64,000 nt of DNA, from positions 216,380,001 to 216,444,000 of the forward strand of contig OZ024740.1 in assembly GCA_964016885.1 (NCBI GenBank), given 5' to 3'. Every line of letters begins with the position of its first letter. Position 1 is the first letter of the stretch. Shown piece after piece: positions 1 through 64,000 of this stretch. Below the pieces are notes generated by a model. The model worked only from the letters and a program-made list of their open reading frames with translations. It made no database searches and was not told the origin of the DNA. Made by a program: the position numbers and the translations under genes. The stretch comes from Eledone cirrhosa (lineage: Eukaryota).

Positions 1-5
1 GAAAA

Positions 6-200
6 GGGCGGTGGATTGGCAGTATCGGTAGAGGGTCGGACGCCATGCTTTGCAGCAAAGAGTTACGGCCCTTTACGGTCTGAGTTCAAATCCCGCCGAG
101 GTTAACTTTGCCTTTCATCCTTACGGGGTCGATGAAATAAAGTACCAGTAATGCACTGGGATAATTGCTGGCCTTGTGCCAAAGGTAGAAATAATTATTT
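6..200 (+). mobile_element. tRNA-derived SINE family A (Nin/Deu-domain-like)
   Basis: Box A-like TGGCAGTATCGG, box B GAGTTCAAATCC, central GCCTTTCATCCTTACGGGGTCGATGAAATAAAGTACCAG resembling the Nin/Deu domain, ATT-rich tail; many copies in the window. Confidence 0.85.
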
Positions 201-544
201 AGAAAATATTCTGAATTTCATTGGTGGGCTCCCCAAAAAATAATCAGTGTGATGTTTGTATCAGATATAATTTTTAAAAAGAATTTATTGCCAACTGATC
301 AAATATGATCAAAACTGGGGCCCCCTGTCATTAAAATACTCAAGGAACCTCTTAAAAGGTGCACATGAGGTGTGAGTTATAACAGTTACAGAAACTGGTC
401 AAGTAAATCTATAAAATATTCCTATGTCAAGTTATGATGTAACCGGTCAAAGTACAAAATATACTGTAAGCTTTTCTAGCTTATTACTTCACTGAACCTT
501 TTATAGATTCTTCTATAATTCTAAGTTACACCTTCTAAATTTGT

Positions 545-790
545 CCCTGGTCCAGAGACTCACCAGGCTGCTGCTTATCCCAGTTTTGTGTCATGAAGTG
601 ACTGAGAGTACAAGACTTCACCCTGGACAGGACTTCTATCCTAGCTATTGCTGGTACTCATTTTCAACTAAGTATACTGGAGCAATGTGAAATGAAATGT
701 TTTGCTCAACACACAACCCAGTCCAGGAATTGAACACATGGCATTATGATCATAAGTCCAACTCTCTTACCACTAGGCAGCATATCTCCA
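545..790 (-). mobile_element. degenerate tRNA-derived SINE family B
   Basis: Reverse complement contains TGAGCAAAACATTTCATTTCACATTGCTCCAGT core; similar to 54060-54320. Confidence 0.65.
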
Positions 791-873
791 CAATTCACTC
801 CTTATCAATCAATATTTCTATAGAATAGTCAAAGAACTACCACTAACCATCTCAAATTATTGTGATTATATTT

Positions 874-1205
874 ATTATTAATAATTGTTTCTACATTTGG
901 CACAAGGCCAGCAATAACCCAGTACGTTACTGGTACTTTATTTCATTTTATCGACCCTGTAAGGATGAAAGGCAAAGTTAACCTCGGCGGGATTTGAATT
1001 CAGAATGGCAAGGGCCATAACTCTATGCGTCAAAGCATGGCGTCCGACCCTCTACCGATACTGCCAGTCCACCGCCATTTATTATTAATAATTGTTTCTA
1101 CTTTTGGCACAAGGCCAGCAATCACCCAGTACATTACTGGTACTTTATTTTATCCACCCCGTAAGGATGAAAGGCAAAGTTAGCCTTGGTGGGATTTGAA
1201 CTCAG
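874..1205 (-). mobile_element. two adjacent SINE family A copies (874-1076 full, 1078-1205 5'-truncated)
   Basis: Reverse complement of the 6-200 element, twice in tandem. Confidence 0.85.
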
Positions 1206-1596
1206 ATTTCTAATTCAGATGCAAGGCCAGCAATTTAGGGAGAAGGTATAAATCGATAAAATTGATTTCCTCTACTTGGTTTTATGAATCAGGATATGTT
1301 TAAATGTTACTGAGACCACAAAACACATATTTTGATTAAATAAAAATATCTATTTTATATAGGGCTAGTTCATGTTCTCTACAATGTTTATATTCACCAC
1401 AATTGAAACACCATTGATGTACTTATATACAGTGAATGTGGTGTGGTAAATAAATGTAGGTCCTTCATTTTATTCACCCTGGAAGGTTGAATGAAAAGCA
1501 AAGTTGACTGCAGTGGGATTTGAACTCAGAATATAAAGTGCCAAACAAATACTTCAACGCCTTTCTTCTGATATTCCAACGTGTCTGTCAATCTGT

Positions 1597-1786
1597 ATTT
1601 ATTATTAATAATTGTTTCTACTTTAGGCCAGCATCACCCAGTGCATTACTGGTACTTTATTTTATCTACCCCGTAAGGATGAAAGGCAAAGTCAACCTCG
1701 GCGGGATTTGAACTCAGATCGTAAAGGGACGTAACTATGCTGGAAAGCATGGCGTCCGACCCTCTACCGATACTGCCAATCCACCG
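1597..1786 (-). mobile_element. SINE family A
   Basis: Reverse complement of 6-200, including CCGATACTGCCAATCCACCG head. Confidence 0.85.
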
Positions 1787-2189
1787 TATTAATAATGAAC
1801 TTCTTTAAGTATTTAACTATACTTTCATAATCTGATAATATTGTTGTAACTACTAGCAAGCAATATAAATTTATAATGATTAGAGCAGAGTTTTGTATTC
1901 GTAGTCTACTGTTTTGATTTGTGATACTTGAAGATCATAAGTTAGTTGTCATAGAAGATCATAAGTTAGTTGTCATATCTAGTTCCTATATTTTTGACAT
2001 TCTTATTTGACAAGTATCTTTTTTCTTTTAATGAAAATAACATTTTTTTAAAATTTCTATTAAATTTTAGATCACTTTAAATAGCATCTGCCAATCTTGA
2101 GCTATATTGCACATTTTCCCACACTTCTGCAGCTATGTACAATATTTTAGTGCCATTTAAACATTTTAAATGTGTAATATTATATTAGA

Positions 2190-3367
2190 CTAGCTGAATA
2201 ACCTGGCATTGCTTGGGATACTGCTGTTCTTATTCTGATTAGTAAACAATAAATATGAAGATATATTATTTTCTCTTAATTATTTCAAAATATTTATATT
2301 TTATTTAAAAAAATATCAAAATTGTAATGATAGTAGAATTTAGAAATGAAAATCTGCCAATCTTGAAGCACCTCAGGGTAAACAATATTCATTGTGTAAT
2401 TTTTTGTTGGTGTTCAAATGAATAAATTGTTGCTGCTTTTAACTCATGAGCAACCAATATAGAGTTGACCGTGGGAGAAACATGTAGTAGAGAGATCAAG
2501 TCCAACTACCTTGAGGGATTGACCCTGAGATTTGTTAATTGAAATAATAAAACATAGTTGATTGGAAACTGAAGCCTCTTAGATTCAAATGGAACAGCTG
2601 TAGATATGAAAGGAATTTTTAGAATAAAGAAATTTTTTTTCAATATTGTAAACAAATAAGTATTACCATCCAAAAAACTATATATTAATCTCTATTTTTG
2701 TATGCAGTGGAAATTAACCAAATATAAGCAAATTAACCAAACATAAGCAAATGTATTAACTGTGAACTAACTTAACGGTATGATAATATAAATATAAACG
2801 AACACAAACATACAATTATAAAAAAACACAGAAATACATTCATACAAACACACACATAGTTTCACCCATGAACAGACATACACTAACACAAACTTATAAA
2901 AACACACACACAGACACACATTCATACAGCATTTCAGCTGTCACAGAAATGTATGTATACTCACACCCATACACTCAGTCAGCACATGTATGTGTAGATG
3001 TGTGTGTTTAAATCTCTGTGTATCTGATTAAATGGGAAGATGGGTATGTATGTAACTTACTAAGGCCTAATGTATGTAACAAACGCGCACACACACACAC
3101 ACTCATAGACAGATACACACTCATATACGAAGGGTGATGTCGTCATTGTCATGTTATAAAATGTCCGTTTACTTATAGTCGACTATAATTGACTATAGTA
3201 GAATATTTTAGATAAAATGTTATATTGTTTTAATCCAAATGAAAATAAAAATTACATGTTAATCCCGGGGTCTAATACTATTACTTTGTAAAATTTGATT
3301 CAATTTGGTCAAGCTGTTTGAGAATGCATAAGGAAAAGACAGACAGACAAAGAATTATATATATAGA
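2190..3367 (-). mobile_element. non-autonomous Helitron
   Basis: Minus strand starts TC(TATATAT) at 3367 and ends CTAG at 2190; decayed subterminal hairpin CCTGGCATTGCTTGGG (2202-2217); A^T insertion site; termini match 53409-54015. Confidence 0.75.
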
Positions 3368-5689
3368 TGTTTCATTTGTATCTATCTTGTTTTAGGCAAA
3401 GGTTTTTTTAGTTTTTCAAAATTCAAGACAACCTCACTAGTGTTGGTGCTATGTTAAAATACACCCAATGCAGTCTATAAAGTGGTTAGTGATCAAATTG
3501 AGATAACATAAAGTTGAGAGGACCCATTAATTACTGTTGGAGTCATAAGTTTTCTAATTGTTGATATGTCAATAAAATACACCAGATAAACTATTAGAAG
3601 GGGCATCCAGTTGTAGAAACTCTGCAAGCAAATGGAATTTAAAAGTGAGGCATGGTCCTCCAACCCATCTAAGAGAGCAGTAACTCCAAATAAGAACTTT
3701 GATTGTGTCATCTCATCCAACTAATGCTACTGTAGAGAATGGATGTAAAAATAGAAAACTGTACTTTCAAGTTTTTATATTATAATTGTTGTTTCTAACT
3801 GGGAGGATAGTGCCCCAGCATGGCCTCAGCCAGATAGCTGGAACAAATAAAATGGTAACTTGAATGGCTTGCATTTATACCTTTATATGCCTGTAATATT
3901 TTTTTCTGACTTAGAGTTTGTTCTTCGGGAATAAACTGTAAACTGGTCTAATGTGTTTAGAAAGAAAATCATTATGTTGCTGTATAATATATCTTGTTTC
4001 TGCAATCAGGTGACGTTGGGGATTATAGAAAAGAGGAAAGAAAAAAATGTAGTGTTTGTTAAAGCTTTCTTATCAATTAATTCAAATTAATTTAAAGTTG
4101 ATATAATTCTAAAAAATTACTTAAGAATAGACATGAGAAGAGTCTCTAGTTTGTTATGGAGGAAATGAACATCATAAGCTTCTTAACCTAAATTTCATAT
4201 TTTAATCATTTAATGGTAGATAATTAACAAAACTAGAATTCACATTATTATAAAGAATTTATTTATATTTATTTTCTATTAATGTGATGTTAAGACATGG
4301 TAAAGAATTGGAGCAGATACAACTGGCACGATTTATGAGGAATGCAGAATAGTGTATTCACAGCAACAATTCAAAAAGCGTGCACGATTAAAGAAAGCTT
4401 TGACTATCTTTCATGTAAGGCTGAAACTGTATAAATGAAAATATCAAACATTATTCTAGACACCTACATTCTTCTTCCTTTATTTCTCCTACAACATTTA
4501 CAATGTTGTTGTTGTTGGTGGTGTTGTTTTTGTCTTTTACTTTTCATTCAATGCTGATATAATTGTTTAAATTTCTTTATTGTATGTTGAATGGCTGCAA
4601 TTTTAGTTATTATTTCAAATATGCCCAAATGCTATTTCGTGTATAGAGACAGATGTCTGTTGTATTGTAAGTGTGCGCGCACATCCATGTCTTCATATAT
4701 GTGGGTTTCAATAAAATGCACTCTGGTTTATTTTAACACACCTGTACATTCAATAGCTGTAAATGCTGACATCACTGAAATATATTGAAATATGGGAAAT
4801 ACACTTTATCTGTTATCAAAAGTAAAGTGGAATGGAAATTACCTCTATCAGTATCGAGGATTTTATGATGAATGTTCATTTATTTAAACTTTGGAGCAGT
4901 CTACTCAAACTTAATATGCATGGGGCTGAGTATTGCACAGATATGTGTTTCCTTAGCATAATTATCAGGGAGATTCAGCAAGACACAGTGTGTGTGTGTG
5001 TCAAGATTGGTGTTTTGGATTAAAGATGCAGTTCATTTAACAGGCTTCGACACAGTCTCTCTCTCTCTCTCTCTCCAGTTCCACTCACAAGACGTAGATC
5101 AACTTGAGACTATGGTAAATGACACTTGCTCAACATGCAGCCTGGCACCTTGTAATAAAATATATCTCTAATATGTAAAAGAACCTTCGTCTCAATCAGA
5201 GACAACAATGTTTATTCATTTAAAAGAAACTCTATTTTGTTTTTCACAACAGGACAACTCGTCCAACCCATGCTGGTGTGGAAAAATGGATGTTAAAAGG
5301 TGATGATGTGATTTAATATTCACTGATCTCATTTATCACTGTTGTTATTAAATGTTTCACTCAGTAGTGGATGATTTGGTGTGATTCATAAGACACAAAC
5401 ATAGCTGTGTGGTTATGAAGTTTGATCTGTATCCACTTAATCATGGGTCCTGTCACTGTATAACACATTTGGCAAGTGTCTTTCACTTTCCAATCACAAG
5501 GTCCTGGGTTCTAACTTTACATTTGTCCCTGTAAATAGTTATTTCTCTAACTTTACTCATAATTTAATCCTCTATGATTTATGTAAATATATTCTAGAAA
5601 TAACTTATTAAAATATCATTCTTATCTTTAATCACGTCTACATGCCAGTAATTAACATAAACTATAGGGTAACACAAATTATTCAGTTT

Positions 5690-7145
5690 GTATGGTGGTC
5701 AATATATCTGATAATCCTGGTATATATGTATGTCTTACTAACCCTAGTATGATGGTCCATATATCTGGTAATCCTGGTATATATGTATGTCTTACTAACC
5801 CTAGTATGATGGTCCATATATCTGGTAATCCTGGTATATATGTATGTCTTACTAACCCTAGTATGATGGTCCATATATCTGGTAATCCTGGTATATATGT
5901 ATGTCTTACTAATCTAGTATGATGGTTCATATATCTTGTAATCCTGGTATATATGTATGTCTTACTAATCTAGTATGATGGTTCATATATCTGGTAATCC
6001 TGGTATATATGTATGTCTTACTAACCCTAGTATGATGGTTCATATATCTGGTAATCCTGGTATATATGTATGTCTTACTAATCTAGTATGATGGTTCATA
6101 TATCTTGTAATCCTGGTATATATGTATGTCTTACTAATCTAGTATGATGGTCCATATATCTTGTAATCCTGGTATATAAGTATGTCTTAGTAATCTAGTA
6201 TGATGGTTCATATATCTTGTAATCCTGGTATATATGTATGTCTTAGTAATCTAGTATCATGGTTCATATATCTTGTAATCCTGGTATATATGTATGTCTT
6301 ACTAACCCTAGTATGATGGTTCATATATCTTGTAATCCTGGTATATATGTATGTCTTACTAATCTAGTATGATGGTCCATATATCTGGCCACCCTGGTAT
6401 ATATGTATGTCTTACTAACCCTAGTATGATGGTTCATATATCTGGTAATCCTCGTTTATATGTATGTCTTACTAACCCTAGTATGATGGTCATATATCTG
6501 GTAATCCTGGTATATATGTATGTCTTACTAATCTAGTATGATGGTCCATATATCTGGTAATCCTGGTATATATGTATGTCTTACTAATCTAGTATGATGG
6601 TCCATATATCTGGTAATCCTGGTATATATGTATGTCTTACTAACCCTAGTATGATGGTTCATATATCTGGTAATCCTGGTATATATGTATGTCTTACTAA
6701 CCTTAGTATGATGGTTCATATATCTGGTAATCCTGGTATATATGTATGTCTTACTAACCCTAGTATGATGGTTCATATATCTGGTAATCCTGGTATATAT
6801 GTATGTCTTACTAATCTAGTATGATGGTTCATATATCTGGTAATCCTGGTATATAAGTATGTCTTACTAATCTAGTGTGATGGTCCATATATCTGGTAAT
6901 CCTGGTATATATGTATGTCTTACTAATCTAGTATGATGGTTCATATATCTGGTAATCCTGGTATATATGTATGTCTTACTAATCTAGTATGATGGTTCAT
7001 ATATCTGGTAATCCTGGTATATATGTATGTCTTACTAATCTAGTATGATGGTTCATATATCTGGTAATCCTGGTATATATGTATGTCTTACTAATATAGT
7101 ATGATGGTCCATATATCTGGTAATCCTGGTATATATGTATGTCCT
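5690..7145. repeat. minisatellite, 56-57 bp unit, about 25 copies
   Basis: Unit CTAGTATGATGGT(C/T)CATATATCTGGTAATCCTGGTATATATGTATGTCTTACTAA(CC/T) repeated in tandem. Confidence 0.97.
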
Positions 7146-8096
7146 AGACTCTATAATTAAACATGTTCAATGCTATTTCCATCATTATTGATGGTGCAGA
7201 TCCATTAGTAGTTAGTAATTAGCTATATTGATTAATTACAAATATCAGTTTTTTTCGTTGGAAGATGTTGAGATGACTATTAGAGTACTTTGATCTCCTT
7301 ATCAGTATGGCCAGGTGTGTGTGTGTCTGTCCTTTTTCTCACTGTCATATACATTCTAGATATGGTGTTGGTGTTTATAGGAACATATGCCAAAATATGT
7401 CATATGCACACTAGATATGGTGTGTTATGCCATATATACAGTACTTTTCATTTTCATGTTGAGGCAGTAAATATGTAATTTCAAATTGATATAGCTATCT
7501 TTCTCGCCAGTTATATCAGTGGATATATTTTGTTTTTGTACTTACTGGACAGCTGGAAATAATGTGGTCATTTTTTTTTATATATATTGATTATATTAGT
7601 CTACAGTTTATATTTTTAGCTTCTTGTGTTATTATGATTATGGTAGTTGTTGTGTCTAGTTATTGATCTCCTACAGATAAATATCAGACCTTTCATTTCT
7701 GTCTTTAATCCACAGATCTTTTGAGCCATTGCTGATCTGTCATATTGGTTTGCTTCTCCTCTCTGTCTTGTCTTGTTTTGAGGCAAACTTGATCTCTTCA
7801 AGGCTTTCTACTTATTTTTTCTTTAATGTTTTTTAATTCTATTCTGATTTCATCTTTCTGTCTTTTTTAAAAATACTTATCTATTCTCTTTATCTAAAAT
7901 TTCATCTAAATGTATTTAGCTTCTAGTTTATATTCTTGTTTATTTAACTCTTTTGATATCAATCCACCTGAAACTGCCTTTGTTTTATAATAAAAAGCTA
8001 TTTCTATTTAAGTGTTTATATTTAAATTAAAACCTTCATTCCACCTTAATTTTATGTCAGAACCTTTTTTAAAGTGATGTTCTAAATTTCAGCGTT

Positions 8097-8300
8097 AATA
8101 ATGGTTTCTGATTTAGGCACAAGGCCAACAATTTCTTGGGAGGGTAAAGTCAATCAACTCAAACCCAGTGCATTACTTGTACTTTATTTTTCTGACCCCG
8201 TAAGTGTGAAAAACAAAGTTAACCTCAGTAGGATTTGAAATCAGAAGGTAAAATACTGTAACTCTATGCCACAAAGCATGTCTGACGCTCTACCGATACT
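8097..8300 (-). mobile_element. degenerate SINE family A, inserted in a piggyBac-like MITE remnant (from about 7945)
   Basis: Diverged reverse complement of family A; flanks resemble the 9210-9512 and 44612 family. Confidence 0.65.
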
Positions 8301-8504
8301 TCAGCTTAATAATGAAAATGTTAAGTTATTACTAAATTCTTTTAAAGTTTTAATTACTTTCAAAATAAATTTAAACAGACTACAAAATATATCTGTTTGT
8401 TAGTAACTTCTGTGCTTAGTATATAGTTTTAAACCCTCTGTATAGAGACAGAGATGATTAAATTGTTTACTGATAACATTTGTAACCATCTGTGGTTTAA
8501 TTCA

Positions 8505-8790
8505 ACAGGGGTTCCACAGTGAGGCACAAGAAATGTAAGGGGTATAGAGAGTTTCCCTGAGGTGCTGCAGTGAAGGAATAGAGTTCCTCTGAGGTGCCAC
8601 AAGGAGGCACAAGAAATGTAAGGGGAATAGAGTTTCCCTGGGGTTTCACAGTGAGGTACAAATAATGTAAGGAGAATAGAGTTCCCCTGAGGTACCACAG
8701 GGAGGCACAAATAATGTAAGGGGAATAGAGTTCCCCTGACGTGCCACAGTGAGGCACAAGAAATGTAAGGGAAATAAAGAGTTTCCCTGA
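8505..8790. repeat. minisatellite, about 49 bp unit, about 6 copies
   Basis: Unit GTGCCACAGTGAGGCACAAGAAATGTAAGGGGAATAGAGTTCCCCTGAG. Confidence 0.9.
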
Positions 8791-9209
8791 AAAAAATTCC
8801 TCTTATTTACCATTTTCTCTTTTTCATACAGTATTATTGATTTCTCCCCCCCCCCCTTCTTATTTGACATGACTTAGTTGATATATTGCCTTAGTTCTGG
8901 TATTGTCTTTGATATTTTGGAATGTGAGTTACTGTCAAAAGACGTTTGCTTATCAATCCATTCTTAGAAATTTGTTTCACTTTCTGAAGTCTCTGATAGC
9001 TGTTCTGTCTGTTTACCATTAGCTGTCCTTTACATCCATATATCTGTCCCTTTCCATCACCTTTTCTTCTCCTTCTTCTGCTGTGAATGATGTAGGAGAG
9101 TATACAGATGTTATGGTGTTATATCATCTGTGTTATTTTGTTAGGAGTAACCCCTACCCTGACTTCCATACCTCCACCCCAATAACTTCCTGTTGATTCT
9201 GGTCATTAA

Positions 9210-9512
9210 CCCTTTCATCATGTTTTTCAATCAATTTTGAAAACAAATATTTGGAGGAATTTAATAAAATATCTTTTTCATTAGTAAGCTGATAATTAGA
9301 AGATTACTTAACAAACATATCTTAAATAAAATTATGTAAGGATTGTTTTGAAATAGGCAGTTTGGTACCATACATCCAGGGTAGTTTCAGGTAGTTTGGT
9401 ATCATAAATCCAGGGCAGTTTCAGGTGGTTTGGTAGCATAAATCCGGGGTAGTTTCAGGTGATTTGGTATCATAAATCCAGGGCAGTTTCAGGTGGTTTG
9501 GTAACAAAAAGG
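9210..9512. mobile_element. piggyBac-like MITE with expanded 34-bp subterminal repeat (9355-9505)
   Basis: TTAA at 9206-9209 and 9513-9516 flanking CCCTTT...AAAAGG termini; related degenerate copies near 7945, 32230-32447, 44612-44790 and 61940-62110. Confidence 0.55.
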
Positions 9513-10109
9513 TTAATTCAATGAATATTGTTGCTATAGTTTCATGTGTATGACTTGAGAACTTTCACCAGAAATTGAGGACATTATCAACTCTGGAAGC
9601 CTTCCAAATTCGTAGTCTTTATTATATTGGTAAATATTTCCCTAATTATGCAGGGCCATGTTTGTGATTTTATTGTTCTTATGTTTCATCTTCTTTCTCA
9701 TCCATTTTACATCATACCCTCTATTGTAATCTAGTTTTTGCTTTTCTATTTCTTCTTCTAATATAACTATTTCTATTATTGTTGATGTTGTCATTGCTGT
9801 ATCTTTCATTGTGATGACTTTTGTTTTATTGATGTCTCAGTAAATTTCTTTAGCAATTGTTAAAGAAGCGTGATTTTGATAGCAGGCATAACTGTTTCGT
9901 GGCTTGTTGTTATTGTGTAGTAGAGGGTGGTGGTGAATATGACTGTAGTTAGGTATTGTCTTATATACTTCAAATATAATCATGTGTAAGTTGCACCCTT
10001 TTCCATGAAAAGTCAACATATGAATTATCAATAAATCCTCAATTCAATATATAGGTTACATATATAGAATGGAAGTGTGGTTTATCAAGTGGTGCAACTT
10101 ATATGCAAG

Positions 10110-10144
<35 letters not shown>

Positions 10145-10430
10145 ATATATATATGTGTGTGCGTGTATACACCCAGGCTAGTGTGGAAAAATGGACGTCA
10201 AATGATGAGCATGATATATATATAGTGCCTAGCTCACACTGTAAAGTGGTTGGTGTTAGGAAAGGCATTCAACCATAGAAACCAAGCCCAAATCAGTTCT
10301 TTAAGAGCAAGACATGGTCATCTGATCTGGCTTGTCTTACAATGGGACGACTCGTCTAACTCATGCCAGCATGGAAAAATGGACATTAAACAGTGATGAT
10401 AATGATTTACTTGACGTTCAAAATCTATAT

Positions 10431-10633
10431 GGACTATGTAGAAAAATAAACCTCATTTGGTCATTCCATGAGAGTATCTTGCTCAGCCTATGAAGGAGTG
10501 ATGCTAAAGCTGTCAAATCTTGCATGCATTAATTTCAACTTTTCTTATTAATAACTGCATTGTTTATTTCTAAGGACTATGTTGAAAAGTAAACCTCATT
10601 TGGTCAGTCTATGAACTTTCCAGCCCACCCTCA
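10431..10633. mobile_element. partial Tc1/mariner-like MITE (same family as 63636-63957)
   Basis: Internal sequence is the reverse complement of 63650-63850; ends AACTTTCCAGCCCACCCTCA-TA. Confidence 0.7.
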
Positions 10634-10644
10634 TATGTGTATGT

Positions 10645-10775
10645 TTACTGTAGATGTGTTGTTGACTGTGAATGTGTGCTGTTGACTGTGAATGTGTATG
10701 TTGACTGTGAATGTGTGTGTTGGCTGTGAATGTGTGTGTTGACTATGAAGGTATGTATTGACCGTGAATGTGGTT
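10645..10775. repeat. about 20 bp tandem repeat TGTTGACTGTGAATGTGTG
   Basis: About 6 imperfect tandem copies. Confidence 0.8.
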
Positions 10776-11199
10776 TGAACTCTTAATCCTTTCAGTTGAT
10801 TCTCTAGTATTCTATCCATCACACCATTTTGATTTTTACTTAAAAATTTATAAATTGTTCATCCCCAAAATATTGTTTTTAGATAAAATATTCTTCACAA
10901 ACTAAAATAAATGTAAACCTTTGTATGTTAATATTTCTTTGCCTCTGTCCCCACCTCATGTTGGTCCTTGTTGTTCTGCTTGATTGCATTTTGTAATGTT
11001 TTCCGAGCATTCTCTCTCTCACACACACACACAAAGTCGGTCACACATTCACACACACACAGAAAATCACACTTACAAATAAAATCTCCCTCTCACACAC
11101 ACACAGATACACAAATAAATTATAAATTCTATAACAAAATGAAACAAGGGAAGTATATTTCCGAAAAGTCTGAAAATGTTTTAGAAATTTTTTTTCAGT

Positions 11200-11841
11200 A
11201 TCATCATCATCATCGTTTAACGTCCATCTTCCACGCTAGCATGGGTTTGGACGGGAATTTTCCCACTTGAGGCAAGATTGGTTGTCTTGCTTGTATAGGA
11301 CTGTCTGGCAGGTTTTCTACGGCTGGATGCCCTTCCTAACACCAACTACATGGCCACATTACAGCGTGGACTGTGTGTTTTTTTTTGTTGTGACACCTAC
11401 ACGACCTCATTTATTTAGGACTGGATGTTGTGGTACCAACATAACTTTACATCGAAAGGGGTGGTGTCGATGGGATAGGGGTGTATTTTGGTTAAGAGGT
11501 GGCTACTGACTGTAGGTTTCGCTTTGTAATTAGGCAACGTGGGTCTTCTGTATTACTGCATAACACCAAAGATCTTGGTCCAGTGACATTGTCTTGGAGA
11601 GGTGTAAGTGTGTGAGGTCGGAATTTATCAAGTCATCCCAGGTTTTTCTGGGTCTGCCTACTCCGTGGTTACCGTCTATTTTGATCGCCCTGCACTTTTT
11701 TATACAGCTGTCATCTTTTATGCGCATCACGTGACCATACCACCAACGTAGTCTTCTCTCGAGTAAACAGCATCTGATCTCTCTTATTCCTAATTTCTCA
11801 GTTAGTTCATTTATGCTTTGCCGTTCATGTATATTACTATT

Positions 11842-11845
<4 letters not shown>
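11200..11845 (-). mobile_element. RTE-type LINE, 5'-truncated 3' fragment
   Basis: ORF C-terminus ...ERRLRW(W)YGHVMR...[11 protein letters not shown]...DLWCYAV, 3'UTR and (GAT)n tail; homologous to 15551-18088. Confidence 0.92.
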
Positions 11846-11881
<36 letters not shown>

Positions 11882-13598
11882 CGTATTTCTATATTTTGAA
11901 TTCTTATTTATTTTAAAAAAACATCATATAATAGTTTTTAATTTTAGCTTACTTTATTTCTTATTTTTTTCTTTGTTTTCATTTTCTCTTTCCCAGCCAA
12001 ACACACACATAAATACATGTCTACTTCATATATAACATATTTATATACACAAATATACATACATGCATAAATACTTACACATGTACACGCATATAAACAT
12101 ACATGTGTTTATGTATATGTATTTATATATGTATCATCATCTCTCTCTATATATATGTGTGTGTAATTGTTAATCAGAGTACTTGTAAGATTTATATGGA
12201 ATGCAACTAAAATCAAGGGGTTATTGTGAATTATAAATATTTGAACAGCTCTAAACAATATCCTTGATAAAACAACGTAAATTCATAATAATAATAACAA
12301 TAAGTATGGAATTAATTTCTTTATTGTCTCTTCTCTGTCTTTCAATAGAAGTAATTCATATTCCACACTGATTTTCCATAGTTTTATATTATTATTATTA
12401 TTATTTATTTTATTCATTTTATTCATTTACTTTATTTCAATAATACTATCTTCATTTTTATACTTTTCACCTTGTTTTTATCGTTAATTTTTTTATCCTC
12501 TCTATCTCATCTTTTAATTTTTTTTTTTTTTTTTCATTTTCATCTTTTAAAAATAGTTCTTTGGAAAGCTAATTACATGAAATGTAGATCTTACAAGGAA
12601 GATATATTTCTTAGCATTTCTGTGTGTTTTTTGTTTCAATTATCAACATAAGGCAACTGTTGTAGCTGACGGCTTTCACTGATTTATAAAATACCATCAA
12701 CCAAAAAAATACTAAAAAAACATAAAACAAACACAAATATTCTTTATAGGCACAAACATACATACACACATATATACACACATACATACATACATATATC
12801 TACACGTGTGTGGTGGGTGGGCTAACAGGATTTGAATTATCCATTAATTTCTTCCTTATTAAATATCAGTTAATTACAGAAAATATATCACCTAGTGAAA
12901 TAATTTATTAGTTTTTTTTGTGTATTCGTCCATGATGTCTATTTGTATTGTCAGTTATAAAAACTCAGCAACATAACAATTGTGTATATCTTTGATCAAT
13001 ATAGACATTTTCATTAAGTTGCATTGATATTTTCTTGTATATTCTCACAAACTTAAGTTCCTCTTTTTGATCTGATTATGTATATTTTTTTTAAATCAAT
13101 TTTCACTGAAGTTTGTATATATTTCAATTTTTTATGTTTCTATTTGTGGAAATTATTTTGTATATTATAGAAATCTATATGTAAACAAATAATCTATTGA
13201 ATAAAATTCATTTGTATTATGTTATTTAAAAAAAATATTTCAATAATAATAATAAAAAAAATTGTTTTGTTGTGAAAGTTTTCTATGAAATTCATTTTGT
13301 GAAAAAGAGGGTGGGAGAATTCTTTAGAAAGTTTTGTTTTTCATTTGTTGTAGCTCTGTTTATGCTGATATGGTTTCTTGATCTATGTTTCAGTGTTTTA
13401 TTGTTGAATTACTGGTGTTATTCCCTGTCAACTGCACCATAACCTTCATGTTGGCCTGATACACATTGCATGGTAAGTAAATCTTAAATTACATTATTAT
13501 GTTTGAAGGATTTTAAAAAAAAACTAATATTTTATAGAAACTGATAAATCTACTACATGAGTAATGTGACCTCTGGTTTTGTTTGGTGAAAATACTTA

Positions 13599-13815
13599 CT
13601 GTGTAAACTCGAATATAAGTTGACCTTCCTATTTTATACCTGAGAAATATGTGAAAATCCAAACCTTGTTTATAAACGAGGCAGCTAATCAACACATTGT
13701 TTAGATGGTGTATGTAAGCCGACCTCACATTTCACCACCAATTTTCTTTGGTCACATATTCCTCAGCTTATATTTGAGGTCCCATATTCCTCAGTCAATA
13801 TTCAAGTATATACTG
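13599..13815. mobile_element. pogo/Tc1-mariner-like MITE
   Basis: Imperfect TIRs TA-CTGTGTAAACTCGAATATAAGTTGA / TCAGTCAATATTCAAGTATATACTG. Confidence 0.5.
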
Positions 13816-14117
13816 AAGTTTTTTATAGTACTCAAGTATAATATGATCCTAGTGTTTGTGCAATACTGGTAAGACCTGCCATAGTGGAACATTTCAGTTC
13901 TGGTTAAAATCTTAGATGTATTTTTTAACAAACAACTATTGGTAATTAATCACCTTATCTGGACAACTTTTTTCAGCTGTAAAAATATACTTTTCCTAGT
14001 TTCCATCTTATTTGTACATAACGACACTAAAATATTGAGAAAAATCACTTAATAGAATGGAGATTTTCAGATACATTTACTTTTAATCATGTCACTGTTG
14101 TAGGCTATTAGCAATTG

Positions 14118-14330
14118 TACCTACTGCTGACATAACCTGGTACAGTACCAGTAAGCTCCTCTGGGTCTACTGCTGACATAGCTTAGTACAGTACCATTAA
14201 GCTCCTCTGGACCTACTGCTAGCATAACCTGGTATGGTACCAATAAGCTCCTTTACTCTGGGTCTACTGCTGACATAGCCTGGTACAGTACCAGTAAGCT
14301 CCTCTGGGCCTACTGCTGACATAACTTGGT
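14118..14330. repeat. minisatellite, about 46 bp unit, about 4.5 copies
   Basis: Unit CTACTGCTGACATAACCTGGTACAGTACCAGTAAGCTCCTCTGGG. Confidence 0.9.
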
Positions 14331-14574
14331 TTCATTCCTTTTGTTGCGTAAAGAACAAATCTTATCCACACTAAAATCTATGACTTCTTTTGCAATAATA
14401 AGTTTCAACTGAATGCTTTTATGTTTTCTTGTCCAGGTAGATTATGGTTGCTGTATATGCATGAATGCTAACCCCTCTTAACAAATACCTACATATTGTG
14501 CAACCTTCTAGTATTGTGTAAATCTTTAACCATAAAAACTTGCACTATACTTGAGTATACTTGAGGTTTTTTAT

Positions 14575-14720
14575 CATTGAAAGATAAAGAACCCAAGTAA
14601 GATGGTTGGATAACATCCATGAGCTCTGCTGGTCTCACTTAGGGAGATGGTTGCTTCTGACAGGACCCGCTGGAAGGCATGCTTGAGGACTCTGCCTCCA
14701 TGACCCTCCCAGGAATAAAT
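14575..14720 (+). mobile_element. ancient LINE (RTE-like) 3' end
   Basis: Frameshifted translation ...VRWLDNI... ASDRTRWKACLRTLPP* resembles RTE C-termini. Confidence 0.45.
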
Positions 14721-15204
14721 GGGCAAAGATGAAGAATTTCAAGAGATTTAATGAAATATCTACTGATCTGATGTTTGGAACATAAAAGACTACATACAAT
14801 TCTGATGTGAGTTTTAATATAATTATGAACTGAACTGACAGTTCCATATATAGGACCAGGGATGGTTTTAGGCATGTTGGTATCAAATGTTAATTGATAT
14901 GTGGGTGACTTTTCTATCACTTTTCTACCAAAATATTCTATTGACCTATTTTCTTTTTGTCTGTATGCTTTTTTTTCTTCCGTGCTTATATGGATTAGTT
15001 TATCTATGTTAAATTAATTGATTGCTGTTTGACTTTCCAATATTGTTTATTGATAAAGATTAGATTAAGAAAAAAAACTGTATAAGAACTGTGTCAATAT
15101 AATATGGCAATTGTTATATTAAAATAAAGTGTTTTAATTCTCATTAAAACGTTGCTCTAGTTTGTGTTTTCTGTTTATTAATGAACTATTGTGTTATGTG
15201 CACA

Positions 15205-15324
<120 letters not shown>

Positions 15325-15351
15325 TATATATATATACACATATATATATAT

Positions 15352-15520
15352 ATAGGAACCAGTAAGACCCCGACAGCTGAGCTCAAGCTGTTTCGACGGT
15401 GAAATAGCTTGAGCTCAGCTGTCGGGGTCTTACTGGTTCCTATTACCCACTCTACTACCTCAAGTATTGAGTACTTTGGTGCGTTATGATCCACCTGGTT
15501 CCTTACCACATTTCCTTCGT

Positions 15521-15521
<1 letters not shown>
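15352..15521 (+). mobile_element. fold-back element in (TA)n (43-bp arms, 6-nt loop, about 78-bp tail); Penelope-like remnant
   Basis: 15352-15394 is the inverted copy of 15401-15443 (1 mismatch); TA tracts on both sides; relative at 58222-58352. Confidence 0.7.
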
Positions 15522-15550
<29 letters not shown>

Positions 15551-15551
<1 letters not shown>

Positions 15552-18088
15552 CATCATCATAATCATCTTCGTTTAACGTCCATTTTCCACGCTAGCATGG
15601 GTTAGACGGGACTATCTGGCAGGTTTTCTACGGCTGGATGCCCTTCCTAACACCAACCACATTTACAGTGTGGAACTGGGAACTTTTTACCGTGTTACCT
15701 ACAGAGCCACATTACAGCGTGGACTGTGTGTGTTTTTTTTGTCATGACACCTACACGAACTCGATCTCATTTTCTCGTGCTGTTGGTAGGAGTGGGAGGA
15801 TAGGGTAGGGGTAGTAGATTGGGGTGTATATTTGGTTAAGAGGTGCCTACTGACTGTAGGTTTCGCTTTGTACATAGGAAGGCAGGTCTTCTGTATTACT
15901 GCGTAGCGCCAAAGATCTCGGTCCAGAGACATTGTCTTAGACAGGTGCAAGTGTGTGAGGTCGGAATTTATCAGATCGTCACAGGTTTTTCTGGGTCTAC
16001 CTACTCCGTAACTACCATCGATTTTGATCGCCCTGCACTTTTTTATACAGCTGTCATCTTTCATGCGCATCACATGGCCATACCAACGTAGTCTTCTCTC
16101 AAGTAAACAGCATCTGATCCCTCTTATTCCTAATTTCTCACTTAGTTCATTTGTGCTTTGCCGTTCACGTATATTACTATTACACATCCAACGGAGCATG
16201 CTTCGTTCCTTTCCAGTCAACGCAAGTCCTCTGCACGTAATGCCCATGTCTCACTGCCATGTAGCATTGCTGTTCATATACAGGCATCATACAATCTGCC
16301 TTTCATTTTTAGAGAGAAACCTTTTGTGGCCAACAGCGGTATAAGCTCTCTGAACTTTTTCCATCCCATTCTGACTCTGGCTACTGTACTTTCAGAACAC
16401 CCTCCACCACTGCTGATTTTGTCACCCAGGTAGCGGAAAGTGTCTACTATTTTTATAGAACCCTCTGGGCAATAGAAGGAGCTAGTATCCTTTAGACACT
16501 TGCTAATTATTGCACCTGAGCATTGGCCACATATAAAGTCTACGTACTTAGATAGTTTACCTGTGATCCCACTACATCTTTTATGTACCCATACTTTGCA
16601 TTTGGGACATAAAATGGAATTTCTGCCTACTCCTTTCCTACACACTGAGCATGGCCCTGAGGGCACCTGTGCCCTATTTTCCTTTCTACAAACTAGAACT
16701 TTAGTCTTAGACAAGTTAACTTTAAGGCCTTTTGATTCTAGGCCATGCTTCCATGTTTGGAATTTCTTCTCTAGTTCAGCCATTGATTCAGCTATGAGCG
16801 TTAGATCATCTGCATATAGGAGTTCCCATGGGCAGCCGGTCTTGAACTCTGTTATAGCCTGAAGGGCAATAATAAATAAGAGGGGGCTAAGGACAGAGCC
16901 TTGATGAACGCCAACTTTTACACTAAATTCTTCACAATATTCATTGTTAATTCTAACCTTGCTGACTGTTTGATTATACATAGCTTGTATAGCTCTCCCA
17001 AGCCATTCATCTACACCTAGTTTTCTAAGAGCCCACCAGATAATGGAGCGAGGTACTCTGTCAAAAGCTTTCTCCAGGTCTACAAAAGCTAAGTAGAGGG
17101 GTTTACTTTTAGCTAGGTAATTCTCTTGTAGTTGTCGTACAAGGAAAAGAGCGTCTGTGGTACTTTTACCTGACACAAACCCAAACTGCATTTCATCTAG
17201 ATCAATTCGCTCTCTGATTAGTTGTGCTATAACTCTTTCTGTGACCTTCATGACCTGGTCAACTAACTTAATGCCTCTATAGTTCCCCTATCTAGAGCAT
17301 TCCCCTTTACCCTTGTAGCAGTTAATGATGATGCTACTACGCCAGTCTTTCGGTATGACCCCATTCTGTATTACTTGGTTAACTATACGGGTGACCATAG
17401 TGTGTCCCACCATACCAGATGCCTTCAACATCTCAGCAACTATCTCCGAAGGCCCAGCTGCCTTGCCTGTCTTCATATCTTTGATTGCCTTACTTATTAT
17501 ACTACCTTTAACTTGCTCCGCTGGTTCTTCTATTGGATCGATTTGGGGCAGACTATCTTTTTCCCATTATTCTCTTCATTTAATAGTCTCTCGTAGTGAC
17601 ACTTCCAGGCTATCTTCTTATCAGTATCAGTGAGTGCAAGTACACCATTATCATTACGGACACACTTCTCCCCGACTGTTTTCCTTGACACATTGTCTAG
17701 CAATCCTGAACACCTTACGTTTTTGGTCCTCATGTTGCAGAACATTCTTGAACTTTCTATCCTCTGCTACCCTTTTTGCAAGGTACAGTCGTCTCCTAGC
17801 TTCTCTCCTGGCCACTTGATAGTGCTCTCTAATTCCCCCATCCTGCCATACTTTCCAAGCCTGCTTTTTGGCCTTGATTGTCTCTTCCACCTTACTGTTC
17901 CACCACCAAGTTACTCTCCTCCTGCCAATAGGTCTGCTCCAGCCACAGATTTCATCCGTTGCTTTCAGCAGGTTAACTTTCAAGAATTGCCACTCTTCCT
18001 CTATATTGCACGTCTCTAATTGCTCTTCCTTATTGTCAAAGGCATCAAGTAATAAGATTTTCAATTTGTCACTGGCTATGGAGTCCTT
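15551..18088 (-). mobile_element. RTE-type LINE, 2.5 kb, 5'-truncated, frameshifted (RT domain, PHD-like finger, C-terminus, 3'UTR)
   Basis: ORF pieces with [57 protein letters not shown]; (GAT)n tail. Confidence 0.96.
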
Positions 18089-18369
18089 CAACTTCCATAT
18101 ACATATACATACATACACATACATACTTCCAATACACACACACACACACGTGCACATATATATACATACATACACACATATATGTGCATATATATATATA
18201 TTAAATATGCAGAGCTGTTATAAATCATGCAGCACTATCATAATCTATGTGCAGTTCTGGTATAAAGTGTGTCCATACAACAATGTGTGTGTGCAGTGTT
18301 AGTGTAAGTTACATACATATAGAGATATGTGCAGTTCTAGTGTATGTTACGTGCATATATATGCAATAC

Positions 18370-19930
18370 CTGTGTTAGTTATATGTACAATGTACAGTAA
18401 TTGTGTTAGTTATGTGTAATGTTCAGTAGTTGTGTTAGTTATATGTGTAATGAGCAGTAGTTGTGTTAGTTATATGTGTAATGTGCAGTAGTTGTGTTAG
18501 TTATATGTGTAATGTGCAGTAGTTGTGTTAGTTATATGTGTAATGAGCAGTAGTTGTGTTAGTTATATGTGTAATGTGCAGTAGTTGTGTTAGTTATATG
18601 TGTAATGTGCAATAGTTGTGTAAGTTATATGTATAATGTGCAGTAGTTGTAAGTTATATGTGTAATGTGCAATAGTTGTGTGTTATATGTGTAATGTGCA
18701 GTAGTTGTAAGTTATATGTATAATGTGCAGTAGTTGTGTAAGTTATGTGTAATGTGCAGTAGTTGTGTTAGTTATGTGTAATGTGCAGTAGTTGTGTAAG
18801 TTATATGTATAATGTGCAGTAGTTGTGTTAGTTATATGTGTAATGTGCAATAGTTGTGTAAGTTATATGTATAATGTGCAGTAGTTGTAAGTTATATGTG
18901 TAATGTGCAGTAGTTGTGTAAGTTATATGTATAATGTGCAGTAGTTGTAAGTTATATGTGTAATGTGCAATAGTTGTGTGTTATATGTGTAATGTGCAGT
19001 AGTTGTGTGTTATGTGTAATGTGCAGTAGTTGTGTTAGTTATGTGTAATGTGCAGTAGTTGTGTAAGTTATGTGTAATGTGCAGTAGTTGTAAGTTATGT
19101 GTAATGTGCAATAGTTGTGTGTTATATGTGTAATGTGCAGTAGTTGTGTTAGTTATGTGTAATGTGCAGTAGTTGTGTAAGTTATGTGTAATGTGCAGTA
19201 GTTGTGTTAGTTATATGTGTAATGTGCAGTAGTTGTAAGTTATATGTGCAATGTGCAGTAGTTGTAAGTTATATGTGTAATGTGCAATAGTTGTGTGTTA
19301 TATGTGTAATGTTCAGTAGTTGTGTTAGTTATGTGTAATGTGCAGTAGTTGTGTAAGTTATGTGTAATGTGCAGTAGTTGTGTAAGTTATGTGTAATGTG
19401 CAGTAGTTGTAAGTTATGTGCAATGTGCAGTAGTTGTGTTAGTTATGTGTAATGTGCAGTAGTTGTGTAAGTTATATGTGTAATGTGCAGTAGTTGTGTA
19501 AGTTATGTGTAATGTGCAATAGTTGTAAGTTATATGTGTAATGTGCAATAGTTGTGTGTTATATGTGTAATGTGCAGTAGTTGTAAGTTATATGTGTAAT
19601 GTGCAGTAGTTGTAAGTTATATGTGTAATGTGCAATAGTTGTAAGTTATATGTGTAATGTGCAATAGTTGTGTGTTATATGTGTAATGTGCAATAGTTGT
19701 GTGTTATATGTGTAATGTGCAGTAGTTGTAAGTTATATGTGTAATGTGCAGTAGTTGTAAGTTATATGTGTAATGTGCAATAGTTGTGTGTTATATGTGT
19801 AATGTGCAGTAGTTGTAAGTTATATGTGTAATGTGCAGTAGTTGTAAGTTATATGTGTAATGTGCAATAGTTGTGTGTTATATGTGTAATGTGCAATAGT
19901 TGTGTGTTATATGTGTAATGTGCAGTAGTG
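18370..19930. repeat. minisatellite, 27-31 bp unit, about 50 copies
   Basis: Unit TAGTTATATGTGTAATGTGCAGTAGTTGTGT with indel variants. Confidence 0.97.
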
Positions 19931-22804
19931 ATGAATATTCTAAGATAAAGCTACAAGATACAAAGTGTTTCTAGAAAGCGGTGATCATTAGGTTGCTGCA
20001 TTATTACACCTCTGGGAATAAAGTCTGAAGAAAACTACAATAAACTATTGTAAAAGATAGAATTAGATTAAAGTTAGTAATATTTTAAATGAAATAGATA
20101 AGACCTTGTTGTCAACTACTACAATGTGAAATTAACTAAACCGATTTCCTTGAAGGTATTGCAAACTAATTCTCTCTCTTTCCTTCATTTTCTCATTCTT
20201 TATTAACAATAGCTTCACGTCTGGTAAAGAGAGCACCGATGCCTCCTTTTCATGAATAACTTGTTAGACAAAGAATTTGATATATTCACTAAGTTTGCAC
20301 ACTGCCAACAGAATGTTTTTTTTTTTCTTTATTCATATACAGCTAAAAGAGTTGAGTACACTGTTAGGAGCTATTAATTGGTTCTACATATAACTGTTAC
20401 ATATTTAGGTTGTTGTTACTTGGAAAGTCATTGGTAGGACTTTACCCTTATATCTTTTAAAGAACTGAATAGATACAGCATATACAGTATAGAGAACTTT
20501 TTAGTTTTGCTTGGGACATGACAACCTCTCAACTGTTGGCCCTATGATAAAATGTACCCTGTACACTCAGTTAAGTGGTTGGTGATCAAAGAGTTAAGAT
20601 GAGCTAGAAGGAACCCTTTGGGATTGCTGAGGACATGACAACCTCCATAGTGTTGGTGCCATGATGAAATGTACTCAGTACACACTGTAAAATGTTTGGT
20701 GTCAGTTAAGAAGAGCATCCAGTCATATAAATCACACCAAAAATGGATTGTACAAAGAAGATATGTTCCCGAAGCTGTCTATAAGGGCAGCAACTTGAAA
20801 TATAAACTCACTCTTTCATGGCAACCCATTCATCTCATATAATAGAGAACTAAAATGATGGTTATGATGAGGGTTTGTTTATATACAAGCTCTATGTACT
20901 ACATACAGTAGTTGTGTGTGTGGGGGGGGGGGGAGATAGATCTATTTAAACACACCTAAAAATGTAAAATATTTTAAAGATGAGATTTGATTGGAATAAA
21001 GATGTTTCAAATTTCTACCTTGAAAATTTTAATCCGTTTTACTCTTTGATTAACCCTTTACTCTATATATACTATTGTATTTTCAATGTAAAGGCTTTAT
21101 CTCACATAATATTGAACCTATGAAATTTTGATATTATTTATTTTGAGAACAACACCTTAACAGCAGTATGAGTGGTCGGTTATGGCCGGTTTGAACAGAG
21201 AGAGGTGGCTGAATTCTGGGCAGATACAGCCAGTTTATAAACACTTATATTTTTGCAGGGTTTTCTATTTAATTTCATTGTAGCTAATTGCTTTCTCGGC
21301 CATTTCATGAGTTTGCACCAACTGTCTCTTCCAAGTCTCTTGATAATGTTCTTTCTTATACTCAAATCAATGAATGAATTATTAAATAAATGAAAAAATA
21401 TATTCACTTCTTTCTGGATGTTTCTAAGAACTCATAATAAAAGTCAAACTTTTAGTCAATCATTTTATTACATTTAAAGAGAAAAACAATAAACATTTTC
21501 TTCCTCCTTTTGTATTTTGTTGTATTTATAAATCTTTTAATTATTTTTCTAGACGTTTTATTCTTTTTATTTATCTCAAATTTAAGAATTCAACTTTGAA
21601 TAAAGCTCCAATGATATTTGATATTAATGTAGTGAAACAATGTACTTGAGAATGTTCTAAGAGTGTTACTGCCATTGCAATTGATACCCCAAATAATTAA
21701 AGTAAACAATATAATAAACCTGGTGTTAAGATGGTGGACGTCAGTATTTGTTCTTGTTTTCTGCACTCTGAGTTCAAATCCTACCAAGGTAAATTTAGTA
21801 TTTCATCCTTTTGGAGTCAATACATAGAGTACTAGTCTAACATAAGTTGATTGGTAGAATTTTTAGGTATCTCTTTTACTCCGTGATATCACAAGTGTTA
21901 ACCTGTATCAGCACTTAGCCTTTCCCTGGATAACATTGGCATGGGAAGAGGAGACTTGCATTCATGAGTGACTACTAGTCTTTTACAAAAAGATTTACCC
22001 AAATGTGCAACCTGGGGTGGTACTTTCTAGGTGCAGATCAATAGTTTCATAGGACATACAGAGGTCCTGCTATAAAACCATTTTAGTTTTTAGGTATAAC
22101 TTTTCTTTTTCCAATTTCTTTTTGGGGTGGGGGTTCACATTAGAATATATATTTATGAAGTGAGACATGGCCTCCAACTCATCTGTAAGGGCAGTAGCTT
22201 TAATTTAATTAATTGGTCTGTTATGACTTGTCCAACCCATCACTATCATTTAAATTAAAATCTTCCAATATAATTTTATATAAGAACCTTACATTAAGTT
22301 ACTATCTTAGTAAGTTAATGTAATGTTCTTAAAGGTTATTAAATATGCTAGATCTTGTTTTCTCTGAAGTATTTCCAAATATTAATAGTATTGTTGACAC
22401 TTGTTAACTATCTTATATTAAATATTACTTAAACCACAACAAAAGTACAAATAAATCTTTGGATGATTCTTCTTATTCCAAACATTTACATAAATTGTTT
22501 TAATTCTAAATTCTCTTTGCAGCAGCTCTAAGTACTCAACTTTGAAATTCAATTTTAGGAAGTTGCATTGTTGAAATTTTAGAAAGGTTTCTTTCTCTCC
22601 ATAGATCTATATTCTGGCAGGAAAAGTGCATCAATTTAATTAAATTATCTCTTGTCAACTAAACACAAAAGTATGTTTTCCTTATGAAAAACAATGGCAG
22701 AATTAACTAATCATAAGTTATAAAATAAAACCATTCTGAGTTGACTGGTAAATGAGGAAGTTTACTTTTATGGACAACTAAAACAATGTGTGTCATTAAC
22801 ATAC

Positions 22805-23010
22805 CATCATCATCATCATTTACATCATCACTTTCATCATCATCGTAACTCACATCATCATTTTATGCCAATATTTCCGTACTTCCCTGGGTTATTCAAG
22901 TCGTCTTCAGCCCAACATCTTGCCACTTTTTCTCTTCCTTTATTATCTCTTTTTATGAGCTCTTGCCTCCTCAGATCAGTTTTCACAATTTCTTCCAACA
23001 TTTTCCCAAT
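22805..23010 (-). mobile_element. degenerate RTE-type LINE 3' end
   Basis: Minus-strand ...LEEIVKTDL... followed by a (GAT)n tail. Confidence 0.5.
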
Positions 23011-23024
23011 TTTTTTTAATAGGT

Positions 23025-23335
23025 ACACTATCCCTGTGTGTCATAAGATGTGGTTAAAAGGGTTACTTTTTCCCAGTTTTTAGAATAGTTACACTGTATC
23101 CGTGTGTGTCATAAGATGTGGTTAAAAGGGTTACATTTTCCCAGTTTTTAGAATAGTTACACTGTATGCCTGCGTGTCATAAGATGTGGTTAAAAGGGTT
23201 ACATTTTCCCAGTTTTTAGAATAGTTACACTGTATGCCTGTGTGTCATAAGATGTGGTTAAAAGGGTTACATTTTCCCAGTTTTTAGAATAGTTATACTG
23301 TATCCCTGTGTGTCATAAGAGGTGCTTAAAAGGGT
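23025..23335. repeat. 68 bp tandem repeat, about 4.5 copies
   Basis: TCATAAGATG recurs at 23041, 23109, 23177, 23245, with a variant at 23313. Confidence 0.93.
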
Positions 23336-24111
23336 TGACATTAGGAAGGACATCCAGCTGTAAAACATTGTCTCAAAGTATCCCATCCCAGCCATACCAA
23401 GATAGAGGATTAGTTGTGACATCAACATGACACATAGGCAGTCTATTTCAGTAGAAATACAAGAGGCGTAACAATTTGTTCTGTGATGCTAATAGAAGAA
23501 TCTGAAGATGGTAATTCCTTGTTATGTCTGTTTTGGTTTTCTGTAAATTATATTTACTTTCCTCTCAATTTCTTCAGTCTCCTTCCACACAACTAATCCT
23601 CGACTCCTTCACAAAGGAACAAGAGAAAGAAAGGATGAACTGTCTAACTGAAGTAGCCTTTATAACATGTTGTTATTGAAAGACTTCACATTTGCCTAAT
23701 AAACCATCCTCCATATTAGACAGGTGATCTAATCTTATAACAGTCATATTATCTGTTTATGGCAATGGGGGTGGTGGCGGTGGTAATGGTGGTGGAGGAG
23801 GCGGATTATCTCATTTTTCTCTTTAAATTTAATTGTTTGTATTTCTGCTTTGTGAGATTTGTTCTCTTTTATTTTATCTTATTTTATCATATATGTTAGT
23901 TTTGTTCTTATAATTTTTCTTCTTATCATTTTAACAGTTTCAGTTAATTTATCTCAAAATAAATAAATAATGTTTTTTAAAATACAATCTCACACACGTA
24001 CAAACATATATACTTTCAGACACATACACACACGTACAACCATATATACTTTCAGACACATACACACACACTATTACACATATATCTTATAAAGGGATTT
24101 TTGTGAATATG

Positions 24112-24292
24112 ATGATCATCATCATCACCGTTTTACGTCCGTTTTCCATGCAAGAATGGGTTAGACAGGTTGTCCTATTTGAGGCAAGTCAAGGTCAGAT
24201 GACCATGTCTTGCTCATACAGAACCAATTTTGGCCTGGTTTCTACGACTTGATGCCCTTCCTAACACCAACCACATTTACAATGTGTACTGG
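24112..24292 (-). mobile_element. RTE 3'UTR fragment
   Basis: (CAT)n then TTTTACGTCCGTTTTCCATGC...ATGCCCTTCCTAACACCAACCACATTTAC; similar pieces at 32875-33175, 34055-34220, 36303-36530, 42650-42815. Confidence 0.8.
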
Positions 24293-24637
24293 AATATACA
24301 GCAACATATCAACTTCGATGTCAAGAGACATACTAAAGGCAGTCTACAATACTTATATAATATGTAAATACACATACCATATGTATTTACATATATAATA
24401 TGTAACTAAATATACTATAGGTAAATACAGTTGCTCTAAATGTTGTGTACATCAGGAGCACCAAATACCACATTGTTTCTCACTGCTCCTGTCATTAAAA
24501 CATTCAAGAAAACTGAGGTTCAAGATTGTAGGAGGCCAGCCACACTTGATTAGGTGGGAGATATAAAATTTGTTTTCATTTCATTTCATTTCATCTATGT
24601 GTGTGTATGTGTATAGGTATGTATATGTGATTATATA

Positions 24638-24669
<32 letters not shown>

Positions 24670-24676
<7 letters not shown>

Positions 24677-24993
24677 AAAAAAGATGAAATCGAAAATGCA
24701 ACTGAGTCTTATTTTAAAAAAAATATATATATTTATTTGGTTCCTTTACCGGTTTCGCAGTTCTTCTGCTTTTCAAAAGTAGAGTTGAGATGTAGGGTCT
24801 GTGGTTTTCTCAACTCTACTTTTGAAAAGCAGAAGAACTGCGAAACCGGTAAAGGAACCAAATAAATATATATATATTTATTTTAAAAAAAATAAGACTT
24901 CAGTTGCATTTTCGATTTCATCTTTTTTTCTTTATACTTTCACTCGTGTAGGACACCTCGGTTATTTTTCATTCTGTAAAAAAAAACCCTCAC

Positions 24994-25001
<8 letters not shown>
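24670..25001 (+). mobile_element. fold-back element in (TA)n (about 120-bp arms, 17-nt loop, about 65-bp tail) with degenerate hammerhead in each arm
   Basis: Arms 24670-24790 / 24808-24936; CTT-TTGAAAA-GCAG(AAGAA)CTGC-GAAA-CCGG-TA-AAG at 24819-24854 followed by AATAAA. Confidence 0.8.
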
Positions 25002-29377
<4,376 letters not shown>

Positions 29378-29384
29378 CTTATTG

Positions 29385-29586
29385 TTTAAATGTTTTGGTT
29401 GCCGACTCTGTGCAAGACATTTTGGATCATTGGCTGGGCTAAAAAGCCACATTCGATCGCAGCACTGTTAGTTGCTATCGTGTGTTTGTGTGTGTGTGTG
29501 TAGATATGCTTATGTGCGTGCGTGTGTGTGTATATATATATGAATATGTATATTATTATTGTTGTTGTCGTTATTATTATTATTGC

Positions 29587-29620
<34 letters not shown>

Positions 29621-29742
29621 GTTATTAATGTATGTGTGTATATATGTGTGAGTGTGTGTGTATGTATGTGTGTGTGTATATATGTATGTATGTGTATGTA
29701 TGTGTGTGTGTATATGTATGTGTATATATGTATATATGTATA

Positions 29743-29775
<33 letters not shown>

Positions 29776-29803
29776 CTTTTCCCTTTTTTTTATTTTTTTT
29801 TTT

Positions 29804-29863
<60 letters not shown>

Positions 29864-29921
29864 TTTTAATTTTTTTTTTTTTTGTGCAATGGCCATACTC
29901 GATAACGAGGGGGCAGCCATC

Positions 29922-29922
<1 letters not shown>
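29385..29922 (+). mobile_element. 3' end of an RTE/BovB-like LINE with C-terminal C2H2 finger; 3'UTR split by microsatellites
   Basis: [23 protein letters not shown] (ends 29471) and terminal TGGCCATACTCGATAACGAGGGGGCAGCCATCAT (29887-29920); contiguous homolog at 59599-59707. Confidence 0.75.
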
Positions 29923-30954
<1,032 letters not shown>

Positions 30955-31530
30955 TCATCATCATCATCATCATCAGCGTTTAACGTCCGTGTTCCACGCT
31001 TGCATGGGTTTGGACGGGGGTAGTCCCACTTGAGGCAAGAGTGATTGTCTTGCTCGCATAGGACTGTCTGGCAGGTTTTCTACAGTTGGATGCCCTTCCT
31101 AACACCAACCACATTTACAGTGTGGGTCTGGGAGGTTTTTACCGTGTTGCCTACACGGCCACATTACAGCGTGGACTGTGTGTTTTTTTGTCGTGACACC
31201 TACACGATCTCATTTGTTTCGGCCTCGATGGCGCGGCACCAACATAACTTTACATAGAACGGGGTGGTGTGGATCGGGTGGGGGTGGTGGGACGGGGTGT
31301 ATTTGTTAGAGATGCCTACTGGCTGGAGTAGGTTTTACTATATATTTAGGTAAGGCGGGTCTTCTCTGTTACTGAGTACCGCCAAAGGTCTCGGTCCAGT
31401 GACATTGTCTTGGAGAGGTGTAAGTGTGTGATGTCGGAGTTTATCAGCTCGTCCCAGGTTTTTCTAGGTCTGCCTATTCCGTGACTACCGTCTATCTTTA
31501 TTGCCCTGCACTTTGTTATACAGCTATCGA
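30955..31530 (-). mobile_element. RTE-type LINE 3' fragment
   Basis: [29 protein letters not shown]...DLWRY..., 3'UTR and (GAT)n tail. Confidence 0.92.
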
Positions 31531-31593
31531 CTATATATGTATATATATATATATGTATATATATATATGTATATATATGTATATATATATATG

Positions 31594-31625
<32 letters not shown>

Positions 31626-31755
31626 TGTATATATATGTATATATATATATGTATATATATATATGTATATATATATATGTATATATATGTATATATATAT
31701 ATGTATATATATATATGTATATATATATATGTATATATATGTATATATATATATG

Positions 31756-31786
<31 letters not shown>

Positions 31787-31835
31787 GTATATGTATATAT
31801 ATATATGTATATGTATATATATGTATGTATATATG

Positions 31836-31869
<34 letters not shown>

Positions 31870-33940
31870 TATATTCACTCGAGATATATAGAAATAGATA
31901 TTTCTCTGAATTCTCAACCCTGTAACAATAAACATTTGGTATATTAACCCTCCCTCTTATTGAAAAGAATAAATTTCTCCACATATCTAGTGTCTCCTCC
32001 AAACAACTAGGTAATTTGGGAATTTATGCCCTGATCCAAACATCCAGAATTTGCCAACAATAACAGGTTTTCAGTGAGCTAATCACTGGTCCACTATATT
32101 TCTGATAGTGATAGTGACAAGGGAATGTCAAATACTCATTAAGTATTGTGGTCAACCTGTGACTAAGATAGAAAACACTACATAAGAGAATCGAACCTGG
32201 AATCTCATGGTTACAATACCAACTCACTTGAAACTGCCTCTAATTTTATGATAAAATAGCATTAGTTTTATGCTATTTGTGTTTAAATTTAAACCTTCCA
32301 TTGTAATTTTATGATGTTAGTAATGTTTCCCATATAAACTTAATGAGAAATCTAGCTATATTACTAAATCCCTCCAAATTTATTATTTTCAAAATGAATT
32401 GAAAATCATACAGCATATGTCATCAGAAATATGGTAACAAAAGGGGATTTATTTGTGTCCATTTGCTAGTGTGTGTGGGTGTTAAGGTAAACCTGTTTAT
32501 GACCTCTGTTAGATTTATTTAACTTCCTACCTTTCTTGTTAATTGTAACTTTTAGGAGTCAATATAATTTCATGCTGACATTTTTAGTGAAACAAAATAA
32601 CTTAAATGCTATATAACATCTGTGGTCCCCATTTGATGTCTGTTGTGGTCTGGTTGAATATGTTAAGTTTAGGAAGGTGGGTGTTGTGGTTCAGTTTGGT
32701 ATGTTGAGTTTAGGAAGGTGGGTGTTCTGTGTTTGGTTTGCTGAATTCAGAGGATCAGTGGGATATGGTTTGGTTGGAGTTATGAGTGCAGGTTGGCATT
32801 CAGTTTAATATGTTTTCAGACAGATTGTAACAATTACAGTCTTATTTATGTATATATTAAGGCTCAGAATATCATATCATCATCATCATCATCATCGTTT
32901 AACGTCCATATTCCACGCTTGCATGGGTTTGGACGGGAATTTTCCCACTTGAGTCAAGAGTGGTTGTCTTGCTTCCATAGGACTATCTGGTGGGTTTTCT
33001 ACGGCTGGATGCCCTTCCTAACACCAACCACATTTACAGTGTGGAACTGGGAGGTTTTTACCGTGTTACCTACACGGCCACATTACAGCGTGGACTGTGT
33101 GTTTTTTTGTCGTGACACCTACACGATCTCATTTGTTTCGGGCTGGATGTTGTGGTACCAACATAACTTTACATTCTAGTTAATATTTTCTTTCTTTGTG
33201 TGAATAAATGTTTTTCCTTTTAAGGTTTAAGATGTAATGGAAACATCTGTGTGTGTATATGAATTGATGTTAAAGTTGGGAGTTTCTGACTTATAGAATT
33301 ATAAATAACTAATAAGAAGACTCTACATCTTGAGTTGAATGGAACTTCAGGTTTTCTTATGGTGGCTAATTCATCATGGCCATGGATGGCAAAGAGTCCC
33401 CGTCAATGCAAGATGTATAATATATGATGTGATCTATACTACACATTCATATCTACTCATGGATTTTGTTTCTATTCCTTTCTCTGTTTTTCTTTCCCAA
33501 GAGGAGTTTCAGCTTGGAACATCAAAGAACTTTCCATTTTATTTTCCAGAATAACAACCTAATAACTACACCAACCTTGTCTTTCATGTTGCTCTTCTTT
33601 CCTACATTTAAAATTTGCATGTGCGCCCACACACATGCAAATGTACATGCATGCAAATGCTCAAACATACACGCACATGTGCATGCACATGCACACATGT
33701 AGATATGTGCACGCGCACACACACACAACCATACAAACTCACACAACTTCTTATATGATTTAATTGAAGCTCAAGCATATATATATATATATATAAATAT
33801 ATACGCACACTTTCATGAATATACATGTACTCTTGAAGACTAGAATGGCGCCAATGTTGTTGATAATGACATTTGAAAATCACACATATAAACATGTCTA
33901 GAGATATTGTGAGATTCAGAGTAAACTATATATATATATA

Positions 33941-33990
<50 letters not shown>

Positions 33991-34218
33991 AGTATATGTA
34001 TATATATATTTTCTGTGTATATATATATATATATATATGTGTGTGTATGTATGTCATCATCATCATCGTTTACCGTCCATCTTCCACGCTTGCATGGGTT
34101 TGGACGGGAATTTTCCCACTTGAGGCAAGATTGGTTGACTTGCTCGTATAGGACTGTCTGGAGGGTTTTCTACGGCTGGATGCCCTTCCTAACACCAACC
34201 ACGTTTACAGTGTGGACT

Positions 34219-34257
<39 letters not shown>

Positions 34258-35034
34258 TATATAAACTCAGTTTCTTTCTCTCTTCACATGGTGTAGTATA
34301 TTGTAGACTATAGATAAAGAACAATATGTAGTTGCAATAGGTATGATCTGGTCTAGATAATAGATTCTGTCACTGTCCTGCAGTGAAACTTTTCACTCTG
34401 ATTATTTCACCTCCTCATTCTACTCTAAGACTATATTTCTAGATATTATGAACTCTTCTCTGCTAAAAGAGAAATGGTTAGGAATAGAGACTTAGAAATG
34501 CAGTATTATTTCTACCTCCTCCTCCTCCTCCTCATGTAAATAATAGCAAAGCAACTGAAACAAGAATGGCAATACAGTATTGATTGACCCATCGATTCTA
34601 TATTTACCATATCATACATAAATTAATATATAATGTACTAGAAATCTACTTGCATTTCTCTCTGTGTAACTTGCTCTCTGATTCTCTGTGTTTCTTAGTG
34701 TGTGTTTCTGTGTGTATTTGTGTGTGTTTCTGTGTATTTGTGTGTGTGTGCCTGTGTCTGTGCACATTTGTAAGTGTTTGTGTTTGATTGTGTGTGTTTA
34801 TGTGAGCCTTTGTGTGTGTTTGTGTGTGTGTGGCTATATGTTTATATTCATGAATATGTTTGTGCAGTAGAAATTGTAGGATGGTGAAGAGTTGATATTG
34901 TCCAAATACATATGAGACTGCATTGCTTCTACAGTGAATATAGTTGTTAACATGCAGGTGAAATATACAAGGTGTGCTCTTACGACGGTATGTGTAGAGA
35001 TATTATCACAATAATAATCACAATCTCTCATTTT

Positions 35035-35350
35035 CTATACATATACATATCCATTCCTAATACATTCATATGTGCATACATATACATACACTTTCCTAAC
35101 ACATTCATATGTGCATACATATACACACACTTTCCTAACACACTCATATGTGCATACATATACATACACTTTCCTAACACACTCATATGTGCATACATAT
35201 ACACACACTTTCCTAACACATTCATATGTGCATACATATACACACACTTTCCTAACACATTCATACATATATACATACATATATACATACGCATTCTTGA
35301 CACACTCATACATATACATACACTTTCCTGATACACTCATATGTGCATAC
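35035..35350. repeat. 39 bp tandem repeat
   Basis: Unit TGTGCATACATATACACACACTTTCCTAACACATTCATA. Confidence 0.9.
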
Positions 35351-36560
35351 ATGCACCTAACCATAATATGTGTATATATATATATCCTTCATTACCATTA
35401 CTAGTGTCATTTCTGTATGAATATTATTATACATACATAGTATATTTGTGTGCTCATCTATATGGTTCTAACTTGCACATGTGTGTTACAACTCATACAA
35501 TTATAAATATATATTTGGGTTTATGTATGTTTTGGCTATTATCATATAAATGTATGTGTCTATATACATATAAATAAAATGTTTTATATATATATATAAA
35601 TAAAATGTTTTATATATATATAAATAAAATGTTTTGTATATATATATATATATAAAATGTTTTATATATATATATAAAATGTTTGAATGCATATATGTAT
35701 TTGTATATATTTGTATGTTGACTTGAATGTATGTGTGGATATATATATAAAATAAATATCAATAAAATATATTATTTTCCATTTCTTATTAAAAGTGAAT
35801 TGCTAGAAAAGAAGCTAAGCTATGCATATTTAATAAGTAATTGAAAAACAACTGCACTTGTAATTAAGAAATATAGCCATCTACTGAAAATTTACTTGCT
35901 TGTGTTGTAGAAATGTGCAATGAAGAAGTGCCAAAACTAATACAATACACTTCATAAATAACTTATTTTTGTCTTTAAATTAAAATATTTTCATTTTTTC
36001 CCCTTCCAAAATGTTGCTTGTTAAGATTCTATTTTATTACTGAAACTTGTCAATCGAATGTTGGAGCAGTGTAGGATAACAAAATATATTTCAGTAAATA
36101 ACATTGTTTACATATATTCTGATCTATGCTTATACAGTATATGAGGCTATATACACTGTGTATAGCCTCATATACTGTATATAGCCCTCATATGTAGATA
36201 TTTCTTTGTATGTATTGTATATCACCTCATATACAATTTCTGTTTATTGTGTATATAACCTCATATACAGCTCTATATGTATATGTTTATACTGTATATA
36301 GCTCATCATCATCGATTAACGTCTATCTTCCATGCTAGCATGGGTTAGACAGGTCCCATTTAGAGTCAAGTTGGGTCGGGTGACCGTGTCTCGTTCATGT
36401 AGGACTATTTCTGGCTGAATTTCTATGGCTGGATGCCCTTCCTAATGCCAACAACATTTACAGTGTCTACTGGGTGCTTTTTGCCATGTCCTTTACACAA
36501 CCACTTTACAGTGTAGGCTGGATGTTTTGAGGTAACAGCATAATATATATATATATATAT

Positions 36561-37055
36561 ACGGGATAACACATTATTGTTATAGGTAGTCCACTTAGAT
36601 GTAGTCCAATTAGGGTACTCCGAGTAGTGGATAGTATTAACGCTTGGCTAAGTTTGACTCAACAAGACGTTTCCATAGTGATGCAGCGAGTACGCGGTGA
36701 TTTCTATGTAGTTTACACTGGGAGTAATAATAAATCAAGAAAGAAGAGTGACAGGGTTTGCTATACAATAAAGGCTTTATTCACATTGCTGACAATTGTT
36801 TCTCTGAACTGGTAGGTCTAGAGATCGCTACCCGCCTGTTTTTGCGTCAATCGATCACCAATACTTTGTTATAACCAGTCAATTCATCAGAGCATGCGAG
36901 AATGAAGGAAATACACAGGCATGGCTTCTATATATGATCGATTGACCCAAAACAGGCGGGTAGTGATCTCTAGACCTATCAGTTCAGAGAAACAATTGTC
37001 AGCAATGTAAATAAAGCCCTTATTGTATAGCAAACTATGTCACTCTTCTTTCTTG

Positions 37056-37061
<6 letters not shown>
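36561..37061 (-). mobile_element. fold-back Penelope-like element in (TA)n (about 127-bp arms, about 170-bp tail on left)
   Basis: Arms 36730-36857 / 36935-37061; TA tracts both sides; hammerhead then AATAAA on the minus strand. Confidence 0.82.
36787..36894 (-). ncRNA. type I hammerhead ribozyme motif, long stem II
   Basis: UGCU-CUGAUGA-[81 nt, including UGACUGGU...ACCAGUUCA]-GAAA-CAAUUG-UC-AGCA; canonical GUC site. Confidence 0.8.
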
Positions 37062-37092
<31 letters not shown>

Positions 37093-37119
37093 GAAAGTGA
37101 ACAACACAAAATATAACTA

Positions 37120-37184
37120 CTCCATTACCAAAGGTTTCTGGATCCCAGACAATAATATACGTCTGGGTCGGTCGTCAGACTGAG
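37120..37184 (-). ncRNA. type I hammerhead ribozyme motif (partly decayed)
   Basis: CUCAGU-CUGACGA-[CCCAGAC/GUCUGGG stem]-GAAA-CC(UUU)GG-UA-AUGGAG; base of stem II mismatched. Confidence 0.65.
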
Positions 37185-37890
37185 ATGTTATAGATAAAAA
37201 TTATCAAATAAGATTTAAAATCTGTTAAAAATTGGAAGTGAGGCTGGAAATATACATAAGAAAAGAAGGGTAAGAAAAATAATATATAAAAAAATATATA
37301 GCAATATAGAAAAAGAAATATGTGTGCATACATATACACATACACACATTCAGATAAAAGTAAAAAATATATATATGTATATATACATACATGTGTATAT
37401 ATGTACACACGGACATACACACACACACATAAATACATATACAGACATATACATATACACACACACATATACTATATATATATATATATATATATAAATA
37501 TATACACACATACATACATATATATACATACATCATCATCATATACGTATATATATATATATCTACGCACATACATACATATGAACATATATATATATAT
37601 GTGTGTATGTGTATATATTTATATATATATATATATATGTACATGTGTGTGTTCGCGTATGTATGTATTTGCAGACTAGTGTGTTTATATACTTGTGTCT
37701 ATGCCATGTATATATATAATATATATATATATATAAATATACACGGGTGTGTATGATTGTGTATAGAAGATTATATTAATAAAAGGAATTCCAACTTTGT
37801 CTGATTTACTCGTTTTATTTACAATCCTTTAAAATTATAATGATATTATAATGAAATAGTATGGTAGAATATTAAATGTTAAATATTAAT

Positions 37891-37929
37891 TGAACAAGTA
37901 CTTTCATGCTTTTGCAATCTTCAGGTTCA
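37891..37929 (-). ncRNA. minimal hammerhead ribozyme motif
   Basis: UGAAC-CUGAAGA-U-UGC(AAAA)GCA-U-GAAA-GUAC-UU-GUUCA. Confidence 0.8.
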
Positions 37930-38002
37930 TATTGTGTGGTGACAGTCAAGTTTGCAATTTTCAACAGTTGAAAATTGCTAACTTGACTGTCACCACTGAA
38001 TA

Positions 38003-38041
38003 TGAACCTGAAGATTGTGAAAGCATGAAAGTACTTGTTCA
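38003..38041 (+). ncRNA. minimal hammerhead ribozyme motif (mirror copy)
   Basis: UGAAC-CUGAAGA-U-UGU(GAAA)GCA-U-GAAA-GUAC-UU-GUUCA. Confidence 0.78.
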
Positions 38042-38152
38042 ATTAACACTTAACATTTAATATTCTACCATACTATTTCATTATAATATCATTATAATTT
38101 TAAAGGATTGTAAATAAAACGAGTAAATCAGACAAAGTTGGAATTCCTTTTA

Positions 38153-38187
<35 letters not shown>

Positions 38188-38837
38188 TTTGTGTATATGT
38201 ATATGTATGTGTGTGTGTATATGTATATGTATGTGTGTGTGTATATGTATATGTATGTGTGTGTGTGTATATGTATATGTATGTATGTGTGTGTGTGTAT
38301 ATGTATGTATGTGTGTGTGTGTATATGTATATGTATGTATGTGTGTGTGGGTATATGTCTATGTATGTCTGTATGTATTCATGTATTTATACTGTATATA
38401 TCCTCATATACAGCTATATTTATGAATATACTTTATGTAACTAGTGCTGGTGATCTACACAATAAAAGCACCTAGTACACTCTGTAAAGTGATTGGTGTT
38501 AGGAAGGGCCTCCAGCCATAGATAGCTTGCAAAACAAGGAGTTGAGAGGGCCCTTCAGTTTGTGTCAAGACGCAACTTCTCTACATAATATGACCGTACA
38601 TAACTGAGATACAGCCCTCTTGGACTGTCTGGAAGGTCAGTAGCCCTGCTTCGGTACTGACTTAGTTCATGTAGACCTGTCCAACCCTTGGTAGCTAGGA
38701 AAGTGGGTGTTAAATGATGATACAATTGTTTATTTCTGTTTATAACCTCATTTAGTTATACTCTATTATTACTAATGCATTCTATGTTTATCACTAATCC
38801 ATAATAATGTTGTAATATAGTTATAATAATGTAACAG

Positions 38838-39182
38838 TGAAGGCACATGGCTGAGTGGTTAGAGTGTTGGGCTTGCAATTGTGAGGTTGTGAGTTCGATT
38901 CCTGGAACAGGTGATGCATTGTGTCCTTGAGCAAGACACTTTGTCACGTTGCTCCAGATTATTCAGCTATAGGAATGAGTTTGTGATGTCACTGGTGCCA
39001 AGCTGTATTGACCTTTGCCTTTTCCCTTGGACAACATTGGTGGCATGGAGAGGGGAGATTGGTATGCATGGGCAACTGCTGGTCTGCCACAAACAAACTT
39101 GCCCAGACATGTGCCTTAGAGGGGAACTTTCTAGGTGCAAATCTCATGGTCTTTCGTGATCGAAGGAGGTCTTTACCCTTTA
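38838..39182 (+). mobile_element. tRNA-derived SINE family B head and core with a different 3' tail
   Basis: TGGCTGAGTGGTTAG box A, GAGTTCGATTCC box B, GTGTCCTTGAGCAAGACACTT core; tail resembles 21900-22070. Confidence 0.8.
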
Positions 39183-41022
39183 ATAGTTTATCAGAAGTCA
39201 CACTGGTAAATAAATTATACCTTCATTTTACATATGAATATTTTGAATCAAGTTTTTGGAGGTCTAGTAAATAAGTTGTATGATGATTTTCAAGTTATGT
39301 TTTCATTGAAAAATGGTGGGATTTATACACAAGTATATGCAATATATATTGAGTATTAACTTTTTTTAAAATAATTTTCATGTGTTTACTGCTGTCTGTT
39401 TTTAGTAACCTTAGAAAGGTAAACAATAGGGTTTTCTTATCTCATTTCATTTTGAACTCTGTTATCTTAGATGATAAACTTAATCTGTCACCCAGTTTAA
39501 TATTACTGCTTAGGCCTTCGTTAGCTTTGATGGAGTCCATTTTGGCAGATTCTACATTTGTGGAACTGTTAAAGAGTTTAACAGGAATGCTTTGTGCTGT
39601 TTGTTTAAGCTCTGTGTTTTCTGAGTTCAAATGCCATCTCTTGTCATTGGAAAAGTGGTGACACTTCTGCAGGGGTTGCCACCAAAAGATACTCTCAGCA
39701 ATGGAAAGACCAATGGAAATAGAGTTTCCTTGGTCTGATCTAACAATCAATTCCTTCCTTTTCTTTAATAGTTTCAAATATAGCTAAATTTTATGTATAT
39801 AGGCTCTTTACTTTGAATTATACAAACATTTAAACACTTTGAATAGTTAGTCATGGTTGTTGTTGCTGTTGTTGGACATTTTTGTTTTGTTTCCTTCCCC
39901 CTCTATTGTATTTATTTACTGCATTTTAATAATGCATTAATTTCTAAGAAAAGTTTTTCATCCATTTTAAAAGTAACAAAAATATTTTCAATGGGGAAAT
40001 TTCTGGCCAAAGGTTATTTTGAAAAGATCCTTTGATATAAACTATCATTTCTAGTATTGGATGTACATTGTTTAATTATTTAGAAAGTAGTAGTCTTTAT
40101 AACTTTTACCAAAGATTTTAGAAACAGAATCGATGACCTCTGACGATACGAAGAGGTTTTGACCTTAAATATCTTTACTGGAAAATATCTAGCGAAGCAT
40201 GGAGACACCAGTGATGACATAGGCAATAAGGACCGGCAATGGAACCTCCAACAAAGGAGATTTTCACCCAGAAATATAACTAATCGACAATAACAAGTTT
40301 GGTGATATGTGGTCTCCTAATCACCACATTTCAGGTTTTATCTTTGATTAACAGCAATTTCTCTCATTTCGCTTCTAGTTCTTCATAGAAATCTCTTTGG
40401 AACATTGCATTATTTCTATCAATAGTTGTCCAGATTTGGCTGACTGAACATCTTAAGAAGTGTCTGAGAGGAAAGTCATTAACTCAACAGAAAAATAAAA
40501 CAATACCATCATTAAATAAAAGAACAAAAGACATTCAAACTATATGTGATTTGGTTTGGTTCTGTCTATGGTGTGTATTTCTGTGCTTCTATAGTCATGT
40601 ATATATATATGTGTGTGTGTGTGTTTGTGTATACTTGTGTCTGTGTGTGTGTGTGTATATAAATATATATATATATGTGTGTGTGTGTTTGTGTAGTTGT
40701 ATGATCTTATATATGTGTATATGTTTGTGTGTATATGCGGATATAAGTGTCACGTTTACTACAAATTTCTCACTTGGTTGAATAAAAAGAGCTACGGCGG
40801 AAACGTAGGTTTGAATTGATATTTCATATTGCAATCAAAAGCTTTTCTTTCTCCCCCTCTCTCCTTCTCCCCCTCACTCTCCTTCTCTCTCTTGTTAATT
40901 TCTAAAACAAAGTGTCCGGCACCATTTTAGTTAATGAAGAGCCAATAGTGAGGAAAATAAGAAAGTTGGTATTGTAGCAAGGTTTTCAAAAGATAAATGT
41001 GTATTTGTGTGTATCTATCTAT

Positions 41023-41088
<66 letters not shown>

Positions 41089-41169
41089 TCATCATTTAAC
41101 GTAAGTCTTCCTTGTTTTATATATATATATATATATCTTCATTTAACGTAAGTTTTCCCTATTACACGC

Positions 41170-41215
<46 letters not shown>

Positions 41216-42061
41216 ACACACACACACCCACATACACATAAACATCATAAATACACAAATATATTCAAACATGATGAATACTTACAAACATCTATAAAAG
41301 TTATATATCAATACAAAGTTATTATTTATCATAAATTATGCAATGCTATTATTACTTAAGATGTTCAAGTGTGATGTTCATTGTTTCTGAGCAAATTGCC
41401 ATTACAGCCACTGAAATAAGCAGCATCACCACTGTTATCCTCACCAGGATCATCAAACAGTTATTACTTTTCCTACAATAATTAAACTAAATTAGTGGGA
41501 GAAGTAAGGGTTGAAGGCCCTAACCTTTGCAGTTCTTCTTGAACCTATCAGGTTGATGTAGGTAATGTTCAGTTTTAAGTTCTATACTTTGATTATCAGT
41601 GGAGAGAAATGCTGGCTGTTTATAGTTTACGGAATTTCCAGGGGAATGCTGCACTGGAGGAGGAAGGATTTAACAATGTTTTGTGAGGGGTCAGGGTGTT
41701 GAGATATAACACAATTTTATTTGGAATTCCAGGGGGATTCAGTGCTGGGAAGGAAGGATTTAGCAGTGTTTTGTGCGGGGTCCAGAAACTAAAATAATAT
41801 TGTTATTGTTTAGCTACAAGTCTGGTCCCGCAGACAGATGGTCAAAGACATTCCAACCATGACCACCTCATCTTTCAGAGCATATCTAAGACTATATTAT
41901 CCACTGTTTCCAGAATATTGGAGTCCATTGCAGTTATGTGTGTGTCTGTGTGTGTGTGTGTGTATATATATATATGTAAGTATGTATGTATGTATACGTA
42001 CATACATATATGTATACAGTAGTAAGTATATATATACATACATGCACACATATATATATAT

Positions 42062-42413
42062 GCACGTATCGGTTTACCGAGCATTTATTATAATGCTCGG
42101 TTTGTTTGTTTGTAAACAAACAAACAGCCCGAATTACGCCGTATAGTGTTTAGGCAACCACGTCACCTTTTTGTTCAACACTGACATAGGAACGATGTAC
42201 TAGTTTCAAGCTTATTAGCTATCGTCAGCATCGTATACCTTCCTGCCAAATGGTTGAATGTCTGAAAGTGTATACTTTCCTTATGCATATTAACGGCTGA
42301 GCAGCCTAATTTGCATATCGAGTGAGTTCAGTCGGCCGGGCACACCGAAAACGATAAATGGAATAGAATGAAACGAAATTTCATTTCTTACTCTTAGTAC
42401 GGCACTTACTTAA
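42062..42413 (-). mobile_element. CpG-retaining hammerhead-bearing insertion between microsatellite-like direct repeats
   Basis: Unique 350-bp segment flanked by ATGTAAGTATG..TATACGTACATACATATATGTATACAG at about 41974 and 42414; contains an intact hammerhead. Confidence 0.6.
42192..42234 (-). ncRNA. intact minimal type I hammerhead ribozyme motif
   Basis: ACGAUG-CUGACGA-U-AGCU(AAUA)AGCU-U-GAAA-CUAG-UA-CAUCGU: perfect 6-bp stem I, canonical core, palindromic CUAG loop III. Confidence 0.88.
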
Positions 42414-42466
42414 ATGTAAGTATGTATACGTACATACATATATGTATACAGACGTACAGTAGTATG

Positions 42467-42534
<68 letters not shown>

Positions 42535-42984
42535 GGAAGAGGGAGAGAGTGTAAATTCCACACAACAATTACCAAACCGTACTAGAAAGGGTTATTCAAC
42601 TTGTGTATGGTTATAGTGAGAACGGAAGTATATATATATATGTATATATATCATCATCATCATCACCGTTTAACGTCTACTATTCCATGCTTGAATGGGT
42701 CGTCCACATTATGATATTTCTGGTCGGTTGGCTGCACCATACCTTGCTCAAATGGAACTGTATTTTAGCTGGATGCCCTTCCTAACAGCAACCACATTTA
42801 CAGTGTGGAACTGGGTGGCACTGTCATGAGGAGGATCCAGTTCAAAATAGTTACACCATTTCTGCATGTATAAGAAATGGCTAAAATGGTTGGTACCTGG
42901 AGGGGCATTTGGCTATATATTTCCTCAAAATGCCCTGTCCATTCCATGCCAATATTAAAAAGTCAATGTAAAAATGATGATCAT

Positions 42985-43145
42985 TATCATCATTTTTATG
43001 TCTATTTTGCTTTCTTTGACATCTCTTTTGTGAGTCTCTGTATCTTGAGGTTAGTTTTCATCACTGCCCAAGTCTTCCTCCATCTTTTTCTTGTACAACT
43101 TCCTTCCACTTTAAACTTCTAGCACTTCTTCACCCAACAATCAAG
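42985..43145 (-). mobile_element. degenerate RTE-type LINE 3' end
   Basis: DCWVKKC*...VEG...RKTW...KTNL on the minus strand. Confidence 0.55.
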
Positions 43146-43980
43146 TGTTGGGAGGTTATTAATTGAAGAAAGCCATGAAGGAGAGCAGTAACTCCTTATA
43201 ACTGGATTGGGGTAGATGTGATATCTGTATGTCATAGCAAAGGCAACCCATCTAGAAGATGTGTAACTCTGAATAAAAAAACTGACACATTGTATATAGG
43301 ATACTTTAGCCTTGAAAGTGCTGGTACAATAAAATACATCTACTCCATATTGTAAAGTGGAAGGTTGTCCAGCTAGAAAAACCATGCCCAAACATGAATA
43401 ACAAATGTAAATATAAGAAGGAAATGAAGCAGATATATTATGTCTGTTTATAACAAAGACACTAACAAATGCTTATACATGCATGTCAGGCAGTGAATAT
43501 ATACACACATATCAGGCAATGAATATATACACACGTATATAATATAGCTGTCTGTGGCAAAATCCTTTCTCAGAGAAGTAATAATAATAATCTATAAAAC
43601 AAATAGTGAACAAAAGATAGAAACCTGTTAGTTGACCAATTTCTATAACAATAAAGATGATATTCAACACAATACATTCAACAGATCCTACATCAAAATA
43701 CACAAACCACATATAAAATATATTAAATAAACCAAATGCACTCTGACTATAGAATAGATGAACATGTTATTGAAAAGCTCATCAAACAGTATACAGCATG
43801 CATTCTAGACCCAATCAGGAACTCACATTGATGATATTATTACAAAAAACAATAAAATTAAAAAAAAAAATATCTTTATCAGCAAGAGACCAGGAGTCAA
43901 TGACCACAATTCAGATTAGTTAATGTTATTTACAAATATGGAAACTGTTTAAATTGATCAATCTAATTGATTTATTACTA

Positions 43981-43998
43981 TTGCTGCTGCTGCTGCTG

Positions 43999-44077
<79 letters not shown>
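43981..44077. repeat. compound (CTG)n(CTA)n microsatellite
   Basis: Seen directly. Confidence 0.97.
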
Positions 44078-44079
<2 letters not shown>

Positions 44080-44293
44080 TCTGTCTTACTTAAAACTATT
44101 TACACAAGGATTTATTTTTTTATCATTTAATCAGGAGAAAAGGCTGTGCCCATGACTTTTTTTATGATCATTAAAACTGATGAGTGGAAGGAGGAAGGTT
44201 TCCTCAAACCAAAGACTTGCCTGAAATACTTGTAAACTTGTAACAGAATGGACTCCACTAAAGGCCCCCTAATGGCCATGAAGTGGTGTCAAC

Positions 44294-44604
44294 CAGGGGG
44301 CTGGATTAAATAGGGGGGGGGGGCAAAGGGGGCAATAGCTCTAGGCCCCCTGAGTGGCGGGGCCCTACCACTGACTGCCATAGCAATTTATTTGTTCTCT
44401 CAGCTGGGCATTTTAGTTTTAGGATGGTTAGAAGTTTTTAATTTAATACATGTATGTATAACTTTTCAATTCCAATTACTTGAGCTGAGCTAACTTTGAT
44501 ATGTAAAATTGGGACGGTTTGCTGTGTATTTTTTATGTATGAGAGACTCTCCAAACCTGAAGTGCCCCCCCCCCCCCCCCCCCTAAGGTCTAAACCCAAC
44601 CCTG
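44294..44604. mobile_element. hAT-like MITE with 8-bp TSD
   Basis: CAGGG...CCCTG termini; perfect TSD GTGTCAAC at 44286-44293 and 44605-44612; subterminal G and C runs. Confidence 0.85.
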
Positions 44605-46001
44605 GTGTCAACCCTTTTAATAACAAACTGCCTGAAACTGCCCTTAGTTTTATGATACAAAACTGTTTATTCTAAACTTTTTATATTTATCTAAAACCAT
44701 TCCACTAGGTTAAATTTTTCAAAATTCTCGATTATTTGAAAATCATAGCTAGTGTATTTCATGAGAAATTTGTTAACAAAAGAATTATTACAAGAATCTA
44801 TCAAATAAAATTACTGGATATTTTCTGAAAAACATTTGATATGGTTTTAATATAATGTAAACATTAATAAATGCAATTTAAAACTATTTTTACATGATTT
44901 CCACCACAGCCGATGAATCTCCCACGGTGTAAGCTGTATCTTAAAAATGACTAGGAGAAACCTGTGTTCCAACACCCATATTTGACATGGTACCTTAAAC
45001 CATCACTGACTTTGGTAACTGGGTTTTGGACTACAAACAGCTTGGGTTTTGTGCTCCTCCAGTCCTCCTTCTCCTTCAAAATCTGCAAACCTAGGTGTTT
45101 GATGTTCAACACCAAGTTTTGTAGATATTAGTTTATATTTAAAAAAGTACAGAGAATAGATAAGTTTAGACTTTGTGAGTTCTAATACAGTTGATGTTTT
45201 CATGTTCTGACTAAAGTTACAAATGTTAGGGGCTACCTCGAATAATTTGATTGCAGCTTCAACTTCGATGTGATACTACAAAATACTTCAGCAATGCTGG
45301 TATAGTCACTGCCTTTGTCTCTTTCGCCCTCCCCATCTTACACTATTATAAGTCCCAGCCAACAGAATAGAGGTATTTCCCTGGAGATGGTGAGGGAGAC
45401 ATGTTGGAAGACCCATTCCAGCTTGTGAGGCTCACACCTGCCTAATGGATAACCACAATCAAATTTTTGCATTATTATTCCAATTTTCTAAAATGCACAT
45501 GTGTGAGTGCATGTGTATATGCATGTATATGGTGTATGAATATGTATGTTTATGTATATGTGCGTATGAATATGTCCATATATGTGTATATGTATGTGTG
45601 TGTGTAGACATAGCTGTGAGAGGTAAGCATCTTACTGGTGTAATTTAGTGGTAGTAATAAGATATAGAGTCTAAACTCATCAGCAATCTAATTAGGACAC
45701 AGTAAACTTGAACATGAGTGTTGTGAGGGTGGGCATCTCCTTAATCTTTACCTGTAGTAGAAATATACTGACATTTTATATTAAATGTAGGGTTTGCTTT
45801 AAATATGTAAACTTCTTTAATGATTCAACATTTTACATGAAATAAATGTAACACAAAATAACCAGTTAGTGTAATGAAATGAAATATTTAAATGACAGGA
45901 ATCTTACTAGAGAAATATAAAATTTATAAATATATAATCAAAGAAAAGTTCTTGGATAAAATATTGCAAGACTATAAATATATGTGTGTGTGTGGGTGTC
46001 A

Positions 46002-46060
<59 letters not shown>

Positions 46061-46423
46061 TTATGTGTGTGGGTGTGGGTGAATGTTATGTATGTACATA
46101 CATACATATATATATGTGCGTGTGTGTATGTATGTTATGTATGTATATACATATATATATATATACGTATGTATGTGTGTGAATGTTATGTATGTATGTA
46201 TATACTTACATACATATATATATATGTGTGTGTATGTATGTGTGTGAATGTTATGTATGTATATACATACATATATATATATATATATATGTGTGTGTAT
46301 GTATGTGTGTGAATGTTATGTATGTATATACATACATATATATATATATGTGTGTGTGAATGTTATGTATGTATATATATATATGTATATGTGTGTGTGA
46401 ATGTTATGTATGTATATATATAT

Positions 46424-46465
<42 letters not shown>

Positions 46466-46758
46466 ATATATATAATTGATTGTAAATAATTTTGGTTGTG
46501 TCTGGTAAGTAGCAGTGGAACTGTTTGACTGAAGTGAATGAAGTCAATAATGAAATTGGTAAATATTCATATAAAGAAATTATTACATTGATGTATTGGT
46601 GGGAATTCTTCAAATCTGCTGTCTGACAGACTGACTGAAATAATGAGAAAATTGCCAAAGAAGAAGAGTTGCAAAACAGAATTGAAATAAATGGTGGTTC
46701 AATTGTATTATGGCTTTTAACTTGTGATAGAAATCTAGCCTCGTCTTCATTTAGAGCA

Positions 46759-46949
46759 AATAATAATAATAATTGTTTCTACTTTTGGCACAAGGCCAGA
46801 AATTTCCCAGTACATTACTGGTACTTTATTTTATCGACCCCGTAAGGATGAAAGGCAAAGTCTCGGCGGGATTTGAACTAAGGATGGCAAGGGCCGTAAC
46901 TATGCATCAAAGCATGGTGTCCGACTCTCTATCGATACTGCCAATCCAC
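46759..46949 (-). mobile_element. SINE family A
   Basis: Reverse complement of 6-200; further decayed copies at 47386-47705. Confidence 0.85.
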
Positions 46950-46951
46950 AA

Positions 46952-47385
46952 TGATTTCATTTATTAGCCACAAGGGCCGACATGTAGGGGACAATACAAA
47001 GACAGGGACAGTGGTGGTTTACAATAAGGTCGAGTAAAAGTGCACAATGGCAAGACTAATTTAACAATGAAGATATAAAAATATAAAATAAACTATGCAT
47101 AAATATAATAAAATAAATTCCCCTATGGGGGGTGGACGACCCAGGGGTGACTCAGGTACCCGACCAATCCTGAACCACCCTGCGCTTCTAGGGCACCCAG
47201 GGAGAGCACCCCTCTCCTCAAGTTAGCTAGCCTATAAGCGCATGGTCAGAGTAGGCCCATTCACACGGGCCATTCTCGCCACATTCATCCACCTTTTAGC
47301 AAATGTACTGGAGGGCAGCACTTCTCTCTCCACCCTCACCTTCCTTTCCAGGTGAAACTTGAAGAAGTTGATGAGGGATTGGCCG
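46952..47385 (-). mobile_element. L1/Tx1-like LINE 3' fragment
   Basis: Minus-strand GQSLINFFKFHLERKVRVEREVLPSSTFAKRWMNVARMARVNGPTLTMRL*, then GC-rich 3'UTR and AATAAA; clade call from recalled similarity only. Confidence 0.6.
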
Positions 47386-47924
47386 CTTTTAGGCACAAGT
47401 CCAGCAATCTGAGGGAAGGGAAAGTTGATTAAATCAACCCCAGTGCCTTAAGATGAAAGGCAAAGCTAACCTAAGCGAGATTTTAACTCAGAATGTAGAG
47501 GGCCGTAACTATAAGCAGTGAAGCATGTTGTAATAATAATGATTTCTACTATAGGCACAAGGCCAGTAATTAGAAGGGGGCGGGATTCAGTTAAATCGAC
47601 CCCAGTGCATTACTGGTGCTTTATTTCATCCACTCCATAAAGATGAACTACAAAGCTAACCTCTGTGGGATTTGACCTCAGAACAGATATGTCAATACAA
47701 AGCATTAAAGAGGTGTGAAGGGATGTTGTGGACATTTACTTAGTTTTCAATTTAGCGATTCCCTGCCTGATTATATTATAATATTAATGAAGGACAATTG
47801 AGGAAGAAATGATATCTTATTTAAGAAACTGAGACTTGTAGAAATATTTCTTCTTTGTAATTGAACATTTGAAATTTTGTAGTTACAGTATAAACATCAG
47901 GACGTAGTTCGTGACACATTCCAC

Positions 47925-48050
47925 ATTAGGACACTGTCCCAATGTAGAATGTCTACATTGGGACACAGTCTGCATTAGGTCACAGTCTGCATTAGGACAC
48001 AGTCTACATTAGGACAGTCTATATTAGGACATAATTCACATTAAAACTCA
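47925..48050. repeat. about 17 bp tandem repeat ATTAGGACACAGTCTGC
   Basis: About 6 imperfect copies. Confidence 0.75.
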
Positions 48051-48768
48051 GTTTACATTCACGGTTCACACTAGGTTACCAGTCACATTAGACCATACAT
48101 CATCTAACAGTTTAATTAATAATGTCAGATGCAATAATTACTGAAAGAATCAGTGTAATTTCATTTCTGCTATAATCATTTACTTATTATTTGCTGTAGA
48201 CAAAAATACTGAGCATATCACCAATAATGGTGACTATAATAGATTAGCTTTGGTGGTGGTGGCAGTAGTAGTAGTAATAGATGTAGTAGTATAGCTTTAC
48301 CTTTCGAGGTGGTAGTGTTAATATTTGCAGGTATATTAGTTTTGGTTTCCAAATATAATGATAGTGAAAGTAATAAGGGGAGTGGTGATATATATTGATG
48401 GTATTGCTCAGTGAGGGTAGATTAATATATACCAGGGAAATAAATGAACACCAAATAGCAATGCCAGAGAATTATATATATATGATAAATGGAGAGAGAA
48501 TAACCAAGTTATATTTAAAATATGATTATAATTCTACGTATGTTTCAATGTATAACGGCAGGGCCATACTACGATATATGTCTGCCACTCTCCTTATATT
48601 AGTTTTTGAGCTCTGCAGCCCATGGCCTAAGTCTACAGCAGAATCTACAATGGCTGAGTTTAGCCTTTGTTTAAATTATCAAGGAAACTGGTTAGGATAC
48701 AGCTTCTCTCAACTTCACCACAATGTATATTGGTAAACCCCAATATAACCATATATATATATATATAT

Positions 48769-49228
48769 ATATTTATTAAAATAACAGATTAAAGTTTAAG
48801 CAAAGAATCGCTGCTTTCACCCTTAACGGGATCTTCTGAAACTAACAAAGTCAATCTGTGAACGCAGAAGTGAATATTTCAAAAAACGTTGCAACCGGAG
48901 GAAGACAGGAAGACAATACTTTGGTTCGTGGAAACGTTCCCTGGCTTCGTTTTTTCCCGTTCTTTGCCAGGGAACGTTTCCACAAACCAAAGTATCGTCT
49001 TCCTGTCTTCCTCCGGTTGCAACGTTTTTTGAAATATTCACTTCTGCGTTCACAGATTAACTTTGTTAGTTTCAGAAGATCCCATTAAGGGTGAAAGCAG
49101 CGATTCTTTGCTTAAACTTTAATCTGTTATTTTAATAAATATTTGCTCTACGGTTCTTATATATTTGATATATATTTATCCTTATCGAGCCCTCTTTGGA
49201 TTTTAGTCTTCAAATTTATTATTATTAC
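48769..49228 (+). mobile_element. fold-back element in (TA)n (177-bp arms, 20-nt loop, about 86-bp tail), variant hammerhead in each arm
   Basis: Arms 48769-48945 / 48966-49142; same family at 50181-50410 and 53437-53686. Confidence 0.88.
49068..49118 (+). ncRNA. hammerhead-like motif with CAGAAGA core (mirror copy at 48793-48843, minus strand)
   Basis: AGUUU-CAGAAGA-U-CCC(AUUAA)GGG-U-GAAA-GCAG(CGAUUCU)UUGC-UU-AAACU, AATAAA at 49134. Confidence 0.7.
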
Positions 49229-49285
49229 TATATATATATAATAGAAAAGACGAGGAAGTTTCGTTTACATATGAAAAATATTTGT

Positions 49286-49388
49286 GTATCGACCTGTTAC
49301 GCGCGTTTTGCAGAGGTTTGGCTCAAGGTGACCCATAGGAGTTATGGACCTGACTCTAGTATCAATCTGCTCCTCAGACTGGTGATAC
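49286..49388 (-). ncRNA. decayed hammerhead motif (GAAA to AAAA) in a TA-flanked insertion at 49240-49430
   Basis: GUAUC-ACCAGU-CUGAGGA-GCAGA..61 nt total..UCUGC-AAAA-CGCGCG-UA-ACAGGU-C-GAUAC. Confidence 0.7.
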
Positions 49389-49449
49389 GACAAAAGATAT
49401 ATTTTTGTTGTGGTATGTGGACCAAGAATGTATATGTATATATATATAT

Positions 49450-49813
<364 letters not shown>

Positions 49814-50124
49814 TGGAGGCACATGGCTTAGTTGTTAGAGTATTGGCCTTGCAATCGAAAGGTTATGAGTTCAATTCTCAGACCGGGTGATGTGTTGTTT
49901 CCTTGAGCAAGAGACTTTATTTCATATTGCTCCAGTTTACTCAGCTGTAGAAATGAGACCACTGCAAAGTGGTCGTGGAGGTGCCACGGCAAAAAAGCAC
50001 CCAGCACTCACTGTAAATGAGGTTGGTGTTAGGAAGGGCATCCAGCTGTAGAAATCAAGCCAGAATCAGTTCCCGTCCCACCCTTGCAAGCAGGGAAAAA
50101 GCGGACGTAAAATGAAATGATGAT
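49814..50124 (+). mobile_element. SINE family B with RTE-derived 3' tail
   Basis: tRNA-like head, CORE/Meta-like TCCTTGAGCAAGAGACTTTATTTC, tail matching 60985-61250. Confidence 0.88.
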
Positions 50125-50180
50125 ATATATATATAGGCATTTTTTTGTGTGCGTATGTGTGTACTATCTACACTATATAT

Positions 50181-50407
50181 ATTAAAATAACAGATTAAAA
50201 TTTAAGCAAAGAATCGCTGCTTTCACCCTTAGTAAGATCTTCTGAAACTGAGTTTCAGAAGATCCCGTTAAGGGTGAAAGCAGCGATTCTTTGCTTAAAC
50301 TTTAATCTGTTATTTTAATAAATATTTTCTCTATGGTTTTATATATTTTGGTATATATTATCCTTATCGAGCCCTCTTCGGATTTTAGTCTTCACATTTA
50401 TTATTAT

Positions 50408-50410
<3 letters not shown>
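50181..50410 (+). mobile_element. short fold-back copy of the 48769 family (69-bp arms, 1-nt loop at 50250)
   Basis: Arms 50181-50249 / 50251-50319; hammerhead-like motif 50251-50301; same tail. Confidence 0.88.
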
Positions 50411-50462
<52 letters not shown>

Positions 50463-50811
50463 TTAGTTAAGCAAAACAAGACCACAAATTTCACAAGGAA
50501 GACATTATTAAAAGATTGTCAACATATTTTAGTTTGATGTAAGGAATGTAGAGAATAATAATAATAATATTAATAATAATAATGTCCGTTTACAATTGTT
50601 TCGCTACTCCATATAATATTTCTGGATCAGATGACTATATATCATTATTGATCTGCCTATGGCAGATCTCACACAATGCAGCCTCGACAGATGAATACTG
50701 CTTGATTATGGCTGACAACTGATGCAACCAAGACACCATAGTGAAATACCAATATATGGAACATTACATTATGTAACATTCTCTCATTATTTTAATTTAT
50801 ATTCCTTTGAA

Positions 50812-50930
50812 GTTCCGATGAGCCGCTCTGTTTTTAATTATGTTAATTATTTTCAACTGAACCAGATCAATAATGATATATAGTCATCTGATCCAGAGAT
50901 ATTATATGGAGTAGCGAAACAATTGTAAAC
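50812..50930 (+). ncRNA. hammerhead motif with CCGAUGA core and 94-nt stem II
   Basis: GUU-CCGAUGA-GCCGCUC...GAGUAGC-GAAA-CAAUUG-UA-AAC. Confidence 0.65.
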
Positions 50931-50953
50931 GGACATTATTATTATTAATATTA

Positions 50954-51143
50954 AAAGTGGGCGGTGGATTGGCAGTATAGGTAGAGTGTTGGAGGCCATG
51001 CTTTCCAGCATAGTTACGTCCCTTTACGATTTGAGTTCAAATCCCGCTGAGGTTGACTTTGCCTTTCATCCTTACGGGGTCGATAAAATAAAGTACCAGT
51101 GATGTACTGGGTAATTGCTGGCCTTGTGCCTAAAGTAGAAACA
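50954..51143 (+). mobile_element. SINE family A with about 16-bp TSD
   Basis: ATTATTATTAATATTA at 50938-50953 and 51144-51159; empty site preserved in the left hairpin arm. Confidence 0.92.
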
Positions 51144-51676
51144 ATTATTATTAATATTATTATTATTATTCTCTACATTCCTTACATCAAACTAAAATAT
51201 GTTGACAATCTTTTAATAATGTCTTCCTTGTGAAATTTGTGTTCTTGTTTTGCTTAACTAATGAATAATTCCAGCTCTGCGCGCCTAACTTCTGCATGAA
51301 CCCAGCCACCTAGCTGATTTCTACTGCATATTGCACATTGAGCACATGCCTTTACGCTTTGGCTTCTAACTAATTCACCAATCTCTCCTCTCCTATCTCC
51401 ATCTCTCTCTTTAAGATTGGTTACTCTTGAACTGTGTATATATATATATATATGTATTTATCATTGGAACATGAATGTGTGTGTATAAATGTCATTGTAG
51501 AAGGAATGTGAAATATATTTGTGTATATATATATCACTGTAGGCACAAGGTGAATTACATGTGTGTGTTGTGGGAAGATATCCAACATGATGAGGCATGG
51601 CACAACTTGTTTGTGATCCATTAAAGTAACTTCTAAGTGAGTTACTTTATTTTACATTGTCACAGTTGTTGGAGGT

Positions 51677-51677
<1 letters not shown>

Positions 51678-51707
<30 letters not shown>

Positions 51708-51957
51708 ACGTTTAACGTCCGTGTTCCACGCTTGCATGGGTTTGGACGGGGGTAGTCCCACTTGAGGCAAGAGTGATTGTCTTGCTCGCATAGGACTGTC
51801 TGGCAGGTTTTCTACAGTTGGATGCCCTTCCTAACACCAACCACATTTACAGTGTGGGTCTGGGAGGTTTTTACCGTGTTGCCTACACGGCCACATTACA
51901 GCGTGGACTGTGTGTTTTTTTGTCGTGACACCTACACGATCTCATTTGTTTCGGCCT
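51678..51957 (-). mobile_element. young RTE 3'UTR fragment
   Basis: Appears identical to 30977-31225 over about 250 bp. Confidence 0.9.
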
Positions 51958-52769
51958 GGATAGTTGAGATCATCTCTGAATAAGGGACCTTATCATTTGA
52001 GAATATAGAGCTGATTATCTGCTCTGAGTTCAAATCCTACCAAAATCATCTTTGTCTTATATCCTTTTGGTGTTGATAATATAACAGTCCAGGAGTGCTG
52101 GATTGGTGGAAGTGTTAGAACAATTACCACAACATGATGCCTTGTGGTATTTGTTCTTGCCCTTTGCATTCTCAGTTCAAATCCTGTTATGGCTTATATG
52201 AGTAGTCACCTATACTAACCCCATCATCAGACTTTTGGATGCTTCTAGTTGACTCCACTCTGTTCCAAGCATTCAGACTAAGTCTGTTGGTTTGAGGATA
52301 TCTTTATCCCTCCAACCTGTCTTGGAGGCCCTGGAAATAATTATAGACATTGATTTATACTGTTTTGAAAAATAAAAACAGAATTACAGGAAAAATGTGA
52401 ATATGGAACACCAAATTTAACAACTATTCAGAAACTATGTAACAAAAGCCCCCCATTTCTTGGTCAGATGCCAAAAGCTATATAAGTTAACCTCTGACCA
52501 TTTCCCTTTAAAACTTGTAAATATTCTAATGGTGTATTATCATCTTTATTCTGCCATCAAAGCTAAATCTTTTACTTCCTGAATGAACTGAAAAATGTAC
52601 CTAGACAATTGACAAAAAATCTATGAAGATCAAAATACTGAGGATACAAAATTGGAAGAGACTGATATGTTCTTTACTAGAGTTCAACATGTTTCTATTA
52701 ATTATGTCAGGTCTTATACTTCAGATTAATTTTCCTACATTTTAACACTTGTCCTATTATTGTGTCTAT

Positions 52770-53250
52770 CATCTAAATAACAATGAAAGTATCTAAATAG
52801 CAATGAAATTATAGAAATAGTAATGAAAGTGTCTAAATAACAATGAAGTCATCTAAAAAACAATGAAGTCATCTAAAAAACAATGAAGTCATCTAAATAA
52901 CAATGAAGTCATCTAAATAACAATGAAGTCATCTAAATAACAATGAAGTCATCTAAATAACAATGAATTAATCTAAATAACAATGAAGTCATCTAAATAA
53001 CAATGAAAGCGTCTAAATAACAATGAAGTCATCTAAATAACAATGAAGTCATCTAAATAACAATGAAGTCATCTAAATAACAATGAAGTCATCTAAATAA
53101 CAATGAATTAATCTAAATAACAATGAAGTCATCTAAATAACAATGAAAGCGTCTAAATAACAATGAAGTCATCTAAATAACAATGAAAGCGCCTAAATAA
53201 CAATTAAAGCATCTAAATAAGAATGAAAGCGTCTAAATAACAATTAAAAG
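52770..53250. repeat. 20 bp minisatellite, about 24 copies
   Basis: Unit ATCTAAATAACAATGAAGTC. Confidence 0.97.
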
Positions 53251-53408
53251 ATTCTAGATTTAGAAGTCCCTCTGGATATTTAACGTTATAAAGCTTCAAT
53301 GAAGGAAGTCTTGCTCAATATATAAATTTTACTTTGAATTAACCAATGAATCCTTGCAGTACTCTGTACTCTTCATACTTGATCTCATCAGATATGTTTT
53401 ATGGTTAA

Positions 53409-54015
53409 CTAGCAGAATAGCCCGGCGTTGCTCGGGATTTGCTCTAGGGTTCTTATATATTTGATATATATTTATCCTTATCGAGCCTCGTGAAATAAAT
53501 ACGTTTGTTTATATTTTGTTATTGTGTATGCAAAAATATCTGTACACAAATATATAATCATATATATATATATTAAAATAACAGATTAAAGTTTAAGCAA
53601 AGAATCGCTGCTTTCACCCTTAACGGGGTCTTCTGAAACTAAAAAATCAATCTGTGAACGCAGAACTAAATATTTCGAAAAACGTTACACACTATATATA
53701 TACACACACTATATATACATATATACACACACACACACACCACGTCATAATGTCGTAATGTCGACAGACAGATATTATAAGGGTGCAACGTTATATCTAT
53801 GTATCTATCTAAAAAGAAAGACTAAGAATTATAGAGAGAGATCGCTAAATCGCCTAATGCGGTCCCTAGGGCATTGAACATTTGAAATTTGTTTTGCTCA
53901 AAACACTCACAGGATCATAAGTATTACATGTGTAAAGTTTGAAAACAATCAGTTGGGTGGTTCTTGAGTTTTAGGGACTCAGACAGACAGACATTCTCTG
54001 TTTTAGATATATAGA
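53409..54015 (-). mobile_element. non-autonomous Helitron containing fragments of the hammerhead fold-back family
   Basis: 5' TC at 54015, hairpin CCCGGCGTTGCTCGGG at 53421-53436, 3' CTAG at 53409-53412, A^T target. Confidence 0.85.
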
Positions 54016-54059
54016 TTAACATAGTTTTTCTCTGTTTTTTTTTTTTTAAGTTTAAAGTC

Positions 54060-54580
54060 TTGTCTCAAGCCTGGAGGCTCATCAGGCTGGTGCTTATCAT
54101 GGTTTCTGTGGCATTAAGCAACTAAGAGTACAAGACCCCATCCCCTGTACAGGATGCTAGTCCATCACAGGATTAAACTCCCAGCTATTGCGGGTACTCA
54201 TTTTCAGCTGAGTACACTGGAGCAATATGAAGTGTTTTGCTCAAGCACGCACCAAAGAATCCAGTCTAAGAATCTAACCCATGACATAATCATCCAACAT
54301 ATTTACTGCTAGACCATGGGCCTTTTCTTTTCTCTGTGCCAAATGTAAAACTCCTCTGAATTTGACATCTTCTCCAAGTATTTTATTAAAATATATGTTT
54401 TAATCCAATCATTGCTCTTTATGGTCTGAGTTCAAATCCCGCCTAGGTTAGTTTTAGCTTTTATCCTTATGGGGTCGATAAAATAAAGTACCAGTAATGC
54501 ACTGGTGTTGATTTAATCGACTTTCCCATTCATTCAAATTGTTGGCCTTGTGTCTAAATCAGAAACCATTATCATTATTA
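54060..54580. mobile_element. degenerate SINE B (minus, 54060-54320) and SINE A (plus, 54412-54580)
   Basis: Similarity to 545-790 and 6-200. Confidence 0.7.
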
Positions 54581-55185
54581 GCAGTATTAGTAGCTGTAGT
54601 AGAATTAGTAGCAGTAGTAGTATTAGTAGCTGTCATAAAAGACTTGTGATATATTTCTAGCAATATAATGTCCAATTAGTCTCTCTATGCCATCCTTAAT
54701 TATCCGTTTACTTGAGCTCTTTCAGACCATTTATTATTAGCTTTAAGTTGAATAGCATCAGAGGTGATATCGTTATGAAACAATTCAATGTCTTAGGAAG
54801 GAAGTGATAAATAGCAGGGCTTTGTTGCATTGTTGAGTGATGAGTTCCACAATTGAGTATGGAGTAGTGAGTAGAAGTCTTTTTTTCTTATATATGTTTA
54901 ATTTACATCAGTTGTCATAGAATTCATATTTTTGTAGGAACAAAGTGACTCTATACTAATGCCCTCAGTCAACCACATTGCCAATGAAATCAGGGAGTAG
55001 AATTTACTCTTTAGTCTTGACAAGGTCCAATCTAGTGCTGGTTCTATGATTAAATGTACCAAATAGTTGGTGTTAGGAAAAACATTTAGTTATAAAAACC
55101 ATGCTAAAAATTAGAATGTATGAGCAAGATATGATTTGCAAATATATATAGGAGGAGAGTATCTCTGAATTAAAACTGATACCTA

Positions 55186-55531
55186 TGAAGGCACATGGCT
55201 TAGTGGTTAGAGCATTGGCTTTGCAATCAGAAGGTTGTGAGTTCAATTCTCAGACTGGGTGATGCGTTGTTTCCTTGAGCAAAACACTTTATTTCACATT
55301 GCTCCAGTTTACTCAGCTGTAGAAATGAGATGATAGGGACTGGGGTCCCTATCACTCCACTGCAAAGTGGTCGTGGAGGTGCCACGGCAAAAAAGCACCC
55401 AGCACTCACTGTAAATGAGGTTGGTGTTAGGAAGGGCATCCAGCTGTAGAAATCAAGCCAGAATCAGTTCCGGTCCCACCCTTCCAAGCAGGGAAAAAGC
55501 GGACGTAAAATGATGAAATGATGATGATGAT
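55186..55531 (+). mobile_element. SINE family B with RTE-derived tail
   Basis: Near-identical to 58806-59151. Confidence 0.9.
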
Positions 55532-55663
55532 CCTTCGTAATTTGTGGATGTAAAATGATGATGTGGCTAATAGTGTTCTTTTAATCAACTGCAAATCCCA
55601 GGAATTATTATATTTCACCTCTTTATTTCATCCTTATAAGGACACATTATTTAAAACTCATAA

Positions 55664-56355
55664 GGGCGGTGGATTGGCAGTATCGGTAGAGGGTCGGACG
55701 CCATGCTTTCCAGCATAGTTACGTCCCTTACGAGTTCAAATCCCGCCAAGGTTGACTTTGCCTTTCATCCTTACGGGGTCGATAAAATAAAGTACCAGTA
55801 ATGCACTGGATAATTGCTGGCCTTGTGCCTAAAGTAGAAACAATTATTTAAAACTCATATTTTTCTAATATTTTCAGTCTTGAATAATTGAAAAAAATAT
55901 TATTATTATTATTATGATGGATTGGCAGTATTAGTAGATCATCGGATAATGTTTGTTCCATACAGTTATGTCCCTTTATGTTCCAAGTCCAAATCCTGCT
56001 GAGGTTAGCTTTGTCTTTCATCCTTATGGATTGATAAAATAAAGTACCAATCACACACTGGAGTCGATATAATCAACTTTCCCCTCACCCAAATTGTTGC
56101 CTAAGTCAGAAACCATTATTTGAGAGCAGTGGATTGGTAGTATCGGTAGAACATTGGACAATATGCTTTGCTGCATAGAGTTACGGTCCTTTACGGTCTA
56201 AGTTCAAATCCCGCCGAGGTTAACTTTGCCTTTCATCCTTACGGGGTTGATAGAATAAAGCACCAGTAACATATTGGGATCGATTTAATTGACTTTCCCC
56301 TTCCCCCAAATTACTGGCCTTGTGTCGATACATGAAACAATTATTATTATTATTA
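55664..56355 (+). mobile_element. three consecutive SINE family A copies (55664-55849, 55915-56120, 56125-56355)
   Basis: Each has GGATTGG(C/T)AGTAT head, box B and Nin-like core. Confidence 0.85.
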
Positions 56356-56440
56356 ACAATTTGATATAAGAAACCATTATTATTAACAATTTCTTTATTA
56401 GCCATGCTTGGCTCACATTAAGAAAAATAATGATAAGCAC

Positions 56441-56663
56441 ATTGTTATATTTTGGGGAGGGTCATGTTGTCCTAATATTTTCCAAAAATAGTAAAACACT
56501 CACTGTTTGATTTGGTTTTCACTTCAGTTTCAGTACATTTTATTTATATTTCCATAAATAATTTAGCTGGCAATCAATGTTTATCATTGATTGACCAACA
56601 ATTAGTCTGTTTTACTATTTTTGGCAATATTAGGACAACATGACCCTCCACAAATATAACAAT
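56441..56663. mobile_element. inverted-repeat element (about 60-75 bp TIRs), unclassified MITE or fold-back
   Basis: ATTGTTATATTT..GGAGGGTCATGTTGTCCTAATATT..CCAAAAATAGTAAAACA is mirrored at 56608-56663. Confidence 0.75.
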
Positions 56664-57582
56664 ATCTGTTTCAACACACCTTGCTAAACAAATACATCAC
56701 TGCCACAATAACTACAGTTTCATGAAATAGAAACATATTCTTTAGATCTTCCCAGTCTTTGGCTTATGAAACATCATTGTAAATATAAAAGCTGCCTATT
56801 ATCTCACCAGAATTACTACTGATATAACTGTGCCAGGAAACCCCTTCATAGTTTGGTTTCTGGCTGCCATTGATACCATGGTGAACGATCATGAAATATT
56901 CTTGAATTGTCTACAAACCTTTTCTGTCAATTCTAATATTAGATATTGTTTTGTTAGCCAGCCACAGACTATATTTAATTAACTGGAGATATTCTCAGTC
57001 CTCTGCAGACATATATTGACCTTATTTAAGAAATATATCTCACGATCCCCTCAAGCAAAATGATAAAATTATAAAGAATCTTCCAGTATATAATTATATT
57101 ATGTGTTTATTTGTATAAGTTGAGTTCATTCTGATTGTGTGGCATCTTGAGTAAATGCCTCAGGTCAACCTAGGATTTGTGAATAAAATTGGGTTGACAG
57201 AAACTATGTGGAAGCCTGTTGGTTGTATTTGTATCTGTAATTCAAAGGTCCAGCCTTGTCACACACTGTGTCATATTGATTTGTCATCATCATCATCATC
57301 ATCATCATCAGCCTGTTTTCCATACTAGCAAGGGTTGGACATGTTGTCACAGACCATGCCAGTACTTTATCGGAACCCTTGACCTCTCAGACTGGCCTAA
57401 ACATTTTGTTGTGGAATACTCAGCCACTTATACATAAATTTAACAAGTTGAATATTCAGTTGCCGTCATTGAAACCAAAAGAGGATCCATCATATTCATG
57501 AGACTCAGTGACTATTAGTTATCTAGGTTGTTAATCATCTAATCATATGGATATATGTTCAAACCATTGATATTTGTATGTT

Positions 57583-57950
57583 CTTCTGGTTTTATAATTT
57601 TATAAATTTTTACCAATAGAGGGAGAGTTGGTTTCTAACCTAGATAGAAGACCTTCTCATTGGAATCAACTAGGTAGATATGTATGTATGTCTGCATGAT
57701 GTTATTGTATTTGTGGATGTGGATGTTTTGAGTTATATGTGTGCATGTGCATATGTTTTGTATCTGTACATGAGTACATGCAGTTATTAGATGCAGAACT
57801 TTTGGAATATTTTACATATTTTTAGTTGTAATTTCCTAACTAGTGGTATTCTTTCTGTTTCTGTGAAGCCCGGCTTCTCAGGATTTGTACCGAGGCAGTT
57901 ACTAACATATACCAGTGCCCCAATAATCACAGGTATAAATCTGAAGCCTC
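57583..57950 (-). mobile_element. R4/Dong-like (REL-endonuclease) LINE 3' fragment
   Basis: Minus-strand FRFIPVIIGALVYVSNCL...EKPGF...LVRKLQLKICKIF..* resembles the IPxxIGALG C-terminus of REL LINEs. Confidence 0.6.
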
Positions 57951-58221
57951 TCAGATGTATTTATGTGTGTGTGTGTGTGGATTAATTATAAACAGCTTTA
58001 TATTGAGTTTGTGAAATATATTATCTTAGTCTGTTAATTAGAGTGTAGAAATATGTTGGTTGTAATAAAATAGAAAAATTAATTAATTAGTAATTGAGAT
58101 AGCTTAACAAATTAACTGGACCCAGAAATAACTTAGATTCGATTAACATTGGCAACATAAATTCTATGTGCTTCCATTGTTTATTATACACATACTTGTC
58201 ATATATATATACACATATATA

Positions 58222-58412
58222 TAGGAAAATAGTCAGGACCTCGACGGCTGAGCTCCGGCCATTTCAACAGCTAGATCCGAACTAATCCAGCAGTATCGAG
58301 TACTCTGGTGCATTATGGTTCACCTGGTTTCTTACCATACTTGCTTTGTTATACATATATATATATAAGGAAAAGAAATCAAAAGTGCAACTGGAGTCTT
58401 TCTCATTTTTTT
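58222..58412 (+). mobile_element. collapsed relative of the 15352 element (58222-58352) plus a stub of the 24670 family (58366-58412)
   Basis: Shared AGTA(T/C)..GAGTACT.TGGTGC.TTATG.T.CACCTGGTT.CTTACCA tail; GAAATCAAAAGTGCAACTGGAGTCTT matches 24686-24710. Confidence 0.7.
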
Positions 58413-58437
58413 ATATATATATATATACACATACACA

Positions 58438-58510
<73 letters not shown>

Positions 58511-58805
58511 GTGGCAGATAGAGTGAAGAAGACAAGAAGAGCAGCATCCTTGATGAATGATATTTAGTGATTTCAGGGACAATTGCTTGGGTTAGTAACT
58601 AATAAATTGTCATATTTTGTAGAGTTGAAGAAAGCAACAAGGGATAAAAGGTTATTGATTTCATCTGAAATAGACTTTTGTCTTTCTAAACTATTGCTCT
58701 GGAATATTAACAGCTACACTATAATCATATACAACTGATAGGTATTTTGTAGAAACGCACTCTATCAGCACAACCATAATACAAGCATATATATATATAT
58801 ATAGA

Positions 58806-59151
58806 TGGAGGCACATGGCTTAGTGGTTAGAGCATTGGCCTTGCAATCGAAAGGTTGTGAGTTCAATTCTCAGACCGGGTGGTGTGTTGTTTCCTTGAGC
58901 AAGACACTTTATTTCACATTGCTCCAGTTTACTCAGCTGTAGAAATGAGATGATAGGGACTGGGGTCCCTATCATTCCACTGCAAAAATGGTCATGGAGG
59001 TGCCACGGCAAAAAAGCACCCAGCACTCACTGTAAATGAGGTTGGTGTTAGGAAGGGCATCCAGCTGTAGAAATCAAGCCAGAATCAGTTCCCGTCCCAC
59101 TCTTGCAAGCAGGGAAAAGCGGACGTAAAATGAAATGATAATGATGATGAT
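58806..59151 (+). mobile_element. SINE family B with RTE-derived tail
   Basis: As 55186-55531. Confidence 0.9.
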
Positions 59152-59598
59152 GTGTGTCCACACACACACACACATACACACACACACACACATATATACA
59201 CACATAATCACACATATATAGACACATAATCACGCATACATTCGTACACAGATTTTGCAGGATATAAGATTTATCACTGTACCAGATGCTCCCTAATTTT
59301 GAAGAAAAGTATTTGGGAAAAAGCTTATAAAAGTATTTGTGATTTTTATTTTGTGTGTAAGACGCAGGTAAATACTGTGTGTATGTATGTGTGTGTGTGT
59401 GTGTGAGAGAGAGTATTATAATTAACCTTGCTGATAGAGCATGGTTCAGAATAAATGCATATATTGCATATGAGTCCATCATCATCATCACCACATTAAA
59501 TGATGATGATGATGGACTCATATATGTTTATGTATAATATACTTAAAGTCTCAATGTGAGAATTTTATATATATACACACACATATTTATACATATAC

Positions 59599-59707
59599 AT
59601 GGTGGCTGCCAACTCGTTTTCGAGTACAGCCACTACTTTATATCCATGTAGGAGAACTACCGATGCACTGAACGAGTGTGACTTTTTAGTCCAGCCAGCG
59701 ACTTTAC
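59599..59707 (-). mobile_element. 3' end of zinc-finger RTE-like LINE
   Basis: [15 protein letters not shown] plus terminal CTCGAAAACGAG hairpin; homolog of 29385-29922. Confidence 0.72.
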
Positions 59708-59753
59708 ATATACATGCATACATACATATAGATTCATATATATATATACATAC

Positions 59754-59818
<65 letters not shown>

Positions 59819-59892
59819 CATACATACAGATATATACATACATAATTATATATATATATATATATATAAATATATACATATATATATATATT

Positions 59893-61250
59893 GGGGTCCA
59901 CCAGGGCTCTGTTCTTAGCCCTCTCCTGTTCATCATAGTCCTGCAGGCAATAACGGAGGAGTTTAAGACCGGATGCCCATGGGAACTCCTGTATGCTGAT
60001 GACCTCGCACTCATAGCTGAATCTATGGTAGAACTAGAGAATAAATTCCAAACCTGGAAGCAGGGACTAGAGAGAAAGGGTCTCAAAGTCAACATGACAA
60101 AGACTAAGGTCCTTGTAAGTAGACGAGAAAACAGAACCCAGATCCCCTCAGGGAAATGGCCTTGCTCAGTATGTAGGAAAGGTGTAGATAGGAACTCCAT
60201 TCTCTACACCAAATGCAAACAATGGGTACACAAGAGATCTAGCGGGATCTCAGGAAGCTTAATTAAGAATGTCGGATTCATATGCAGCAGCTGTGCTGAA
60301 ACAGCAAGCAGCAAACAGCCACAGGAAACAAGTACCACCAATCTCTGGGTGGGCCCTGTAGAAACAGTAGACAGCTTCTGCTACCTAGGTGACCGAATTA
60401 GCAATGGAGATGGGTGTTCAGAAAGTACAATAGCAGGAAGAACGGCATGGAAGAAGTTTAGGGAACTACTACCACTGCTAGCTGCAAAAGGCTTCTCCCT
60501 CAGAATGAAAGGCAGACTGTATGATGCGTGTATCCGAACAGCGATGTTGCATGGTAGTGAGACCTGGGCGCTGAAGGTGGAAGACTTACGTAGATTAGAG
60601 AGAAACGAAGCCTGCATGCTCCGATGGATGTGTAACAGTAATATACGTGAACGACAAAGCATAAATGAATTGAGAGAGAGACTGAGCATAAGAGGAATCA
60701 AATGCTGTGTGCAAGGGAGGCGGTTGCGCTGGTATGGACATGTGATGCGTATGAAGGATGACAGCTGCATAAAAAGGTGCAGAGCACTAGAAGTTGATGG
60801 AAACCGCGGAGTGGGGAGACCCAAGATGACCTGGGATGAGGTGATAAAAGCCGACCTTACCCAACTACACCTCTCAAAGACAATGACACACGACCGTGAC
60901 TTCTGGCGTCACGCAGTAATACAGAGTACCCGACCTCCCATGGGTACATGCTGAAGCATATAAACAATATGCCCCCACACCCCCCACCGCAAGGTGGTCG
61001 TGGAGGTGCCACGGCAAAAAAGCACCCAGCCCACACTGTAAAGTGGACGTGTAGGCGCCACGAAAAAGCACCCAGCACTCACTGTAAATGAGGTTGGTGT
61101 TAGGAAGGGCATCCAGCTGTAGAAATCAAGCCAGATCAGTTCCTGTATGAGCAAGGCAGGGTCAGCCGACCAGACACTGCACACAACAGGACAACCCGTC
61201 TAACCCATGCTAGCGTGGAAGAACGGACGTAAAACGGTGATGATGATGAT
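59893..61250 (+). mobile_element. RTE-type LINE, 5'-truncated; stop-free ORF remnant 59893-60954 (RT C-half, PHD-like finger)
   Basis: [41 protein letters not shown]; 3'UTR and (GAT)n tail; extra 3'UTR piece at 61408-61562. Confidence 0.96.
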
Positions 61251-61362
61251 ATATATATACATATATACATACAGATATATACATATATATATATATATAA
61301 TTATATATATATATATATATATAAATATATACATATATATATAAATATATATATGTATATAC

Positions 61363-61407
<45 letters not shown>

Positions 61408-61561
61408 CAGGAAGGGCATCCAGCTGAAGAAATCAAGCCAGATCAGTTCCTGTATGAGCAAGGCATGGTCAGCCGACCAGACACTGCCCACAACAGGACA
61501 ACCCGTCTAACCCATGCTAGCGTGGAAGAACGGACATAAAACGGTGATGATGATGATGATG

Positions 61562-61592
<31 letters not shown>

Positions 61593-61630
61593 CATACATA
61601 CATACATACATACATACATACATACATACA

Positions 61631-61666
<36 letters not shown>

Positions 61667-62139
61667 TATACACACACAGACACACATACAGGTTTAAATG
61701 ATATATGGAGAGAGAAAACACATATATCATTTAAGAAACATATCATTTTGTTTGCTCTGTATGTTTACAAAATACTATGTGTTTTTCAGATAATATATTC
61801 CTTTTCTCTCTCCATATATCTTTTCAACTTCTACAATTGGTGTGCTGGACTAAGGTTCATTGAACTTCTTTATTGAGAAACATAGTTATCATAGAGTTAA
61901 TAAGTATTGATGCCTTTCATAGCAAATCACCTGCAATCAATGTTCTATGATGCAACATTGTTTTAAAGTGTTTATATTTATCTAAAAACCTTCAATCATC
62001 CTTTTCTGTAACAACCTTTGTTAAGTTATATTCCAAGCTCAAGCTTAATGAGAAAGTTATTTATATTACTAAATCCTTTTCAGTTCTTGATTATTTTCAA
62101 AATTATTCACAAATTAAAGGCAGTATCTTTCCTTAAAAA

Positions 62140-62550
62140 TAGAGAGAGGTATATATACATGGCAGTAGAGTGGTATATATACATGGCAGGAGAGAGGGAT
62201 ATATACATGGCAGGAGAGAGGGATATATACATGGCAGGAGAGAGGGATATATACATGGCAGGAGAGAGGGATATATACATGGCAGGAGAGAGGGATATAT
62301 ACATGGCAGTAGAGAGGGATGTATACATGGCAGGAGAGAGGGATATATACATGGCAGGAGAGAGGGATATATACATGGCAGGAGAGAGGGGTATATACGT
62401 GGCAGGAGAGAGGGATATATACATGGCAGGAGAGAGGGATATATACATGGCAGGAGAGAGGTATATATATATATATATATGGCAGGAGAGAGGTGTGTAT
62501 ATATATATATATATATATATACACATACATGGCAGGAGAGAGGAATATAT
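62140..62550. repeat. 24 bp minisatellite, about 15 copies
   Basis: Unit ATATATACATGGCAGGAGAGAGGG. Confidence 0.96.
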
Positions 62551-63635
62551 ACACGTGTCTACAGTATAACAATGTTCTTTAATGAAATATATAAAATATA
62601 TTCAATAATTATGTTCAAGTTTTACTTTAAGTTGTTCCTGTTTTACCCCCCCCCATATTTAACCCCCCACCCCACCCCCGTCATAAATGCTTTTTTTTCT
62701 TTCTCTCGCAATATTTGACTGAATGCCTTGCTTTTTATTTGATTCTCCTATTTACTATTGTTATCATTATAATCATCATTATTATTATCCCTGTTATTAT
62801 TCTGCTCATCATTCCCATTACCAACACATTATTAATAATAATATCATTATTATTATTATTAACCTTATTTCATCATTAATGTTATTTTCCCAATTATTTT
62901 TTTCAATTCATTTAGACTAATTTGAACATTTTATGATTTTCTCTGATTAATGTCATTTTAAACCTCTTTTCCATAACAATTTCAATCTTTGCCTGCCATA
63001 ACAATTTTTATTCTAGGTCCAAATTACTGCAAGGAAAATTCTAATTTTCTATAATTAAAGCTCATAATTTTAATGTATCTTGTCATTTTTAGTAAATAGT
63101 TAATTTCAACGATATTAGTGAGATATTTCAGTAAAAGGAAAGATAGAAAAATAATTATTTCGACAGACTATAAAACTTTTGCAACACCTTATGTTATTTA
63201 AAATTGAATTATTTCTTAGATATGTAGAATATAAATGATAGGTTACTGAGTGTGATATCTTCATTGTCTTTTACATTATCATTGCTATTATTTCATCTTG
63301 CAGACTTTCTGACACCATTCCAACATCCACCCACCCCAATACTACAACTAATAATCACTTTATCATCAGTCTCCTGTATTTACTGTTCCTATTGTCATTT
63401 CCTTCTAACCACCAAACAAAAATTACAAAAAGTTCCAATTACAAAACTGCCTTAACAGCAATAATGATGTTTCTCCAAGACAGTTACCCTTCTCCAACAT
63501 AGAGAATATAACAATACAAAAACTAAATCATTCTGAACTTATTTCTTTTGTTTATCTGAAGTTCTGTATCCATGTCAGCCTACCAGAAGTTCCTCTGAAC
63601 ATTTTCAGTGCACAATATTGTGTTGTACCAATATA

Positions 63636-63957
63636 CAAGGGTTGGCTAACCAAGATACTCCAATGGAATGACCAAATGAGATTTATTTTTCAACATAGTC
63701 CCTAGAAAGAAACAATGCAGTTATTAATAAAAAAAAGAGTTGAAATTAATGCATGCAAGATTTCACAGCTCTAGCATCACCCCTTCATAGGCTGACCAAG
63801 ATACTCTCATGGAATAACCAAATTAGGTTTATTTTTCAAATAGTCCCTAGAAAAAAACAATGCAGTTATTAATGAGTTGAAATTAACGCATGCAAGATTT
63901 CACAGCTCTAGCATCACTCCTTTGTAGTCAGCTTATGAACTTTTCAGCCCACCCGTG
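63636..63957. mobile_element. Tc1/mariner-like MITE with two internal about 145-bp tandem units
   Basis: TA-CAAGGGTTGGCT ... AGCCCACCCGTG-TA; CCAAGATACTC..ATGGAAT..CCAAAT unit occurs twice. Confidence 0.75.
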
Positions 63958-64000
63958 TACTTTAATCTCAAACAAGACAACTTCCTAAATGACACTCTGG

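Follow-up and report, generated by a model that had tools for sequence, protein, structure and literature searches.

What carries the hammerhead ribozyme found on the minus strand of a 64,000-nucleotide stretch of the Eledone cirrhosa genome (the window), how did it come to lie there, and is it likely to be active? A preliminary description, made from the letters alone, had taken it for a textbook-intact minimal hammerhead of the kind tied to Penelope-like elements (PLEs), sitting in a 350-bp insert. The reading favored here, at a probability of about 0.78, is that this is a solitary and recent copy of a 443-bp repeat that has no open reading frame (ORF) and bears a type I hammerhead, and that its family is likely to be a non-LTR retrozyme, moved by PLE machinery and predicted to cut as a dimer. 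Copy number, the tandem unit, the covarying fold and the insertion pattern are observations on genomic DNA; the mechanism is what we infer from them.

The hammerhead fold and its conservation

The fold comprises the following segments.

42192..42234, minus strand: 43-nt hammerhead motif, from the sequence, with the predicted cut at 42198/42197
42188..42239, minus strand: type I hammerhead in its extended form, made up of the core, stems II and III and a 6-bp stem I prolonged by a UAU/U bulge and distal GG/CC pairs, from the alignment and pair counts
42208..42221, minus strand: stem II, with a basal U·U, three Watson-Crick pairs and the 6-nt loop UAAUAA, from the sequence (U·U in 68/72 copies)
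42199..42204, minus strand: palindrome ACUAGU (6 nt), predicted stem III between two copies, from double changes in sister families and from energies

The sequence bears out the placing of the 43-mer on the minus strand (42234-42192), with its core, 6-bp stem I and GUA cleavage site at 42198/42197. "Textbook-intact" goes too far: positions 10.1 and 11.1 (42221 and 42208) are U·U in place of the usual G-C. The three inner pairs of the 4-bp stem II that had been drawn stand, the fourth being a U-A that narrows a 6-nt loop 2 common to all sister families. Nor is the ribozyme minimal, for beyond a bulge, UAU facing a single U, stem I carries on with GG/CC pairs (42239-42188), which covary across families, and then with another helix. 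The sequence standing in for stem III is palindromic, as had been noticed, over the 6 nt of ACUAGU (42204-42199) rather than the 4 nt of CUAG. With 6 bp in helix I, 4 bp in helix II, an internal loop 1 and a conserved loop 2, the ribozyme follows the canonical type I layout, in which the internal loop of stem I contacts loop 2 (PMC4209133, PMC3088659, PMC6155905); a corresponding contact between bulge and loop 2 would be expected in the window ribozyme. The G10.1-C11.1 pair of canonical type I hammerheads is absent here, and is unpaired in 5 of 12 family representatives. In Rfam the window motif has no match at gathering score (Hammerhead_HH9, 17.4 bits, E 0.044); a sister copy with G-C reaches 36.5 bits against HH9 (E 3.6e-8), still under the gathering score, and an E-value scan over 700 bp returned low-complexity matches only.

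Minimal PLE hammerheads, as characterized in PMC4209133, have an unpaired nucleotide after A9, G10.1-C11.1, a long helix II and a short helix I. The window ribozyme differs in having neither the extra nucleotide after A9 nor G10.1-C11.1, and in having a short helix II and a 6-bp helix I with a defined bulge; it resembles the minimal hammerheads of PLE pseudo-LTRs (PMC4209133) in its palindromic stem III, predicted dimer cleavage and link to PLE machinery. The association with PLEs made in the preliminary description survives in the insertion pattern, which is PLE-type (see below), and fails in the class of ribozyme, which is the canonical type I of non-LTR retrozymes and not the minimal pseudo-LTR type.

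The motif is not a chance occurrence, because the exact 43-mer is present in 1,663 copies in the 3.0-Gb genome and the reversed control in none; a downstream 23-mer has 2,591 copies. Looser patterns for sister families yield 23,857 and 14,415 matches (>38,000 together) against 7 for each control; the units of these families are 310-500 bp long, and some arrays exceed 30 units. The fold was examined in a gapless alignment of 12 representatives, hand-chosen from pattern-match loci and sharing kinship, so that counts against shuffles are not probabilities. In this alignment 95% of cells are paired, as against 28-44% in slid controls, and double changes affect 12 of the 15 pairs, both distal pairs included. 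Compensatory changes occur in all stems across the sister families; among the representatives, the distal stem I pairs alternate between G-C and A-U, the loop UAANAA is almost invariant, and the stem III palindrome changes yet remains palindromic in 11 of 12 (U-A 8, G-C 3 and A-U 1 of 12).

Conservation within the window's own family was followed in 54 copies anchored outside the ribozyme, 48 of them covering it. The 43-mer is identical in 27 of these 48, and the core is intact in 43. Differences number 5 in 552 core positions versus 458 in 11,792 outside; variants common to at least four copies fall at 0 of the 43 ribozyme positions versus 17 of 283 elsewhere, a contrast that is weak alone. 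A second sample, in which the U·U at the base of stem II was scored, also contains a double change in stem I, from A-U to U·G. On these sequence comparisons, protection of the ribozyme within the family is modest.

Other hammerheads abound. A 310-bp retrozyme-like family (L182-L210) forms long arrays; its palindrome is CGCG, and the basal pair of stem II is A-U or U·U. Many further families, whose stem II is long and whose palindromes read TATATA or TGCGCA, lie in the flanks (L002, L007, L016, L024, L036, L038, L041, L045 and others). The window itself contains an inverted pair of another hammerhead (37888-37924, minus strand; 38008-38044, plus strand) with a CUGAAGA core and a GUAC palindrome, situated in a short inverted element that ends in (TA)n and has similar copies in L011 and L044.

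The 443-bp unit and its insertion pattern

The insertion is laid out as follows.

41972..42499, minus strand: whole insertion, one unit and ~85 nt of the next, both junctions blurring into (TA)n (by BLAST, with 30 loci and one natural unit for comparison)
42057..42499, minus strand: full 443-bp retrozyme unit, no ORF (tandem period of 442-446 elsewhere; ORF scan)
41972..42056, minus strand: incomplete second unit that stops at the first of the fixed 3' ends, near unit position 93 (24/61 mapped 3' ends at 79-94)
42354..42387, minus strand: hairpin also present in the diverged sister lineage; the second fixed 3' end (unit position 150) comes after it (29/61 3' ends at 143-150; lineage alignment)
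42480..42530, either strand: (TA)n run at the 5' junction, the likely target site (sequence; same setting at other loci)

The insert therefore measures ~530 bp (one 443-bp unit and ~85 nt of the next) and not 350 bp, and a low-complexity stretch that had been read as flank belongs to the repeat, whose head-to-tail period is 442-446 bp. The family occurs both solo and in tandem; the arrangement suggested for checking, together with copy number, is tandem at other loci and solo in the window. Three joined units contain no Met-ORF longer than 38 aa in the sense and 47 aa in the antisense direction, and the GC content (0.35 for 42001-43000) is under the retrozyme limit of 50%.

That the insert is rich in CpG, young and little methylated, as had been suggested, is upheld by three measures: CpG observed/expected is 1.31, against 0.39 for the window; the copy departs from the family majority at 7 of 349 positions (2%; the median over 248 matches is 3.1%); and CpG transitions run at a median of 3.3% per site versus 2.1% at other C/G sites, just ~1.5-fold. 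Contigs of four sequencing runs over the stretch contain family variants only, and such contigs cannot show ends; where contigs stop near 42196, the stops were taken for a branch at the common variant at 42195. Elsewhere the window holds fragments of LINE-type reverse transcriptase (RT) frames (16250-18217, minus strand; 59560-60908) and, at 25000-31000, ~6 kb of simple repeat of very low GC and extreme GC skew.

How such copies end was mapped in 65 anchored copies, 61 with a 3' end in range. Of the 3' ends, 53/61 fall in the two zones tabulated above, nearly all running into (TA)n. The 5' ends are scattered, with 0/53 at the cut site and, in a second sample, 2/46 near it (p 0.43), which is no pile-up. 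Among 196 distinct loci (from 254 given, 27 edge-touching ones dropped; best matches or the loci listed first on contig 1, and so not a random draw), 71 include an inverted piece and 23 at least two same-strand ribozymes. The junctions sit in (TA)n, which obscures their bearing on any target-site duplication of >4 bp. The unit's sole consensus T4 run (window 42345-42354) comes 3 nt after the most frequent 3' end; this run is not kept in the sister lineage, and the proximity may be coincidence. A (TA)n target, fixed 3' ends, scattered 5' ends and 5' inversion are marks of PLEs (PMC8557442). Since the insertions continue across the cut site, they must have been copied from a circle or from a multimer left uncut; the missing pile-up of 5' ends at the cut fits circles, and fits uncut RNA equally.

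With the Hydra and Neptune clades of PLEs, as described in PMC8557442, the unit shares the (TA)n target, partial tandems, 5' inversion and an optional 3' extension; unlike it, those elements are autonomous, with RT and GIY-YIG endonuclease, and no sequence in common with the unit was found. A young Hydra-type PLE is present in this genome, with 927-aa open frames containing the motifs RWK, DKT and CxCX5C (L316, 1079-3859; L317), to which a Pfam search gave no match. It has two fixed 3' ends ~160 nt apart in (TA)n, as well as 5' inversion; its own hammerhead carries a U3-A8 core variant. At two loci (L434, L435; L321, L143) one and the same young Neptune-like family, whose copies are 96.6% identical, is fused head-to-head to a 5'-truncated unit with no (TA)n run between, the unit occupying the place of the PLE's own inverted repeat. 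A third head-to-head fusion and one tail-to-head join involve Hydra-like frames. The head-to-head fusions are possibly two-RNA insertions, but as a link to PLEs these three loci are suggestive only, since a (TA)n run lost next to an older PLE would also account for them. At L404 (600-1100; L437) a retrozyme without its usual 3' end directly abuts a Hydra-like frame of like orientation, possibly by template switch or deletion. An orientation bias of neighboring PLE frames was set aside as an artefact, as only the truncated 5' side brings a PLE frame near.

Might the unit be a detached pseudo-LTR of an autonomous PLE, as the preliminary description implied? The PLE-type insertion pattern would be accounted for, and Xenopus retrozymes are homologous to pseudo-LTRs (bioRxiv 10.64898/2026.07.22.740005). 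What lies upstream of a unit is, however, the previous unit, and 57 of 103 copies continue past position 94; a PLE frame upstream on the same strand was met in only 2 of 254 sampled loci, 725 and 888 nt off and of different clades, so that in these loci the unit does not take the form of a pseudo-LTR flanking an RT-endonuclease frame. The PLEs seen there carry other, minimal-type hammerheads, and the unit has no sequence likeness to three PLE tails. This origin is very improbable.

Predicted cleavage, singly or in pairs

Folded as a monomer, the ribozyme is predicted to pair its core CUG with the palindrome, which buries the core; this best fold would be inactive. For two molecules, the active double hammerhead (-20.2 kcal/mol) lies close to the best co-fold (-20.4) and below two monomers (-17.0). 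Within a natural stretch of two units, pairing probabilities are 0.5-0.87 for the swapped pairs of stem I and 0.13 for the dimer stem III, the latter value speaking against dimer cleavage. Two features weaken the window ribozyme, the basal U·U and the one-pair monomer stem III. Compared by features of the fold, the second of these, with its palindromic tetraloop, is that of axolotl HHR_Amex1 and the first, U·U at the base of helix II, that of HHR_Amex2; each axolotl ribozyme has one weak feature and the window ribozyme both. The axolotl ribozyme with a one-pair stem III cuts 6% alone and the one with U·U 22%, and both do better as dimers (PMC7229834). Because the window ribozyme combines the two, dimer cleavage is its likely mode, as a prediction from folding and analogy. 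A similar mode has reportedly been described for small PLE hammerheads by Lünse (2017).

The same facts lend themselves to a bleaker reading, that the fold is inherited, that cleavage in the U·U lineage is too poor to count, and that the family spreads through uncut read-through RNA and DNA-level growth of arrays. The U·U with its weak stem III and the absence of 5' ends piled at the cut are what it would lead one to expect, and among 9 Xenopus retrozyme dimers, 8 failed to cut in vitro (bioRxiv 10.64898/2026.07.22.740005). In a ~45-unit array of the window's family (L161-L163) 44 of 45 units have a broken core, in most cases through one shared C3 change. The single intact core and the higher-order period show that the array expanded as DNA, so that a ribozyme is not needed for long arrays to form. 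Against this stand the fixation of U·U in several amplified subfamilies (68/72) while stem I takes compensatory changes, the scarcity of differences in the core relative to the sequence outside it, and the axolotl precedent (PMC7229834), in which a U·U ribozyme cuts 22% as a monomer and better as a dimer. We regard spread by a poorly cleaving lineage as unlikely, and retain cleavage in pairs as the preferred reading for the family.

For the window copy itself, the preliminary description had proposed the best candidate for an active ribozyme, and one may go on to imagine a host-relevant ribozyme that cuts a local transcript. The motif is intact, to be sure. Its intactness follows from its youth, since 27 of 48 sampled copies are identical; no partner of the same family lies in the 64-kb window; the monomer is predicted to fold inactively; and the TATA-like box described below is mutated. 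A host role is accordingly the least credible of the explanations considered, and the claim to be the best candidate lapses. The window copy is a solo passenger, ordinary among thousands and not special, and it is unlikely to be a source element.

A candidate U6-like promoter and the proposed cycle

Two further segments of the unit lie upstream of the cut.

42306..42316, minus strand: box ATGCAAATTAG, which contains an octamer and resembles the element at -76 to -78 in the U6, U6atac and MRP genes of the host
42268..42274, minus strand: TATA-like box, TATACAC here versus TATATAC in the majority (190/207 copies intact)

ATGCAAATTAG lies 119 nt before the cut and TATATAC follows 42 nt further on; both persist in a sister lineage that is ~67% identical there, and the window copy is among the 17 of 207 with a changed TATA box. 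ATGSWAATKAG, placed at -76 to -78, and TATA, at -30, are shared by all five distinct host Pol III promoters that were examined (three U6, U6atac and MRP); 14 more U6 and 7 more U6atac matches, which look like retrocopies, are without the box. The motif was noticed in the repeat first, and the U6atac and MRP genes were found later (host snRNA promoter loci compared: L211-L213, L308, L333; L243-L259, L334-L344). The ATGSWAATKAG box is absent from host U1 and U2 promoters, whose layout is AATTAR at ~-92, TCAGT at ~-57 and a TATA-like run at ~-33. Scored with a matrix built from the five host genes, the unit reaches 28.7 bits, the window copy 25.0 and the sister lineage 24.2, within the leave-one-out range of 19.8-29.2; 0 of 300 shuffles reached the unit's score, and the background is 2 matches in ~1.3 Mb. 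The spacing from box to TATA, 42 (41 in the sister), is 4-6 bp shorter than the 46-48 of the host genes. Free local alignment of the U6 upstream region with units did not rise above shuffles, and the octamer/TATA block is absent from the 310-bp family.

Host transcription starts 30 nt past the start of TATA, and by U6 spacing the predicted start in the window copy would be 42244, 47 nt before the cut. A pile-up of 5' ends at this point (7/46 in a first sample) was dropped when a second sample, of new copies and with windows fixed beforehand, failed to replicate it (3/46, p 0.47). T runs in the unit are T4 only, against the T6-T10 in which the host genes terminate, and this would allow read-through. 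We give the block about an even chance of working as a promoter. Retrozymes seem, according to PMC7761336, to harbor no internal promoter. Newt satellite 2 and schistosome Sm-alpha, which are likewise hammerhead repeats, do have internal promoters, of the snRNA-type Pol II and the Pol III kind, respectively (PMC2220036, second-hand); unlike theirs, the block of the unit resembles host U6-type upstream (type 3) Pol III promoters. Literature on hammerhead-repeat promoters, covered in the main texts of mostly open papers, yielded no U6-type case.

Retrozyme spread has been modeled in the literature (PMC7229834; bioRxiv 10.64898/2026.07.22.740005), and the cycle envisaged here would run as follows. 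Transcription of tandem source loci, probably starting at the U6-like promoter inside the unit, would extend beyond a single unit; the ACUAGU palindromes of neighboring hammerheads would join as a 6-bp stem III, which together with the contact between bulge and loop 2 may offset the weak U·U; the paired hammerheads would excise unit-length RNA, to be closed into a circle by a host ligase. A Neptune- or Hydra-type enzyme would then nick (TA)n and prime at either fixed site, ~230 or ~285 nt past the cut, and copying round the circle or along uncut multimer would give 5'-truncated, inverted or longer-than-unit copies, the window copy being the product of such an insertion. A more specific proposal is put forward tentatively, the odds being somewhat against it: the retrozyme captured a compact U6-type Pol III promoter, situated 47 nt ahead of the cut, so that RNA begun in one unit would, once cut twice, form a promoter-bearing circle, which a Neptune-type enzyme would insert, at times along with its own RNA, as in the head-to-head fusions.

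The family is a new family of non-LTR retrozymes, an already known kind. Like those of coral, mussel and axolotl (PMC7229834), it combines a type I hammerhead with an ORF-less, low-GC tandem unit in the range of 150-450 bp, solo copies along with arrays, and co-occurring PLEs; unlike them, it is at the top of the size range, has a candidate internal promoter and would have a circular RNA only by prediction. The literature on hammerheads in octopus, in the main texts of mostly open papers, contains no description of the 443-bp family; for the giant squid, 235 Rfam hammerhead matches are on record (PMC6962438). As PMC7761336 has it, what transcribes animal retrozymes and which transposon mobilizes them are open questions. 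The block matching host U6, U6atac and MRP genes makes the first testable, and thousands of young insertions with junctions like those of named PLE clades make the second so; the family is also a natural series on the tolerance of hammerheads for U·U at the base of stem II. Should the captured-promoter reading be true, both the promoter class and the driver of an animal retrozyme would have a name.
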